Origin: Gammaproteobacteria bacterium
GTDB taxonomy: Bacteria > Pseudomonadota > Gammaproteobacteria > UBA4575
NCBI GenBank assembly: GCA_026706595.1
Contig: JAPOYL010000011.1
Location: 69,686 to 133,685, forward strand
Length of the DNA: 64,000 nucleotides
Direction: 5' to 3'
A model generated the notes under the pieces. The model ran no database searches. It worked only from the letters and a program-made list of their open reading frames with translations, and was not told the DNA's origin. Made by a program: the position numbers and the translations under genes. The number at the start of each line of letters is the position of its first letter. Positions within the stretch are counted from its first letter, which is position 1. Of this stretch, positions 1 through 64,000 are shown one piece after another.

Positions 1-974
1 ACCTGAACAACCACATCGGAGTGCCGTTGACACTGCTGGATCTGAATGAAGGGCATCGCCACGCAGTGATCGAGATGGGTGCGAATCATGCGGGTGAAAT
101 CGAGAATCTCGCAAGGCTCGCAAGCCCCGACATCGGTGTGATCAGCAATATCGGGCCCGCGCATCTGGAGGGATTCGGTTCGCTGGAGGGCGTGGCGCGA
201 GCGAAAGCGGAACTGTACCGCTACATGAATCCGCGGGGTATTGCCGTGGTCAATGCCGATGAGCCGTATCTGCCTTTGTGGCGTGAAGACATCGGCACAC
301 GTCGGCAGGTTTCATTCGGGATCCGGCAGGATGCAGATGTCACTGGCGAAAAGACGGACTCACGCAAGGTCAGGATCCGAATGCCGACGGGAGAAATAAA
401 CACAACCCTGCAGGTTCCCGGACAACATGGCTTGTATAACGCACTTGCTGCCGCGGCAGTTTGTACGGGTCTCGAGATCGGGATTGAAGATATCCGAACC
501 GGCATTGAATCCGCAAAGCCCGTACCTGGCCGCCTTGTACGGCTCGAAGGAATTCATGGTGCGTGTGTCCTGGACGATACCTACAACGCCAATCCCGCCT
601 CGCTGTCCGTTGCGCTCGATGTGCAGGCACAGGAGCCCGGCGCACACTGGCTGGTACTTGGAGACATGGGAGAACTGGGCGCAGAAAGCATCGCCCTGCA
701 TAAAAAAGCCGGAATCATGGCCAGGAAATCCGGTATCACACGCCTGCTGGCAGTCGGCAAGCTGGCCGCCCATGCGGTGGAGACATTTGGCCAGGATGGC
801 GAGCATTTCTTGGAGCACCGGGACATTATCAAGGTTTTGTGCGATGAACTGGACGATCAGGTCTGTGTACTGGTGAAAGGCTCGCGCGCCATGCGACTGG
901 AAAAGGTTATAGAAGGGATCCGGGCACGTGCCCCTGCTGACTTGGGAGGCAGTCACAAAGAACATGCTGCTTGA
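1..974 (+). CDS. murF: UDP-N-acetylmuramoyl-tripeptide--D-alanyl-D-alanine ligase MurF, C-terminal part (5' truncated by window edge)
   Basis: Translation is continuous from the window start ([12 protein letters not shown]...). Mur ligase C-terminal domain motifs. Position immediately upstream of mraY. Confidence 0.85.
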
Positions 975-2046
975 ACTGTTCGAGTATCTGGAAAGCTTCC
1001 ACTCTGGATTCAATGTCTTCCAGTATCTGACCCTGCGTTCGATCCTGGCCGTGCTGACCGCCCTGATTATCTGCTTCGTGACGGCACCCGTCATGATCCG
1101 CAAGCTGAGCGACTACAAGGTGAGTCAGAACGTCAGGGATGACGGGCCACAGACTCATCATGCCAAGGCAGGTACGCCGACCATGGGCGGGGTGTTTCTG
1201 CTGTTTGCAATTTTCCTGAGCGCGATCCTGTGGAGTGATATGACCAACCGGTACGTGTGGTTTGTGCTGGCCACAACCTTTTTGTTTGGCCTGGTCGGCG
1301 CCGTGGATGACATCAAGAAACTGCTGGGCGGATCGAGCCAGGGGCTGACTGCAAAAAGCAAGTATTTCTGGCAGTCGGTCATCGGGATTGGCGTCGCGTT
1401 GCTGTTGTTCTATACGGCAGAGAGTTCCGTCGAATCCAGTCTGTATGTTCCATTTTTCAAGAATGTGATCATCCCCCTGGGTGCCTGGTTCGTGGTGCTC
1501 ACGTACATCGTCATCGTGGGTACCAGCAATGCAGTGAACCTGACCGATGGGCTGGATGGCCTGGCCATCATGCCGGTGGTCATGGTCGCTGGCACCCTCG
1601 GCATATTTTCGTATCTAAGCGGTAACCTGAATTTTTCGAGTTATCTTGCCATTCCGTATTTGCCGCTTGCCGGAGAACTGGTGGTGTTCTGTGGCGCGGT
1701 GGTTGGTGCCGGGCTGGGATTTCTCTGGTACAACGCGTACCCCGCACAGGTGTTTATGGGCGATGTCGGCGCACTGTCACTCGGCGCGGCCCTGGGGCTG
1801 CTGGCAGTTCTGGTGCGCCAGGAGATCGTGCTGATGATCATGGGCGGCCTTTTTGTTGTGGAAACCGTTTCCGTAATGATCCAGGTCGCATCTTACAAAC
1901 TCACGGGCAAAAGGGTTTTTCAGATGGCGCCCCTGCACCATCATTTTGAGATGGGAGGTTCACCGGAGCCCCGGGTGATCGTACGCTGCTGGATCATTAC
2001 GTTCGTACTCGTGCTGATCAGCCTGGCAACCCTGAAAATCCGATAA
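964..2046 (+). CDS. mraY: phospho-N-acetylmuramoyl-pentapeptide transferase MraY
   Basis: MLLELFEYL...[11 protein letters not shown]...[13 protein letters not shown]...MAPLHHHFE aligns along its full length with E. coli MraY. ATG at 964 overlaps the murF stop. Track ORF 928 is 5'-extended. Confidence 0.93.
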
Positions 2047-2050
2047 TGTC

Positions 2051-3406
2051 ATGGCACTGGCACTGCAAGAACAGATGATGGAAGACGCTCACGAATGCAT
2101 TGTTGTCGGGCTTGGCAAGACCGGCCTGTCGGTAGCGCGTCACTTGCACAGACGAGGCATTTCCTTCGCCATGACGGACACCCGGGACCAGCCTCCCGGG
2201 CTCGCTGCTTTCAGGCGGGAATTTCCGCATCTGGACATCTGCACGGGAGCCTTGCCAGCGCAGTGGTTTGCAGCAGCCAACCAGATCGTTCTGAGTCCCG
2301 GCGTGGATACAAGAAATCCGGCGATTCAGGCGGCGATTGCCCGGGGTGCAGAGTGTCTTGGAGATGTTGAACTGTTTGCAAGCGCCAACCGGGTGCCGGT
2401 CGTGGCTGTGACCGGCTCGAATGGGAAAAGCACTGTGGTTCAGTTGGTGACCGAGATGGCCTCTGCCTGCGGCTTGTGCGCGTATGCAGGCGGGAATATC
2501 GGAACCCCGGTACTGGACCTGCTCGAAAAAGATGACGCGCAGCTGTTTGTACTGGAGTTGTCGAGCTTCCAGCTTGAGTCCACATGGTCCCTGAAACCCC
2601 GCATCGGTGCGGTGTTGAACGTGTCTGCCGATCACCTCGATCGTCACGACAGCCTGGAGCAGTATGCAGAAATCAAGGCGCGCATCTATGCGCATGCGAG
2701 CTGCAGTGTGGTCAACCGGGATGACGGGTTCGTGATGAAGATGAAGACCTCCGGGATGGTCACGGATTTTGGCCTGGGTCGTCCAGCAGACCGTGGCTTC
2801 GGCCTGTTGCAACGGGGCATGCACTCGTACCTGGCCCAGGGGGATCATTGCCTGTTGTCGACAGACAGCCTCAAGATGCAGGGTGAGGCGGGCATCCTGA
2901 ATGCACTGGCAGCGCTGGCGATAGGCCATGCCTTTGGTCTGTCAATGGAAAATATGTGCAGCGTCCTCAAGCGTTTCAAGGGATTGCCGCACCGCTTGTC
3001 CCAGGTTGGCGAGTCCCGCGGTGTGGCCTGGTTCAATGACTCAAAAGGTACCAATGTCGGTGCCTCTGTCATGTCACTGAGAAGCCTGGAAAGCAATGTC
3101 ATCCTGCTGGCCGGAGGGATTTTCAAGGGAGGCGATCTGGCGGGTTTGCGGTCTGCAGTAGCCCGTCATGCCAAGCACGCAATTTTGTTCGGGCAGGATT
3201 CAGATTTGCTGCGGCAGGCTCTGCGCGGGGCCGTGCAGATTCATTCTGCAGATACCATGCGCGATGCCGTGGTCCAGGCCCAGGCACTTTCTGTGGCCGG
3301 TGACAAGGTGTTGCTGTCCCCGGCATGTGCAAGTTTCGACATGTATGAGAACTATATCGCGCGGGGCAGGGATTTCGAGAGCTGTGTCAGGGAGCTGGTG
3401 CTGTGA
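2051..3406 (+). CDS. murD: UDP-N-acetylmuramoylalanine--D-glutamate ligase MurD
   Basis: VVGLGKTGLS nucleotide-binding N-terminus, GSNGKST P-loop and Mur ligase domains, in dcw position. Start could instead be the internal Met at about 2075. Confidence 0.9.
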   Translation: MALALQEQMMEDAHECIVVGLGKTGLSVARHLHRRGISFAMTDTRDQPPGLAAFRREFPHLDICTGALPAQWFAAANQIVLSPGVDTRNPAIQAAIARGAECLGDVELFASANRVPVVAVTGSNGKSTVVQLVTEMASACGLCAYAGGNIGTPVLDLLEKDDAQLFVLELSSFQLESTWSLKPRIGAVLNVSADHLDRHDSLEQYAEIKARIYAHASCSVVNRDDGFVMKMKTSGMVTDFGLGRPADRGFGLLQRGMHSYLAQGDHCLLSTDSLKMQGEAGILNALAALAIGHAFGLSMENMCSVLKRFKGLPHRLSQVGESRGVAWFNDSKGTNVGASVMSLRSLESNVILLAGGIFKGGDLAGLRSAVARHAKHAILFGQDSDLLRQALRGAVQIHSADTMRDAVVQAQALSVAGDKVLLSPACASFDMYENYIARGRDFESCVRELVL

Positions 3407-4593
3407 ACTCATCCAGACGGTTTGTGCATGGAAGGGAGGCCCGCGAGGATGCAGAGCTGTCCCGTCAATGTGATGTCACGCTCGTCCTGTCTGCAGTACT
3501 GTTGCTCGGCATTGGCCTGGTGATGGTGGCATCCTCCTCGATAGAAATTGCAGACCGTGGTACCGGCGACCCGCTGTACTATTTCAAACGTCAGTTCATT
3601 TTTGCGGTGTTCGGCGTGCTGGCGGCCCTATTGCTCACCAAAGTCCGGCTGGCACACCTGGAACGTTCCGGCATGTTTTTGCTGTTTCTGATGGTGGCCC
3701 TTCTGGTACTGGTACTGATCCCGGGGATGGGCAGGACGGTGTACGGGAGTACGCGCTGGCTGGAGCTCGGCCCCCTGGGCATACAGGTTTCTGAAATTGT
3801 GAAGTTGTTGTTGATCATCTACCTTGCCGGCTATCTGGTCAGGCATGGGCAGCAGGTCATCGAGTCGTTCACCGGATTTGTACGGCCCATGCTGGTCTTG
3901 CTGATCCTGTTTACTTTGCTGCTGCTGGAACCCGATTTCGGTGCTGCCATCGTTTTGCTGGTTACCGCACTTGGCATGTTCTGGCTGGCAGGCGCCAAAA
4001 TCCTCAACTTCGTGATCCTGTTTATCGCATCGGCGGCTTCCATGGCCGTGATTGCCATCTCTTCCCCGTATCGCATGGAACGTCTCACTGCATTTCTCAA
4101 CCCCTGGTCTGACCCGTTCGGTTCAGGTTTTCAGTTGACCCAGTCACTGATTGCGATTGGCAGTGGCTCGTGGACCGGCCTGGGCCTGGGCGCCAGTGTG
4201 CAGAAACTTTTTTACCTGCCCAAGGCGCACAACGATTTCGTGTTTGCCGTCATTGCCGAGGAGCTGGGTCTGGTCGGAGTCGCCGTGGTGCTGCTGCTGT
4301 TCCTGGTGCTGGTTGTCAGGTGTTTCGCGATCGGCAAAAAGGTGGAGGAGAAGGGCATGAAGTTTGGTGCTCTGGTCTGTTACGGGATCGGGGTCTGGCT
4401 GGGGTTGCAGGTCTTCATCAACATCGGTGTCAACATGGGTGTATTGCCCACCAAGGGGCTGACATTGCCATTGATCAGTGCAGGAGGCAGTAGCCTGCTG
4501 GTCGTTTGCATGGCCATCGGCCTGGTCACCCGTGTACACATGGAGGGGGTGGCCGAAGGGTCTGGACTGGTGCGGAGGTTCAGGAACTCATGA
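3403..4593 (+). CDS. ftsW: cell division protein FtsW (SEDS family peptidoglycan glycosyltransferase)
   Basis: Polytopic SEDS protein. GTG start overlaps the murD stop (GTGA). Located between murD and murG. Confidence 0.9.
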   Translation: MNSSRRFVHGREAREDAELSRQCDVTLVLSAVLLLGIGLVMVASSSIEIADRGTGDPLYYFKRQFIFAVFGVLAALLLTKVRLAHLERSGMFLLFLMVALLVLVLIPGMGRTVYGSTRWLELGPLGIQVSEIVKLLLIIYLAGYLVRHGQQVIESFTGFVRPMLVLLILFTLLLLEPDFGAAIVLLVTALGMFWLAGAKILNFVILFIASAASMAVIAISSPYRMERLTAFLNPWSDPFGSGFQLTQSLIAIGSGSWTGLGLGASVQKLFYLPKAHNDFVFAVIAEELGLVGVAVVLLLFLVLVVRCFAIGKKVEEKGMKFGALVCYGIGVWLGLQVFINIGVNMGVLPTKGLTLPLISAGGSSLLVVCMAIGLVTRVHMEGVAEGSGLVRRFRNS

Positions 4594-5717
4594 AGGCGGC
4601 GCGCGCTCCAATCATGATTTTTGCAGCCGGTACGGGTGGTCATGTGTTTCCAGCACTTGCGGTGGCAAGGAAGCTTGAGCAGCAGGGTGTCCCGGTGGTC
4701 TGGGTGGGAACGAAAAAGGGCATAGAATCGCGTGTGGTGGCCAATACCGCCTATCGCTTTGAGGAGATTTCCATCGGCGGTCTTCGAAACAAGGATTTGC
4801 TGACCTACCTGCTGGCACCGGTCAAGCTGGGGCTTGCCGGGCTGCAGACCATCCGGCTGGTACTGAAACACAGGCCCTGCGCGGTACTGGGCATGGGCGG
4901 GTTTGTCTCCGGTACCGGCGGGCTGGCGGCTGCCTTGTTCAGGCGGCCCCTGGTCATCCATGAGCAAAACGCGATTTCGGGTCTGACCAATCGTCTTCTC
5001 GCACCGTTCGCCACCCACATCCTGGCGGCATTCCCAGGCACGTTCGCACGCAAGAACGTGGAAGTGGTCGGCAATCCGGTGCGCAAGGAAATTTCACGAG
5101 ACAAGCGTGAGCACGAAGTCGGTGATCCGGAAGACAGGCCGCTGCATGTGCTCGTGGTGGGCGGCAGCCTGGGCGCGCATACCCTGAACAAGACCGTGCC
5201 GGATGCAGTGGCATTGCTGGAGGCCGGAAAGCGCCCGCAAGTCTGGCATCAGAGTGGAGACAACAAGCTCGAATTCACGCAGCAGGCATACGACTCTCAC
5301 CGGATTGAAGCCCGTGTGGATGCATTCATCGAGAACATGCATGACGCCTATGCATGGGCAGACCTTGTGATTTGTCGCGCTGGCGCGATTACCGTGGCAG
5401 AACTTGCGATAGCGGGTGTCGGTGCTGTTTTTGTCCCGTACCCGTATGCCGTGGACGATCACCAGACGGCCAATGCCAGCGTGTTGGTCAAGGCGGGCGC
5501 GGCCTTCATGATCCAGGAGCGCGAGCTCAATGCATCCGGGCTGGCTGCACTGTTGCGCGATGTGGAAGTGCATCGATCCAAGGTCAGGGACCTTGCTGCG
5601 GCCATCCGGGGCTTTGCCAAGCCACGGGCTGCCGAAGACGTGGCAAAAATTTGCATGCAGGCCTGTCTGAAACGCAAGGGCGAGCACACAGGGCTGGCAG
5701 AGGATCCGGGCTCATGA
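4590..5717 (+). CDS. murG: UDP-N-acetylglucosamine--N-acetylmuramyl-(pentapeptide) pyrophosphoryl-undecaprenol N-acetylglucosamine transferase MurG
   Basis: IMIFAAGTGGHVFPALAVA G-loop near the N-terminus. ATGA overlap with the ftsW stop. Track ORF 4506 is 5'-extended. Confidence 0.92.
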   Translation: MKAARAPIMIFAAGTGGHVFPALAVARKLEQQGVPVVWVGTKKGIESRVVANTAYRFEEISIGGLRNKDLLTYLLAPVKLGLAGLQTIRLVLKHRPCAVLGMGGFVSGTGGLAAALFRRPLVIHEQNAISGLTNRLLAPFATHILAAFPGTFARKNVEVVGNPVRKEISRDKREHEVGDPEDRPLHVLVVGGSLGAHTLNKTVPDAVALLEAGKRPQVWHQSGDNKLEFTQQAYDSHRIEARVDAFIENMHDAYAWADLVICRAGAITVAELAIAGVGAVFVPYPYAVDDHQTANASVLVKAGAAFMIQERELNASGLAALLRDVEVHRSKVRDLAAAIRGFAKPRAAEDVAKICMQACLKRKGEHTGLAEDPGS

Positions 5718-7126
5718 CATTCAACATCGGACATTTTGCAACCCGCAAAATCAAGCGCGTGCACTTCGTGGGTATCGGTGGTTCCGGCATGGGCGGCATC
5801 GCCGAGGTGATGGTGAACCTGGGGTATCAGGTATACGGCTCCGACATCCAGGAGAACGCGATTACGAAGCGCCTGTCAAAACTGGGCGCGACGGTTTACG
5901 GCCATCACGATGCCGGCAATGTCCGGGATGCCGACGTCGTGGTGATGTCAAGCGCGGTAGGAGAGGATAACCCGGAGATCGCCGCCGCCCATGAACGGCG
6001 CATCCCGGTCGTGCCCCGCGCGGAGATGCTTGCCGAACTGATGCGTTTCCGTTACGGCATCGCGGTGGCGGGCACCCATGGCAAGACCACCACGACGAGT
6101 CTGATTGCATCCATACTTGCACACGCCGATCTGGACCCGACCTTTATCATCGGCGGCCGTGTCAACAGTTTTGGAAGCCACTCGAAGCTGGGTGCCGGAC
6201 AGTACCTGGTTGCCGAGGCGGACGAAAGCGATTCCTCGTTCCTGTACCTGCAGCCGATCATGTCGGTCGTGACCAATATCGATTCGGATCATCTGTCCGC
6301 GTACGGGGGCGATTTCAACACCTTGCAGGACGCATTCTTGCAGTTTATCCATCACTTGCCCTTTTATGGGGTGGCCGTTTTGTGTATGGACGATGACACG
6401 GTCCGCGCCCAGTTGCCAAAGATCTCGCGCCCGTGTGTCACCTACGGCTTTTCGGACCAGGCCGATTACCGGATCACCGAAGTCGAGAAGTCTGCACTGC
6501 AGACAAAATTTGTCCTGCTGCGGCCCGGCCGGCAGGCCCCGGTCAGGTTCGTACTGAATCTTCTGGGCATTCACAATGTCCTGAACGCGGTGGCGGCAGC
6601 GATTGTCGCACTGCAGCTTGACGTCAAGGAAAACTGCATACAGTCAGCCTTCGAGAACTTTCAGGGCATTGCGCGGCGTTTTCAGGTCTACCCGCAGATA
6701 TCCATTAACAACCGGCATGTTCAACTGGTGGACGACTATGGCCATCACCCTGCCGAAATCGCCGCTACGATGACCACTGCACGGGATGCTTGGCCCGGGC
6801 GCAGACTGACCGTGCTGTTCCAGCCGCACCGGTATTCGCGCACACGGGACCTGTTCGACGATTTTGTACGGGTGCTGAACGAAGCAGATGTCCTGATGCT
6901 GTGTGAGGTCTATGCGGCCAACGAAGAACCCTTGGTAGGGGCTGACAGCTTGGCTCTGAGTCGTGCACTCCGTGCACGGGGCAAGCTTGACCCGATCCTG
7001 GTGAAGGACTTGTCCGACATCCAGGCCACGCTGGAGCATGTCTCGGAGGACCAGGATGTTCTGCTCACCCTGGGAGCAGGCAGCGTCGGGGGCATTGCCC
7101 AGCATCTGGGTGAGATTTTCGCGTGA
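5714..7126 (+). CDS. murC: UDP-N-acetylmuramate--L-alanine ligase MurC
   Basis: MTFNIGHFATRKIKRVHFVGIGGSGMGGIAEV N-terminus, GTHGKTTT P-loop. ATGA overlap with the murG stop. Track ORF 5354 is 5'-extended. Confidence 0.93.
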   Translation: MTFNIGHFATRKIKRVHFVGIGGSGMGGIAEVMVNLGYQVYGSDIQENAITKRLSKLGATVYGHHDAGNVRDADVVVMSSAVGEDNPEIAAAHERRIPVVPRAEMLAELMRFRYGIAVAGTHGKTTTTSLIASILAHADLDPTFIIGGRVNSFGSHSKLGAGQYLVAEADESDSSFLYLQPIMSVVTNIDSDHLSAYGGDFNTLQDAFLQFIHHLPFYGVAVLCMDDDTVRAQLPKISRPCVTYGFSDQADYRITEVEKSALQTKFVLLRPGRQAPVRFVLNLLGIHNVLNAVAAAIVALQLDVKENCIQSAFENFQGIARRFQVYPQISINNRHVQLVDDYGHHPAEIAATMTTARDAWPGRRLTVLFQPHRYSRTRDLFDDFVRVLNEADVLMLCEVYAANEEPLVGADSLALSRALRARGKLDPILVKDLSDIQATLEHVSEDQDVLLTLGAGSVGGIAQHLGEIFA

Positions 7127-7133
7127 CACGGAT

Positions 7134-8033
7134 ATGGAAGCGGTACACGACATCGAAATGCTGCGCGGGACGCTAGAAAGAAATGCCTCGCTGGCACGAT
7201 TCACCAGCTGGAAGGTTGGCGGTGTTGCCGATCTTTTGTACAGGCCCGCGGACGTGCAGGACCTGAGAAATTTTTTGGCAGGCCAGGCGCAGGATATGCC
7301 GCTGACCTGGTTGGGTGGCGGTACCAATGTGCTTGTACGTGACGGGGGCGTACGGGGTACGGTGATTTTGCTGCATGGCTGTTTGGGAGGGCTGGAGATT
7401 GCAGGCCCCGGCATGGTCCGGGCAGAGGCAGGTGCTGCCTGCGCCAAGCTGGCACGCTTTTGTGCAGATCAGGAGTTGCAGGGTTCCGAGTTTCTGGTAG
7501 GCATCCCCGGCACGGTCGGGGGTGCGCTGGCCATGAATTCCGGTGCCTACGGTCATGCGACCTGGGAATTCGTATCGCACGCGCAGACCGTGGACCGACG
7601 TGGCGAGCTGCGCACCCGGCCTTGCGATGATTTCAGGCCGGGTTACCGCACGGTTCAAGTACCCCGGGATGAGTGGTTTGTCGGGGCCGTGTTCCGGTTT
7701 GTCCCCGGAGACGCGTCGCAGGCGAGGGCCGTCATTCGTTCGCTGCTGGAACGGCGCAATGCAGACCAGCCCCTGGGGAATCAGAGTTGTGGCTCGGTGT
7801 TCAGGAATCCGGAGCAGGATCATGCCGCCCGGCTGATCGAGAGCAGTGGCCTGAAGGGTACCTGCATCGGCGGGGCGCAGGTTTCGGAGAAACATGCAAA
7901 CTTCATCATCAATCTGGGACATGCCACGGCCGGGGATATCGAGGAACTGATCTGGAAGGTGCATGCGACCGTGGAGACCAAGCAGGGCGTCACGCTGGTT
8001 CCCGAGGTCAGGATTCTGGGGGAAGTGCAATGA
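7134..8033 (+). CDS. murB: UDP-N-acetylenolpyruvoylglucosamine reductase MurB
   Basis: FAD-binding MurB motifs (SWKVGG, GGGTNVL, C-terminal MurB domain). Lies between murC and ddl. Confidence 0.9.
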   Translation: MEAVHDIEMLRGTLERNASLARFTSWKVGGVADLLYRPADVQDLRNFLAGQAQDMPLTWLGGGTNVLVRDGGVRGTVILLHGCLGGLEIAGPGMVRAEAGAACAKLARFCADQELQGSEFLVGIPGTVGGALAMNSGAYGHATWEFVSHAQTVDRRGELRTRPCDDFRPGYRTVQVPRDEWFVGAVFRFVPGDASQARAVIRSLLERRNADQPLGNQSCGSVFRNPEQDHAARLIESSGLKGTCIGGAQVSEKHANFIINLGHATAGDIEELIWKVHATVETKQGVTLVPEVRILGEVQ

Positions 8034-8947
8034 CGGACGTCTCGCGCTTTGGCAAGGTTGCGGTGCTGATGGGAGGGCCGTCATCGGAACGTGAAATCTC
8101 TCTCAGGAGCGGTGCTGCAGTGCTGGATGCATTGCAGGAGGCAAATGTGGATGCGACGGCAATTGATGTATCCGGTGATGTATTCGAGCGGTTGCGTGCC
8201 GGAAAATTTGACCGGGCCTTCATCGCGCTGCATGGATCCCTGGGCGAGGATGGCTGTATCCAGGGCGGGCTGGAGGTAATCGGGCTGCCGTACAGCGGCA
8301 GTGGTGTGCTGGCATCCGGGATCTGCATGAACAAGCGCATGACCAAGCAGATCTGGTCCGGGCGCGGCATCCCGACACCTGGATTCCAGGTCATCAAAGG
8401 CTCCGTCGATCCGGATGCGCTGGTTGCAGAACTGGGCTTGCCCATGATCCTGAAGCCCGTGTCCCAGGGTTCGAGCATAGGCATCACCAAGGTCGACACC
8501 CGGGAAGAGGTTGTGCCGGCGTGGAAGCACGCGTGCGATTTTGAGGACACGGTGATTGCGGAACAGTGGATCGAGGGCAAGGAATACACGGTAGCCGTAC
8601 TGGATGGTCAGGCACTGCCCGCCATCCGGCTGGAAACCCCGCGGACCTTCTATGATTTTGATGCCAAATACGAATCCGGTGACACCCAGTACCACTGTCC
8701 TTCCGGGTTGTCTGCCGCGCAGGAAACGGCAATCAAGGCACAGGTGCTGCAGGCCTTCGCTGCCACGGCGGCCTCGGGCTGGGGGCGCGTCGACCTGATT
8801 GTGGACAACCATGAACAGCCGTGGTTTCTGGAGATCAATACGGTCCCTGGCATGACAGACCATAGCCTGGTGCCGATGGCTGCCAAGGCACAGGGCATCG
8901 GCTTTGTCGAGCTCGTGCTCAGAATACTGGAGACTTCACTGGCCTGA
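8030..8947 (+). CDS. ddl: D-alanine--D-alanine ligase
   Basis: VAVLMGGPSSEREISLRSG, ATP-grasp motifs (ILKPVSQGSSIGI, WFLEINTVPGMT). ATGA overlap with the murB stop. Track ORF 7673 is 5'-extended. Confidence 0.93.
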   Translation: MTDVSRFGKVAVLMGGPSSEREISLRSGAAVLDALQEANVDATAIDVSGDVFERLRAGKFDRAFIALHGSLGEDGCIQGGLEVIGLPYSGSGVLASGICMNKRMTKQIWSGRGIPTPGFQVIKGSVDPDALVAELGLPMILKPVSQGSSIGITKVDTREEVVPAWKHACDFEDTVIAEQWIEGKEYTVAVLDGQALPAIRLETPRTFYDFDAKYESGDTQYHCPSGLSAAQETAIKAQVLQAFAATAASGWGRVDLIVDNHEQPWFLEINTVPGMTDHSLVPMAAKAQGIGFVELVLRILETSLA

Positions 8948-8948
8948 G

Positions 8949-9758
8949 ATGACTGCGCGAAAACGAAAGCATGCGAACAAAACACCCGTGTCACAAACGG
9001 TGCCCGGTTATTTTTCACTGCGCAGTGCATGGGATGTGCTGGTGATCGCCGTGCTGCTGGGTGTCGTGGCATATGGCGCATACTGGATTCGCACCCACCA
9101 CCCAGGTCTGCTGGCATGGCCGCAGATCCAGCAGGTCACGGTCGAGGGCGAGGTGCATGCCGATGACCGTGAGACCTTCAAGGAGATCGTAACCGCACGT
9201 GTCGCGAAAGGATTTTTCCGTATCCCCATGGGACGGCTGCAACAGGAACTGGCGGAGTTGCCCTGGGTCTACCGGGTCAAGGTCCGGCGCACCTGGCCCG
9301 CCACGCTGGAGGTCACGGTGTACGGGCAAGATCCGATTGCCCGCTGGGGCAAGACGGGACTGATGAATGTGTACGGGGGAATCTTTTTCCCGGAATCCGT
9401 GTCGGCATCCCATACGGCATTACCCATGCTGTACGGGGAAGAGGCTCGCGCCGCAGTGCTGGCCGGTATATTCGAACGCAACATGCGCAGGCTGGAGCCA
9501 TTGGGCCTACAGCTGCAGGGACTGTTCGAGGATGGTCGCCTGTCCAAGCATCTGGTGTTGTCCAACGGGGTCGTACTGGTCCTCGGGCATGGTGAGCTTG
9601 GCAAGAAAGTCACGCGTTTCATGACCGCTTACGAGGAGTACCTGTCTCCACACATGGAGCAAGTGAAGAAAATTGACCTTCGCTATACCAACGGTCTGGC
9701 AGTCGAGTGGAAAGATCCCCAACTGGCAGGAAACTTCAAGCTGGAACACAAGCTATGA
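8949..9758 (+). CDS. ftsQ: cell division protein FtsQ
   Basis: N-terminal TM anchor followed by POTRA and FtsQ domains. Conserved position between ddl and ftsA. Confidence 0.85.
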   Translation: MTARKRKHANKTPVSQTVPGYFSLRSAWDVLVIAVLLGVVAYGAYWIRTHHPGLLAWPQIQQVTVEGEVHADDRETFKEIVTARVAKGFFRIPMGRLQQELAELPWVYRVKVRRTWPATLEVTVYGQDPIARWGKTGLMNVYGGIFFPESVSASHTALPMLYGEEARAAVLAGIFERNMRRLEPLGLQLQGLFEDGRLSKHLVLSNGVVLVLGHGELGKKVTRFMTAYEEYLSPHMEQVKKIDLRYTNGLAVEWKDPQLAGNFKLEHKL

Positions 9759-10990
9759 GCCGCAAGACAGAAAGAGACATCCTCGTCGGACTGGATATCG
9801 GTACTTCCAAGGTCACCGCGATTGTGGGCGAGGTGAATGACGAGGACCAGCTGGAGGTGATCGGGCTTGGCACCAGCCCGTCCCGGGGACTGAAAAAAAG
9901 TGTCGTTGTCAATATCGAGTCCACCGTGCAATCCATCCAGCGTGCGGTTGAGGAAGCCGAGTTGATGGCAGGGTGCCAGATACATTCCGTATACACCGGG
10001 ATTGCCGGCAGCCACATCCGCAGCATGAATTCCCATGGCATTGTCGGCATCAAGGACCGGGAAGTCTCCAAGGGGGATGTGGAGCGCGTGATCGATGCCG
10101 CCCGGGCCGTGGCCATTCCCGCAGACCAGAGGGTGCTGCAGGTGATGCCGCAGGAGTTTGTGATTGACCAGCAGGAGGGCATTCGAGAGCCGATCGGCAT
10201 GTCCGGTGTACGCCTCGAGGCAAAAGTCCACCTGGTCACAGGTGCCGTCAGTGTGGCGCAGAACATCATCAAGTGTATTCATCGCTGCGGACTGGAGGTG
10301 GACGATATCATCCTGGAGCAGCTGGCCTCGAGCAGTGCGGTGCTTATGGAAGATGAGAAAGAGCTGGGAATCTGCCTTGTCGATATCGGTGGAGGCACCA
10401 CGGATGTTGCCGTATTCACCGACGGTGCGATCAAGCACACTGCCGTGATCCCGATTGCAGGCACCCAGGTCACCAATGACATCGCGGTGGCCATGCGAAC
10501 CCCGACCCAGCATGCCGAAGATATCAAGATCAGGTATGCCTGTGCACTGCGGCAACTCGCGAATCCCGACGACACCATCGATGTCCCCAGTGCCGGAGAT
10601 CGAGAATCAAGGCAGCTTTCACGCCAGACGCTGGCTGAAATTGTAGAGCCGCGCTATGAGGAGTTGCTTTCGCTGGTGCTGGCTGAACTGGAGCGCAGCG
10701 GTTTCAAGGATCTGGTTGCGGCAGGCGTGGTACTGACCGGTGGCAGTTCAAGGATGGAAGGTGTGGTGGAGCTGGCGGAGGAGATTTTCCACATGCCCGT
10801 GCGTTTGGGTACAGCGCAGAATGTGACGGGCCTGGTGGATGTTGTAAGAAATCCGATTTATGCCACGGGGGTGGGTCTGCTTTTGTTCGGTTTCCAGAAC
10901 CAGAAGCTGGAGCAGAACGCCTTGTCGGGCGAGTCGGTCGTGGCAGGAGCGTTCAATAGGGTAAGGAGTTGGTTTCAAGGGAGTTTTTAA
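9755..10990 (+). CDS. ftsA: cell division protein FtsA
   Basis: Actin-like ATPase: ILVGLDIGTSKV phosphate-1 motif and DIGGGTTD. ATGA overlap with the ftsQ stop. Confidence 0.93.
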   Translation: MSRKTERDILVGLDIGTSKVTAIVGEVNDEDQLEVIGLGTSPSRGLKKSVVVNIESTVQSIQRAVEEAELMAGCQIHSVYTGIAGSHIRSMNSHGIVGIKDREVSKGDVERVIDAARAVAIPADQRVLQVMPQEFVIDQQEGIREPIGMSGVRLEAKVHLVTGAVSVAQNIIKCIHRCGLEVDDIILEQLASSSAVLMEDEKELGICLVDIGGGTTDVAVFTDGAIKHTAVIPIAGTQVTNDIAVAMRTPTQHAEDIKIRYACALRQLANPDDTIDVPSAGDRESRQLSRQTLAEIVEPRYEELLSLVLAELERSGFKDLVAAGVVLTGGSSRMEGVVELAEEIFHMPVRLGTAQNVTGLVDVVRNPIYATGVGLLLFGFQNQKLEQNALSGESVVAGAFNRVRSWFQGSF

Positions 10991-11031
10991 AATCTCATGC
11001 GCTAAGCATGAAAATCTAGAGGAGAAAGGTC

Positions 11032-12183
11032 ATGTTTGAACTGGTAGATACATATGGTGAGAATGCCGTCATCAAGGTGATCGGCGTGGGCGGAGGCGGT
11101 GGAAATGCCGTCATGCACATGGCGCAGTCCAACATTGACGGTGTGGATTTTATCTGTGCGAACACCGATTCGCAGGCGCTGAAAAGCACCAATGTCAAGA
11201 CGGTACTGCAGCTCGGGAACAATATTACCCAGGGACTGGGAGCCGGGGCCAACCCGGTAGTGGGCCGCGAGGCTGCACTTGAAGACCAGGACCGTATCCG
11301 TGAGTCCATCGCGGGAGCGGACATGCTGTTCATCACCGCCGGCATGGGTGGCGGAACCGGTACCGGTGCGGCGCCTGTGGTGGCAGAAATCGCCGAGGAA
11401 CTGGGTGTTTTGACGGTTGCCGTGGTAACCAAGCCGTTTCCCTTCGAGGGTGACAAGCGTATGAAGATCGCCAATGCCGGTATCGAGGAGCTCGTCAAGC
11501 ATGTTGACTCGCTGATCACGATACCCAATGAAAAGCTGCTGGCGGTCCTGGGCCGGGAAACCAACCTGCTGGATGCGTTCAAATCGGCCAACGACGTCCT
11601 GCGCGGTGCCGTGCAGGGAATCGCCGAACTGATCACCTGCCCGGGACTGATCAACGTGGATTTCGCCGATGTGCGCACGGTGATGTCGGAGATGGGAATG
11701 GCCATGATGGGCTCAGGCACCTCAACGGGTGCAGAGCGGGCACGCGAAGCTTCGGAAGCCGCGATCTCCAGTCCGTTGCTCGAGGACGTCAATATCGCGG
11801 GTGCCAAGGGTATTCTCGTGAATGTGACCGCAAGCGCCGGACTTTCCATTGGCGAATTCGACGAAATTGGCAGTCATATCAAGGGCTTGGCCTCGGATGA
11901 CGCTACGGTGGTCGTCGGCACGGTGATCGACGAGTCCATGCAGGACAGCCTGCGCGTGACGCTGGTGGCGACCGGCATCGGGTCAAAAACCACGCCGGCT
12001 CCGGCCAAACCCAAGATAACGCTGGTGGAGACCCCGGCCAAGAAGCCGGTCAAGGTCATGGATGAAGAGGTGAACAGCGCCAAGGGGCATGCCAAGCCTG
12101 GACCTGAAGTTGCCGCGAAAAACCAGGGGTACGATCTGGATTATCTGGATATTCCTACATTTTTGCGCACGCAAGCCGACTGA
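11032..12183 (+). CDS. ftsZ: cell division GTPase FtsZ
   Basis: Tubulin signature GGGTGTG, the NTD motif, and the conserved C-terminal peptide [22 protein letters not shown] upstream. Confidence 0.97.
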
Positions 12184-12337
12184 GCGGCGCACGCTTGGCG
12201 AAGCCAGGGTTTAAAATCTCTGGTGTAGTCATCGGGAAATTGTGTAATATTACAGAGATATTACCTGTTGCTCGGTATGCGGCTTGGGGATGCTGAAGGA
12301 ATCAGCGGCTGATAGCGATCTATAGGATGTACGGCCT

Positions 12338-13255
12338 GTGATACAACAAAGAACACTAAAGAATGTCATACGTGCGACGGGTGTAGGCCTACATACCGGC
12401 AAGAAAATCTACCTGACACTGCGCCCGGCACCTGTGGATTCCGGGGTCATTTTCCGTCGGGTTGATCTTGATCCGCCCCTTGAAATCAAGGCCAGTCCCG
12501 AGAATGTCGGCGATACCAGTCTGTCCACGACGCTGGTGTCCAAAGGTGTGCGTATTTCCACAGTCGAGCATCTGCTCTCTGCGATGGCGGGTCTGGGCAT
12601 AGACAATGCGTACGTGGATGTCAGTGCTCCGGAAGTGCCCATCATGGATGGCAGTGCGGGCCCCTTCGTTTTCCTGGTGCAATCCTCAGGCATCGTTGAG
12701 CAGAATGCCGCCAAGCGATTCATCCGGATCACCCGGTCCGTGAAGGTCAAGGAAGGCGACAAATGGGCCAGGTTTGACCCGTTCGATGGATTCAAGGTCG
12801 GGTTCATGATCGATTTCGATCACCCGGTCTTCAAGGCCGGTCCGCAAAAGGCCGAACTGGATTTTTCGACGACCTCTTTCGTCAAGGAAATATCACGATC
12901 TCGCACCTTCGGATTCATGCGCGACTTCGAGGCCCTGCGTTCACGCAACCTGGCGCTGGGAGGGAGCCTGGACAACTCGATTGCCGTGGATGATCACCGC
13001 ATCCTGAATGAGGACGGTCTGCGCTACGAGGATGAGTTTGTCAAACACAAGATTCTGGATGCCATCGGCGACCTGTACCTGCTCGGCCACAGCCTGATCG
13101 GTGCGTTCAGCGGCTACAAATCGGGACATGCCCTGAACAACAAGCTGCTGAGAAAACTGGTCGAAGATACGAATGCCTGGGAGGAAGTTACTTTCGAGGA
13201 TGGTGAGGAGAAAGTGCCCATCCTCTACAGTTCTCCTATCAGCGCCAACATCTAG
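12338..13255 (+). CDS. lpxC: UDP-3-O-acyl-N-acetylglucosamine deacetylase LpxC
   Basis: [23 protein letters not shown] is near-identical to the E. coli LpxC N-terminus. GTG start. Immediately after ftsZ. Confidence 0.93.
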
Positions 13256-13280
13256 TGACTGTCCGCCTGCCCGGCGTCCC

Positions 13281-13706
13281 TCAGTCCTTCCTGCCCTGTC
13301 TTGCCAGCCGGCGCAGCGCTTCTTTCAGTTCATGATCCTGTACGTGTTCGGCACATGCATTGATATGGCGGGCGCTGTCCGCCGAGAGGGGTGTGGCCGG
13401 TGCTGGTGGCTTTGGCTCACTGGTGGTTTTTCGGATTTTAATCTTTATCCGATTTAGGTATTCTCTTACCGCAAGGCCAAGCTCCTGGTTGAGTTGTTTC
13501 AGAATTTCATACTGCTGAAACCGGAGCAGGCTGGCATGGCCGGGGTCATCCGTGATGATTGTCAGGGTCCGGTCGTCGATGCTGGCTACCCAGCAGTGGC
13601 TGGCCAGTGTGGCAGGCAACTGCATCCTCAGGCTCAGGGTGAGCCGGTGCAGCAGCCTGGTTTTATTTTGCAGGCCTGTACTGATGTATGACGAGAGTTT
13701 CTGCAT
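13281..13706 (-). CDS. DUF721 family protein (DciA-like replicative helicase loader)
   Basis: About 140 aa, basic C-terminus. Conserved lpxC / DUF721 / M23 peptidase / secA synteny as in Pseudomonas. The internal Met (MQKLSSY) is the likely start. The track ORF begins 6 codons upstream at 13724. Confidence 0.6.
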   Translation of the reverse strand: MQKLSSYISTGLQNKTRLLHRLTLSLRMQLPATLASHCWVASIDDRTLTIITDDPGHASLLRFQQYEILKQLNQELGLAVREYLNRIKIKIRKTTSEPKPPAPATPLSADSARHINACAEHVQDHELKEALRRLARQGRKD

Positions 13707-13758
13707 CCGGATGGGCTCAGCCAAGGATGTTCAATAATCCAGATTAACTGTAACTGCA

Positions 13759-14664
13759 ATGAACATTATCATTTTCCCCCGGTCGTGCCTACGCCTCCTG
13801 TATGTCGAGCCGCGCAAGTGGTACCGGGCCGGCCTGCTTGCCGGTGCGATGCTGACACTGACGGTATTGCTCGGCTGCGGGTACATGCTGGGTCTGCACT
13901 TCGGCAATGAAGTGATCTTGAGCCAGTGGAAGGATGATATCGCAGAACATGAAGAGCGGCTGCAGCTGGCTCGCCAGGAAACCCGGGCTGAAGTCAGTGC
14001 ACTGACCACTCAGGCAGGGATGCTGCAGGCGCAGGTGCAGCGCATCGACGTGCTGGGCAGCGTGCTGATTGAAATGACAGGGCTTGAGCCTGAAGAGTTC
14101 AGCTTTGAGCCGGAATCCGGGATCGGCGGGCCAGCTCCGGTGATGGATGCCCCCGACGGCAGGCAACTGAAGATTGAATCCGAATTCGAACAGATCCAGA
14201 ACAACCTGGAGGCGCGCGAGCGCCAGCTGCAGGTGATCCGCGATGCGCTGGTCGACGAGAAGGTCAGGCAGGAAACCGAGCCACAGGGCCGACCGGTCGA
14301 GTACAGCTGGGTGTCCTCCCTGTTCGGCAAGCGCCGTGACCCCTTTACAGGTCACCCCGAACTGCACCATGGCGTGGATTTTGCCGGCCAGTCCGGCAGC
14401 AACGTGATGGCCGTTGCCGGGGGGATCGTCACGCGTGCGCGCAGGAACGGCGACTACGGCAAGCTGGTGGAAATTGATCACGGCAATGGCTACATGTCGC
14501 GCTATGCGCACAACAAGGTCTTGCTGGTGAAGGCAGGTGAGGTGGTTCGGCGCGGACACGTGATCGCCAAGCTGGGCAATACCGGCCGCTCGACGGGCCC
14601 CCATGTCCACTTCGAGATACTCAAGGACGGTGTCCAGATCGACCCGATGAAGTTCGTCAAGTAG
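13759..14664 (+). CDS. M23 family metallopeptidase (membrane-anchored, coiled-coil, EnvC/NlpD-like)
   Basis: N-terminal TM, central coiled-coil, and a C-terminal LytM domain with HxxxD and HxH motifs (HGVDFAG...GPHVHFEI). Confidence 0.85.
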   Translation: MNIIIFPRSCLRLLYVEPRKWYRAGLLAGAMLTLTVLLGCGYMLGLHFGNEVILSQWKDDIAEHEERLQLARQETRAEVSALTTQAGMLQAQVQRIDVLGSVLIEMTGLEPEEFSFEPESGIGGPAPVMDAPDGRQLKIESEFEQIQNNLEARERQLQVIRDALVDEKVRQETEPQGRPVEYSWVSSLFGKRRDPFTGHPELHHGVDFAGQSGSNVMAVAGGIVTRARRNGDYGKLVEIDHGNGYMSRYAHNKVLLVKAGEVVRRGHVIAKLGNTGRSTGPHVHFEILKDGVQIDPMKFVK

Positions 14665-14838
14665 CTTGGCTGCAGGCGGCTCCCAATTTACCTGGTCCAC
14701 ACCTTGCCCAGCGACGTGCACAAGCTGGTATCCTGCACGAGCCCGTTCGCGCTGCACGTGAGAACCACCGGATTTTGCCCATCGCCCGGGCTGTGCGGGA
14801 TGCGTTCCCGGCTTTCCGGCAATTGATGTAAGCACGCA

Positions 14839-17580
<2,742 letters not shown>

Positions 17581-17607
17581 GGGCCGTTTCCTGGAATCCG
17601 GTTTGGC

Positions 17608-18825
17608 ATGGTAATCTCACTGAATCCTCCCGAGCGACTGTCGCCGGTAAAAGGCATCCGGCTGGCGACGGCTGCGGCGGGCCTGCGCTACCGGGACCGG
17701 GATGACCTGGTCCTGGTGGAAATCTGCGAACAGGCCCAAACTGCAGCCCTGTTCACAGCCAACCGCTTTTGCGCGGCGCCCGTGGTTATCGCCCGCCGCC
17801 ATCTGGCTGCGGCACAACCCCGCTACCTGTTGATCAATGCCGGCAATGCCAATGCCGGCCTCGGTGAGCCGGGCCTGGATGATGCCCAGGTCACCTGTGC
17901 GGCACTCGCGAACGCGGGTGGTTGCCGGGAAACCGAAGTCCTGCCATTTTCCACCGGGGTCATCGGTGAACGCCTGGCCGTTGAGAAAATCACCTCGCAC
18001 TGCTCCTCGCTGGTGGGCAAACTGCAAGAAGATGCCTGGCTGCCCGCGGCACAGGCCATCATGACGACAGACACGGTCTGCAAGGGCCAGTCCCGACAGC
18101 TGCAACTGGACGGCAAGGCCGTGACGATCACGGGCATCGCCAAGGGCGCAGGGATGATTCGCCCGGACATGGCGACCATGCTGGCATTTGTTGCCACGGA
18201 CCTGGAGGTTGGCCCCGAGCAGGCGGTACGGCTTGTACGGGAAGCCACGCAGCAGTCATTTCACTGCATCACGGTCGATGGGGATACCTCAACCAACGAT
18301 GCCTGCGTGCTGATGGCCACCGCACGTTCCGGCGCGCGCTTCAGTGAACTGTCGACACCGGCCATGCAGGAATTCACCCGGGCGCTGAATTCCCTGTTCC
18401 TGTCCCTGGCCCAGGCCATTGTCCGCGACGGTGAGGGTGTGACGAAATACATTTGCATCCGGATCGAGCAGGCGCACAGTGAGAAGACGGCGCGCGACAT
18501 CGCATTCACCATTGCACACTCGCCGCTGGTCAAGACCTCGGCCTTCGCAAGTGATCCAAACTGGGGGCGCATCGTGGCTGCTGCCGGGCGTGCTCCGGGG
18601 GCGGCCCTGGACATGGATCGACTGTCCCTGTACATCAACGGCCTGGCGGTGATCGAGAACGGACAGCCTGCCCCGGGGTACACGGAGGCGGCAGGCTCCC
18701 AGGCAATGCAGGGCGAGGAGCTTGAGTTACGTCTTGCGCTGGGGTCGGGCAAGGCTACGGCGCAGATATGGACCACGGATCTCTCCCACGACTACGTGAG
18801 GATCAACGCGGAGTACCGGACCTGA
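17608..18825 (+). CDS. argJ: bifunctional glutamate N-acetyltransferase/amino-acid acetyltransferase ArgJ
   Basis: ArgJ fold with the autoproteolytic ATML/TTDT region (IMTTDTV). Follows secA as in Pseudomonas. Confidence 0.9.
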   Translation: MVISLNPPERLSPVKGIRLATAAAGLRYRDRDDLVLVEICEQAQTAALFTANRFCAAPVVIARRHLAAAQPRYLLINAGNANAGLGEPGLDDAQVTCAALANAGGCRETEVLPFSTGVIGERLAVEKITSHCSSLVGKLQEDAWLPAAQAIMTTDTVCKGQSRQLQLDGKAVTITGIAKGAGMIRPDMATMLAFVATDLEVGPEQAVRLVREATQQSFHCITVDGDTSTNDACVLMATARSGARFSELSTPAMQEFTRALNSLFLSLAQAIVRDGEGVTKYICIRIEQAHSEKTARDIAFTIAHSPLVKTSAFASDPNWGRIVAAAGRAPGAALDMDRLSLYINGLAVIENGQPAPGYTEAAGSQAMQGEELELRLALGSGKATAQIWTTDLSHDYVRINAEYRT

Positions 18826-18857
18826 GTGTTTCTCCCTTGAGCTCGGCCGCACCGCTC

Positions 18858-19787
18858 GTGCACGTGGTGGTCGGCATCGTGGAAAACTCAAGGGACGAAA
18901 TTCTGGTGATGAGGCGGCGCGCGGACGGTCATCTGGGTGGCCATGTCGAGTTTCCGGGCGGCAAGCTCGAAGCCGGCGAGTCTCCCGAGGCGGCACTGCA
19001 GCGTGAACTGAAAGAAGAGCTGGACATCGACATGTGCCGCTGTCGCCCCCTGATCCAAATCCCGTACTCCTATGCCGACAGAAACATTTTTCTGGATGTG
19101 TTCAGGGTGAGCGAATACTCGGGCGGGGCACGGTCGGTCGAGGGGCAGGAGATTGCATGGAAGAGCATCCCGGCCCTGGAAGGCCTGCGATTTCCAAAGG
19201 CGAACCACGGCATCGTGCGCGCACTGCAGTTACCGGGATTGATTCCGGTAACCCCCGGCGCGGAACAGGTCCAGGATTTCCTGCAGCATTTTGAAGACAC
19301 GGTCAGGCAGTCCGGGGTCGGACTGATCCATTTTCGCTCGCACGAACTGGACCCCCGGCACTATCTGCAACTGGCCGGGGAATGCCTGCGAACCTGTCAC
19401 CGCCACCAGGTGCGCCTGGTGCTGAACGCGGACGCTTCCTCTCTCAAACAGATTGATGCGGGCGGCCTGCATTTGACGAGCCGCAGGCTGGAGGCTGTGG
19501 ACACCAGACCGCTGGGCAGGGAGTACTTGGTCAGCGCCTCCTGCCACACGCTGGATGAAGTGCTGCATGCTTCGCAAGCAGGCCTGGACTACCTGTTCCT
19601 GGGCCCGGTGCGGGAGAAGGTTTCCGGTGGGCCCTTTGAGCCGTTGGGCTGGAAGCATTTTGCCCGCCTGGCGCGGCAAAGTGCCATTCCGGTGTATGCG
19701 ATCGGGGGCCTGGGTCCGGCAGACATCGATGTCGCCATTGCCCACGGAGGCCAAGGTGTAGCCGCCATCCGTGCCGTATGGCAGTAA
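18858..19787 (+). CDS. NUDIX hydrolase (MutT-like) fused to a thiamine-phosphate synthase/TenI-like domain
   Basis: N-terminal Nudix box GGKLEAGESPEAALQRELKEELDI. C-terminal TIM-barrel ThiE/TenI-like region (VYAIGGLGPADI). Start uncertain: the GTG at 18858 is chosen, but the track ORF starts at 18768 overlapping argJ. Confidence 0.75.
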   Translation: MHVVVGIVENSRDEILVMRRRADGHLGGHVEFPGGKLEAGESPEAALQRELKEELDIDMCRCRPLIQIPYSYADRNIFLDVFRVSEYSGGARSVEGQEIAWKSIPALEGLRFPKANHGIVRALQLPGLIPVTPGAEQVQDFLQHFEDTVRQSGVGLIHFRSHELDPRHYLQLAGECLRTCHRHQVRLVLNADASSLKQIDAGGLHLTSRRLEAVDTRPLGREYLVSASCHTLDEVLHASQAGLDYLFLGPVREKVSGGPFEPLGWKHFARLARQSAIPVYAIGGLGPADIDVAIAHGGQGVAAIRAVWQ

Positions 19788-19803
19788 TGCGTCTCGGGAG
19801 AGG

Positions 19804-20565
19804 CTAGAAGCCGCAGCAGGCCAGCTTGAACTCGATGTCGCTTCCGGTCTGCTTGGGCGTTTCACCCGCGCTGGACTGGGTCAGAAAGCGTATGGAGAAG
19901 CGCTGTTTTCCTGCACTGCACTCCGGGAAATAAGCCCGGTCTACACTGATACGGATCATCTGGCACGGTGTGGCTGGATCTAGGCTCTGGTGGTAGAAGC
20001 CATTCGTTGCCACCTGCTGGCTGAACGGCACGCTTTGGCGGATGAGTTGCAGGGACTGGGTGATGCCTTTACCAACCACCTGGAATGGCTCGATCCAGTC
20101 CATCAGTTCCTGCCTGCGCTGTGTGAACGATTGCCCCAGCCAGTGGTGGTATTCCGGGACGTCGAAGTCGCAGGTGCCTCCCGGGATGGAGGTCCTTTGA
20201 CGGATGCTGCTGATGAAGTCGTTGCTTTTCAGGTGGTCATTGATCTGGCCGTGGACCTCATGCAGTTCATCATACGCTGCCTTGTGTCCGGCCAGGATGC
20301 TGTTCAGCTTGACAGTATCGATCTTGGGCTGGTCTGCAAGCAGTTCCAGCGCATCGATCTGTCGCTTGAGCTGTTTCAGCAACTCCTGCTTTATGTCCCC
20401 GCGTGAAACCAGGTTGAAAATCTCGATCAGCGTGAGCAATGCCCCATGGGTGTCGTAAGGCTTGTCCTGCCGGGCGAAGAATGCAAACCGGTCGGCCAGC
20501 TGCTCGTAGCGCAGAAAGGTACGTATTCTCTCGTTCAGCGGCTGCTCGTAGCTGATGGTAGACAT
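19804..20565 (-). CDS. zapD: cell division protein ZapD
   Basis: MSTISYEQPLNERIRTFLRYE matches the E. coli ZapD N-terminus (EHPLNEKMRTWLRIE). Operon position upstream of coaE on the minus strand. Confidence 0.8.
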   Translation of the reverse strand: MSTISYEQPLNERIRTFLRYEQLADRFAFFARQDKPYDTHGALLTLIEIFNLVSRGDIKQELLKQLKRQIDALELLADQPKIDTVKLNSILAGHKAAYDELHEVHGQINDHLKSNDFISSIRQRTSIPGGTCDFDVPEYHHWLGQSFTQRRQELMDWIEPFQVVGKGITQSLQLIRQSVPFSQQVATNGFYHQSLDPATPCQMIRISVDRAYFPECSAGKQRFSIRFLTQSSAGETPKQTGSDIEFKLACCGF

Positions 20566-20579
20566 TGTGGTGCGTTTAT

Positions 20580-21188
20580 TCACGACACATCAGAGGGCTG
20601 GCCCAAAGTACTGTACTTATCATGCAGTATAGCAACCTTTTTCCGCAAACTTTTCAGGCTGCTGCAATTGTCGAGGACATCGTCGGCCTGCTTGAGCCGG
20701 GTGTCGCGGTCAAGCTGTGCCGAAATGATGGCGTCCACATGTGCCCGGCTGCAATGGTCCCGGGACATGACCCGTTCGGCCTGTTGCTCGACCGTGCAGT
20801 CGATGACGAGAATACGATCAGTCAGACCGGTGCCTTCGGTCTCGAGCAGCAAGGGAATCACGAGGATGCAGTACACGGCATCGAGCTGGAGGAGCTGGCG
20901 CCTGATTTCCCGGTATACCAGTGGGTGCAGCAGGCCTTCAAGGGTGCGGCGAAGGTTGGCGTCCGCGAAGACGGCCTGCCGCAACCGGTCACGCAACAGG
21001 GTCCGGCGGCTGTCGAAATAGTCATCCCCGAAAGTCTCGTGCAGTTGTTCAAGGACCTCTTCGGTTTCCGTCAGCTGTCGGGCGATGACATCGGCATCGA
21101 TGACCGGGACATTGAAGTCCTGTTCGAAGATACCGGCGACCGCCGACTTGCCGCAGCCGATGCCGCCTGTAAGGCCAACTACTAACAT
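20580..21188 (-). CDS. coaE: dephospho-CoA kinase
   Basis: MLVVGLTGGIGCGKSAV P-loop, about 200 aa. Confidence 0.9.
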   Translation of the reverse strand: MLVVGLTGGIGCGKSAVAGIFEQDFNVPVIDADVIARQLTETEEVLEQLHETFGDDYFDSRRTLLRDRLRQAVFADANLRRTLEGLLHPLVYREIRRQLLQLDAVYCILVIPLLLETEGTGLTDRILVIDCTVEQQAERVMSRDHCSRAHVDAIISAQLDRDTRLKQADDVLDNCSSLKSLRKKVAILHDKYSTLGQPSDVS

Positions 21189-21237
21189 CGCTATGGATAC
21201 GGGGTATACTGTAAAGACTCGCTTTGTCCCTCACCTT

Positions 21238-22401
21238 ATGAATATACATGAATACCAGGCCAAGGCCATTTTCTCGCGCTTTGGCGTGCCTGTTCTGGAC
21301 TCACACCTGGTTCGCCCGGGCGACGATGTGGAGCAGTTCTGCGAGTCCTTGGAGTCGCATGCCTGGGTTGTGAAGGCCCAGGTGCACGCAGGCGGGCGCG
21401 GCAAGGCCGGCGGTGTGATAAGGGCGGACAGCCGGCAGGATCTTGCCTCTGCCGTCTCCGGGATGCTTGGGGCCCGGCTGGTGACCCGCCAGACCGGTGA
21501 GGAAGGCCTGCCGGTGCAGGCCGTTTTGCTCGAAGCGGCCGTACAGATCCGCCGGGAGCTGTATCTGGCCCTGCTGGTAGACCGCGAGGCCGGGCAGGTC
21601 GCGATCATCGCTTCGGCCGCCGGCGGCATGGATATCGAGCAGGTCGCGCAACAGGCCCCTGACAAGATCATCGCGCAACATGTCCATCCGGCAGCCGGTC
21701 TGCAGCCCAGCCAGGTCCGCACGCTGGCCTATGCCCTGGGCCTGCAGAAGGACCAGGTTCGGCAGTTGCAGGCCATCCTGTTTGCCCTGTTCGAGATGTT
21801 TATTTCCAGCGATTGCAGCCTGGTGGAAATCAATCCGCTGATCATCGACGGGGATGACCGGCTGGTGGCACTGGATGCCAAAATCAACATCGATGACAAC
21901 GCGCTGTACCGCCAGGCGGACATCGCAAAGCTTCGCGATGCTACGCAGGGCAACCGTGACGAGGAGCGGGCCTGCGAACTGGGCCTCAATTATGTCCAGC
22001 TGGACGGGCGTATCGGCTGCATCGTGAACGGGGCCGGGCTTGCCATGGCTACCATGGACCTCGTCAAACACCAGGGCGGAGAGCCAGCCAATTTTCTGGA
22101 CGTGGGCGGGGCAATCACCCAGGAAAAGGTTGCCGAGGCCTTCAAGCTGGTGGTGCACGATGCACGTGTCAAGGCGGTACTGGTCAACATTTTCGGCGGC
22201 ATCGTGCGCTGTGACCTGATCGCGCGGGGTATCCTCGATGCCCTGCAGAGCGTTTCGCTGAAGGTGCCGGTCATCGTCTTGCTGCAGGGCACCCGGGCAG
22301 CCGAGGGCAGGAAGCTGCTCGAGAACCGGGATGCGGGGCTTCATCAGGCCGATACGCTGACCGAAGCGGCGCAACGGGCGATCCGTCTTGCCCGAACCTG
22401 A
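21238..22401 (+). CDS. sucC: succinate--CoA ligase [ADP-forming] beta subunit
   Basis: [20 protein letters not shown]-terminus, ATP-grasp and CoA-ligase domains. Track ORF 21085 is 5'-extended. Confidence 0.93.
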
Positions 22402-22427
22402 ACCGGCGTACCGTTGATCTGCAGTCC

Positions 22428-23300
22428 ATGAGCGTTCTTGTCGGGAGAGATACAAAGGTGCTGTGCCAGGGCATGACAGGTGCCCAGGGCACGTTTCATA
22501 CGCAACAGGCCCTGGACTACGGCACACAGGTGATCGCAGGGGTGACCCCGGGGCGGGGCGGGAGTTCTCACCTCGGGCTTCCCGTGTTTGACACCGTAGA
22601 CCAGGCACGCCAGGAGCACCAAGTCGATGCCAGTGTCATTTATGTTCCGGCTGCCTTTGCCGCGGATGCCATTCTCGAGTCCGCCTATGCAGGGGTCCCG
22701 CTGATTGTCTGTATTACCGAAGGAATCCCGATCCTCGACATGGTGAAAGTGAATGCGGTGCTTGAGAACTCGGATTCCGTGCTGGTGGGGCCGAACTGCC
22801 CGGGGGTCATCACCCCGGGGGAATGCAAAATCGGAATCATGCCAGGCGACATTCACCGTCCCGGCCAGGTCGGGATCGTTTCGCGCTCGGGCACCCTGAC
22901 CTATGTGGCCGTGGACCAGACCGTGCAGCATGGCATGGGCCAGTCCACCTGCATCGGTATTGGCGGAGACCCGATCCACGGGCTGGACTTCATCGACTGC
23001 CTGGCGCTGTTTGAACAGGACAAAGCCACGCAAGGCATCATCCTCGTCGGTGAGATCGGCGGCCAGGCCGAGGAACAGGCGGCCGAATATATCCAGGAAA
23101 AGGTATCGAAGCCGGTCGTGGCCTATGTGGCCGGTGTTACTGCACCCCCCGGCAAACGCATGGGGCATGCGGGGGCGATCATCAGCGGTGGCAAGGGAGG
23201 TGCCGAACAGAAGTACCGGGCCTTCGAGAAGGCCGGTGTCACCACCTCGCACAATCCCGCTGAACTCGGTGCGCTCATGCGTGCTCTGCTGGACCGTTGA
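22428..23300 (+). CDS. sucD: succinate--CoA ligase alpha subunit
   Basis: [15 protein letters not shown], the catalytic-His region SRSGTLTY and GHAGAII. Confidence 0.93.
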
Positions 23301-23322
23301 CCTGCGGGGTTTTCTGGCTGTG

Positions 23323-24978
23323 ATGAAAGACACACTGGACATCGCCCTGGCGCAGTGCAATTTCCTGGTCGGAGACTTGGAGGGGAATACCCGCCAGATC
23401 ATCGACAACGCCGTACATGCGCGCGACCAACTGGGCGCAGACCTGGTCGTGTTTTCCGAACTTTCGCTGACCGGCTACCCGCTCGAGGACCTGCTGTTCA
23501 ATGCGACGGTCCTGCCGCAGGTTGAGCAATGCCTGCAGACCCTGCAGCGTGAAATCCATGGCATCCACGTCGTGCTCGGTGCACCTTCAAGAGAAGGCGG
23601 TCAACTGTTCAATTCTGCATTCGTGATCCGGGATGGGGCTATGCTTGCGGTATATCACAAGCAGCAGTTGCCAAATTACGAGGTTTTTGACGAAAAGCGG
23701 TACTTCCATGCAGGCGATGCAGCCTGCGTCACGGATATCCAGGGCGTGCGGGTGGGGATCACGATCTGTGAGGATATCTGGGTGGGCGCGCCCGTAGAAC
23801 AAGCCGTGGCAGACGGGGCCGAACTCATCATCAACATCAATGCCAGCCCCTACCAGGTGCACAAGACGGACGAGCGCCTCGAGATCCTCAAGGCCCGTGT
23901 CCGGGAGCAGCGGGTTCCCATCGTGTACGTCAACCAGGTCGGCGGGCAGGACGAGTTGGTATTCGACGGCGAGTCCTGCTGCATCAACCGCCGGGGCGAA
24001 CCCTGCCTGCGGGCTCCGGCGTTCGAGCCCGGGATGTTCACCGTGCAGTACTCAAAGGCCGACTCGGACCTGCTGACCAGCGACTGCCTGCATGCCCCGC
24101 TGACGGGTGCTGCATCGGTGTACCGTGCGCTCGTGCTTGGGGTGCGCGACTACGTACTGAAAAACCGCTTTGACGGAGTGGTACTGGGTCTGTCCGGGGG
24201 GATCGACTCGGCCCTGACGCTGGTACTTGCGGTCGATGCCCTCGGGGCCGAACGGGTCCACGCGGTGATGATGCCGTTTCGCTACACATCCGCGATCAGC
24301 ATCGAGGATGCCGGGGCGCTGGCCGCAGGCCTGGGCGTTCAGCTGGACCAGATTCCCATCGAGGCAGCATTTACGGCAGTCACGCACGGCCTGGCGGCGG
24401 TGGCCCCGGGCCCCTCACAGGACGTGACCGAGGAGAATGTCCAGTCACGTCTTCGCGGGGTGTTCCTCATGGCGTTGTCGAACCGCACCGGGAGACTGTT
24501 GCTGACGACCGGGAACAAGAGCGAAATGTCCGTCGGCTATGCCACCCTGTATGGCGATATGGCCGGGGGGTTTGCGCCACTGAAAGATGTCTCCAAGACC
24601 CTGGTGTATGAGCTGGCGAGATACCGCAACGGGCTGGGTCAGGTCATCCCCGAGCGCGTGCTGCAGCGTGAGCCTACCGCAGAACTCGCCCCGGACCAGG
24701 TGGACCGCGACAGCCTGCCGCCCTATGAGCAGCTGGACCCGATTCTGGAAAAATTCGTGGAGCAGGACCTGAGCGTGGAGCACATCGTTGCCGATGGCTT
24801 TGACCGGCGCGTGGTCGAGCGTGTCGTGTCCATGGTGTTGCGAAACGAGTACAAGAGGCGCCAGGCACCTCCGGGGGTGAAGATTACGCGTCGTGCCTTC
24901 GGCAAGGACCGCCGTTACCCGATTACCAGCGGCTTTTCGGGAAGCCCGTCCCCACCGGGTACTCAGTCGCAGTCGTAG
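23323..24978 (+). CDS. nadE: glutamine-dependent NAD+ synthetase (N-terminal nitrilase/CN-hydrolase domain plus NadE domain)
   Basis: CN-hydrolase N-domain (IALAQCNF...FSELSLTGY...ICEDIW), followed by the PP-loop GLSGGIDS. Track ORF 22903 is 5'-extended. Confidence 0.88.
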   Translation: MKDTLDIALAQCNFLVGDLEGNTRQIIDNAVHARDQLGADLVVFSELSLTGYPLEDLLFNATVLPQVEQCLQTLQREIHGIHVVLGAPSREGGQLFNSAFVIRDGAMLAVYHKQQLPNYEVFDEKRYFHAGDAACVTDIQGVRVGITICEDIWVGAPVEQAVADGAELIININASPYQVHKTDERLEILKARVREQRVPIVYVNQVGGQDELVFDGESCCINRRGEPCLRAPAFEPGMFTVQYSKADSDLLTSDCLHAPLTGAASVYRALVLGVRDYVLKNRFDGVVLGLSGGIDSALTLVLAVDALGAERVHAVMMPFRYTSAISIEDAGALAAGLGVQLDQIPIEAAFTAVTHGLAAVAPGPSQDVTEENVQSRLRGVFLMALSNRTGRLLLTTGNKSEMSVGYATLYGDMAGGFAPLKDVSKTLVYELARYRNGLGQVIPERVLQREPTAELAPDQVDRDSLPPYEQLDPILEKFVEQDLSVEHIVADGFDRRVVERVVSMVLRNEYKRRQAPPGVKITRRAFGKDRRYPITSGFSGSPSPPGTQSQS

Positions 24979-25868
24979 GTTTTCAAGCGCAGGGTTTCCA
25001 GTGCGCGTGCCCAAACGCCTTCGGCACAGCTCTGTTCGTGCATCGCAAGACGTGCCGGTATCCGGCCATCCTCGGTGGTCTGGAAGTTTTCCGCGTACAC
25101 CCGGCGGGTATCGCCGGCCAGGTCCTCGAGGCCGAGCTTGGTGTAGGCCTGCTCCAGCATGTACAGCGCCTGTGGCATGACATCGGCACCCTGGTAGTGA
25201 TCTAGCACATAGCGCGCACGGTTGGCGGCGGCCACATAGGCTCCGCGGCGCAGGTAAAAATCCGCCACCTTGAGTTCGTATTCGGCAAGCTCGTTGCGCA
25301 GGTAGACCATGCGCCACTTGGCATCCTCGGTGTACTTGCTGTCCGGGTATTCCTCGATGATGAAGTCGAAGATCTGGAAGGCTTCGTACAATGAGGCGGG
25401 ATCGTTGTTGGAGGGATCACGCTCCAGGATGTAGTGCACGAAATTCCTTCCGCTGTCGAAGGTGGCGAGCCCCTTGATGTAATGCGCGTAGGCGATACTC
25501 GGGTGGCGTGGGTTCAGCTTGATGAACCGGTCGACTGTATCCCGTGACCGCTCGTAGTCGTTTTGCTTGTAGTAGGCATACCCCAGTTCGAGCTGGGCCT
25601 GTTGTGCATAACGTCCAAAGGGGTAGCGGGATTCCAGCAGCTCGTATTTCTCGATGGCCGTGGTGTAGTCGCGACTGCCCAGCGCCCTGTACGCTTGCCC
25701 GTAAAGCTCCGCTGCAGCCTCGTCCGCAGTGGGCTCCACCTGCTCTTCTTCCTCCTGCAGGATTCCGAACAGATCGAGTGCCCCACAGCCGCTTAGCATG
25801 CCCAGGCACGCCAGCAGGACAAGCAGGCGCAGCGCAAAAGCCGTAAAATTCGGTGCATGTGTTTTCAT
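24963..25868 (-). CDS. bamD: outer membrane protein assembly factor BamD (lipoprotein, TPR)
   Basis: Signal peptide with lipobox LSGC and TPR repeats. Divergent from rluD as in E. coli (yfiO-rluD). Has a C-terminal extension relative to E. coli BamD. Confidence 0.85.
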   Translation of the reverse strand: MKTHAPNFTAFALRLLVLLACLGMLSGCGALDLFGILQEEEEQVEPTADEAAAELYGQAYRALGSRDYTTAIEKYELLESRYPFGRYAQQAQLELGYAYYKQNDYERSRDTVDRFIKLNPRHPSIAYAHYIKGLATFDSGRNFVHYILERDPSNNDPASLYEAFQIFDFIIEEYPDSKYTEDAKWRMVYLRNELAEYELKVADFYLRRGAYVAAANRARYVLDHYQGADVMPQALYMLEQAYTKLGLEDLAGDTRRVYAENFQTTEDGRIPARLAMHEQSCAEGVWARALETLRLKTYDCD

Positions 25869-25911
25869 GGGCTCCGAGTATAGCCCTTTTTTGGACTCAA
25901 CCGCATCGACC

Positions 25912-26862
25912 ATGGGCGACGATCACCAGCTGTCGACAGTGATCCCTGCATCTCTCGCAGGGTTACGTCTGGATGCCGCATTGTCCCGGATCTTTCCGGA
26001 GTATTCGCGCACCCGTCTGCAGGAATGCATCCGCAGCCACGAGGTGCTGGTAAACGGCAGGGCATCGCGTCCGCGCGACATCGTATCCGGGGGCGAGCGG
26101 ATCGAGGGGCGGGTGCGTTTGCACGAGGAAAGCCCACTGCTGCCCGAGGAGATCGATCTCGAAATCGTCTATGAAGACCGGTCCTTGTTGGTCATCAACA
26201 AGCCCGCGGGGCTGGTGGTGCATCCCGGTGCCGGCAATCCGGCAGGCACCTTGGCCAATGCGTTGCTCCACCATGATCCCGGCCTGTCCGCCATCCCGAG
26301 GGCGGGCATCGTGCACCGCCTCGACAAGGACACCAGCGGATTGCTGCTTATCGCCCGGCAGCTGCAGAGTCACCGTGCGCTGGTCGAGATGCTGCAGCAA
26401 CGTCGGGTGAGCCGAAGGTATGCCGTGCTGGTGCACGGCCAGGTCATCGCGGGCGGTACGGTCGATGCCCCGGTGGGCAGGCATCCGGTCGACCGCAAGA
26501 AAATGGCCGTGCGCTCCGGTGGAAAACCGGCGATCACGCACTACCGGGTGAGCCAGCGCCTGGGGCCGTGCACGCTGCTCGAGGCACGGCTTGAAACCGG
26601 AAGAACCCACCAGATCCGCGTGCACATGGCACATCTCGGATTCCCGGTGGTAGGCGATCCAGTGTACGGGAGAAAAATCAGGGCGGGCGGGGACTGCGCG
26701 AGCCGGGCACTGGCCGGGTTTCCCCGCCAGGCCCTGCACGCAAGCCATCTCGAACTCACCCATCCAGAGGCTGCGAAAACGTGCAAGTGGTCGGCACCCC
26801 TGCCGCAGGATTTCCGCCAACTCCTGGATACGCTGAGCGCCCATGCCCATGCCGCCTCCTGA
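25912..26862 (+). CDS. rluD: 23S rRNA pseudouridine(1911/1915/1917) synthase RluD
   Basis: S4 domain followed by the RluA-family catalytic motif [12 protein letters not shown]. Track ORF 25729 is 5'-extended. Confidence 0.9.
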
Positions 26863-27592
26863 GTGGATCACGCCCGACTGGCCGGCCCCCGAAGGCGTGC
26901 GGGGCCTGTCGACTACCCGCTGCGGGGGCTTCAGCCAGGGCTCCTATTCGGGCTTCAACCTGGGCATGCATGTCGGGGATCGCCCACAACACGTCATGCA
27001 AAACCGCCGGCTGCTGCGCGAGGTCCTGCAGCTCCCGGGAGAGCCCTGCTGGCTGGAGCAGCGCCACGGCACACGGGTGATCCGCCTTCCCGCAACCCCT
27101 GCCAAAGCGCTTCGCGCCGATGCCGCCTACACCAAGGCGCCGGGGATCGTCTGTGCCGTGCAAACCGCGGATTGCCTGCCCGTGCTGTTTTGCGATCGCC
27201 AGGCAAGCTGTGTGGCCGTGGCCCATGCCGGCTGGCGCGGCCTGCTTGACGGGGTGCTGGAAAACACCGTGCAGGCACTTGGGATACCGGCTTCGCAACT
27301 GCTCTGCTGGCTGGGACCGGCCATCGGACCGGCGAAGTTCGAGATTGGCGAAGCCCTGAGGGAGCGGTTCATCGGCAAGATCCCCGGTCTCGCCCCGGCC
27401 TTTGCGCCCGGGCGCGATGGTAAATGCCTGGCCGATCTCTACGGGATTGCAACGAGTATCCTTGCGGCACAGGGCGTGCACACGGTATCCGGGGGCACGC
27501 ACTGCACCTACACGCAACACGAGCAATTCTTTTCCTACCGGCGCGACGGCACCACGGGGCGCATGGCCACCCTGGGCTGGCTGGACCCGTAG
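26843..27592 (+). CDS. pgeF: purine nucleoside phosphorylase / polyphenol oxidase-like YfiH (PgeF, DUF152)
   Basis: DUF152 Cu-oxidase-like domain (HGTRV...ADCLPVLF...AHAGWRG). Overlaps the rluD stop. Conserved rluD-yfiH-clpB order. Confidence 0.85.
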
Positions 27593-27611
27593 CGAAAGTT
27601 CGACCACTGCG

Positions 27612-27640
27612 CTTGAATCGCGCATCCCGTGCCCCCATTT
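27612..27640 (+). promoter_or_regulatory. sigma32 (RpoH) heat-shock promoter of clpB
   Basis: CTTGAA at 27612-27617, a 15-nt spacer, then CCCCATTT at 27633-27640. Sits 38 bp upstream of the clpB ATG and matches the TTGAAA-N13-15-CCCCATNT consensus. Confidence 0.75.
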
Positions 27641-27677
27641 CACAGGAAAGGCAAACATACTTATCCGGAGTCCGAGG

Positions 27678-30284
27678 ATGCGAATTGAAAAGCTCACCGC
27701 AAAATTCCAGCTTGCCCTGCAGGAGGCGCAGTCGATGGCCGCAGGCCGCGAGCACCAGTTCATCGAGCCGGTGCATCTCATGCTGGCGATGCTGGTCCAG
27801 GAACACAGTTCCGTGGCTGCTGTGCTGCAGCGCGCCGGCACCGATGTGGGACAGGTCAGGCAGCGCTGCGAGCAGGCGGTGCAGGGACTGCCCAAGGTGT
27901 CCGGCACGGCGGGTGAAATCCACCTCTCCAATACTCTCGGAAACCTGCTCAACATCACGGACCGGCTGGCCCAGCAGCACGGGGATGAATACATTGCCTC
28001 GGAAGTGTTCGCGCTTGCAGCACTCGAGGACCAGGGGGAGTTGGGCCGGATCCTGCGCGAGGCCGGTGCGGACAAGTCCGCCGTCGCGGCTTCCTTCAAG
28101 TCGATGCGTTCCGGGGAAAATGTCACCGACCCGAATGCCGAGGATACCCGCCAGGCGCTGGGCAAGTACACGGTGGACCTGACCGCCGAGGCCCTGAAAG
28201 GCAAGCTCGATCCGGTGGTCGGGCGCGATGATGAAATTCGCCGTGCGATCCAGGTGCTGCAGCGGCGCACCAAGAACAACCCAGTGCTGATCGGTGCACC
28301 CGGCGTTGGAAAAACCGCGATCGTGGAAGGCCTGGCACAACGCATCGTCAACGGGGAAGTGCCCGAGGGCATCAAGAACAAGAAGCTCCTTTCCCTGGAC
28401 CTCAGCGCCCTGATTGCCGGTGCGAAGTTCCGCGGCGAATTTGAAGAGCGGCTGAAAGCCGTGCTCAAAGAACTTTCCCGGCAGGAAGGACAGATCATTC
28501 TGTTTATCGACGAACTGCACACCATGGTGGGTGCCGGCCGGGCGGAGGGGGCCATGGACGCGGGCAACATGCTCAAGCCTGCGCTTGCCCGCGGAGAACT
28601 TCACTGTGTCGGCGCGACCACCCTGAATGAATACCGCCAGTACATCGAGAAAGATGCAGCGCTTGAGCGGCGCTTCCAGAAAATCCTGGTCGATGAACCG
28701 GGCGTGGAAGATGCGATCGCAATCCTGCGCGGCCTGAAAGAGCGCTACGAGACCCATCACGGGGTGGATATCACCGACCCTGCCATCGTCAATGCCGTCA
28801 CCCTTTCGCATCGCTACATCTCCGACCGGCAGCTGCCGGACAAGGCCATCGACCTGGTCGACGAGGCCGCCTCGCGCATCCGCATGGAAATCGACTCCAA
28901 GCCGGAGTCCATGGACCGGCTGGACCGCAAGCTGATCCAGCTCAAGATCGAACGGGAAGCGCTGAAAAAGGAATCCGATGACGCCTCCAGGAAGCACCTG
29001 GACGAGCTGGAGGCGGAAATTGCCCGGCTGGAGAAGTCCTATGCCGACCTCGAGGAGGTTTGGCGCTCGGAAAAAACGGTCCTGCAAAGCTCCCGGGAAA
29101 CCAAGGAGGCGCTGGAGCAGGCGCGCATCGAACTGGATGCCGCACACCGGGCCGGGGATTTGGCAAAAATGTCGGAGATGCAGTACGGGCGCATCCCCGA
29201 GCTGGAAAAACAGTTGCGTGAGGCGGCCAGTGCGGGCAACGAGGAGAACAGGTTGCTGCGCAACAAGGTGACAGATACTGCCGTCGCCGAGATCGTCTCG
29301 CGCTGGACGGGGATTCCGGTTGCAAAGATGCTTTCCGGAGAGCGCGAGAAGCTGCTGCGCATGGAGCAGGAGTTGCGTGCACGGGTCATTGGCCAGGATG
29401 AGGCGGTACGGGTAATCTCCGATGCCGTTCGAAGATCAAGAGCCGGGATCTCCGATCCGCGTCGCCCGAATGGCTCGTTCCTGTTCCTGGGTCCGACCGG
29501 GGTCGGCAAGACCGAGTTGACCAAGGCCCTGACCGAGTTCCTGTTCGACAACGAGGATGCCCTGATCCGCGTCGACATGTCCGAGTTCATGGAGAAGCAT
29601 TCCGTGGCCCGGCTGATCGGCGCCCCTCCGGGATACGTGGGGTACGAAGAGGGTGGCTACCTGACCGAGGCCGTACGTCGCAAGCCCTACAGCGTGGTGC
29701 TGATGGATGAAATCGAGAAGGCACATCCGGACGTGTTCAATATCCTGTTGCAGGTGCTCGATGACGGGCGCCTGACCGACGGGCACGGCAACACCGTGGA
29801 CTTCAAGAACACCGTGATCGTCATGACCTCCAATCTCGGCAGCGATGTCATCCAGGGGTTTGCTTCGTCAGAGGAGGAAGGTGCGGACCAGTACGAGGAG
29901 ATGAAGGCAGCGGTAATGGCCCTGGTGAACACCCGGCTGAAACCGGAGCTCATCAACCGCATCGATGACTGCATCGTGTTCCATTCGCTGTGCAGGGAAC
30001 ACATTCGCGCGATCACGGAAATCCAGCTGGGTCATCTGCAAAGGAGGGTGGCAGACCGGGATATTACCCTGGACTACTCCGAGGCTGCCCTGGACAAGCT
30101 TGCCGAAGCCGGTTTCGATCCCGTGTACGGGGCTCGCCCCCTGAAGCGGGCCGTGCAGGAAATGGTGGGAAATCCGCTGGCCCAAGCCCTGCTTGCCGGT
30201 GAGATCCGGCCTGGCCAGACCGTCCGGGTCGATGTACAGGGGGACGGGCTGGGCTTTGCCGCCACGAACCCCATGGCCGCCTGA
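27678..30284 (+). CDS. clpB: ATP-dependent chaperone (disaggregase) ClpB
   Basis: Two AAA+ modules ([18 protein letters not shown]), a middle coiled-coil domain, 868 aa. Track ORF 27402 is 5'-extended. Confidence 0.97.
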
Positions 30285-30552
30285 CAAGGCGGTAGTGCCT
30301 CTCAGGAACTGGAAAACGGGGTGTCCGGCGGTTGAGCGGGTCGGTTTTGGGAGCCTGCAGAAGTCAGGCTGGCCCAGGGACGACAGCGGTGGCAAAACCG
30401 AGTGCTACAGGTGATTTTATGGTGTGCAAATAGGTAAACGATTGCGTACTGTTGGCCGATCTGGTAAGGCACCCCAAAAATAAACATAAACATTTGAATT
30501 TAATACACTTTTTAAGGTGATGCCTGCACCTTTCATGCAAACATCGGAGTAT

Positions 30553-30581
30553 TTGCAGTTACAGAATCATGCTTGTATAAT
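30553..30581 (+). promoter_or_regulatory. candidate sigma70 promoter with extended -10, for the alkB-like gene
   Basis: TTGCAG at 30553-58, a 17-nt spacer, then TGnTATAAT at 30574-81, in the AT-rich region after clpB. A 5'UTR of about 130 nt leads to the GGAGG RBS at 30699. Confidence 0.5.
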
Positions 30582-30714
30582 CGAGCGTATCTAATGCCCC
30601 CGAATGGGCGAGTGTCCGTGTGGATATACAGGTCATGAGAGAGGGCAACGGAAAAAGATATGCTAAACAATTAAATTTGTAGTTAACCGAGCGAATGCTG
30701 GAGGTGCATATACA

Positions 30715-31869
30715 ATGATGAAACTTATGATTAACGCAAGGTACTGGTTCGCCCCGATCCTGATCATCGTCACGATGTTCGGAGTACTGATGGGCGGCAT
30801 GTTCGTATGGGTCGGACTGCTGCTGTTGGGCGTTGGTATCGTGATCGACACAGCCATGAAGTGGCAAAGTTCCGGTGCAGGCTTTGACCGGAGCGGAGAA
30901 ACGATGGGTGTGCCCTGGCTACAGAACAGCGTGATGTACGTCATGTTGGGAGTATTCGTACTCCTGCAACTGGCGCTCGCATGGCGTATCTACCAGTACG
31001 TCAATGGTGTCCCGCTGAGTGCCGGGTTCGACCATGTCATGTTTGGATTCCTGCCTTATATGAATGGAATCTCCGGACTTGACCTGATCGGTGCCACGAT
31101 ATCCTCAGGCATCTTTGCCGGTATTGGTATTATTTATGGACATGAACTGAGCCATACGAAGGGATTTGCCTTTGCCATTTCCCGCTCAATGATGGCGCTG
31201 AGTGGCAAAGCTCACTTCAGCTATGCACATGTCTATAACCACCATCTGGAACTGGCACACGAAGATGATCCTGCTACGTCACCGCGTGGAAGAACCATCT
31301 ACCGACACTATCCATTGGCCGGAATCGGGCAGTCCCGCTTCCTGTACAGAATGGAGAAGCAACGTCTGGAGCGTCTGGGCAAATCCTGGTTCACATGGGA
31401 AAATCGCTGGCTGCGTGGCTATGCCATGAGCCTGCCGACCCTGTTCCTGTTCTGGTTTGCCGGCGGCTGGATTGGTATTGCCTGCCTGTCAGTTGTATGG
31501 CTGATCTCAAACTTTGAGCTCGAAGCCCTCAACTACATGGAGCATTACGGCTTGATTCGTGAGAAGGGACAGCCGATTGACTATCGTCATTCATGGGACA
31601 ACGCAACAGCGTTCACCAGCTGGTTCTTCATCGAGATTGGCCGTCAGGCAGATCACCATGACCGTGGTGAAACCCACTTCTGGGAGCTGGATGACGTAGG
31701 TGCTCCTAACACCGGATGGGGTTACTTCACCTTGTTTGCCATCGCGCTCATACCGCCGCTTTACCACATGTATATGAAGAAGGAACTGGCAAAGTGGGAC
31801 AGAGAGCGTGCCTCAGAGGGCGAGCGTGCGATTGCTGATCGCCTCAACCGTCAGGTTGGTTACGCTTAA
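30715..31869 (+). CDS. AlkB-family integral-membrane non-heme di-iron hydroxylase (alkane 1-monooxygenase-like / fatty acid desaturase superfamily)
   Basis: His boxes in AlkB order: HELSHTK, HVYNHH followed by DPATSPRGRT (AlkB has EHNKGHH...DPATSRMGE), NYMEHYGL, and RQADHH (the first His of box 3 is replaced by Gln). N-terminal TM helices. Strong RBS. Confidence 0.8.
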   Translation: MMKLMINARYWFAPILIIVTMFGVLMGGMFVWVGLLLLGVGIVIDTAMKWQSSGAGFDRSGETMGVPWLQNSVMYVMLGVFVLLQLALAWRIYQYVNGVPLSAGFDHVMFGFLPYMNGISGLDLIGATISSGIFAGIGIIYGHELSHTKGFAFAISRSMMALSGKAHFSYAHVYNHHLELAHEDDPATSPRGRTIYRHYPLAGIGQSRFLYRMEKQRLERLGKSWFTWENRWLRGYAMSLPTLFLFWFAGGWIGIACLSVVWLISNFELEALNYMEHYGLIREKGQPIDYRHSWDNATAFTSWFFIEIGRQADHHDRGETHFWELDDVGAPNTGWGYFTLFAIALIPPLYHMYMKKELAKWDRERASEGERAIADRLNRQVGYA

Positions 31870-31892
31870 GCTCTGATTTCGGAGAACGCAAA

Positions 31893-31943
31893 TTTTTAGC
31901 ATAGTCATGTGCCCGGGCTTCGTCCCGGGCACATGCGCTAAAA
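31893..31943. terminator. bidirectional rho-independent terminator-like hairpin
   Basis: TTTTT, then ATGTGCCCGGG cttcgt CCCGGGCACAT (11-bp GC-rich stem), then AAAAA. Located directly after the alkB-like stop. Confidence 0.55.
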
Positions 31944-32378
31944 AGAAGCGTTGAATGACGGGGGAAAGCCGGGAACAAAAACAAGGAGAAGATCCCGGCG
32001 AATAACACCTGCGGTCGATAAGAAGAAACTGGACCACGGTGTCGATGAACGACAGGCTGATCTAAACGTTCTGTATGCGAGTCGCACTGTGGAAAGTCCA
32101 GGCAGGAAAGAATAACAATTTGTAATTATCGGTCTTGGGGCCGACACGGCAAGAATCAAGACGGTAAACTTCAATCCTGTACCCAGTGGGCACAGGAGCA
32201 GAGGGGCTCGGGGTCTGGAACCCTGGCATTTACAGATATCAGGAGGACGCTATAAACGTTATGTGCGTGTAGCCGCAGGGACGGCTTATTCTATCCTGAC
32301 TGTTTTTACTACCCTGGGTGACCGGCTTAGGTAACCCCGGACATAACAAACAACTCCAAACATAACGAGGTATAAACA

Positions 32379-33059
32379 ATGTTAGGTGATCATTTGGCGG
32401 ACAAAATGAAATTTTATGGGAACCCCTCATGCCTGCGCAGCGCGATGTGCATGTTCACCGCTGCCGAGAAGGGCGTGGACTTAGAGGGCCACTTTGTCGA
32501 TCCCAATGGAACGGGTGCGGCTGACGTTCAGGCGCTTGCGCCGCATGGCTTGTTGCCTGTACTGAAGGACGTCGATTTCGTCGTTTGCGGACAACAAGGC
32601 ATCATGTCCTATCTGGACGACAAGGGCTTTGGTCCATCCCTGATTCCCCGTAATGGCGTCGTGCGTGCAATCCACTACATGTGGAATCAGCTCGCCACCG
32701 ATATTGCACTGGACGCAGTTGCTGGATTGATGTCCGGTACTGGGGATGCTGCAGCCGCATCGGGGTGCTTCGATCTTCTGAATTCGCATCTGGCATCCAA
32801 GAGCAATCCTGCGCTGCGCGGTGATTTCATTTGTGGAGCCTTCAGTCTCGCAGATATCCACTGGGCTGCCCTGGCACAAGGCTGCATGCTTGCCGACAGC
32901 AGCGATGTGGTGGAGTCCAGACCGGCCGTTGCAAAATGGTGGGGCCTGGTCAAGTCGCATCCCAGCACGAGCAAGGAAAACATCCGCGGCTATGATGTGC
33001 TTCCGACCAAGACGGACATCAGCGGCAACAGCCTGCGTGGTGTCACGATTAATGTCTAG
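32379..33059 (+). CDS. glutathione S-transferase-fold protein, paralog 1
   Basis: Thioredoxin-like N-domain (KFYGNPSC...GLLPVLKDVDFVV.GQQGIMSYL) and a helical C-domain (GAFSLADIHW, KWW). RBS GAGG. Confidence 0.7.
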   Translation: MLGDHLADKMKFYGNPSCLRSAMCMFTAAEKGVDLEGHFVDPNGTGAADVQALAPHGLLPVLKDVDFVVCGQQGIMSYLDDKGFGPSLIPRNGVVRAIHYMWNQLATDIALDAVAGLMSGTGDAAAASGCFDLLNSHLASKSNPALRGDFICGAFSLADIHWAALAQGCMLADSSDVVESRPAVAKWWGLVKSHPSTSKENIRGYDVLPTKTDISGNSLRGVTINV

Positions 33060-33354
33060 AAGGGCTGGGCCTCTTACTATTCATTAATCACGGGTTTCCT
33101 TGAAAGCGGACCTGCAGGGCGGCATCGTCCGGTCAGGTCCCGGGGAAACACGAGCAAGTTATTATGGATTGACCTTGGTGGGAATGCCGGGGTTGGTCGT
33201 GAAGCGACGATGCCTTGAGTCCCTTGGCAGAGGGACCCGGGTGGATGGCGCTTCAAGAAAAGAATTTACGGGCCACAGGGTTTTCAGATTACTCTGGGGG
33301 ACTCCGGTTGCATTATAAATACTCGAATTTAATCTGAGTCAGGAGGTGTGACTA

Positions 33355-33561
33355 ATGTATTCATTCAGAGCAATCGTTGTGATGCTGATATTTTCTGCGG
33401 CCGTCTACTACGGCATGGGTATGCTGGGTCTCACTGCAGCCCATTCCGATCCCTTGATGGCGCTTGCCGGAGCAGTGGTCCTGCTGGTGGCTTTGGTCAT
33501 CAACGTATGGATCTATCTCAAGCTCGCTGGCGAGCATCCGTTTAAATGGTTCAAGGAGTAG
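33355..33561 (+). CDS. small two-TM membrane protein (68 aa), unknown function
   Basis: Strong RBS AGGAGGTG 7 nt upstream. Two predicted TM helices. Followed by a strong hairpin. Confidence 0.55.
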   Translation: MYSFRAIVVMLIFSAAVYYGMGMLGLTAAHSDPLMALAGAVVLLVALVINVWIYLKLAGEHPFKWFKE

Positions 33562-33627
33562 AATCCTCCTACTAAAGGAAGCCATTCGTAGCGCGCAAGC
33601 GCGATCCTAATAAAAAGTGTCAGGCAA

Positions 33628-33666
33628 CTGGACCTGGAGCAAACGAATGTTTGCTCCAGGTCCAGC
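33628..33666 (+). terminator. strong stem-loop (17-bp perfect inverted repeat), probable terminator/attenuator
   Basis: CTGGACCTGGAGCAAAC gaatg GTTTGCTCCAGGTCCAG. No canonical U-tract follows. Confidence 0.45.
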
Positions 33667-33739
33667 CAGCCGTTCTGTAAAAAACCGGACAAAAGGGCGC
33701 CTACAGCTCGAGTCTGTCATAGCAGCTACATAACTGACA

Positions 33740-34408
33740 ATGGGACTATTTTCACGCAAAAAGAAACCTGCCGAGAAGGTTCGTCTACTCGGTCATCCTG
33801 GACATGCCGATACCTGCAAGAGCCTGTACCTGGGTGCTGAAAAAGGGGTTCAGCTGGATCCCGAACTCATTGACATCCGAAGCGAACAGTATCCAGATGA
33901 GACACTGCGGTCAGTGTCACCTTTTGGCAAGCTTCCTTGCCTGGTTGAGGGAGAGGTGGTCACCTCCGGTATTGCGGCCGTATTGCCTTACCTGGATGTG
34001 CGTGGCGGCGGGCAACCGCTGACACCCCGCAAGGCACAGCATTTGGGCACCCAGAATTACTGGATCGAGGTGGGTGCACAGCAGGTGCAGCCAAGGATCG
34101 AGGCCCTGGTGGATGGCCAGCCTGCAGAGGAAGCCAAAGATGGATTGCAAAAGATCTTTGATGGCATGGATGCACATCTGCAAGGCAAGGAGTGCATAGT
34201 TGGCGCATTTTCCTTTGCAGATGTCCATTGGGTGGCCTACCTGCACCTGTTGCATGTAGCAGGCCAGAACAGCCTCATCGACGAGCGGCCCAACCTGAAA
34301 GCCTGGTTCGAGCATATGAAGGTCCGCAAAGGCAGTCACGGCATTGCCTATACGGCTATGCCGTCGGCAGCGGACATTCAGCGAGGCGGATTTGCGAACG
34401 CCGCCTGA
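33740..34408 (+). CDS. glutathione S-transferase-fold protein, paralog 2
   Basis: GKLPCLVEGEVV.TSGIAAVLPYL, GAFSFADVHW, KAWFEHM. Same architecture as paralogs 1 and 3. Confidence 0.65.
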   Translation: MGLFSRKKKPAEKVRLLGHPGHADTCKSLYLGAEKGVQLDPELIDIRSEQYPDETLRSVSPFGKLPCLVEGEVVTSGIAAVLPYLDVRGGGQPLTPRKAQHLGTQNYWIEVGAQQVQPRIEALVDGQPAEEAKDGLQKIFDGMDAHLQGKECIVGAFSFADVHWVAYLHLLHVAGQNSLIDERPNLKAWFEHMKVRKGSHGIAYTAMPSAADIQRGGFANAA

Positions 34409-34454
34409 ACGGCAGAGCACGTTGGTCTGACACCCCTTTGGAGCCACAACGAAT

Positions 34455-35237
34455 ATGAGTGATTTGTTTGAGTTCGGCCGTGCAGCGGACCCGACGGCGA
34501 GCAGCCAGTACGGGGCAAGCGGCGATATGAAAAAAACCCAGTACGTGCTGCAGCTGCTGGGATTCCCGGGGGATGCGGGAACGCTGAAATGCTTGGTCAC
34601 GGCGGTGGAAGTGGGCATGGAGACTGATTGCGGGATTCTCGATATCACGGCAGGTGCCCATGAGTCGGGTGACTACCTGCAGGTCTCGCCACTAGGCTTG
34701 GTGCCTGCACTCAAGGAAGCCGATTACATCGTCACCGGAGAGTTGGGTATCATGAGCTATATCGAGGCCCGGGGGCTGGGCAAGCGCCTGCCACCCAAGA
34801 ATGCAGGCCTGCTGGCTGCCCAGAACTACTGGGGCGATCTTGCCTGCAGCGAGGCCAAACCGCATGTGGAGTCGATCGTGCAGCAGCGCATTTACGCACC
34901 GATGCAGGGCAAAGACTCTGATGGTGTGGCGGTGGACCAAGCCCGTTCGGGGCTTTCCGCGGTGCTGGATGCCCTGGACGGACAGCTTGCCGGCAAGGAA
35001 TTCATTATCGGAGACTATTCATTCGCTGATATCCACTGGACAGCTTACGTTCATCTCCTGTATGAGGCGGGAGAAGGGGATTTGGTTGATTCCCGCGCCA
35101 ATATCAAGGCCTGGTTTGACCGTATCCGGACACACAAGAGCTATTGCGGGCAGGACATCGTGGCATATGACCTGCTTCCGAAGCTTGAAGGCATAAAAAA
35201 CAAGCAGTTGCACTCGGTGGAAGTGTCAGACTATTGA
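34455..35237 (+). CDS. glutathione S-transferase-fold protein, paralog 3 (with N-terminal ~25-aa extension)
   Basis: LGLVPALKEADYIV.GELGIMSYI, GDYSFADIHW, KAWFDRI. RBS GGAG. Confidence 0.7.
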   Translation: MSDLFEFGRAADPTASSQYGASGDMKKTQYVLQLLGFPGDAGTLKCLVTAVEVGMETDCGILDITAGAHESGDYLQVSPLGLVPALKEADYIVTGELGIMSYIEARGLGKRLPPKNAGLLAAQNYWGDLACSEAKPHVESIVQQRIYAPMQGKDSDGVAVDQARSGLSAVLDALDGQLAGKEFIIGDYSFADIHWTAYVHLLYEAGEGDLVDSRANIKAWFDRIRTHKSYCGQDIVAYDLLPKLEGIKNKQLHSVEVSDY

Positions 35238-35270
35238 TTATCGAGTACCGGTGGGGAAGAATGACGGATC

Positions 35271-35711
35271 ATGTGGGGATCATCTAAAAAACAGGACCGT
35301 CAGATCAAGGGTGTTACCGGTGCCATTACACCTTTTGTCACGGATACGCTGGGCAGGCTGGACCCGGAAGATCTCGAGGAAGCCTCGATCAAGCGCAAGT
35401 ATGCGATTTACTACATCTACGGTGCCGTTTTATACTTGGCCGAGTATGATGACCTGGGCAAGGACGTCAAGGCGGTACTGGTCACCAATATCCTGGGCGA
35501 GCAAATGAGCGTCGATCAGGCGGCGATTGACAAACTGCCGGTGACCGAGGACCATGCAGATGCTGTGAGGGAAACGCAGTTCATGATTGAGGGGGCCAGT
35601 GCACTGCGCAACTGGCTGACCACAGGGGAACGCGAAAAGAACGCCGCGTACCTGAAGGAGTTGCTGGATAACCCGGACTGTATAACCGGGGAGAGTGAAA
35701 CAGAGCACTGA
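35271..35711 (+). CDS. hypothetical acidic soluble protein (146 aa)
   Basis: ORF sits 33 bp after GST paralog 3 and is probably co-transcribed. No motif recognised. Confidence 0.45.
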   Translation: MWGSSKKQDRQIKGVTGAITPFVTDTLGRLDPEDLEEASIKRKYAIYYIYGAVLYLAEYDDLGKDVKAVLVTNILGEQMSVDQAAIDKLPVTEDHADAVRETQFMIEGASALRNWLTTGEREKNAAYLKELLDNPDCITGESETEH

Positions 35712-35808
35712 ATCGATTGAATTTTAGGCAGGCCTGGGTATTCGCATAAATGATATTCAGGCGTTATGATAAGTTTAGCGGCAAAAAACAATTAAAAAGG
35801 AGGCGTGT

Positions 35809-35916
35809 ATGTCTGATGGTGGAGGAAATGATGCCATGGTATTCGTGGTCGCAATGGTCTTCGGCGTTGCTGTGATCGTACTCACGTTATACCTGGCTGG
35901 CTTAATTCCTATGTAA
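35809..35916 (+). CDS. small hydrophobic peptide (35 aa, single TM), not in ORF track
   Basis: atg at 35809 preceded by AAAAGGAGG at a 7-nt spacing. Translation MSDGGGNDAMVFVVAMVFGVAVIVLTLYLAGLIPM, then TAA. Confidence 0.5.
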   Translation: MSDGGGNDAMVFVVAMVFGVAVIVLTLYLAGLIPM

Positions 35917-36605
35917 AAAATGGTTCGGGAGCAGAGGGGCTCCTGATCCGTATTCAATTTGCGAAAGGGGGGTTGCAACTTATCCCAGGCTCGTCAAATC
36001 GGCAGACCTGCCGATTTGACCCGTGGGGGCGCAGCCCGTCTCCCTTTCCCGCCCTATAAATCTTTCAGGTTCTTACAGAAAATCTGCCCGGGATTCAGGT
36101 ACAAATACCCGAGACTTTTCCTTTATGCCTGCATATCTGATCATGTTTTGATCACTTTAGAGGGATGATGGGCTGAAGTCCTGGATCAGGGAGTAAAAAA
36201 ACATCGATTCGTGAGGTACGCCTTCAGGTCATGATTCAGTCTACGGGGTACCATTTGCCTTGATTTCACGGTAATATTCGTTACACTTATATGACAAGTA
36301 CGCAGCACCTATAGTGATCCGACCGAAAGGGGCAGGAATAGGCGGCTGTAGAGACATAAGAATCAGGCTGCTCAAAGCCGCGATAGAGAGGAAAAAGGGG
36401 GATCTGGATTGACACTGACAGCAATATGCAATGCCAGCCTCAATTCAATCTGTACAACTTACTTCTGTCAAAACCAAATCGTCAGCCACCTGTAAATCAT
36501 ACGACTAGCGGCTGACATGAGAATAAGAAATTCAAACAAAATTTTAGTTAGCAAAATTCATCGTAACCAATCAAACAAGACTACTTATAACCGGGAGGGT
36601 AACCA

Positions 36606-38132
36606 ATGAGAGAAGTTTTTAATCGGTGGTTAGCAATTGCGTTGCTGGCATCGCTGGCCATTTCAGGGACTGCCTATGCAGGCCCGTACGGCTACGATCT
36701 GCACAACGTGCTGGCTCCACGTTCAGCGGGTATGGCGGGTACCAGCATTGCCAAGCCTCTGGATAACGTGTCGGCAATCTTTGGTAACCCTGCCGCATTG
36801 ACGGACTGGACGGGAACGGAGTTCACGTTTGGTGCCACTTACTACAAGCCCGAAGTCAGACTGGATCACTCGGGGGCCTTCAATCTTCCGACCTATGCAG
36901 GTTCGGTACCTGATGCTGTCTTTGGTGAATTTGCGGTACCGGGGCATTCTAAAGAAGGAGGTACTGCCATCGTATGCGGTAACCCAAACGCGTTCTGTAT
37001 TCCCGATGCAGCATTTGACGACGCGGTCAACGGCAACGAGGGCTACATCGTACCGCAGGTGGGTGTGACACAGGATCTGCGGCCGCTCGGCTTGCCCGCT
37101 GTACTGGGCGCGGGACTGACCGCTGTTTCTGGTATCGGTGTGGAGTTTCGTCATGTTGAAGAAACCCTGGGACTGGGCGCGGAGTTCATCGTCCTGGGCG
37201 CGAACTTCTCCCTTGGCTGGGAGCTGAATGAGCGGGTATCTATTGGTGGTGCAGCTACGATAACGTATGCCTACTTGGACCTTGGCTTAGCAGCGACTTC
37301 AGGCGTAACTCATGACACCGGCATGCGTGGAACACTAGGCTTGACTTACGAAGATATCTTGCCAGGTACCCGGTTGGGCGTGTTCTACATGACGGAACTA
37401 CAGCATGTGTTTGACGACATTATTGCCGTACCGCCTGATGATTATGCGCCAGCGCAAGGTGACGCATTCGAAGGATATGGTGACGATGCACCGGTTCGCT
37501 ACGCCTCCATTCCTATTGAGGAGCCGCGTACGATTGGTATCGGCATCTCCAATGAGACCTTCATGGACGGCAACCTGCTGGTTGCAGCCGATGTGATGTG
37601 GAAGAACTGGGAAGAGGCCGACTTCTGGGGCGATGTCTACGAGGACCAGATGGTCTACAGCATCGGTGCCCAGATGAAGATGGGCAACTGGCGTTTCCGT
37701 GCCGGGTATGGCTATGCCGATGATCCGACGGATCGAGATGCACAGGGCGTCAAGGGACTACCCTATGTCTGCTCTTCAGCAACGAGATGTAATGTAATCC
37801 CTGTAGGCAGTGGGAATGACAGCATATTGCATCTTGGGCAATCAGTCCTTGAGTACCTGCAGGCTTCACAGACCGAGGTGATCTATCGCCACCGCGCCAC
37901 GCTAGGTGTGGGGTACATGGGCTTCCTGGCTCCGTTCCTGAACATTGACGGCCATGTAGGCGTGCAGTTCAAGGAGCGCAACCACTACAGTGCGGGTCCT
38001 GTCCAGACAGCAGGCGTTGTTAGTGCTAATGGGGTAGACCTAGGTCCTTTTGATGGATCAGCAACAACCACGGCCGCAGATGTCTGGTCTTGGCATGCAG
38101 GCTTTGCTCTGACCTGGAACTTCCAGTACTGA
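36606..38132 (+). CDS. FadL/TodX-family outer-membrane hydrophobic-compound transporter
   Basis: Signal peptide ending AYA. N-terminal hatch motif IFGNPAAL (the NPA motif of FadL/TodX). Alternating beta-strand pattern. C-terminal aromatic WNFQY. Confidence 0.75.
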   Translation: MREVFNRWLAIALLASLAISGTAYAGPYGYDLHNVLAPRSAGMAGTSIAKPLDNVSAIFGNPAALTDWTGTEFTFGATYYKPEVRLDHSGAFNLPTYAGSVPDAVFGEFAVPGHSKEGGTAIVCGNPNAFCIPDAAFDDAVNGNEGYIVPQVGVTQDLRPLGLPAVLGAGLTAVSGIGVEFRHVEETLGLGAEFIVLGANFSLGWELNERVSIGGAATITYAYLDLGLAATSGVTHDTGMRGTLGLTYEDILPGTRLGVFYMTELQHVFDDIIAVPPDDYAPAQGDAFEGYGDDAPVRYASIPIEEPRTIGIGISNETFMDGNLLVAADVMWKNWEEADFWGDVYEDQMVYSIGAQMKMGNWRFRAGYGYADDPTDRDAQGVKGLPYVCSSATRCNVIPVGSGNDSILHLGQSVLEYLQASQTEVIYRHRATLGVGYMGFLAPFLNIDGHVGVQFKERNHYSAGPVQTAGVVSANGVDLGPFDGSATTTAADVWSWHAGFALTWNFQY

Positions 38133-38152
38133 TTAAAGTCAGTAGTCTTTTG

Positions 38153-38187
38153 GAAAAAAGGGGTGGCATATGCCACCCCTTTTTTTG
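38153..38187. terminator. rho-independent terminator (bidirectional)
   Basis: AAAAAA, then GGGGTGGCATATGCCACCCC (a perfect 20-nt palindromic hairpin), then TTTTTTTG. Confidence 0.85.
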
Positions 38188-38327
38188 TTTCTGACCATAT
38201 TCCCAAAAGTTCCATTTGAGAATACAGGGACTAGTCCCTATCAGAGCCTTGTACAGTCCAAATTATTGGAATTTCAAATTTGATCATAGACATGTCATAT
38301 CAGCTTTTTCTAACAACACCCGTTTCA

Positions 38328-38374
38328 TTTCTGTATAATTCATCTGGTTGATCAATCGTTTCTGTATACAGAAA
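38328..38374 (+). promoter_or_regulatory. candidate promoter (-10 TATAAT at 38334-39) plus perfect 16-bp palindromic operator TTTCTGTATACAGAAA (38359-38374)
   Basis: Direct repeat TTTCTGTATA at 38328 and 38359. The second copy forms the perfect palindrome, 52 bp upstream of the precursor ATG. Confidence 0.5.
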
Positions 38375-38426
38375 TTGTGCCTTGCTCCGCAGGACACACA
38401 TAACAATTGTTGGAGGTTTTATAACG

Positions 38427-38807
38427 ATGGATAAGAAACGTCGTGATTTTAATAAGCTGATGGTGGCTGCAGCAGCTGGATTGATGGCTGGAAGCCAGAC
38501 GGTTGCCTTGGCGGGTCACCCGGGCCATGAAGGTTGTCCGAAGCATAGCTGTAAAGGCCAGAATGAATGCAAGGGCAAGGGTGGCTGCAAGTCAAGCGAC
38601 AACGGTTGCGCAGGCAAGAACTCATGCAAGGGCAAGGGTGGTTGTGATCCAGCCCACACGTATGAGAAGCATGCCTGTAAGGGCCAGAATGCCTGCAAAT
38701 GCCAGGGTGGCTGCAAGTCAGGTGACAACGGCTGTGCCGGTAAAAATTCATGTAAAGGCAAGGGTGGCTGCCAGCTTCCAGTTGACCCCAGCCACATGGA
38801 AGGATAA
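38427..38807 (+). CDS. Cys-rich exported precursor-like protein (bufferin/HvfA-like, DUF2282-type), 126 aa, 13 Cys
   Basis: GGAGG RBS. Twin-arginine signal KRRDFNKLMVAAAAGLMAGSQTVALA. Two 34-aa repeats, each with 6 Cys in a CKGQNxCKGKGGCKSxDNGCAGKNSCKGKGGC pattern. Immediately upstream of a DUF692/DUF2063 pair. Confidence 0.75.
   Translation: MDKKRRDFNKLMVAAAAGLMAGSQTVALAGHPGHEGCPKHSCKGQNECKGKGGCKSSDNGCAGKNSCKGKGGCDPAHTYEKHACKGQNACKCQGGCKSGDNGCAGKNSCKGKGGCQLPVDPSHMEG
38544..38771 (+). repeat. tandem intragenic repeat (2 units of ~102 nt, period ~126 nt) encoding the 6-Cys modules
   Basis: Near-identical nucleotide blocks (tgcaagggcaagggtggctgcaagtca...). They explain the overlapping repetitive ORF-track translations at 38503-38835 on both strands. 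Confidence 0.8.
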
Positions 38808-38967
38808 GCAGTACCTAGCAACTCACTTGTTGTAAAGTTCTGACATTTCCAAAAACGGTTTGAGCATCAACAGGGCTACCGAGTACGGTATGCCCTGTTG
38901 ATTGCTTGAATCCTTTCTCTACTGGTAACATGCTTACCAGGCAAATCTGATTCACAAGGTGGTTTCT

Positions 38968-39819
38968 GTGTCTGTAAAAAACCGCTGGAACTTCCCTGAC
39001 CTTGGACTTGGAATCGGGCTTCGCACAGTCCATTTCAATCACGTTCTTGAACACTGGCCCAAGGTGGACTGGTTCGAGATCCTGTCCGAGAATTTCATGA
39101 ACACGGAAGGAAATCCCGTACGTGTGCTGGACCAGATTGCAGAACGCTACCCGATTGTCATGCACGGGGTTTCCATGTCGATCGGCAGCACGGACCCCAT
39201 CGATTTTGACTACTTCACAAGGCTGAAGGCCCTGGCCGAACGGGTGAACGCCCACTGGCTTGGAGACCATGTCTGCTGGACCGGGGTGCATGGGAAAAAC
39301 GGCCACGACCTCTATCCGCTGCCCTACAATGAGGAATCCTTGGCCTTTCTAGTGGACAGGATACGCACCGTCCAGGATTTCCTGGAGCGTCCCCTGATCC
39401 TGGAGAACCCCTCGACCTACCTGGCCTTTGCAAATTCCACCATGCCCGAAGAGGAATTCCTGGCCCGCATGGCCGAGGAGTCGGACTGCGGACTGCTGCT
39501 GGACGTCAACAACGTCTATGTCACCTGCCGCAACCACGGACTGGATTCCATGGCTTATCTGGATGCGCTCCCCTATGACCGGGTGGTGCAGATTCATCTG
39601 GCCGGGCATACCGACAAGGGTACGCACTGCATCGACACGCACAACGGCCGGGTCATTGACCCGGTGTGGGACCTGTATGCCGAGGTTCAGCGCCGCGCCG
39701 GAAACCGTGCCACGTTGATTGAGTGGGATGCCGACATTCCTTCGTTTGAAGAGGTCCATGCCGAGGTTCTGAAGGCGGCGCAATTCCGCCAGATGACCGA
39801 ACTGCGCCATGCCTCGTGA
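38968..39819 (+). CDS. DUF692 family protein (MbnB/BufB/HvfB-like multinuclear-iron TIM-barrel enzyme)
   Basis: Xylose-isomerase-like TIM barrel with conserved His/Asp/Glu ligand pattern (HGVSMSIGS..., HVCWTG, ENPSTY, QIHLAGH, LIEWD). GTG start with AAGGTGG RBS. The track ORF starts 9 nt upstream. Confidence 0.8.
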
Positions 39820-40663
39820 CGACTCGCGGCTGGAAAGCCTCGAGCAATGGATGTATTTGGTCGTAAGCCACCCTGAGGGTGCCAAGGCCGGAGTCGAAGC
39901 AAGTTCCAAGCTGGATAGTGACGCGGCACACGACCTTGAACAAACCGTCCTGCCTTCCGATAAACTGACTCCGCTGGAGTGCGTCTCGGTCTATGCCGAC
40001 ATGTACTTCTGGCGATTTATCGAGATTATGGCCGGGGAATACCCGACCGTGCAGCACATCCTTGGAGAGGAGTTGTTCAACCAAGTAGTCAGGGATTACA
40101 TTGCACATCATCCCTCGACGCACTACAACCTGAATCGCCTGAGCATCAAGTTCCCGCATTACCTGGAAAAGGAGGTCACGGATCTTCCGCACCAGCCTTT
40201 TGTGGTTGCAATCGCCACGGTTGAACGTGTCATGGAGGATGCCTTCGATGACCCGCATCGGGAGAAGATCTCCCCGGAGGCTATCCAGAGCATCCCGGGG
40301 GAGCAATGGGGCGACATCCGGCTGCAGTTCAACCCGGCCCTGTATCTACTGGAACTGGATTATCCGGTCAATGACTATATGACGGCGGTGAATGAAAACC
40401 GCCATATGGACATCCCGCAGGCCGATAAGACATTTGTCGTGGTGTATCGTTGCGATTACACGGTCTGGCGTGAAGACCTGGACTATGAAAGCTACCTGCT
40501 GTTATCGCGGCTTAAGGACGGGGAGTCCTTGGGTGAAGCCCTAGAGAGTTGCACCCTGCAAGAAGGTGTTGACGCCGACAAGATTACGGCCAGCTTGGGT
40601 GAGTGGTTTCAGCGATGGACTGCCCAGGAATTCTTCTGCGGTCTTGAAATCGATTCTGATTGA
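39809..40663 (+). CDS. DUF2063 family protein (MbnC/BufC/HvfC-like partner)
   Basis: Overlaps the DUF692 stop by 11 nt, suggesting translational coupling. About 280 aa, consistent with the obligate DUF692-DUF2063 pairing. Confidence 0.7.
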
Positions 40664-40776
40664 CTCCAGCCTGAACCTGTAAAAGATGTAAGGGCCAAGA
40701 ATGGCCTGAGCCTGATAGGTGGTCGAAGTGCAAGCCCACCAGAGGCTACTAGTTGGGGTCAGTAGAGTTCGGTGTG

Positions 40777-41106
40777 TTATGGGATGCAGCGAAAGACCGC
40801 AAAGGTCTGCTGCCCGCGATCCACTTTCGACATCGGTACGACCGTGTCACCGCCCATATGGATTGCACTGTTGCGTGCCAGACGCTGTAACTGGTGTGCA
40901 ATCGTGGAAGGACTTTTGGGTACGAGACCCAAGTATTTCTCGCCGATACTGACCGTTGCCCCGCCATTTTTCTGGCAGTTTTTTACATCATCGGGGCTTA
41001 GCACGCGTGCTTTTTCCCCTTCAATGGTCAGTTCGATGGTTTCACAGGAGGCCAGGACAAATAAGGTCGCAGTTACCAGGACTGCAATTCGAAGTTTGGA
41101 AATCAT
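40777..41106 (-). CDS. small lipoprotein (109 aa), unknown function (RcsF-like size and Cys pattern)
   Basis: Signal peptide with lipobox LASC. No reliable family assignment. Confidence 0.5.
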   Translation of the reverse strand: MISKLRIAVLVTATLFVLASCETIELTIEGEKARVLSPDDVKNCQKNGGATVSIGEKYLGLVPKSPSTIAHQLQRLARNSAIHMGGDTVVPMSKVDRGQQTFAVFRCIP

Positions 41107-41317
41107 GGCCGATTCAGTTGTGGGTCGGTATGGATGTGTCGCCGATCTGTTACCTTCAGACCCCGCAAATGGTACAGGAATATGTATAAAAAATACAGAA
41201 CCGTTCCTGAAGTGTAGTGTCTAGCTGACCAAAATTATGAGGGCGCCGGCGTTGCTTGTTTTGGGCTTGAGTTTACTTTCTTCTGACGTGTACCGGCCCG
41301 CCAAGTATTCCTTTGCA

Positions 41318-43045
41318 TCAGGTCTTAGACGTGCTGATCCGGTCCTGCAGGAACTCCAGGATATTTTCCATTGGGATCTGTTGGGCTTCTTGTTCGTGCC
41401 GGCTCTTGTACTCGATCTCGTTTTGCTGCAGACCTCTCTCACTGACCACGATGCGGTGGGGAATACCGATCAACTCATGGTCGGCAAACAGTAATCCGGG
41501 ACGCAAATCCCGGTCATCCAGCAGCACCTCCAGCCCCAAGGCTTCAAGTTCGTGGTGTAGCTGTTCACTGGTCTTCGCCACCTGATCGGATTTTCCCGCA
41601 TTGATGGGGATGACGGAGATACTGAACGGAGCAATCGTCTGCGGCCAGAGGATACCCTGCTCATCGAAATTCTGTTCGATGGCAGCGGCGATCACCCGCG
41701 TGACCCCGATCCCGTAACAACCCATCGTGACCACCTGTTCGCGCCCGTCCCGGTCCAGCACACAGGCCTTGAGCGCCATGCTGTACTTGTCGCCCAGTTG
41801 GAAGATGTGACCCACCTCGATGCCGCGCTTGACGGTCACCGTACCCTTACCATCCGGACTGACATCCCCGGTGGCAATCTTGCGCAGGTCTTGGCTCTCG
41901 TGCTGGCTAAAGTCTAGCAGGTCCCGGTCCCAGTTCACCCCGGTGTAATGAAACCCCTCCTCATTAGCTCCGCACACGAAATTTCGAAGGGTGTGGGCCG
42001 CATGATCCATGATCACCGGGCAATTCAGCTCCAGAGGGCCAAGTGAGCCTGGCTTGCAGCCAAGCTGCGCCTCGATTTCAGGTTCGCTTGCAAATTCCAG
42101 TGGGGTTGCCACAGCTTCGAGTTTCTGGGCCTTCACGGCATTCAGTTCATGGTCACCGCGAAGCACCAGTGCCACCAGCGGGTCCGATTCCCCCTTCACG
42201 ATCAGGGTTTTGGCTACCTGATCGGGCGCGACCTTTAAAAACGCGCACACTTCCTCGATGCTGTGACAGTCTGGGGTGGCTGTTTTCTCAAGCGGTCTCG
42301 AAGCAGAAGCGTCGGTATTTTGCACGGGTGCAACCGGTGCAAGCTCCACGTTGGCCGCATAGTCACTTTCCGTCGAGAATGCAATGGCATCCTCACCGGA
42401 CTCGGCCAGCACGTGAAATTCATGCGATACGTTGCCCCCGATGCTGCCGGTGTCGGCTTCCACGGTTTTGAACTGCAGGCCAAGGCGGGTGAAAATGCTG
42501 ACATAGGTGTCGTACATCACGTTATAGGTGGATTCCAGGCTCTCCTTGTCGAGGTGGAAGGAATAGGCATCCTTCATGATGAATTCACGCGCACGCATGA
42601 CTCCGAAACGCGGGCGGATCTCATCGCGAAACTTGGTCTGGATCTGGTAATAATTGACCGGCAACTGCTTGTAGCTCCGAATCTCGCGACGCACCAAGTC
42701 GGTGATGACCTCCTCATGCGTAGGGCCATAGCAGAAATCCCTGTGGTGACGGTCCTGCATGCGCAGCAACTCGGGCCCATACTGGTCCCAGCGTCCCGAC
42801 TCCTGCCAGAGTTCTGCGGGTTGTATGGAAGGCATCAGCACTTCGACCGCGCCCGACCTGTCCATTTCCTCGCGGATCACGTTCTCTACCTTGCGCAGGA
42901 TACGGAGACCAAGGGGCAGCCACGTGTACAGTCCGGAGGCCAGGCGGCGAATCATACCGGACCGCAGCATCAGCTGATGACTTACGAGTTCCGCATCTGC
43001 GGGCGACTCCTTGAGTGTCGACAATGGGAACTGACTTACGCGCAT
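41318..43045 (-). CDS. proS: proline--tRNA ligase
   Basis: 575 aa class II aaRS with an INS editing domain. N-terminus [46 protein letters not shown]. Confidence 0.97.
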
Positions 43046-43269
43046 GTGTGCCTGGTAGTTGTGATGTTCCAGCCCAAGAGCCCACCGCTGATGACGGTAA
43101 TCATCCGCTTATGGGTAACTGGAAGGAACTGTGTGTCGGTTTCAAGTAATGATACCTGCCAGGATGCATTATATTTTTTTTATGGGGTATAAAAACCATG
43201 CACATGCGTACCTAGCATGCGTGTATACTACGTAAATCTGCAACCAAAACAAGCTCCCGGGGAGTTGAG

Positions 43270-44178
43270 ATGGCAGATCGTCGGCTACAAGTATTCCACA
43301 CCGTTGCGAAATTGCTGAGCTTCACCAAGGCTGCAGAAACACTGCACATGACGCAACCGGCCGTGACCTTTCAGGTGCGCCAGCTCGAGGAGCACTTCAA
43401 TACCCGACTGTTCGACCGAACCCACAACCGCGTCACGCTGACCGAGGCCGGGCGCAGGTGCTACAAGTATGCAGAGCAGATCTTCGAGCTGTATGCGGAG
43501 ATGGAGAATTTTGTCAAGGAGCTGACCAGCGACGTCAGCGGCACGTTGACCCTGGGTGCCAGTACGACCATAGCCGAATACATGCTGCCGAGCCTGCTGA
43601 GCGGGTTCACCAAGAAATTTCCCGAAATCCAGCTGCGCCTGAAGGTGTCCAACACCGAAGGCATTGTTTCCATGATTGAGAACAGCGTGATTGATCTCGG
43701 CATTGTGGAAGGCCCGGTCACCAACAAGAATCTGCTGGTCGAGGTCTGCCGGGTCGACCACTTGGTGGTAATCGTCTCTCCCGGGCACGAACTCGCCAAG
43801 CGTGCCTCCATCTCCATGGAGGAACTCATGCATTTCCCGTTCATCGGACGAGAGGAGGGTTCCGGTACGCGCGACGTGATCATGGGCCACATGACCAAGA
43901 TGGGGCTGGACCGGAATAACCTGAATGTCTGCATGGAACTGGGCAGCCCGGAATCCATTAAGGGCGCAGTCGAGGCCGGCATGGGGGTATCGATTGTGTC
44001 CGGTGCCACGATTGAGAAAGAACTCAAGCTCAAGGTGTTGAACAAGCTGGATCTTGATCCCCAGCTTGAGCGGGAATTTTCCTTTGTCCGCCAGCGCCAG
44101 AAATTTCGCCTGCGAGCCATGGACGAATTGCTGGACTATGCGCGCGGCTACTGCGGCCCGAAAAAACAGGCGGTATGA
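43270..44178 (+). CDS. LysR-family transcriptional regulator
   Basis: N-terminal wHTH (LQVFHTVAKLLSFTKAAETLHMTQPAVTFQVRQLE) and a C-terminal substrate-binding domain. Divergent from proS. Confidence 0.85.
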   Translation: MADRRLQVFHTVAKLLSFTKAAETLHMTQPAVTFQVRQLEEHFNTRLFDRTHNRVTLTEAGRRCYKYAEQIFELYAEMENFVKELTSDVSGTLTLGASTTIAEYMLPSLLSGFTKKFPEIQLRLKVSNTEGIVSMIENSVIDLGIVEGPVTNKNLLVEVCRVDHLVVIVSPGHELAKRASISMEELMHFPFIGREEGSGTRDVIMGHMTKMGLDRNNLNVCMELGSPESIKGAVEAGMGVSIVSGATIEKELKLKVLNKLDLDPQLEREFSFVRQRQKFRLRAMDELLDYARGYCGPKKQAV

Positions 44179-44316
44179 GTCCCGGTACTGATTCATTGTT
44201 GTCTGGAATGAGGGGCACTGACGCAGTCACCGAACAGGCTGCCCACCTGTACAGTCCGACCCGTTCTCGAAAAGGTATCTGATGCGCCAGTCTGAGTTAC
44301 GGCATCGAAGCGATTT

Positions 44317-45414
44317 ATGATCGAATACATCAAAAACTGGTACCAGCGGAATTTCTCGGATCCGCAGATCGTCATTCTGGCACTTTGCCTGATTGTCGGA
44401 TTTGCCAGTGTGCTGCTGTTTGGCGATCTTCTCGCCCCCCTGATTGCCAGTATCGTCATCGCGTACGTGCTGGATGGTGTCGTAGGGCTGCTCGAGCAAG
44501 GCAAGATCCCCAGACTCCTTTCACTGTTGCTGGTCTTTCTTGGCTTTATCGCCCTGTTGATCTTGATCCTGTTCGGGCTGATCCCGAAACTGTCACAGCA
44601 ACTCACCCAGTTTTTCCGTGAGCTTCCCGGCATGATCACGCAGGGTCAGAGCCTGCTGATGCAGTTGCCGGACAAATACCCAAGCCTTGCGCAAATCTTC
44701 ACGGAAGCGCAAATGACGGAGATGATCGACTCGCTGCGCTCGCAGCTGATTGCGGTGGGTCAGAGTGTCCTCAGCCAGCCCTTGGAATCTGTAGTGGGCC
44801 TGATCACGATCATCGTCTACCTGATCATTGTTCCCCTGCTGGTGTTCTTTTTTCTCAAGGACAAGGGCAAGATCCTGGAGTGGGCAGAGAGTTTCCTGCC
44901 TTCGAACCGCGAGCTGACGAACGAGGTCTGGGTCGAGGTCAACAAAAAGATTGCAAGCTACATCCGCGGCAAGGTGATTGAGATCCTGGTGGTCTGGGTC
45001 GCCACCTATGTCACGTTTGCCTTTTTCGGTCTCGACTATGCCATGCTGCTTTCATTCCTGGTGGGTATCTCAGTCATCATCCCCTACGTGGGGGCGGCCG
45101 TGGTGACCGTCCCGGTGTTGTTTGTAGCCTACTTTCAATGGGGGCTGAGTTCCCAGTTCGTGTATTTGTTGCTGGCTTACGCTGCGGTCCAGATTCTGGA
45201 CGGCAACGTGCTGGTACCCCTGCTGTTCTCCGAGTTCGTCAATCTGCATCCGGTCGCGATTGTCGCGGCGGTGCTGATTTTCGGGGGGATCTGGGGGGTC
45301 TGGGGCGTGTTTTTCGCGATTCCCCTTGCGACACTTTTCCACGCGGTGATCCGGGCATGGTCCTCGATCAACCAGGGTTCATGGCAAAAACAGCAATCCC
45401 TGTCCGGTGGATGA
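44317..45414 (+). CDS. AI-2E family transporter (UPF0118/PerM/TqsA-like)
   Basis: 365 aa, about 8 TM helices, AI-2E family topology and motifs. Confidence 0.75.
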   Translation: MIEYIKNWYQRNFSDPQIVILALCLIVGFASVLLFGDLLAPLIASIVIAYVLDGVVGLLEQGKIPRLLSLLLVFLGFIALLILILFGLIPKLSQQLTQFFRELPGMITQGQSLLMQLPDKYPSLAQIFTEAQMTEMIDSLRSQLIAVGQSVLSQPLESVVGLITIIVYLIIVPLLVFFFLKDKGKILEWAESFLPSNRELTNEVWVEVNKKIASYIRGKVIEILVVWVATYVTFAFFGLDYAMLLSFLVGISVIIPYVGAAVVTVPVLFVAYFQWGLSSQFVYLLLAYAAVQILDGNVLVPLLFSEFVNLHPVAIVAAVLIFGGIWGVWGVFFAIPLATLFHAVIRAWSSINQGSWQKQQSLSGG

Positions 45415-45536
45415 GGTCCGTGCCATCACGGCACCGGACTGTCAGTGCGTGCAGAACCCGTTATTTTCTTGTAATGACAGGGTTCGATCAGTACCATCCG
45501 AAGCCTTTCTGATCTGAACTTCATTTGGGGAATCCG

Positions 45537-46412
45537 GTGTTCAAAGGCAGCATGGTCGCAATGGCTACGCCGATGCATGAAGATGGCGCAGTCGATTACG
45601 GCACTCTGGCAGACTATGTCGAATTCCATATCGAGAATGACACGGATGTGCTGGTCCCGGCCGGCACCACGGGCGAGTCTGCAACGCTTGATCATGCCGA
45701 ACACTGCGAGCTGATTCGATTTGTCGTCAAGCAGGCCCGGGGCCGGGTTCCCGTCATTGCAGGAACGGGTTCGAATTCGACCCATGAGACGATCGAGCTG
45801 ACACGATGCGCCAAGGAAGCCGGCGCAGATGCCTGCCTGCTGGTCACTCCCTATTACAACAAACCCACCCAGGAGGGGCTGATCCTGCATTATGAAGCCG
45901 TTGCCAAAGCGGTTGCGATTCCACTGATTCTGTATAATGTGCCCGGGCGCACCGCATGTGATATGTTGGCACCGACGGCAGTCAGACTTTCCAAGCTGGA
46001 CAACATCATCGGGATCAAGGAGGCCACCGGAGACATCAGTCGTTGCCAGGAGATTCTTGCAGGCTGCCGGGAAGGGTTTTTGCTGATCAGTGGCGATGAT
46101 GCCACGGCCATGGAATTCATGCTTGCCGGGGGCAAGGGCGTCATCACCGTGACAGGAAATGTCGCACCCAGGCTGTTTCATACCTTATGCATGGCATGCT
46201 TGGAGGGGGACCGGACCAAGGCACAGCAGGCCAATGCCAGGCTTGAGCGCCTGAACCGCGATCTTTTTGTGGAGTCCAACCCGATCCCGGTAAAGTGGTG
46301 TCTGACTGAAATGGGCCTGTTTCCAGCGGGCATACGCTTGCCCATGACCCCCCTGTCGAGTGCGTACCATGAAACATTGCGAGAAGCCTTGCAGTTGGCA
46401 GGCAGCTTATAA
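45537..46412 (+). CDS. dapA: 4-hydroxy-tetrahydrodipicolinate synthase
   Basis: VFKGSMVAMATPM...LVPAGTTGES, with Schiff-base lysine region IIGIKEATG. GTG start. The track ORF starts 12 nt upstream. Confidence 0.92.
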   Translation: MFKGSMVAMATPMHEDGAVDYGTLADYVEFHIENDTDVLVPAGTTGESATLDHAEHCELIRFVVKQARGRVPVIAGTGSNSTHETIELTRCAKEAGADACLLVTPYYNKPTQEGLILHYEAVAKAVAIPLILYNVPGRTACDMLAPTAVRLSKLDNIIGIKEATGDISRCQEILAGCREGFLLISGDDATAMEFMLAGGKGVITVTGNVAPRLFHTLCMACLEGDRTKAQQANARLERLNRDLFVESNPIPVKWCLTEMGLFPAGIRLPMTPLSSAYHETLREALQLAGSL

Positions 46413-46422
46413 ACATGACCGG

Positions 46423-47502
46423 ATGACTTCTATGTGCAAGTATCTATTTTCCGCGCGGTTCGTGCTTGCGGTGGCCCTGCTGCCCTTGGCGCTGGGCGGC
46501 TGCGGTTTTCTGAAGACAGGGAACGAGGACTACTCGGGCAGTGCCTCGACGAAACCGCTTGAGGCGCCACCTGACTTGGTGACTCCGGATTGGGAAGATA
46601 GCCTGAGGATCCCAAAAACGGCAGGTGACAGGGTCAGTGCCCTGCAGACACAGGTGCCGGCCGTGGGTGCCAGCGTACTTCCCGAGTTTCTTGAGATGCG
46701 TGTGCGCAAGGAGGGTCCGACCCGCTGGCTGGAAGTGGACACCGATCCGGTTACCCTGTGGCCGCTGCTGCGCAGATTCTGGCAGGAGGAAGGCTTCAGA
46801 ATCGCTGAAGATGAACCGGCACTGGGCTACATGGAAACCCACTGGGCCCAGGATATGGGCCGCCTGCGCGATGCATCTTCCAACCGGGAGGGGATTGACG
46901 TGGTGACGGAGAAGTTCCGGATGCGCCTTGAGCGCCAACCCAATGCGGTGACCAACCTTTACCTGACGCGGCGCGGTCTGGAGGTCGCTGCAGTCAATGC
47001 TGATGACCAGATTCTATGGAAACCGCAACCCCCGAACCCTGACCGCGAAGCGGAGATGACGGTACGGTTAATGGAGTTTCTGGGTATTTCGAAAGAAGAA
47101 GCCGCACTCAAGTTTGCAAGCCCGGATTCCCGTGCCCTGTACCTCGACATCCGGAACATCGAAGGAATCCCGGTGCTGATGGTGGGCGATGTCTTCCCGC
47201 GGGTCTGGCGCAGAACCGGTGTAGCCCTGGATCGTTCAGGCCTGGTCATCGAAGATCACAATCGCGACAAGGGAATATACTTTGTCTCCATGGAGCCGGA
47301 CCCGGTCTCCACAGGGGCGGGTGTGCAGGATGGCAATGCCATAGCGGTGCAGTATCAGATACACCTGCTCAGCCAGGGCAGACAGACACTGATCACGGCC
47401 CACAAGGATGGTCAAGAGCAGGCGGTAATCCCGGCAGAGACAGCAAGGAAACTGCTGCGCAGGATCATCTCCGCATATCCGGGCAACTACCCGCGTGCGT
47501 AG
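46423..47502 (+). CDS. bamC: outer membrane protein assembly factor BamC (NlpB lipoprotein)
   Basis: Lipobox LALGGC. Follows dapA as in E. coli (dapA-nlpB). Confidence 0.8.
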   Translation: MTSMCKYLFSARFVLAVALLPLALGGCGFLKTGNEDYSGSASTKPLEAPPDLVTPDWEDSLRIPKTAGDRVSALQTQVPAVGASVLPEFLEMRVRKEGPTRWLEVDTDPVTLWPLLRRFWQEEGFRIAEDEPALGYMETHWAQDMGRLRDASSNREGIDVVTEKFRMRLERQPNAVTNLYLTRRGLEVAAVNADDQILWKPQPPNPDREAEMTVRLMEFLGISKEEAALKFASPDSRALYLDIRNIEGIPVLMVGDVFPRVWRRTGVALDRSGLVIEDHNRDKGIYFVSMEPDPVSTGAGVQDGNAIAVQYQIHLLSQGRQTLITAHKDGQEQAVIPAETARKLLRRIISAYPGNYPRA

Positions 47503-47512
47503 CCGCGGGATT

Positions 47513-49447
47513 TCATGAGGCAGTTTTGGTCTTTCGTCGTCGGGTTCGCTTGACGGCGGGCTTCTTGCTTTTCTGACTTTCTTTTACGAACTGCTGGATG
47601 GACCCCAGGATGCCGTCTGCATCCAGTCCTGCGTCTGACAACTGTTCCTCGCGGGTGGCGTGGTTCAGGTAATGATCCGGCAAGCCCAGGTTTTTGATAC
47701 GGACAGGAAGCTGGCCAATTGCCAAAACTTCGTTGACCGCAGAGCCTGCGCCGCCTGCCACGACATTGTCTTCGATCGTGACAATAAACTCGTGTGCCTT
47801 GGCAACATCGATAATGAGGGCCTGGTCGATCGGCTTGACGAACCGCATGTCGACCACGGTGGCATCCAGTTGTTCACCAACATTGAGGGCATCATGCACG
47901 GGACTTCCAAAGGCCAGAATGGCGATGCGTTTGCCCTGGCGTAGCACCTTGGCCTTTCCGACCTCTACCGCATTCATCTCGGACTCGACCGGGGTGCCCG
48001 GCCCGCTGCCTCGAGGATAGCGCACGGCCGCCGGACATTCCTGCAGGTAGGCCGTGTAGAGCATCCGCCGTGTCTCATTTTCATTGCTGGGTGTCATCAC
48101 CACCATGTTCGGGACACAACGCAGGTAGGTCAGGTCAAAGCTGCCCGCGTGTGTCTGTCCGTCACCACCCACCACTCCGGCCCGGTCGATCGCGAACATG
48201 ACGGGCAGGTTTTGCACAGCCACGTCATGGACCAACTGATCGTAGCCGCGCTGCAGGAAGGTCGAATAGATGGCCACGATCGGCTTGACATCCTCACAGG
48301 CCATGCCGGCGGCAAGTGTTACGGCATGCTGTTCTGCAATGGCAACATCAAAGTAGCGGTCCGGAAATTCCTTGGAAAACCGGACCAGGCCCGAGCCTTC
48401 ACGCATGGCAGGCGTGATGGCCATCACGCGTTCATCCTGCTTGGCAATATCGCAAAGCCAGTCGCTGAAAACCTGCGTATAGGTGACTTTCTTGGGTGGC
48501 CCGCCCGATTTGACGACTCCGACACTTGGTTCGAAGGTAGGCACGGCATGGTAGCCTACCGGGTCCGATTCCGCCTTCGCATAGCCCTTGCCCTTGACGG
48601 TACAGATATGCAATAGCCGAGGGCCTTCCAGGCGTTTCAGGTTTTTCAGAATTTTTATCAGGCTGCCCGCATCATGTCCGTTTGCAGGGCCGTAATAGCT
48701 CAGTCCCAGTTCCTCAAACAGTGTCCCGGGAGGTGTCACCACACCCTTGACATGTTCCGTGATGCGCCCCACAAACTCATTCGCAAACGGGATGGGCTGT
48801 AGCAGTTTTTCACTGCTCTTGCTGATGGTGGCCGACATTTGTCCGGAGAGTATCCGGGTCAGGTAATTCGTCATGGCGCCGATATTGGGCGAAATCGACA
48901 TTTCGTTGTCATTGAGTATGACCAGCAGGTCAGCATTGCTGTCCCCCAGGTGATTCAGGGCTTCATATGCCATTCCGCCCGTGATGCCGCCGTCTCCAAT
49001 GACCGCGATGACTTTGCGCTTCTTGCTCTGCGGCGCACTGGCAATGGCCATCCCCAGCGCGGCCCCGATGGAAGTGCTCGAATGGCCGGTTCCGAAATGG
49101 TCATGTTTACTTTCACTGCGTTTTGGGAACGGTGCCAGTCCGTCCTTGGTCCGGATGGTCGTAATGCGGTCTTTGCGGCCCGTGAGGATCTTGTGCGGGT
49201 AGCACTGGTGGCCGACATCCCACACGATGCGGTCATGCGGGGTGTTGAAGACATAGTGTAGGGCAACGGTGATTTCGACAGCACCGAGCCCACCCCCGAA
49301 GTGCCCGCCACAACTGGCAATGGAATCCAGCAGGAAGTCCCGCAGCTCATCCGCCACTGCAGGCATCTGGTTTTCCCGCAGGGCCCGCAGATCAGCTGGG
49401 CTGTCAATCTTGGATAACAGGGGATAGCGTGATTTGTCCATAGGCAT
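47513..49447 (-). CDS. dxs: 1-deoxy-D-xylulose-5-phosphate synthase
   Basis: Full-length alignment to E. coli Dxs, including the TPP-binding [18 protein letters not shown] motif. Carries a ~22-aa Lys/Arg-rich C-terminal extension. Confidence 0.96.
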
Positions 49448-49493
49448 CAGGAGTAGTCAGATTGATTGCTGCAGACAGGCTAAAGCCAGTGCG

Positions 49494-50396
49494 CTATGAA
49501 ATTCGTCTTATTATATATTGACTTACAGCGTACAGCGTTGCCCACTGAAAATCCAGATGGTCGATTTCCTTGCAGGCCTGCTGCAACAACTCTTCAGCCA
49601 TGTTTGCGGCCTGTTCCATTCCCACAATGCTCGGGTAGGTAGGCTTGTTTTGCGCCGCATCGGAGCCCTGTGGTTTACCCAGAACTTCCGTCTCGCCCTG
49701 GATGTCAAGAATATCGTCGCGAATCTGGAACAGCAGTCCGATGTAATCGGCAAAGCGGGCAAATCGCTCATAGACCTCGGGTGTATTCATCTCACTCGCA
49801 ATCACCGCCATCAGCACACTGGTCCTGATCAGTGCCCCGGTCTTGAGGCGATGCATGTGCTTCAGCTCTTTTTCATCGAGTGGTTTGTTGACAGAAGCAA
49901 GGTCGATCGCCTGTCCGCCAACCATGCCCTGTGAGCCGGCCCCTTCACCGAGGAGTTGGGCCATCCTGACCCGTCGCTCTGGCGGGTTGGCTGGATCGTT
50001 GGCCAATATGGAAAAGGCCAGGGCCTGAAGGGCATCGCCTGCCAGGATGGCATTGGCCTCTCCGAAGGCATTGTGGCAGGTCGGTCGTCCACGGCGCAGG
50101 TCGTCGTCGTCCATTGCCGGGAGGTCGTCATGGATCAGGGAGTAACTGTGTATCAGTTCTACGGCACAGGCTGGTGCATCCAGTTTTTCCACGGGCACGT
50201 CCAGCGCCTCTCCAGTGGCATACAGCAGTACCGGGCGTATTCGTTTGCCTTCTCCCAGTACGGTATAGCGCATGGCCTCGTGCAATACTGCAGGCGGTTC
50301 AGATGCTGCAGGAAGCCAGTTTTCAAGTTGTTGGTTGACACGCCCAGCATACAGACTGAGGATTTCGTCAATCTTTTTCGGGCATTTCTCCGTCAT
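49494..50396 (-). CDS. ispA: (2E,6E)-farnesyl diphosphate synthase / geranyltranstransferase
   Basis: FARM motif [17 protein letters not shown] and second Asp-rich motif. Start is either 50396 or 50423. Confidence 0.9.
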
Positions 50397-50598
50397 CGAA
50401 GTTTTTTTCTGTCCAGTCTCCATTTTCCTTGCTCAGAACTGAAATTTTCTGTTCCGCCTGCTGCAATGCCTGGCGACACTGGCGTGTGAGCTTGACGCCC
50501 TGTTCAAAGCACTTGAGCGACTCCTCCAGGGACAGGCCACCTTTTTCCAACTTGTCGACCAGTTCTTCAAGTTGTTTTAATGATTTTTCAAAATCCAT
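50368..50598 (-). CDS. xseB: exodeoxyribonuclease VII small subunit
   Basis: 77 aa. [28 protein letters not shown]... Classic xseB-ispA-dxs operon order. The track ORF is 5'-extended. Confidence 0.9.
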
Positions 50599-50878
50599 GG
50601 TTGACGTTGTAGTTTTTTGTGACGATTTTGGAAGGGAACACAGATCGACCACACACGGCTTTTCCTCCAGCAAGAACCAGTACCGGTGCCGACCATCATG
50701 CACCGTATCATAGCACGCCACCCTGAAGGCTAAGGTGCGTGACCATCGCATGCACGAGCCAGGTGACACGCATTTTGACAGGCACACCTGGACCTTCTTA
50801 CAGAGCCAGTATTCTTACCAGTCGTAAGTCCCCCGTACAAGCTGGACGTGGGGCCGGTGCTGTCCGACCGCATTAACC

Positions 50879-50899
50879 AATATGTTATACTATAATATT
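50879..50899 (+). promoter_or_regulatory. Zur box (zinc uptake regulator operator) upstream of zur-znuCB
   Basis: AATATGTTATACTATAATATT matches ATGTTATA-n-TATAACAT at 15 of 17 positions. It overlaps a TATAAT -10. Confidence 0.6.
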
Positions 50900-50965
50900 A
50901 AAATGGGGCACCAAGATGCGAGTCCTGCGTCGTGTCGTTACTCTCTTCTGACCAAGGTGATATCC

Positions 50966-51469
50966 ATGGACCAGCCATCTTTTCCACAACGCCAGCATGA
51001 TCATGAAGCCTGCGTTCATGCAGGTATGGCGCATGCGGAAGCCGCATGCGAGAGTCGTAATGAGCGCTTTACGGCAAATCGCCGCTCCGTTCTCAAGTTG
51101 CTGCTAGCTGGGCATCGCCCGCTAGGCGTCTACGAACTCATGAAACAGTTTGACTGGAAAGGGCGCAAACCTGCACCCGCCCAGATTTATCGTGCACTCG
51201 AGTTTCTGGAATCCATTGGCCTCGTACACCGTATTGAAAGCTGCAACGCCTATCTCGCATGCAACCGTCCTGGCCGCCACCACTGCACTATATTTCTGGT
51301 GTGTGAGCAGTGCAAAACGGTTGCTGAAGTCGAGGCTGAACGCATGCAGGGTGCCATCACAGATCTTGCTGGACAGACCGGCTTCGAACTTCACTCCCAG
51401 GTTCTCGAGGCCCGCGGACTTTGTCCGGAGTGCGTCGGTGCTGCAGCAACCGACGAGGCAGACAGTTGA
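50966..51469 (+). CDS. zur: Fur-family zinc uptake regulator Zur
   Basis: wHTH followed by Cys/His metal sites (HCTIFLVCEQC, CPEC). Operonic with znuCB. An alternative later start lies at about 51029. Confidence 0.8.
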   Translation: MDQPSFPQRQHDHEACVHAGMAHAEAACESRNERFTANRRSVLKLLLAGHRPLGVYELMKQFDWKGRKPAPAQIYRALEFLESIGLVHRIESCNAYLACNRPGRHHCTIFLVCEQCKTVAEVEAERMQGAITDLAGQTGFELHSQVLEARGLCPECVGAAATDEADS

Positions 51470-51471
51470 AC

Positions 51472-52272
51472 ATGGGCAGGGTCCGGTTGATCGAGGCCCG
51501 GGGAATCCGCATTCGCAGAAAAGGGCGCTTGCTTCTTCACGGGGTGGACATCCATGTGGACCGGGGGGAAGTGGTGACGCTGATCGGGCCAAACGGTGCT
51601 GGTAAAACCACGCTCGTGCGGGTACTGCTTGGATTGCTGGCGCCGGATAACGGTCATGTACAGCGTGAATCCTCTGTCCAGGTAGGGTATGTGCCCCAGC
51701 ATCTCCACCTGAACTCGACCATGCCACTTTCTGTAAAGCGCATGATGAACCTGACCGGCCGGCCCCCTTCGGGTGCTGTTGAGGATGCACTGGATGAAAC
51801 CGGATCCCTGAAGTTGCTTGAAGCCCGTATGGCTGATCTTTCGGGTGGCGAACTGCGCAGGGTGTTGCTGGCACGTGCGCTGCTGAGTCAGCCTGATCTG
51901 CTGATCCTGGATGAACCTGTGCAGGGGGTAGATTATATTGGGGAAGCAGACATGTACGCACTGATCGCGGAGATTGTTGCGCGCCATGGATGTGGTGTAC
52001 TCATGGTGAGCCATGATCTCCATATCGTGATGGCTGCTACGGACAGGGTCGTCTGTCTGAATCACCACATATGCTGTACCGGAGTGCCCCAAGAAGTAGT
52101 TGGGCATGACGAATTCCAGCGTCTGTTCGGCACGCGTGCAGGAGTCGTAACCGCGCTCTACCAGCACAGCCACGACCATGTGCATGATCCCGCCAGTGTT
52201 GTGCAGCCAGCATGCGATGAGGATGCATTTCCGCGTATGCGGTCTGTGGAGGAAGTCAAGGATGCTGGATGA
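51472..52272 (+). CDS. znuC: zinc ABC transporter ATP-binding protein ZnuC
   Basis: Walker A GPNGAGKTT, signature LSGGE, His-rich C-terminal tail HSHDHVHD. Track ORF is 5'-extended. Confidence 0.9.
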   Translation: MGRVRLIEARGIRIRRKGRLLLHGVDIHVDRGEVVTLIGPNGAGKTTLVRVLLGLLAPDNGHVQRESSVQVGYVPQHLHLNSTMPLSVKRMMNLTGRPPSGAVEDALDETGSLKLLEARMADLSGGELRRVLLARALLSQPDLLILDEPVQGVDYIGEADMYALIAEIVARHGCGVLMVSHDLHIVMAATDRVVCLNHHICCTGVPQEVVGHDEFQRLFGTRAGVVTALYQHSHDHVHDPASVVQPACDEDAFPRMRSVEEVKDAG

Positions 52273-53071
52273 TTTTTTCGTTCGCGCACTCTTAGTGGCC
52301 GCCGGCGTGGGCTGTGTTGCCGGACCGCTTGGCTGCTTTTTGCTGTGGCGCAGGATGGCCTATTTTGGGGATACCATGGCACATTCTGCCCTGCTGGGCG
52401 TAGCGCTTGGGATGGTCCTCGGCAGTTCACCGGTTCTCGGGGTTTTTACCATTGTAATTGTGACTGCATTGTCTTTGCTGTTTCTGCAAAGAGCAGTCCA
52501 TCTCGCCAGTGACACCCTGCTGGGACTGCTCTCGCATACAGCCTTGGCCTTGGGAGTGGTGGTGCTTGCCATCTCCGGTTCAGCAAACGGGCATAGCCTC
52601 TTGGGTTACCTATTCGGTGATGTACTGGCCGTGACCCGTATGGACCTTGCCATGGTCTGGGTCGGGGGGCTTATTTGCCTCGCAGTACTGGCTTACATTT
52701 GGCGCCCGCTGGTCGCGCTCACCGTGCACGAGGACCTGGCTCGTGCAGAAGGCAGTCCGGTTGAACGCTGCCAGATCATCTACATGATTCTGATGGCCGG
52801 AGCCGTGGCAGCCGGCATGAAGGTGGTTGGTGTACTGCTGGTGGTGGCCATGCTCATCATCCCGGCTGCGGCAGCCCAATCCCTGTCCCGCACACCGGAG
52901 CAGATGGCGGTACTTGCTGCCATCATCGGTATCATTTCAGGAGGCGGTGGCCTGTATGGCTCACTGGTACTGGATACTCCCTCCGGTCCGTCGATCGTGG
53001 TGATGGCAGGAATTCTTTTCCTGATCAGCCTGTTGATCCAGCCCATCAGCCGGGCGCTGGAATCTGCCTAA
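52262..53071 (+). CDS. znuB: zinc ABC transporter permease ZnuB
   Basis: ABC-3 family permease with 8 TM helices. Overlaps the znuC stop. Confidence 0.88.
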   Translation: MLDDFFVRALLVAAGVGCVAGPLGCFLLWRRMAYFGDTMAHSALLGVALGMVLGSSPVLGVFTIVIVTALSLLFLQRAVHLASDTLLGLLSHTALALGVVVLAISGSANGHSLLGYLFGDVLAVTRMDLAMVWVGGLICLAVLAYIWRPLVALTVHEDLARAEGSPVERCQIIYMILMAGAVAAGMKVVGVLLVVAMLIIPAAAAQSLSRTPEQMAVLAAIIGIISGGGGLYGSLVLDTPSGPSIVVMAGILFLISLLIQPISRALESA

Positions 53072-53153
53072 GTCAGATTATCTTGTTTTAAATCCTTGTC
53101 GGTGTTTGCGCTGTACCTGCAAAACCAGGTATTCATCAATTGCAGCAAGCCGA

Positions 53154-53456
53154 TCAGGCAGCAATCGGCCGGGCTTTTGCGATTCGTGCCTTTCGTTTTG
53201 GAGTGTGCAGAGCCTTCCATAACTCGTTTCGCTGTTGCAGGTTTAACCAGAAATCAACTGTGTTTCCAAAGACTGTCGCAAGCATCAACGCGGTATCTAC
53301 CGTGACAGCACGGCGGTTGGTACATAGCTCGTTGACAGTTTTTCGACTCACACCCATCGCTTCTGCCAGCTGTCCTTGGGTCAATTCCATAGGTATGAGG
53401 AACTCCTCGGTAATCATTTCACCCACGCTGACGGGTTGCCGTTTTGTGATATTCAT
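53154..53456 (-). CDS. higA: HigA-family antitoxin (XRE HTH)
   Basis: EEFLIPMELTQGQLAEAMGVSRKTVNELCTNRRAVTVDTALMLATVFGNTVDFWLNLQ matches HigA/VapI antidotes. Lies downstream of the toxin gene. Confidence 0.85.
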   Translation of the reverse strand: MNITKRQPVSVGEMITEEFLIPMELTQGQLAEAMGVSRKTVNELCTNRRAVTVDTALMLATVFGNTVDFWLNLQQRNELWKALHTPKRKARIAKARPIAA

Positions 53457-53480
53457 AGCCTGCCTCACCGGTAATCATGG

Positions 53481-53762
53481 TTATCCAGATAGATGTACAT
53501 GAGCCTCACCACGTTCATCCGACCAGGAAAACACCAGTCGCCATTGTTTATTGACGCGTATCGAGTGCTTACCAGCCAAATTTCCTCTCAACTTTTCAAG
53601 GCGGTTACTTGGCGGTGATCGCAAGTCGAGCTCACAGGTCGCATCATCAATCAATTGCAGCTTGCGGAAAAGCCGGTCTTCAATATCAGCAGGTATTTTC
53701 CTACTCGCTTTATTCTGCAGATAAAAGATATGCAGCCATCGTTCCCGAAAACTGTGGATCAA
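53481..53762 (-). CDS. higB: HigB-family toxin (RelE/ParE superfamily mRNA interferase)
   Basis: 93 aa. ...DLRSPPSNRLEKLRGNLAGKHSIRVNKQWRLVF matches HigB. Toxin-first gene order. Confidence 0.85.
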   Translation of the reverse strand: MIHSFRERWLHIFYLQNKASRKIPADIEDRLFRKLQLIDDATCELDLRSPPSNRLEKLRGNLAGKHSIRVNKQWRLVFSWSDERGEAHVHLSG

Positions 53763-53867
53763 AAGTGACCTCCTTCAATACGTAACATTGTGATGCACAT
53801 GGTTACTCTTAGCAAGCAAAAAAACTGGTCAGGCAATCAGCTTGAGTTCTGGGGTTATTGAATGGCT

Positions 53868-54719
53868 TCAGTCGGGGGTTGGGCGGACTTGGCTTGGACG
53901 CGCATCAAACTCTATCTGCTCTGTACCATGATATACGAGAAAGGCACGCCCCTTGGCGCGCGCGATCATGACGATACCCAGGTCACGAGCCAGTTCCAGG
54001 CCCATGTGAGTGACTCCCGAGCGCGACAGTAGCACTGGAATACCCATGTGTGCAGATTTCATGATCATCTCGGAGGTCAGGCGACCGGTGGTGTAGAAAA
54101 TCTTATCCGCACCTGTAACGTGCTCAAGCCACATCCAGCCCGAGATGGCATCTGCAGCATTATGTCTGCCCACGTCTTCAACGAATTTCAGGATTTCAGT
54201 GTCGTGGCAAAGTGCACAGCCATGTACAGCACCTGCCCGCTTGTAAATTTCATTGAAGCGGGTGATGGCTGTTAGCAAGTCATAGATTTTCGACTGCTTC
54301 AGGGCCACCTTCGGCAGTTGCACGTCGTACAGCTTGTCCAGGGTGCAACTGAAGACCGTGCCCTGTCCGCAGCCTGAAGTTACCGTCCGTTTGCTCAGTT
54401 TTTCCTCCCAGTCGGTGATTTCCCGGCCCTCACAGGTCATGATCTCGACGGTTTCCCGCTCCCAGTCCACCTCGACCGAGGCAATGTCGGAAATATCTTC
54501 CAGCAGACGCTGGTTACGCAGGTAGCCGAGCGCGAGCTCTTCCGGATGGGTGCCCAGGGTCATCAGTGTCACGAGCTCGCGGCCGTTCACTTTCAGGGTC
54601 AGTGGGGACTCTCCTGCGACCTGTACCTCGCGCTGCTCATGAAACTGGTTGGTGACGGTCACCGCATGCGTGGGCGCAAGTCCCTGCCGTGACATCTTGG
54701 GTCGGTAATGCAGGTTCAT
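53868..54719 (-). CDS. fdhD: formate dehydrogenase accessory sulfurtransferase FdhD
   Basis: FdhD/NarQ family motifs (TTGRLTSEMIMKSAHMGIPVLLSRSG, conserved Cys in SGCG). Confidence 0.75.
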   Translation of the reverse strand: MNLHYRPKMSRQGLAPTHAVTVTNQFHEQREVQVAGESPLTLKVNGRELVTLMTLGTHPEELALGYLRNQRLLEDISDIASVEVDWERETVEIMTCEGREITDWEEKLSKRTVTSGCGQGTVFSCTLDKLYDVQLPKVALKQSKIYDLLTAITRFNEIYKRAGAVHGCALCHDTEILKFVEDVGRHNAADAISGWMWLEHVTGADKIFYTTGRLTSEMIMKSAHMGIPVLLSRSGVTHMGLELARDLGIVMIARAKGRAFLVYHGTEQIEFDARPSQVRPTPD

Positions 54720-54723
54720 CGCA

Positions 54724-56076
54724 CTAGGCAATGTGTCCAACCGCTTCACCCAACTGGCGGACCGCAATCACTTCCAGCCCAGGCAACCGGGTCTTGGGCT
54801 GATTGGCCTCGGGGATAATCGCTTTGGTCACACCGTGCTCCCGTGCCTCCTTTAGGCGGGTCAGGCCGTTATAGACCGGGCGAACCTCACCCGTCAGTCC
54901 GATCTCACCAAAGGCTGCAAGCCCGCGATCCAGTGTGCGGTTTTTGAAACTGGAGTAGGTCGCCAGCAGCACCGCGAGGTCAGCTCCTGTCTCCTTCAAC
55001 TGGACGCCGCCGACGATGTTCACGAACACATCCTTGTCATAGATATCGACGCCTCCATGCCTGTGCAGTATTGCAAGCAGCATGGTCAGCCGGTTCTGGT
55101 CAATCCCGATCGCCACTCGCCTCGGATGGGTTGCTGGAGTGTCCTCCACCAGGGCCTGCACTTCCAGCAACAAGGGCCGGGTGGCCTCACAGGTTACGGT
55201 GATCACGCTGCCGGGAGCCGTGTTTGCGTGGCGCGACAAAAAGATGGCTGATGGGTTTTTGACACCCTTCAGGCCGGTATCCTGCATCACGAAGACCCCC
55301 AGTTCGTTGACTGCCCCGAAGCGGTTCTTGGCTGCCCTCAACACGCGGTAACGCCCGCCATCGTCACCTTCGAAATACAGCACCGTATCCACGACGTGCT
55401 CAAGCACCCGCGGTCCGGCAATCGAGCCTTCCTTGGTGACGTGGCCAATCATGAAAACCGTGGTATCGGTTTGCTTGGCGAACTGGGTGACGCGGTTGGC
55501 ACATTCTCTGACCTGGGAAATAGAACCGGCGGCCGAAGGAGTTTTCTCAGAGGCCAGCGACTGGATCGAGTCGATGACCATAATGCTCGGGCGTTCCCGC
55601 ATGGCACAGGCCAGAATCTCTTCAAGACGGGTAGAGGCCAGCACACGCAGCGGTGCATTCTTGTAGCCTAGCCGCTCTGCACGCAGGGCCACCTGCTGCA
55701 GGGACTCTTCGCCCGTCACGTACAGGGCGCGCTGGTGATCCAGGGCGCACAGGACCTGCAGCAGAAGGGTTGATTTGCCGATGCCGGGATTTCCTCCGAC
55801 CAGCACCACGGAGCCCGTAACAATTCCACCGCCCAGCACCCGGTCGAGTTCCGCAAGTGTAGTGGCCGTGCGGTCCTGCGACTCGAAGGAAATTTCGCTG
55901 ACGGTCTGAATTTCAGCAACATCCCCGGCATGCAACAGCGAGATGGCCTTGTTTTGCCTGAGCACGGCAGACTGCTTCTCGATCGTGTTCCAGGCCCCGC
56001 AGCTGGGGCACTGGCCTGTCCACTTGGTGAAAAGACCAGTGCATTCCGTACAGACAAAACTTGATTCCTTGGCCAT
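54724..56076 (-). CDS. radA: DNA repair protein RadA/Sms
   Basis: N-terminal C4 zinc finger (CTEC...CPSCGAW), RecA-like Walker A GNPGIGKST, KNRFG motif, and a C-terminal Lon-protease-like domain. Confidence 0.95.
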   Translation of the reverse strand: MAKESSFVCTECTGLFTKWTGQCPSCGAWNTIEKQSAVLRQNKAISLLHAGDVAEIQTVSEISFESQDRTATTLAELDRVLGGGIVTGSVVLVGGNPGIGKSTLLLQVLCALDHQRALYVTGEESLQQVALRAERLGYKNAPLRVLASTRLEEILACAMRERPSIMVIDSIQSLASEKTPSAAGSISQVRECANRVTQFAKQTDTTVFMIGHVTKEGSIAGPRVLEHVVDTVLYFEGDDGGRYRVLRAAKNRFGAVNELGVFVMQDTGLKGVKNPSAIFLSRHANTAPGSVITVTCEATRPLLLEVQALVEDTPATHPRRVAIGIDQNRLTMLLAILHRHGGVDIYDKDVFVNIVGGVQLKETGADLAVLLATYSSFKNRTLDRGLAAFGEIGLTGEVRPVYNGLTRLKEAREHGVTKAIIPEANQPKTRLPGLEVIAVRQLGEAVGHIA

Positions 56077-56134
56077 TTGGGTATTGTACCCGAGAGGTGA
56101 GGGCAACTCTTGGCCGAGCTGCTGGAGTCCAGGC

Positions 56135-57412
56135 CTAGACTGCCTCAGGATGCTTGCGCAGTTGCGGGCTGATCCTGGCCGTGCGGACCGCATTCTTGTG
56201 AATGCGCACGACTTCGATCGGGTAGCCGTCGATCAGCACGGTAGTGCCCGGTTCAGGAATGGATTCCATCTGTTCCAGAATCAGGCCATTGATGGTCTTG
56301 GGCCCGTGATCATGCAGTTCCAGGTTAAGCGCCTTGTTGACGTCCCGGATATGTGTGCCACCGTCCACGAAGTACGTGCCATCCTGCTGGGGATGAATCT
56401 CGACATCGTAGGTGGCGGGATCATTGGTGAACTCGCCGACAATCTCCTCGAGCAGGTCTTCCAGCGTGACCAGCCCCTGGATATCCCCGAATTCGTCCAC
56501 CACTAGGCTGGACCTTCGTTTTTTGTCTTGCAGTTCGAACAGCAATTTTTTCAGATTGGTGCCTTCCGGGATGAAATACGGCTCGCGTAACGCCTGCTCC
56601 AGGTCCTCGAGTTCGATCTCCTTGTGGATGACGTTGATGAACAGCTTGCGAACATGCAGGAAGCCGACCACATTGTCGATGTTGCCACGGCAGACAGGGA
56701 TTCGTGTATAGGAAATATTCTTCAGCTGCGAGACGATTTCTTCCCAGTCATCCTCAAGGTCGAGCGCGACAATCTCGTTTTTCGGAATCATGATGTCCTC
56801 CACCGTGGTTTTTTCCAGGTCAAGAACCCCCAACAGCATCTGCTGGTGTTCACTGGAGATGGAGGTGTGCTCATCATCCACCACGGTGCGCAATTCCTCG
56901 TGGCTGAGCGAGTTGAGGGTGCTGTCCTTGACTTCGATGCCGAACGCCCGCAGCAGGGTGTTGGCAAACAGGTTCACGGTCCAGACGAAGGGGTACGTTA
57001 CGGCAAGCAACGGCACGTAGACTACCGCCGCCGGCAATGCCAGTTTTTCTGCATGCAGTGCCGCTACCGTTTTCGGGGTCAGTTCGGCAAAGATCAGGAT
57101 CACAAAGATCAGGATGAAAGTGGCGACCGCAATGCCGATATCGCCGTGCAGGCGATAACCGATGTAGGCGGACAGCTGGGCAATCAGGATGTTGACCACA
57201 TTGTTGCCGAGCAGGATCAGGCCAATGAGGCGGTCAGGTTTTTCGAGCAGCTTTTGCGCCTGCTTTGCACCGCGGCGTCCGGTGCGGACCATGTGCCGGA
57301 GGCGATAGCGATCCAGCGCCATCAATGCCGTTTCCGAGCCTGAAAAAAATGCGGAGAGGATAAATAGAATAAACAACACCGAAAACAGTGTGCCTATCGA
57401 GAAATCGTCCAA
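56135..57412 (-). CDS. HlyC/CorC-family transporter (DUF21-CBS pair-CorC_HlyC)
   Basis: N-terminal DUF21 TM domain, tandem CBS domains, and a C-terminal transporter-associated domain. Confidence 0.8.
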   Translation of the reverse strand: MDDFSIGTLFSVLFILFILSAFFSGSETALMALDRYRLRHMVRTGRRGAKQAQKLLEKPDRLIGLILLGNNVVNILIAQLSAYIGYRLHGDIGIAVATFILIFVILIFAELTPKTVAALHAEKLALPAAVVYVPLLAVTYPFVWTVNLFANTLLRAFGIEVKDSTLNSLSHEELRTVVDDEHTSISSEHQQMLLGVLDLEKTTVEDIMIPKNEIVALDLEDDWEEIVSQLKNISYTRIPVCRGNIDNVVGFLHVRKLFINVIHKEIELEDLEQALREPYFIPEGTNLKKLLFELQDKKRRSSLVVDEFGDIQGLVTLEDLLEEIVGEFTNDPATYDVEIHPQQDGTYFVDGGTHIRDVNKALNLELHDHGPKTINGLILEQMESIPEPGTTVLIDGYPIEVVRIHKNAVRTARISPQLRKHPEAV

Positions 57413-57472
57413 GGTCTACGCGACCCTCCGGTAATAAAGATACCTACATTAACGGCTGTAGCGCTGAAATTG

Positions 57473-58300
57473 TCAAGTAACCGGGATAGAAATCGCACGC
57501 TGCAGGATCAATTCCAGGACGAACTTGCTGCCGAGGTAGGCCAGAAACAAGAACCCGAAGCCACCCAGGGTCCAGCGCATGGCCATGGATCCCCGCCAGC
57601 CAAACTGCCAGCGACCCCAGAGCAACAGTGCAAATACCATCCATGCCAGAACCGACAGGACGGTCTTGTGCACCACATGCTGTTCAAACATGTCTTCCAG
57701 AAACAGGAATCCGCTGACGAGCGCAATACTCAGCAGCAAAAACCCGACACCAATGGTCTGGAACAGGAATTTCTCCGTATCGTGCAGTGGTCCCAGCGCA
57801 CGTGTCATGCCACCCAGCTGATGCTTGCGCAGGTGCCGGTCCTGGGCATACAGCAGGATGGACTGCAGGGCGGATATTGCCAAAACACTGAAGGCGAACA
57901 ATGAGGCGACGATGTGCAACTGCAGGCCATGCAGATTGAGCGCAGAGGCCGCGATTTCGGGCCTGTAGATGGTCAATGCAATGCTGGTCACGACAATGGG
58001 CAACACCAGCAGGCCAAGAAGTTCTGCCTTGCGGGCCGTGGACAGGACCAGCACCAGGACCGCAATGATGAAGAACAGGATGGACACCGCATTGTAGAAC
58101 GTCAGGTTGAGACCCTGTGCGGTGAAGGTCTGCGGGTACAGGTACGCAGCATGCAGGAAGCATGCAACTCCCCAGACGGTCAGCATCAGGCTGCGGTTGC
58201 CGTCATGCTCGCTTTCGCTCAACTTGTATGTGCGCCACAGGATCACCACAAAGGTCAGGGCGTAAAATGCGATCGCTGCAAACTTCAATAGGCTTGACAT
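57473..58300 (-). CDS. inner membrane protein YpjD-like (cytochrome c assembly CcsA-like family)
   Basis: About 8 TM helices. Conserved divergent arrangement with ffh. Confidence 0.65.
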   Translation of the reverse strand: MSSLLKFAAIAFYALTFVVILWRTYKLSESEHDGNRSLMLTVWGVACFLHAAYLYPQTFTAQGLNLTFYNAVSILFFIIAVLVLVLSTARKAELLGLLVLPIVVTSIALTIYRPEIAASALNLHGLQLHIVASLFAFSVLAISALQSILLYAQDRHLRKHQLGGMTRALGPLHDTEKFLFQTIGVGFLLLSIALVSGFLFLEDMFEQHVVHKTVLSVLAWMVFALLLWGRWQFGWRGSMAMRWTLGGFGFLFLAYLGSKFVLELILQRAISIPVT

Positions 58301-58443
58301 GGCCGGTACATGAACAGGTAAACCTGGAAAATTGTCTTCATACGCAATCCCTGAAAAAGGTCGTGGCGTTTTTCCACTATACTATGCAACAGGCAAAATG
58401 CTACACATGGCAGCTTGGCTGAACCTGGAGGTTTCAGACACGC

Positions 58444-59802
58444 ATGTTTGAGAATTTAACCGGCCGACTTGGCGGAACCGTAAAGAAACTGCGCGGACAG
58501 GCGCGCCTGAGCGAGGAAAATATCCAGGGGACGCTGCGTGAAGTCCGAATGGCCCTGCTCGAGGCGGACGTGGCTTTGCCCGTGGTGCGTGGATTCATTG
58601 ACCGCGTCAAGCAAAAAGCGCTGGGCAAGGAGGTTCTGCAAAGCCTTTCTCCCGGTCAGTCCTTCATCAAGGTCGTTCATGATGAACTGATCCACCTCAT
58701 GGGGGATGCCAACGAGGAACTCACCTTGGCGGCACAGCCCCCGGTGGTGATCCTGGTCGCGGGCCTGCAGGGATCGGGCAAGACGACCAGCGTGGCCAAG
58801 CTCTCCCGCTGGCTGAGCGAGCAGCGAAAAAAGAGCGTTGCAGTGACAAGCTGTGACGTGTACCGGCCTGCAGCGATTGACCAGCTGGAGACGCTGGCAC
58901 AGCAGGTGGGTGCCGAGTTCATACCGAGCGAAACCTCGGAGAAACCTGTCGAGATTGCCCGCCGCGCCGTGGACCATGTCCGCAAACAGTTCAGGGATGT
59001 CTTGCTGATCGATACGGCGGGTCGCCTGCATGTCGATGACGACATGATGCAGGAAATCAGCGCCCTGCATGAAGCCGTGCAACCCACGGAAACCCTGTTC
59101 GTGGTGGACAGCATGAGCGGTCAGGATGCTGCGGTCTCGGCCCAGGCATTCAACGATGCCCTGCCGCTCACGGGTGTGGTCCTAACCAAGACCGACGGGG
59201 ATGCGCGCGGAGGGGCTGCCTTGTCCGTGCGGGAAGTCACAGGCAAGCCGATCAAGTTTTTGGGCACGGGTGAAAAAGTCACCGCACTCGAACCCTTTTA
59301 CCCGGAGCGTATCGCCTCGCGCATCCTGGGCATGGGCGATGTCGTAAGTCTGGTCGAGAAGGTTGAGCAGGAAGTCGACCAGGCACAGGCCCACAAACTT
59401 GCCAAGAAAATCAAAAAGGGGAAAGGCTTTGATCTGGTCGACCTGAAACAGCAGCTTGAGCAGATGATGAACATGGGCGGTCTGACCAACCTGGTCGACA
59501 AGATCCCCAGCACGGCGGGCATGTTGCCCAAAAATGCCAAGGCGCTGGCGGACGAGAAGATGCTGCCGCGCATGATTGCCATCATCTCTTCGATGACCCC
59601 CCATGAGCGCCGTTTTCCGGACGTGATCAAGAATACGCGAAAGCGCAGGATCGCTGCCGGCTCCGGCACCCAGATACAGGACGTTAACCGCCTGCTGAAA
59701 CAGCACATGCAGATGAAGAAAATGATGAAGAAAGTTTCCAGAAAAGGAGGACTGCAGAGAATGATGCAGTCCATACAGGGCAAGGCCCCTCCTCCCCACT
59801 AG
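58444..59802 (+). CDS. ffh: signal recognition particle protein Ffh
   Basis: N and G domains (GLQGSGKTT, DTAGR) and a Met-rich M domain. Confidence 0.97.
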   Translation: MFENLTGRLGGTVKKLRGQARLSEENIQGTLREVRMALLEADVALPVVRGFIDRVKQKALGKEVLQSLSPGQSFIKVVHDELIHLMGDANEELTLAAQPPVVILVAGLQGSGKTTSVAKLSRWLSEQRKKSVAVTSCDVYRPAAIDQLETLAQQVGAEFIPSETSEKPVEIARRAVDHVRKQFRDVLLIDTAGRLHVDDDMMQEISALHEAVQPTETLFVVDSMSGQDAAVSAQAFNDALPLTGVVLTKTDGDARGGAALSVREVTGKPIKFLGTGEKVTALEPFYPERIASRILGMGDVVSLVEKVEQEVDQAQAHKLAKKIKKGKGFDLVDLKQQLEQMMNMGGLTNLVDKIPSTAGMLPKNAKALADEKMLPRMIAIISSMTPHERRFPDVIKNTRKRRIAAGSGTQIQDVNRLLKQHMQMKKMMKKVSRKGGLQRMMQSIQGKAPPPH

Positions 59803-59895
59803 GCGTGCTCGCTGCAGGGGAGGAGAGGTTCGGCTTTCTTTTCGGACTAAATTGCGTACAATGCACGGTCTTCTGACACGTACTGGACAATATTT

Positions 59896-60147
59896 GTGGT
59901 AACGATTCGACTGTCCCGGGGCGGAGCCAAGAAACGCCCTTTTTACAACATTGTGGTCACCGATTCCCGCAAGCGCAGGGATAGTGGATATATCGAGCGC
60001 ATCGGCTATTTCAATCCAGTCGCCAAGGGCCAGGAAATCGGTTTCTTTATTGAAGCCGAGCGCTACGAGCACTGGCTGGGGCATGGCGCGCAGCCGAGTG
60101 AGCGCGTGGCAAACCTGGTCAAGCAGCACCTCAAACAGGCGGTATAG
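59896..60147 (+). CDS. rpsP: 30S ribosomal protein S16
   Basis: [21 protein letters not shown]... Confidence 0.97.
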
Positions 60148-60172
60148 CAGGAGCCGCGACCCGTTCGGGAAG

Positions 60173-60691
60173 TTGGGCCAGCATCCAGGTATCCAGGTAG
60201 GCTACGTACAGGGAGCCTTTGGGATAAAAGGCTGGCTCAGGATTCATTCCTTTTGTCGCCCCAAAGAGCAGATCCTTGAATATGCCTCGTGGGATTTGCG
60301 CATGGGCCATCTCGAGAATTCCTATCAACCGGACCAGGGCAGGCTGCATGGCCATGGAGTGGTCGTGCATTTGTCGGGGATTGACACGCGCACCCAGGCC
60401 GAGGCCCTCAAACGCGCCCAGATCTGGGTGTCGACCGTGCAGTTGCCGTCATTGCCCGCCGGCGAGTATTACTGGTACCAGCTCATTGGGCTTGATGTGA
60501 AAACGGTGGCTGGGCAGGGGCTGGGGAGAATCGAGCGCCTGATGGAAACGGGTACGCATGACGTGCTTGTGGTCAAGGACGGTGACAGCGGGACGGAAGT
60601 ACTGATCCCTTATCTGCCGGGAGATGTGGTGAAAGAAGTCGATCTTGAGCACAAGCGGATGACGGTGGACTGGCTGCTTGAATACAGCTAG
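60173..60691 (+). CDS. rimM: ribosome maturation factor RimM
   Basis: GAFGIKGWLRIHS, PRC barrel. Start codon uncertain: a TTG at 60173 is chosen and no in-frame ATG/GTG lies near. Confidence 0.8.
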   Translation: MGQHPGIQVGYVQGAFGIKGWLRIHSFCRPKEQILEYASWDLRMGHLENSYQPDQGRLHGHGVVVHLSGIDTRTQAEALKRAQIWVSTVQLPSLPAGEYYWYQLIGLDVKTVAGQGLGRIERLMETGTHDVLVVKDGDSGTEVLIPYLPGDVVKEVDLEHKRMTVDWLLEYS

Positions 60692-60700
60692 AAGGTTTCA

Positions 60701-61444
60701 ATGATGCGGATCCGGATTATCACCCTGTTTCCCGAGATGGTTCTGAACCTGGCCCGCTTCGGGGTCATCGGCCGTGCCATCGAGGGTGGCCTGGTGGAAC
60801 TGGATACATTGAACCCGAGTGATTATTCCACGGACCCCCATGGCCGTGTCGATGACCGGCCTTACGGGGGCGGCCCGGGCATGGTGATGCGCTATGAGCC
60901 ACTGCAAAAGGCAATTCACCGGGCCCGTGACAATGAACCGGACAGCCATGTCGTGTGCCTGTCCGCACAGGGCAAGCTGTTCGAGCAAAAGGATGTGGCT
61001 CGCCTGCTCGCCTATACCAATCTTGTGCTCGTGGCAGGCCGCTATGAGGGTATCGATGAAAGGCTGGTGGAAGCCGAGACAGATGAAGAGCTCTCGGTGG
61101 GCGATTTTGTTGTCAGTGGCGGAGAGTTGCCGGCCATGCTGCTGGTGGATGCCCTGATCCGGCATGTGCCTGGTGCCTTGGGCCACGAGGAATCGGCTCG
61201 ACAGGATTCCTTTGTTGACGGGATGCTCGATTGCCCGCATTATACGCGCCCGGGGAAGATTGATGGCCGCGAGGTCCCGGAGGTGCTGCTTCAGGGGGAT
61301 CATCAAGCCATCGAGCGCTGGCGGCAAAAACAGGCACTGGGCCGCACTTGCCTGCGCAGGCCGGATGTATTTGCCAAGCTGGACCTCAGCGAGGAGCAAA
61401 AAGCCCTGCTGGAAGAGTACCTGCAGGAGCACGGAATTCAATGA
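60701..61444 (+). CDS. trmD: tRNA (guanine37-N1)-methyltransferase TrmD
   Basis: SPOUT-fold TrmD motifs (RYEGIDERL, SGGELPAM). Confidence 0.96.
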   Translation: MMRIRIITLFPEMVLNLARFGVIGRAIEGGLVELDTLNPSDYSTDPHGRVDDRPYGGGPGMVMRYEPLQKAIHRARDNEPDSHVVCLSAQGKLFEQKDVARLLAYTNLVLVAGRYEGIDERLVEAETDEELSVGDFVVSGGELPAMLLVDALIRHVPGALGHEESARQDSFVDGMLDCPHYTRPGKIDGREVPEVLLQGDHQAIERWRQKQALGRTCLRRPDVFAKLDLSEEQKALLEEYLQEHGIQ

Positions 61445-61466
61445 ATACCTAAGGTAAGAGGCAGTC

Positions 61467-61811
61467 ATGACCAACATCATCGAAGAGCTGAACCGAGAGC
61501 AGCTCAAGCAAGACATTCCGGAATTCAATCCCGGTGATACCGTGGTGGTGCAGGTCAAGGTCAGGGAGGGAAACCGCCAGCGTCTGCAGGCTTTTGAAGG
61601 GGTGGTCATTGCAAAGCGCAATCGCGGAATCAACTCGGCGTTCACCGTGAGGAAGCTTTCCCATGGAGAAGGGGTCGAACGCACCTTTCAAACGCACAGC
61701 CCCCAGATTGCGGGCATCAAGGTGAAGCGCAGGGGCAAGGTGAGGCGTGCCAAGCTGTACTACCTGCGGGGCAGGACCGGCAAGGCCGCCCGAATCAAGG
61801 AAAAAATCTAG
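61467..61811 (+). CDS. rplS: 50S ribosomal protein L19
   Basis: [28 protein letters not shown]... Confidence 0.97.
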
Positions 61812-61890
61812 TCCTCTCCAGCATTCGGAGAATCTCCATCCCCGCTATAAGGGAGACTGCGGGCACTAACGAACGAACCCCACCCGGTGG

Positions 61891-61917
61891 TTTTGGCTCG
61901 AAACCGTTTCGGTTTTG
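61891..61917 (+). terminator. candidate rho-independent terminator after rplS
   Basis: CGAAACCGtttCGGTTTTG hairpin followed by a T-rich run. Confidence 0.45.
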
Positions 61918-61988
61918 CGTGCCCACGAAAGCGTGCTCCTGAAATAATGTACGCCCGCCCACGGACACGGGTAAAATCAGCCATTCCA

Positions 61989-62459
61989 ATGAGAAAAACG
62001 ATCTTAGCCACCCCGATTGGAAACCTTGTCGTGGAATACGAAGGTGATTTCGTGCTGGCTGTACGGGCAACGGACGCGGGTGTGCTCGCGGCCCGGGACG
62101 CCTTTGCCAGGGAGGTACAAAAACAGCTGAAAGCCTGGTTCGCGGGACGGCTGAAGAAGTTTGACATCCCATTCCTGTTTCCGGATGCGACCGACTTTCA
62201 GATGCGTGTCTGGGACCAGATTACGAGGATTCCGTTTGGTGACACGCAGACGTATGGAGAGATCGCCCGGAAAATAAAATCCGGTCCTCGGGCTGTGGGC
62301 GGCGCCTGCCGGTGCAATGACCTGCTGCTGATTGTTCCCTGCCACCGCGTGGTTGCAGTGACCGGCCTGGGGGGATTCATGGGCGACAGGGATGGCAGCC
62401 TGGTACGTCGCAAGCAGTGGTTGCTTGAGCACGAACAAAAGTGTCAGCACGGGTGCTGA
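61989..62459 (+). CDS. ogt: methylated-DNA--protein-cysteine methyltransferase
   Basis: Active-site motif IVPCHRVV and the HTH TYGEIA. Track ORF is 5'-extended. Confidence 0.85.
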   Translation: MRKTILATPIGNLVVEYEGDFVLAVRATDAGVLAARDAFAREVQKQLKAWFAGRLKKFDIPFLFPDATDFQMRVWDQITRIPFGDTQTYGEIARKIKSGPRAVGGACRCNDLLLIVPCHRVVAVTGLGGFMGDRDGSLVRRKQWLLEHEQKCQHGC

Positions 62460-62493
62460 GGCAGGCCCCTGTCGGCTCTCAATTGCTTAAGTC

Positions 62494-63195
62494 ATGCACA
62501 TCCATTACCTGAAACATGTACCTTTCGAGGGCCTGGGAAGCATGGAGAATATTTTTGTCTCCGAGGGGTACCGTCTTTCGAATACGTGCCTGTATCTGGA
62601 ACAGCCGTTACCACCCGCTCGCAGTATTGATGCCTTGGTCATCATGGGTGGGCCCATGGGTGTGCACGACACAGCCCGTCATCCATGGCTGGTGCGGGAA
62701 AAGGAATTTATTGAGTCTGCAATACGCCGCCAGATTCCCGTGCTGGGTGTGTGCCTGGGTGCACAACTGCTTGCCGAGGTGCTCGGTGCCCGCGTGAATA
62801 AAAATGTCCACGAGGAAATCGGCTGGTTTCCGGTGCAGCGCACACAGGAGCCTCACGGTACCTGTGCACAAGACTTCCCGGCGAGCTTTGAGGCCCTGCA
62901 CTGGCACGGGGACACGTTTTCGATACCCTCAGGTGCGACCAATTTTATCGCAAGTGAGGGCTGTGCAAACCAGGCCTTCGTCTACGGAGACCATGTGCTG
63001 GCCCTGCAGTTCCACCTCGAGATGCTGCCCAGCAACGTGCAGGCCATCTACCAGGCATGCGGTGATCCCAACCAGACTGGCCCCTTCATCCAGGGGCTGG
63101 ATGAAATGCTGGCGCCGGCTGAAAAATTTTGTCAGGCTCACAGGATCCTGAAGGAATTTATAAGGGCCTTTATTTCTCGGAAAACGGCCATATAA
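62494..63195 (+). CDS. class I glutamine amidotransferase-like protein
   Basis: GATase1 catalytic Cys in VLGVCLGAQLL, plus a His/Glu region. Confidence 0.65.
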   Translation: MHIHYLKHVPFEGLGSMENIFVSEGYRLSNTCLYLEQPLPPARSIDALVIMGGPMGVHDTARHPWLVREKEFIESAIRRQIPVLGVCLGAQLLAEVLGARVNKNVHEEIGWFPVQRTQEPHGTCAQDFPASFEALHWHGDTFSIPSGATNFIASEGCANQAFVYGDHVLALQFHLEMLPSNVQAIYQACGDPNQTGPFIQGLDEMLAPAEKFCQAHRILKEFIRAFISRKTAI

Positions 63196-63229
63196 ACTAG
63201 TTAATGCACCTGATTTACAGGAGAAGACG

Positions 63230-63436
63230 ATGGAAGACAACAGCAGAAAAGACATTCGTGCGCTGCTCAAGACCTTTGGCGTGCGGGCAGACGAGGCGAT
63301 CGTAGGGCACCTGGCTAGGAATCCAGGAGTCAGCAGGCTCAGGCTGAAAGTGTGTCTTCATGACCTGACTGAATATGGTGATCACTCACCGGACGGGTCT
63401 TTATCACTGGAAGTGGAAAGCGACATCAACCGGTAA
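63230..63436 (+). CDS. small hypothetical protein (68 aa) upstream of htpG
   Basis: RBS CAGGAGAAG. A 30-bp gap to htpG suggests co-transcription. Confidence 0.35.
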   Translation: MEDNSRKDIRALLKTFGVRADEAIVGHLARNPGVSRLRLKVCLHDLTEYGDHSPDGSLSLEVESDINR

Positions 63437-63466
63437 ATTCTTACAACTGATTTCTGAAGAGACAAA

Positions 63467-64000
63467 ATGAGTACGGAAACGAAAAAAGAGACTTTGCAGT
63501 TCGAGACTGAAGTCACGCAGCTTTTGCATCTGATGATCCATTCTCTTTATTCGAACAAGGAGATATTTCTGCGTGAGCTGATTTCCAATGCCTCGGATGC
63601 CTGTGACAGGCTGCGCTTTGAGGCCATCTCCAATGATGCCTTGCTGAACAAGGATACGGATCTCAAGATACAGGTCGAGTTTGACAAGGATGCCCGTACC
63701 GTCACGGTTCGTGACAACGGTGTTGGCATGAGCCGTGAGGAAGTGGTCGGCAATATCGGCACCATTGCCCGCTCGGGAACCCGGGAGTTCCTCGACCAGC
63801 TCACCGGGGACCAGAGCAAGGACTCGCACCTCATCGGCCAGTTCGGAGTTGGTTTTTATTCCGCATTCATTGTTGCCGAGAAAGTTACCCTGACCACCCT
63901 GAAGGCGGGCCTGGAGGAAGACCATGCGGTTCGCTGGGAATCCCAGGGCACGGGCTCGTATACACTGGAGGATGTGAAGAAGGCCAGGCGTGGCACTGAA
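63467..64000 (+). CDS. htpG: chaperone HtpG (Hsp90), N-terminal part (3' truncated by window edge)
   Basis: Bergerat ATPase motifs ([28 protein letters not shown]). Confidence 0.95.

Follow-up and report, generated by a model that had tools for sequence, protein, structure and literature searches.

Introduction

Bufferins are placed in the "Cys-Lys" group, in the captophorin class of RiPPs. Buf1, with DUF2282 and 4 Cys, is a separate family from Buf2 (BUF_6/12Cys), which has no DUF2282 signature (PMC11626156, PMC12452194). Duplicated precursors with 12 Cys account for about 10% of the Buf2 family (PMC12452194). The founding buf2 cluster of Caulobacter vibrioides consists of the A, B and C genes only, without DoxX, and Buf2 clusters are stated to lack sigma/anti-sigma genes (PMC11626156, PMC12452194). 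The C. vibrioides Buf2 protein has four Cys modifications of −4.03 Da and an absorbance near 305 nm; copper induces it, and it confers protection against copper (PMC11626156). In every characterised MNIO-PME1 cluster the installed group is a 5-thiooxazole (PMC13097082). The oxazolin/fontiphorin/gonophorin group (HvfABC, FonABC; EGKCG "Lys-Cys" group) yields a copper-binding thiooxazole of revised structure (PMC13097082).

A probable three-gene Buf2-type cluster

The window analysed here, a 64-kb stretch of DNA from an uncultured gammaproteobacterium with a small genome, contains three genes on the + strand in the order bufA, bufB (MNIO/DUF692) and bufC (DUF2063) (Table 1). The locus is an ordinary member of the published Buf2 bufferin family of copper-binding modified peptides. 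The direct basis in our analysis is the gene content, the family assignments, the predicted fold of BufC, the conserved synteny, and the conservation of the RR motif and of 12 Cys. A bufferin-type RiPP operon of precursor, MNIO and DUF2063 genes was originally predicted, and the family matches of all three proteins agree with it; we regard the presence of a bufferin-type MNIO RiPP cluster as highly probable, and a three-gene Buf2-type cluster as a probable explanation of the locus in full. The Buf2 class, the duplicated 12-Cys form and the A-B-C gene set are already known, and one more bufferin cluster is a routine addition; what is unusual is the conserved twin-arginine export signal.

Table 1. 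Features of the bufferin locus, in window coordinates.
Feature	Position	Strand	Remarks
Terminator-like hairpin, perfect 16+16 nt palindrome AAAAAAGGGGTGGCAT/ATGCCACCCCTTTTTT	38154..38185		After FadL-like gene
Candidate sigma-70-like promoter	38310..38339	+	CTAACA, 18-nt spacer, TATAAT; 10/12 matches
Candidate operator, three exact copies of TTTCTGTATA	38328..38374		One copy overlaps the −10 element
bufA, precursor, gene product predicted to be modified	38427..38807	+	126 aa; ATG 38427, stop 38805-38807
Predicted signal peptide, residues 1-29	38427..38513	+	KRRDFNK motif, hydrophobic LMVAAAAGLMAG, predicted cleavage after A-L-A
Compact 6-Cys module 1, residues 40-73	38544..38645	+	C42, C48, C54, C61, C67, C73
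Compact 6-Cys module 2, residues 82-115	38670..38771	+	C84, C90, C96, C103, C109, C115; also non-conserved C92
Long RNA hairpin, bufA-bufB spacer	38857..38912	+	
bufB, MNIO (DUF692) maturase	38959..39819	+	286 aa from GTG 38959
bufC, DUF2063 + RRE-like partner	39809..40663	+	284 aa; 11-nt overlap with bufB end

About 70 of 80 genome loci, all of them from uncultured bacteria, retain the order precursor-MNIO-DUF2063, and they span Gammaproteobacteria, Acidobacteriota and Planctomycetota. No conserved fourth gene (DoxX, transporter or regulator) was found beside the cluster in 65 loci, where the largest neighbour cluster has just 5 members, so the conserved core is A-B-C only. A FadL-like gene lies upstream of the bufferin unit; synteny of this gene and of the DUF4156 neighbour is confined to near relatives (loci L001 and L085). 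From about 30.7 kb to about 45.4 kb the window contains neither a DoxX gene nor a sigma/anti-sigma gene. This absence had been recognised correctly in the original prediction; its use as a difference from the described class falls away, the same pattern being already published for Buf2. The homologue MCI0516215.1 (P0010; 64% identity, 98% coverage) has 12 Cys, the motif RRSFNK and the same architecture as the window precursor, and the 2025 landscape paper lists it under Buf2 in its Table S1, sheet Fig1C (PMC12452194). The window precursor therefore belongs to the published Buf2 sequence cluster, and most of what had been taken for an uncharacterised variant architecture is already described.

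The locus shares with Buf2 of Caulobacter vibrioides (BufA2B2C2, CCNA_02999-03001) a like set of precursor, MNIO and DUF2063 genes without DoxX, and a signal-bearing Cys-rich precursor with the CKGxNxCKG pattern and Cys-Lys motifs; the window enzyme passes the BufB equivalog model, and a close precursor homologue is itself listed as Buf2. It differs in that its signal is of twin-arginine type whereas the reported Buf2 signal is of Sec type, and in that no SigF/NrsF regulator is apparent at the locus. Bufferin 1 (BufA1B1C1D1) has the same enzyme pair, and the window locus would share its 5-thiooxazole chemistry and its small periplasmic copper-binding protein as product; Buf1 has DUF2282, 4 Cys, usually DoxX, and sigma/anti-sigma genes, whereas the window precursor is without DUF2282.

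The oxazolin group has the MNIO, the DUF2063 partner and a repeated Cys motif in common with the locus, but the window precursor has no EGKCG repeat, and Lys follows Cys here where it precedes Cys in that group. Methanobactin (MbnABC) shares the MNIO fold and oxidative Cys chemistry; there, a short leader-type precursor yields an oxazolone-thioamide product that is secreted as a chalkophore by dedicated transporters. Two other identities were considered and rejected: HvfA/oxazolin, given the lack of EGKCG and the scores of BufB (248.6 bits, HvfB cutoff 360) and BufC (59.1 bits, HvfC cutoff 142), the latter also ruling out BufC as an HvfC orthologue; and Buf1, given that the precursor has no DUF2282 match at E values up to 1.

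Two compact six-cysteine modules in the precursor

The bufA gene is preceded by GGAGG, and an identical 126-aa gene call is found on a near-identical ENA contig. As predicted, the product contains two near-identical 6-Cys modules, of 35 aa each, in which 30 of 35 residues are in common. The 34-codon cores of the two copies have 80% DNA identity and 12 codons that differ synonymously, so the duplication is old and not recent. There are 14 Cys in the precursor where 12 had been counted; 12 are invariant among 40 aligned relatives, and C37 and C92 are lineage-specific. The protein thus shows the Buf2 combination of a signal peptide at the N-terminus and 6 or 12 conserved Cys after it. For the 97-aa mature protein, reduced and before modification, the calculated mass is 9694.8 Da as average and 9688.14 Da as monoisotopic value. 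An AlphaFold model from an alignment of 40 sequences was unusable (pLDDT 50.6), and tblastn of the precursor against plasmids gave no match, probably as a result of low-complexity masking.

The precursor matches the NCBIfam BufA2 profile (NF050166, Cu_RiPP_BufA2) in two stretches with 50.7 bits (E = 1.6e-13), below the cutoff of 60 bits, and all 40 aligned relatives match the profile as well. Canonical BufA2 proteins of Legionella, Thiothrix and Asticcacaulis, annotated genes reached via BufB searches, score 80-100 bits; these three above-cutoff proteins served as stand-ins for C. vibrioides BufA2. The precursor match covers profile positions 3-62 of 79, and positions 63-79, the canonical C-terminal segment, are absent from each module. 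Each module closes with KGKGGC, which places the sixth Cys 6 residues past the fifth, whereas in canonical BufA2 CysVI lies 13 residues after CysV, in the C-terminal segment. Lys comes after the first Cys and Ala after the fourth; the Legionella BufA2 examined has the opposite arrangement. Judged by sequence, the compact 6-Cys modules are a variant of BufA2. What is known of the modifications in C. vibrioides Buf2 cannot be transferred directly to this precursor.

These results bear on the class to which the precursor had been compared. A "6/12-Cys DUF2282" class merges two families: the precursor has the BufA2 match described above and no Pfam match to DUF2282 at E values up to 1, the Pfam search giving DUF7640 alone (22.3 bits, cutoff 28.1). 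EGKCG, named originally as the motif of the described class, is an oxazolin motif and does not occur in the precursor sequence, and canonical BufA2 proteins share the CKGxNxCKG seen here. The tandem duplication to 12 Cys, put forward as a distinguishing trait, is published for 10% of Buf2. Of the claimed differences from the described class, only the Tat signal survives.

The enzymes BufB and BufC

The more likely start of bufB is GTG 38968 (283 aa), which agrees with homologues and with the gene annotated on the near-identical contig. BufB matches Pfam MbnB_TglH_ChrH (PF05114) with 353.5 bits (E = 8e-106) and the NCBIfam equivalog MNIO_BufB, "bufferin maturase", with 356.8 bits, above the cutoff of 310. 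It scores below the cutoffs of the HvfB, ApyH, ChrH and MbnB models, reaching 47 bits on the last (cutoff 325). Nine residues (H69, H104, E149, D182, N185, H213, D226, H228 and E255) do not vary among the enzymes associated with Buf1 and Buf2, and they lie within motifs that are also conserved in PDB 3BWW; by analogy, these His, Glu, Asp and Asn residues would be the iron ligands. Asp has been reported for Cys-Lys group enzymes at the position of FonB-F250/BufB2-D251. BufB has Ala at this position, within E-W-D-A-D, with Asp two residues later; Asp is present in the close relative L002 and in two canonical Buf2 enzymes, and Gly in others.

The DUF2063 gene overlaps the DUF692 gene as predicted, and the 11-nt overlap suggests translational coupling. 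BufC matches Pfam DUF2063 (PF09836) with 61.8 bits (cutoff 27.2; E = 8e-17), so that the HMM check proposed at the outset bears out both enzymes and fails for DUF2282 in the precursor. By sequence alone the C-terminal domain model NGO1945_C is matched below threshold (20.2 bits against 27), and a phmmer search of BufC against the PDB gave no match. The AlphaFold model of BufC (pLDDT 89.1) matches TglI (8HI7) and NGO1945 (3DEE, target TM 0.71). For the C-terminal domain of the model, the matches are to RRE domains from lasso-peptide B1 proteins, including the TbiB1 RRE. In the predicted structure, BufC is a DUF2063 plus RRE-like domain protein with the overall fold of the NGO1945 type.

A conserved twin-arginine motif and the route of export

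Sec-dependent export is treated in the literature as a bufferin-type hallmark; in the bufferin/MNIO literature searched, signals are called "Sec" and Tat is unmentioned. The 2025 landscape paper (PMC12452194) applied SignalP 6, a tool able to assign Tat/SPI and Tat/SPII signals, and gives no such assignments. A sizeable part of Buf2 nevertheless has a strictly conserved twin-arginine motif. The window precursor begins with MDKKRRDFNKLMVAAAAGLMAGSQTVALA, followed by GH, and has the motif RRxFxK, then a hydrophobic region rich in Ala and Gly (mean Kyte-Doolittle 1.98 over LMVAAAAGLMAG) and an A-L-A site. In the alignment of 40 relatives R5, R6 and F8 do not change, unlike the positions around them. 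Of the 120 closest proteins, 107 have the R-R-x-F motif, as do 40/79 classified genome loci and 42/150 diverse representatives (∼28%, with the mature region alone as query). The Tat-like signal, as far as its sequence tells, is a trait of the family and not, as the original prediction had it, a peculiarity of this locus. The Tat HMMs TIGR01409 and PF10518, which are short and insensitive models, gave no match on the isolated signal peptide of the window. Among the relatives' signals tested, one was matched below threshold (14.0 bits against 16.7 and 15.7 against 22.7). No tat genes and no further Tat substrates were found in the window.

We lean with moderate confidence to export of the precursor by Tat. 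The chief alternative is that the same bufferin cluster uses Sec and that RRxF has another role, such as recognition by the BufC RRE or a slowing of membrane targeting until modification is done; this we consider rather unlikely. Besides the silence of the Tat HMMs on the window's signal, it draws on the Sec export demonstrated experimentally for Buf1 (PMC11626156), on the 29-aa length of the signal, short for Tat and with no basic residue in its c-region, and on the plain Sec or lipoprotein signals that about half of the genome-encoded relatives carry on the same core. As many relatives with this core have such signals, Tat is not required for the family. Against Sec export, R-R-x-F-x-K is the canonical Tat consensus and is invariant amid varying flanks, relatives with Sec-type signals have KK in place of RR, as in MKKGDL, and the sole weak HMM matches of relatives' signals are to Tat-related families. 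For Buf1, the signal peptide is dispensable for modification (PMC11626156).

We think it slightly more likely than not that a large, phylogenetically wide Buf2 subclade including the window locus is Tat-exported and not Sec-exported. These would be the first natural RiPP precursors to travel via Tat, with the thiooxazole protein finished, folded and possibly proof-read or metal-loaded in the cytoplasm, and the compact module may differ in modification pattern from C. vibrioides Buf2. Use of Tat would change the order of maturation, placing modification and folding before membrane crossing, would provide a natural proof-reading step for modified RiPPs, and would call for Tat in heterologous production hosts and constructs.

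Proposed maturation and function

By homology we infer the chemistry, the modified sites, the Tat route, the copper ligand and the role of the spacer hairpin, as follows. Translation of bufA would yield the 126-aa precursor, in which an export signal at the N-terminus precedes the two compact 6-Cys modules. The iron-dependent oxidase BufB and the substrate-binding BufC, with its DUF2063 and RRE-like domains, would act together in the cytoplasm and oxidise a subset of the Cys to 5-thiooxazoles with a loss of about 4 Da each; the most plausible targets are the eight Cys-Lys sites, C42, C48, C54, C67, C84, C90, C96 and C109, as opposed to C61, C73, C103 and C115. The modified protein would be exported, most probably via Tat, and cut after Ala29, and the 97-aa mature protein would stay in the periplasm and bind excess copper. 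The conserved hairpin 3' of bufA probably holds precursor mRNA above enzyme mRNA.

Copper buffering is the role that we favour for the product, with fair confidence by analogy to characterised systems. No copper-related gene and no copper-responsive regulator lies near the cluster, whose neighbours are housekeeping genes. This setting, together with the MerC-Buf2 fusions of mercury clusters (PMC12452194), the gold response of gig operons and a compact module unlike the one tested experimentally, would suit a thiooxazole metallophore with a role other than copper detoxification: another soft metal (Hg, Ag, Au, Zn), copper acquisition or storage, or protection against redox or oxidative stress. 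Such a role appears improbable, as every characterised MNIO-PME1 product binds copper (PMC13097082) and as Buf1 and Buf2 are induced by Cu and not by Fe, Zn or Mn. That the Cys-rich protein is secreted unmodified, in the manner of a metallothionein, with the MNIO and DUF2063 proteins acting on another substrate, is very improbable: its composition is metallothionein-like (14 Cys, 24 Gly, 18 Lys) and some loci have a precursor gene with no MNIO gene beside it (six loci, L023, L036, L064, L072, L074 and L078; likewise PMC12452194), but MNIO and DUF2063 genes lie directly 3' of the precursor in about 70 of 80 loci from several phyla, the partner has a predicted RRE-like peptide-binding domain, and the enzyme is a BufB equivalog.

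Upstream and intergenic elements

The hairpin after the FadL-like gene is largely conserved in the near relative L001; the bufferin unit is delimited by it on the 5' side. The original start of the locus, 38328, falls in the promoter region, outside the coding sequence. The promoter candidate is a consensus match only, such sites being no more numerous than in shuffles; its −10 element is conserved in L001. Two of the TTTCTGTATA copies form the palindrome TTTCTGTATACAGAAA (38359-38374). With at most one mismatch, TTTCTGTATA has 6 matches in the window against 0.92 expected, all three exact copies being those in Table 1, and the repeat region is partly conserved in L001. The palindrome does not appear to fit any of the usual LexA, CopY, CsoR, CueR and Fur boxes. 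Across the whole window Rfam gave one match, a eukaryotic MAT2A element inside murD, which we treated as chance.

The 156-nt spacer between bufA and bufB folds with −53.9 kcal/mol (z = −5.5), and 0 of 200 shuffles were as stable. Its hairpin contains an 11-nt perfect inverted repeat, and both L001 and L002 have kept the hairpin, with substitutions that occur in pairs. It probably acts as a partial terminator or as an mRNA stabiliser, leaving more precursor transcript than enzyme transcript.

Three genes of a bufferin-type operon

The locus is made up of three same-strand genes encoding a precursor (bufA), an MNIO enzyme (bufB) and a DUF2063 protein (bufC), and the gene calls and family matches bear out the original prediction of a bufferin-type operon. 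The DUF692 and DUF2063 assignments both held in HMM searches: BufB matches Pfam MbnB_TglH_ChrH (E 8e-106) and BufC matches DUF2063 (E 8e-17). BufB lies above the cutoff of the NCBIfam equivalog "MNIO family bufferin maturase" (356.8 bits, cutoff 310) and below those of the NCBIfam HvfB, ApyH, ChrH and MbnB models. Its nearest solved relatives are 3BWW and TglH, and aligning it with Buf1- and Buf2-associated enzymes shows no variation at the His/Asp/Glu/Asn motif residues. Within residues 255-259 (39721-39735), the window's clade has E-W-D where the E-R-D of MNIO enzymes is conserved elsewhere; the next residue, a reported specificity position that is Phe in Lys-Cys and Asp in Cys-Lys enzymes, is Ala. 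The 151-nt bufA-bufB spacer precedes two possible GTG starts, of which 38968 is more likely than 38959 because the predicted 283-aa product agrees with most homologues and with the gene as called on an ENA contig of 98% identity.

The C-terminal domain of BufC is only sub-threshold by sequence, and phmmer found no match to BufC in the PDB. An AlphaFold model from an alignment of 44 sequences is confident (pLDDT 89.1, pTM 0.85) and resembles TglI, NGO1945 (3DEE, target TM 0.71) and the RRE domains of lasso-peptide B1 proteins, so that the predicted structure is that of a "PME type 1" partner with DUF2063 and RRE domains.

Features of the locus and its upstream region (window coordinates)
Feature	Position	Strand	Remarks
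Fatty-acid desaturase gene	30715-31869		
Three consecutive GST-like genes	32379-35237		226, 222 and 260 aa; after desaturase gene
ORF	35271-35711		146 aa; no Pfam match; after GST-like genes
FadL/TodX-like outer-membrane protein gene	36606-38132		508 aa; directly upstream of operon
Perfect palindrome	38154-38185		32 nt, terminator-like; 3' of FadL/TodX-like gene
Promoter-like CTAACA-18-TATAAT	38310-38339		predicted
TTTCTGTATA, three exact copies	38328-38374		within 47 bp, near bufA promoter; candidate operator
bufA (precursor)	ATG 38427 to stop 38805-38807	+	126 aa; GGAGG upstream of ATG
Long RNA hairpin	38857-38912		bufA-bufB spacer; z -5.5
bufB (MNIO)	GTG 38959 start	+	286 aa; alternative GTG 38968, 283 aa
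bufC (DUF2063)	39809-40663	+	284 aa; 11-nt overlap with bufB end

The precursor belongs to the Buf2 family

Leprevost et al. described two bufferin families: Buf1, with DUF2282, four Cys and sigma/anti-sigma genes in its clusters, and Buf2 (BUF_6/12Cys), which lacks these genes and whose conserved Cys number six in 90% of members and twelve in the remainder (PMC11626156, PMC12452194). The label "6/12-Cys DUF2282" originally applied to the locus merges the two, and a Pfam search found no DUF2282 in the precursor. Its sole NCBIfam match is "BufA2 family periplasmic bufferin-type metallophore" (E 1.6e-13, two stretches), at 50.7 bits under a cutoff of 60. Several relatives and the precursor itself also have weak or precomputed matches to Pfam DUF7640 (PF24646, function not known), which may overlap in part with the compact Cys-rich precursor type.

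Three of the four differences from known bufferins claimed for the locus are ordinary for Buf2. The EGKCG motif, from which the precursor was said to depart, belongs to a third family, the oxazolins; BufA2 is of the Cys-Lys type (PMC13097082), and the precursor contains eight Cys-Lys motifs. A duplicated 6-Cys domain is present in the published model of a twelve-Cys member, and the founding buf2 cluster of C. vibrioides consists of ABC alone, without DoxX (PMC11626156, PMC12452194). Nor is the claim of a new variant architecture supported. Among the closest named homologues is a protein from a Woeseiaceae MAG (P0010, GenBank MCI0516215.1; 64% identity, 98% query coverage) with 12 Cys and an RRSFNK signal, which is listed in the column "Buf2 (yellow)" of PMC12452194 Table S1, sheet Fig1C; the architecture thus already lies inside the published family. 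The locus is a further member of Buf2, of a compact 12-Cys subtype.

A compact 6-Cys module

The precursor, MDKKRRDFNKLMVAAAAGLMAGSQTVALA followed by GHPGHEGCPKHSCKGQNECKGKGGCKSSDNGCAGKNSCKGKGGCDPAHTYEKHACKGQNACKCQGGCKSGDNGCAGKNSCKGKGGCQLPVDPSHMEG when split at the predicted cleavage point, has two near-identical modules, as first proposed, of 35 residues each with 30 in common, and 14 Cys in total rather than 12. We compared it with three canonical BufA2 proteins (80-100 bits against the BufA2 model) whose genes adjoin MNIO genes on plasmids of Legionella, Thiothrix and Asticcacaulis. The spacings of the first five Cys (6, 6, 7, 6) are the same, whereas the canonical sixth Cys lies 13 residues past the fifth, within a C-terminal segment, and each window module terminates in KGKGGC with its sixth Cys 6 residues past the fifth. 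The compact modules leave BufA2 profile positions 63-79 unmatched, hence the sub-cutoff score.

The compact type also occurs as a single module, in an 80-aa Tat precursor beside a BufB 82% identical to the window's (related locus L084). This precursor (L084 5611-5853) and the 132-aa double-module precursor of another relative (L002 6001-6399) have almost identical Tat signal peptides, and each neighbouring BufB is about 80% identical to the window's; module number therefore shifts on short evolutionary timescales. The duplication in the window itself is old: the modules differ synonymously at 12/34 codons, and the residues that distinguish one module from the other at positions 41 and 45 recur across taxa.

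Modification of C. vibrioides Buf2 spares its first and last Cys, and the four central Cys lose 4.03 Da apiece (PMC11626156). In the Legionella BufA2 compared here the Cys-Lys sites are the four central Cys, whereas those of window module 1 are C42, C48, C54 and C67, with equivalents in module 2, so the modified set may differ.

A conserved twin-arginine signal

What remains of interest is the signal peptide, whose conserved twin-arginine motif is unremarked in the searched literature. The sequence K-R-R-D-F-N-K agrees with the Tat consensus; after it come a hydrophobic stretch rich in Ala and Gly and an A-L-A site. Across 40 aligned sequences R5, R6 and F8 never change, whereas adjacent positions vary. 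The motif occurs in 107/120 closest database proteins, 40/79 classified genome loci and 42/150 diverse representatives, the last sample being free of signal bias because its query was the mature region alone. Some family members combine RR with a lipobox, and relatives with Sec-type signals have KK where RR stands. Together these observations speak for selection acting on the motif. The Tat HMMs TIGR01409 and PF10518 gave the window's signal peptide no score, and sub-threshold scores for one of the tested relatives. Sec or lipoprotein signals evidently export the same core in many lineages.

On balance we lean towards export of the precursor by Tat. The bufferin, MNIO and captophorin papers searched call these signals Sec-dependent; neither "Tat" nor "twin-arginine" occurs in them or in the supplements searched. 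A literature search for Tat together with RiPPs returned only unrelated lanthipeptide or bacteriocin work, one case being engineered phage display.

Putative regulatory elements

The palindrome downstream of the FadL/TodX-like gene presumably terminates that gene. One copy of TTTCTGTATA overlaps the −10 element of the predicted bufA promoter and the other two build the palindrome TTTCTGTATACAGAAA; no further exact copies occur elsewhere in the window, and the motif is conserved in part in a near relative (L001). It is probably an operator bound by some regulator, and did not fit the usual LexA, CopY, CsoR, CueR and Fur boxes. The spacer hairpin persists in L001 and L002, where substitutions come in pairs, and may act as a partial terminator, an intra-operon attenuator or a stabiliser, raising the precursor-to-enzyme ratio.

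Distribution and genomic context

More than 6,700 of 8,000 candidate proteins scored match the precursor at E <= 1e-3. An exhaustive mature-region search gave 1,002 cluster representatives at 50% identity, and a one-genome-per-species scan 578 confirmed relatives. The best 80 of these all come from MAGs, of Steroidobacteraceae, Woeseiaceae, other Gammaproteobacteria, Vicinamibacteria and other Acidobacteriota, and Planctomycetota; the top relative (93% identity) lies on a 1.87 Mb gammaproteobacterial MAG chromosome (OZ243969.1). MNIO and then DUF2063 directly follow the precursor in about 70 of these 80 loci. Homology and synteny make an exported, Cys-derived metallophore modified by MNIO/DUF2063 a well supported prediction. 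Second tblastn matches place another precursor-like ORF beside the first at L013, L021, L027, L062, L067 and L077; tandem precursor genes are known in the family (PMC12452194).

No conserved fourth gene stands on either side in the related loci compared. The upstream FadL/TodX-like and downstream DUF4156 lipoprotein genes are syntenic in near relatives only (L001, L085), and a functional link of the former to the operon is unlikely. The window is core chromosome, with the dcw cluster and murD, ftsW, murC, ddl, ftsA, ftsZ, lpxC, secA, argJ, sucC, nadE, bamD, clpB, proS, dxs, radA and ffh, and contains no copper-related genes. Its single Rfam match at gathering score, MAT2A 3'UTR stem-loop D (2290-2330; 35.1 bits vs 32), is a eukaryotic element inside the murD coding region and almost certainly a chance hit. 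A contig of ENA assembly ERZ23491722 (SAMN12347673) carries BufA and BufC 98% identical to the window's. Relatives of this uncultured gammaproteobacterium have small genomes of 1.7-1.9 Mb.

Follow-up and report, generated by a model that had tools for sequence, protein, structure and literature searches.

A clade-conserved palindrome in the bufA promoter region as a possible repressor operator of a bufferin operon

The bufABC locus and the layout of the bufA promoter

We analysed a 64-kb stretch of DNA (the window), which carries an operon consisting of a Cys-rich precursor gene, a gene for the MNIO maturase BufB and a gene for the DUF2063 protein BufC. By this gene content, the operon is a BufA2-type bufferin cluster. 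Bufferins are a copper-binding RiPP family (PMC11626156). The genes of the operon and the neighbouring lipoprotein gene are located as follows.

38427-38807, plus strand: bufA, BufA2-type Cys-rich precursor of 126 aa with a signal peptide and two repeats, ATG at 38427
38968-39819, plus strand: bufB, bufferin maturase of the MNIO family, start coordinate from the gene call
39809-40663, plus strand: bufC, DUF2063/HvfC-type partner protein (Pfam, NCBIfam)
40777-41106, minus strand: DUF4156 lipoprotein gene (Pfam), syntenic in all close relatives

BufB matched the Pfam family MbnB_TglH_ChrH (8e-106) and the NCBIfam model MNIO_BufB, for which the score of 356.8 bits was over the 310-bit cut-off. 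The precursor matched the NCBIfam model Cu_RiPP_BufA2 with E = 1.6e-13, under the curated cut-off, and gave a weak match to Pfam DUF7640. The gene order (three GST-like genes, small unknowns, a FadL-like outer-membrane protein, bufABC, DUF4156 and proS) is syntenic in all close relatives. The window itself corresponds to a metagenome scaffold. The closest of the relatives are Gammaproteobacteria MAGs with chromosomes of ~1.85-1.97 Mb, and their isolate names suggest an origin in sponge metagenomes.

The region upstream of bufA contains the following elements.

38310-38315, plus strand: putative weak -35 hexamer CTAACA from the consensus scan, 18 bp upstream of TATAAT
38328-38339, plus strand: TTTCTGTATA fused to the -10 hexamer TATAAT (38334-38339), candidate auxiliary half-site on the -10
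38359-38374, no strand assigned: 16-bp palindrome TTTCTGTATACAGAAA, candidate operator or stem-loop 1 of the 5′ UTR
38377-38399, plus strand: second predicted 5′-UTR hairpin, TGTG-C-CTTGC / TCC / GCAGG-A-CACA (fold prediction)
38413-38417, plus strand: RBS GGAGG, read from the sequence, within the conserved block 38401-38426

The initial annotation had described a perfect palindrome, a direct repeat of part of it upstream, and a location between the promoter and the ribosome binding site. All three descriptions proved accurate. TTTCTGTATACAGAAA is a perfect 8+8 palindrome, and TTTCTGTATA occurs again at 38328-38337, 31 bp upstream, where it overlaps TATAAT; the last four bases of this copy are the first four of the hexamer. 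In a repeat search, the direct repeat grew to 13 nt, of which 12/13 are identical between TCATTTCTGTATA (38325-38337) and TCGTTTCTGTATA (38356-38368). The start-to-start spacing of 31 bp amounts to three helical turns. The palindrome sits between the plausible -10 and the RBS GGAGG, which is the classic position of a repressor site.

The promoter scan gave CTAACA-18-TATAAT with 10/12 consensus matches. Shuffled sequence was equally rich in promoter-like sites (three seen in the region, 2.9 expected), so the scan alone is no evidence for a promoter. We infer a transcription start near 38346, and the palindrome would thus lie at about +13 to +28. It is probably transcribed.

Chance expectation and conservation among relatives

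In block shuffles, perfect 16-bp palindromes occurred 1.1 times per window, and 63% of the shuffles contained at least one. The window holds three. With about one such palindrome expected by chance, the palindrome alone proves little, and we turned to an alignment of the window with eight species-level relatives (L004-L011, 88-99% BufB identity). Among the four-fold degenerate sites of bufB, 28/108 were invariant in these nine sequences, which sets the neutral rate at 26%. The invariant columns of the promoter region, with binomial P values against the neutral rate, were the following.

38255-38299, upstream block: 7/45 columns, neutral-like
38300-38327, -35 and spacer: 6/28 columns, neutral-like
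TTCTGTATAAT: 11/11 columns, P = 3.6e-7
38340-38358: 8/19 columns, P = 0.09
38359-38374, palindrome: 14/16 columns, P = 4e-7
38375-38400, second hairpin region: 14/26 columns, P = 0.002
38401-38426, RBS block: 23/26 columns, P = 4e-11

TTCTGTATAAT was invariant in 9/9 sequences of the alignment and in 13/13 clade sequences. The larger set adds four distinct contigs (L227, L229, L231 and L228/L232); these extra sequences came solely from L227 and exact-match contigs, and the precursor homology search was dominated by low-complexity matches. Across the 13 sequences the palindrome varied at just three positions (position 9 T>G, position 11 C>T and position 16 A>G). Beyond about -130, the sequences of the relatives become unalignable owing to insertions (in L007, for instance, that of a TIR gene). 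The promoter block is nonetheless retained.

Judged by this alignment, the palindrome is under strong purifying selection at the sequence level, and the pattern indicates an element that is functional in some way. It is the conservation, not the palindromy, that marks the element as more than chance. As in a generic repressor operator, the dyad lies at or just past the core promoter and is conserved above the neutral rate. The palindrome was absent from eight relatives at 79-83% identity (L012, L013, L052, L085, L086, L233, L236 and L237), so the element is specific to one clade (at least 88% BufB identity).

The same data bear on an explanation in which the palindrome is incidental. It would then be conserved through the overall constraint on the promoter and early transcript, or owing to the youth of the clade at this locus, and the dyad and the repeat would be functionless. 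The chance expectation of 1.1 per window is compatible with this, as is the conservation of other UTR blocks to the same degree: constraint extends over the entire 5′ UTR, with 23/26 columns invariant in the RBS block, and the palindrome is one of several conserved islands. L085 and L052 already have a left-arm-like TTCTG at the corresponding site, with no right arm to match it. TTC also precedes TATAAT in L052, and with all these occurrences lying in palindrome-free sequences, part of the repeat may be ancestral promoter sequence. TG directly 5′ of the hexamer was found at two other candidate -10 elements of the window, so part of the conservation of TTCTGTATAAT may likewise be a promoter feature. 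Nevertheless, both arms of the palindrome are invariant, and two further copies of the arm stand at conserved sites. Nor is the constraint uniform, since the adjoining stretch 38340-38358 (8/19) and the second hairpin (14/26) are much less conserved. We consider an incidental palindrome improbable.

A repeat of the -10 region within the early transcribed region could also act through sigma itself. A sigma-70-dependent promoter-proximal pause would arise if the downstream TTCTGTATA were re-read by sigma on the early elongating polymerase. The final T of the -10 hexamer is essential for -10 recognition, however, and the downstream hexamer TATACA does not have it; the natural variants TAGACA and TAGATA are no better. 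Such a pause is very unlikely here.

The DUF4156 lipoprotein promoter

The initial annotation had also pointed to a related half-site in the promoter of a divergent lipoprotein gene. The half-site TTCTGTAT is indeed present, but the gene is not divergent: on the minus strand at 40777-41106, it is convergent with the operon. Taken as a whole, the earlier interpretation stood as regards the element, its position, the recurrence of the arm and the distinction from LexA boxes, and the orientation of the lipoprotein gene had to be corrected. Two elements were located in this promoter.

41193-41200, minus strand: TTCTGTAT copy in the DUF4156 promoter, 87 nt upstream of the lipoprotein ATG
41169-41180, minus strand: conserved TTCCTGTACCAT with a second CTGTA and TAnnAT, from the alignment of relatives

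The TTCTGTAT copy is part of the conserved block GTTCTGTATTTT, and it is exact in 5/8 relatives, with one substitution in the other three. The next conserved block of this promoter reads ATATTCCTGTAC(C/T)AT. The second CTGTA lies inside TTCCTGTAC (41180-41172), 21 bp or two turns downstream of the TTCTGTAT copy, and the TAnnAT at 41169-41180 is likely the lipoprotein -10. No conserved hairpin was found at TTCTGTAT in this promoter.

The 8-mer TTCTGTAT occurs eight times in the window, as compared to 0.6 expected copies. Four of these lie outside both promoters, three being coding and one intergenic and unrelated, according to crude gene calls. One of the coding copies falls in dapA and is found at the same spot in four relatives. 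These four copies are no evidence of a regulon. When one mismatch was allowed, nine intergenic matches were obtained versus about seven expected from a uniform-composition estimate, so such matches are not enriched. In the 211-nt lipoprotein intergenic region its chance expectation is 0.008, a comparison made post hoc. The sequence link between the lipoprotein 8-mer and the palindrome is suggestive.

Comparison with known operators

The gammaproteobacterial LexA SOS box is CTGT-N8-ACAG, 16 bp in length. The palindrome shares with it the half-site CTGTAT, the dyad symmetry and the proximity to the promoter. Its sequence reads CTGT-AT-ACAG, however, so that the spacer is N2 and six bp too short, in agreement with the initial annotation, which had set the motif apart from LexA boxes. 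There is no CTGT 12 bp upstream of ACAG, and the downstream genes are not recA/lexA/uvrA-like SOS genes; LexA was rejected. The lipoprotein-side site departs from the LexA box in another way, as it has the form CTGT-N9-ACAT and shows no conservation in its right half.

Two further families were compared through their half-sites. The CopY/BlaI cop box, TACA-N2-TGTA, was rejected: the palindrome has the inverse order, TGTA-TACA, with no spacer. GntR/FadR-type operators are palindromes around GT-Nx-AC, for example ...GGTATACC.... The core GTATAC fits this rule, which is too permissive. No GntR-family gene was found by Pfam among ~20 of the ~54 ORFs of the window and 21 L001 genes. The operator of class II LitR/CarH is a direct repeat, T(G/A)TACA-N12-TGTA(C/T)A (PMC9758184). 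Like the cop box, it was rejected: the TGTATA copies in the bufA promoter are 31 bp apart, and the lipoprotein side reads TGTATT-N15-TGTACC.

The geometry of the site also invites a comparison with NrdR. NrdR sites comprise two 16-bp boxes with a linker of 15-16 bp (or 26-27 bp), and they often cover the -10 and the transcription start; C4, A6, A8, T9, T11 and G13 of the boxes are conserved, with C4 and G13 being critical (PMC13584703). In the bufA promoter, 38328-38343 and 38359-38374 could be read as such tandem boxes, bound by the tetrameric nucleotide-sensing repressor NrdR. The 16-15-16 architecture over the -10/start region matches the NrdR geometry exactly, and box 2 has C4, A8, T9 and G13, with 75% A+T between C4 and G13. 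The base content of the boxes argues against this assignment. Box 2 carries G6 and C11 in place of A6 and T11, and the A6G change in both boxes cuts the affinity 4- to 10-fold (PMC13584703). Box 1 has C4, G6, A8, T9, A11 and T13, i.e., it does not have the critical G13 or T11, and two boxes are needed. Moreover, the downstream genes form a bufferin cluster and do not encode a ribonucleotide reductase. NrdR control is thus hardly credible at this promoter.

The palindrome as a possible stem-loop of the bufA mRNA

A palindrome that is transcribed may also act in the RNA. Read in this manner, it would be stem-loop 1 of the bufA mRNA 5′ leader, with a stem of 6-7 bp and a UAUA loop, followed by stem-loop 2. 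Such an element would act on the stability, processing or translation of the bufA mRNA, possibly as a site for an RNA-binding protein or an sRNA. The initial annotation did not contain an RNA reading.

Structured 5′ leaders and intercistronic hairpins occur in precursor-peptide mRNAs. The bufA leader resembles these: its precursor gene is short and highly expressed, a hairpin precedes the RBS, and a strong hairpin with covariation directly follows the gene. This covarying hairpin lies between bufA and bufB at 38858-38911; in the same set of sequences, four of its pairs show compensatory double changes, and RNA structure is therefore used elsewhere in the operon. Stem-loop 1 differs from the precursor-peptide leaders in being weak and sequence-invariant, with no covariation within the clade.

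In the fold predictions, both stem-loops were present in the MFE and the centroid structures, and stem-loop 1 alone had a folding energy of -5.4 kcal/mol (z = -4.6). The consensus fold also recovered both, with 96.9% of cells paired. All three palindrome substitutions in the 13 sequences are compatible with the hairpin, as one falls in the loop, one turns a G-C pair into G.U, and one turns a U-A pair into U.G. Where the clade has the palindrome, outgroups with 79-83% identity have inverted repeats of unrelated sequence, which fold at -10.3 kcal/mol in L085 and -9.7 kcal/mol in L013. The L013 repeat, TTATTC...GAATAA, aligns with TTTCTG...CAGAAA; provided that the two are homologous, this alignment contains three double differences that preserve pairing.

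Other results weaken the RNA reading. Within the clade, the palindrome showed no compensatory double change, and the shuffle control was not significant. The changes in stem-loop 2 are one-sided and of the wobble type, none being compensatory on both sides, and its pairing is lost in the outgroups L052 and L012. The fold of the whole UTR gave z = -0.61, and a comparison of 38100-39000 with Rfam yielded no score close to the gathering score of any family. About 13 nt would separate the hairpin from the inferred 5′ end, a long distance for a 5′ stabiliser. If structure alone mattered, a weak A-U stem would not have to be preserved almost letter for letter. An RNA role also leaves two features unexplained, namely the TTC(TG) that precedes the -10 without variation and the TTCTGTAT of the lipoprotein promoter. 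With the arm copy on the -10 lying upstream of the inferred start, no function in the transcript can account for that copy. On balance, a stem-loop function is the main alternative to an operator, and somewhat less likely than it.

Search for a regulator and a regulon

The initial annotation had suggested a common regulator, and a regulon to be defined through a motif search. Allowing up to three mismatches to the 16-mer in the 64 kb of the window and about 160 kb of the relatives, we retrieved orthologous sites only, and no regulon could be defined from these sequences. The lipoprotein-promoter 8-mer is the sole other candidate site in them. An RBS-anchored pattern, searched in metagenomes for more promoter variants, gave 0 matches. 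Full-text matches to CTGTATACAG included no title concerning a bacterial operator and, going by these titles, are probably primers.

The earlier statement that the operon encodes no regulator was borne out. It can be extended to the syntenic neighbourhood of the eight relatives, where the only regulator gene is that of a LysR protein beyond proS. This gene is split from the locus by toxin-antitoxin insertions in L008-L011, and the intergenic region beside it holds no related motif. Autoregulation by BufC, which is suggested by the Pfam name 'putative DNA-binding domain', was set aside, since NCBIfam files the family as a RiPP maturation partner.

A Fur-family gene lies in the window 12 kb away. 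It is followed by znuC and znuB and therefore presumably encodes Zur. This was the sole metal regulator among the ORFs scanned against Pfam, which were about 20 of the roughly 54 in the window. The palindrome has features in common with Zur/Fur boxes, which are A/T-rich dyads with a TGT...ACA core in the promoters of metal-homeostasis genes. The zur-znuCB promoter itself carries a canonical Zur-type box, ATGTTATACTATAATAT (50882-50898). The layout of this box is 8-1-8, and CTGTA/TACAG cannot be superposed on its half-sites; Zur was rejected as the regulator on these grounds. The response to metals that the initial annotation had raised as a possibility is purely conjectural.

A candidate operator for the bufferin operon

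With the above results in hand, we favour, tentatively, an explanation at the DNA level. The palindrome may be the operator of a repressor and confined to this clade; it would span about +13 to +28, and the arm copy on the -10 would act as an auxiliary half-site, possibly joined by a further site in the lipoprotein promoter. The repressor would be a dimeric DNA-binding protein whose gene lies elsewhere in the genome, and it would bind TTTCTGTATACAGAAA at the bufA promoter. It would probably also touch the identical arm TTCTGTATA on the -10, which lies 31 bp or three helical turns further upstream. Once bound, it would prevent open-complex formation or early elongation, and the bufferin operon would stay off until a signal releases the repressor. 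The TTCTGTAT copy may place the adjacent DUF4156 lipoprotein gene under the same control.

The sequence pattern argues for an operator in that an A-U-rich stem as weak as -5.4 kcal/mol is kept almost letter-perfect, so that the constraint seems to act on the sequence. The arm copy on the -10 at a distance of three turns, the 8-mer in the neighbouring promoter with a CTGTA two turns from it, and the multi-copy arrays of the 16-mer at other loci point the same way. Against it stand the facts that the regulator was not found, and that no site with up to three mismatches, other than the orthologous ones, occurred in the window and the fetched loci.

In its widest form, the proposal would describe a new lineage-specific repressor circuit in reduced-genome sponge symbionts, in which three operators couple the periplasmic copper-chelating bufferin and the DUF4156 lipoprotein to one signal. 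We regard this extended form as speculative and rather unlikely in full. If true, it would add repressor/operator control, for the first time, to the modes of regulation described for bufferin operons. The known regulation of these operons involves SigF/NrsF in Caulobacter, BvgAS in Bordetella, and metal induction in Cupriavidus and Legionella; the term operator has 0 occurrences in the same source (PMC11626156). The regulated operons share with the present one the precursor, the MNIO enzyme and the DUF2063 protein. They differ in being controlled through an ECF sigma factor or a two-component system; no sigma/anti-sigma pair adjoins the operon here.

Bufferins are a recently recognised and very widespread class of copper-binding peptides, and the switching of their operons is known for a few cultured bacteria only. 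A conserved cis-element in an uncultured lineage offers a concrete handle for finding the regulator and its signal. The scope is narrow, being one clade (at least 88% BufB identity) and a familiar, ordinary type of element.

Occurrence of the 16-mer at other loci

The exact 16-mer was found at a minimum of 120 metagenome loci and at 20 viral loci, mostly as unrelated single occurrences. Tandem pairs 19-21 bp apart were seen in high-GC contigs upstream of unrelated genes, namely P450, GFA-family, glycosyltransferase and rnpA genes. None of the multi-copy arrays was linked to bufferins, and their flanking genes share no common regulator. A second group consisted of arrays of 2-3 copies or near-copies inside the Lin1244_N (DUF4373) replication-protein genes of phages. 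Their location within replication-protein genes makes these arrays look like origin iterons. They belong to viral contigs, and the surroundings of the bufferin operon contain neither a prophage nor a gene of this type. The copies are spaced by 31 bp in L131 and L208, 21 bp in L201 and 41 bp in L224. What they have in common with the bufA promoter is the identical 16-mer, accompanied by near-copies such as TTTCTGTATGCAGAAA, and, in L131 and L208, the same 31-bp phasing. A minority of the 16-mer loci are clearly functional multi-copy arrays, which suggests that the 16-mer can serve as a protein-binding dyad.

Precursor and intercistronic hairpins

The bufferin precursor encoded by bufA (38427-38807) scored 50.7 bits against the NCBIfam BufA2 model, below the cut-off of 60. 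The peptide is divergent within the BufA2 family, and our reading of the translation suggests a Cys-rich, internally duplicated protein. The interval between bufA and the maturase gene bufB is occupied by a very stable hairpin (38858-38911), the region having an MFE of -57.8 kcal/mol (z = -5.4). Comparison of 12 clade sequences revealed compensatory double changes at four of its base pairs. On its 3' side, a second hairpin of 7 bp (CTGGTAA/TTACCAG, 38922-38940) was almost invariant, with the innermost pair broken in two sequences. The hairpins probably function in processing, stability, or attenuation, and so set the precursor:enzyme ratio.

bufA leader and upstream region

The following elements were located in the window around the bufA promoter:

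38154-38185, perfect 16+16 inverted repeat AAAAAAGGGGTGGCAT/ATGCCACCCCTTTTTT, downstream of the FadL-like outer-membrane protein gene
38268-38282, imperfect inverted repeat GAATTTCAAATTT
38348-38355, small perfect leader palindrome TTGATCAA, which includes GATC
38402-38411, small perfect leader palindrome AACAATTGTT, adjoining the RBS

In the alignment of the window with eight clade relatives, TTGATCAA was retained in seven of the nine sequences, and the invariant portion of AACAATTGTT was limited to AATTGTT. The 16+16 repeat, which has A-runs at one flank and T-runs at the opposite flank, looks like a bidirectional intrinsic terminator.

Some 70 bp ahead of the inferred bufA start, the clade relatives L005, L006, L007, and L010 carry the inverted repeat GAATTTCAAATTC at the place equivalent to that of GAATTTCAAATTT, its imperfect version in the window; conservation is only partial. 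The repeat could serve as an activator or UP-like site. The leaders of the outgroup relatives L085, L052, and L012 (81-83%) contain a GAGGGG...CCTC(C/T)T hairpin (e.g., L085:2480-2530), the 3' arm of which resembles an anti-Shine-Dalgarno sequence. This hairpin might compete with the real RBS, and would in that case be a candidate translational switch in those lineages.

Lineage-specific insertions were observed around the otherwise syntenic bufferin locus of L007 and L008-L011. The insertion in L007 (8138-9082) is a 314-aa ORF that separates the bufA promoter from the outer-membrane protein gene; judging by its sequence, we regard this ORF as TIR-like. Those in L008-L011 (about 12350-13800) are small ORFs between the DUF4156 lipoprotein gene and proS, and look like toxin-antitoxin or ATPase genes.

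The promoter 16-mer in other contigs

The palindromic 16-mer of the bufA promoter, TTTCTGTATACAGAAA, forms tandem pairs in four contigs with a GC content of 60-64%:

L129:8887-8923
L088:1987-2022
L151:1186-1221
L168:3454-3488

The paired copies are perfect or have 1-3 mismatches and lie 19-21 bp apart. The genes downstream are unrelated (GFA, P450, glycosyltransferase, and rnpA), and the pairs look like the regulon of some global regulator. Phage contigs (L131, L201, L208, L210, L213, L214, L216, L218-L220, and L223-L225) contain two or three copies or near-copies of TTTCTGTATACAGAAA spaced 21, 31, or 41 bp, as in L213:4500-5444. In L213, L201, and L224, which were examined, the arrays fell within a Lin1244_N/DUF7833-type replication-protein gene, an arrangement that resembles an origin with iterons.

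Zur-type box

A canonical Zur-type box, ATGTTATACTATAATAT, was found at 50882-50898, where a Fur-family gene starts; znuC and znuB come after this gene, and the genes together extend from ~50903 to 53071. Since the longest ORF of the Fur-family gene begins within the box, the real start codon is probably an in-frame ATG at 50903 or 50915.
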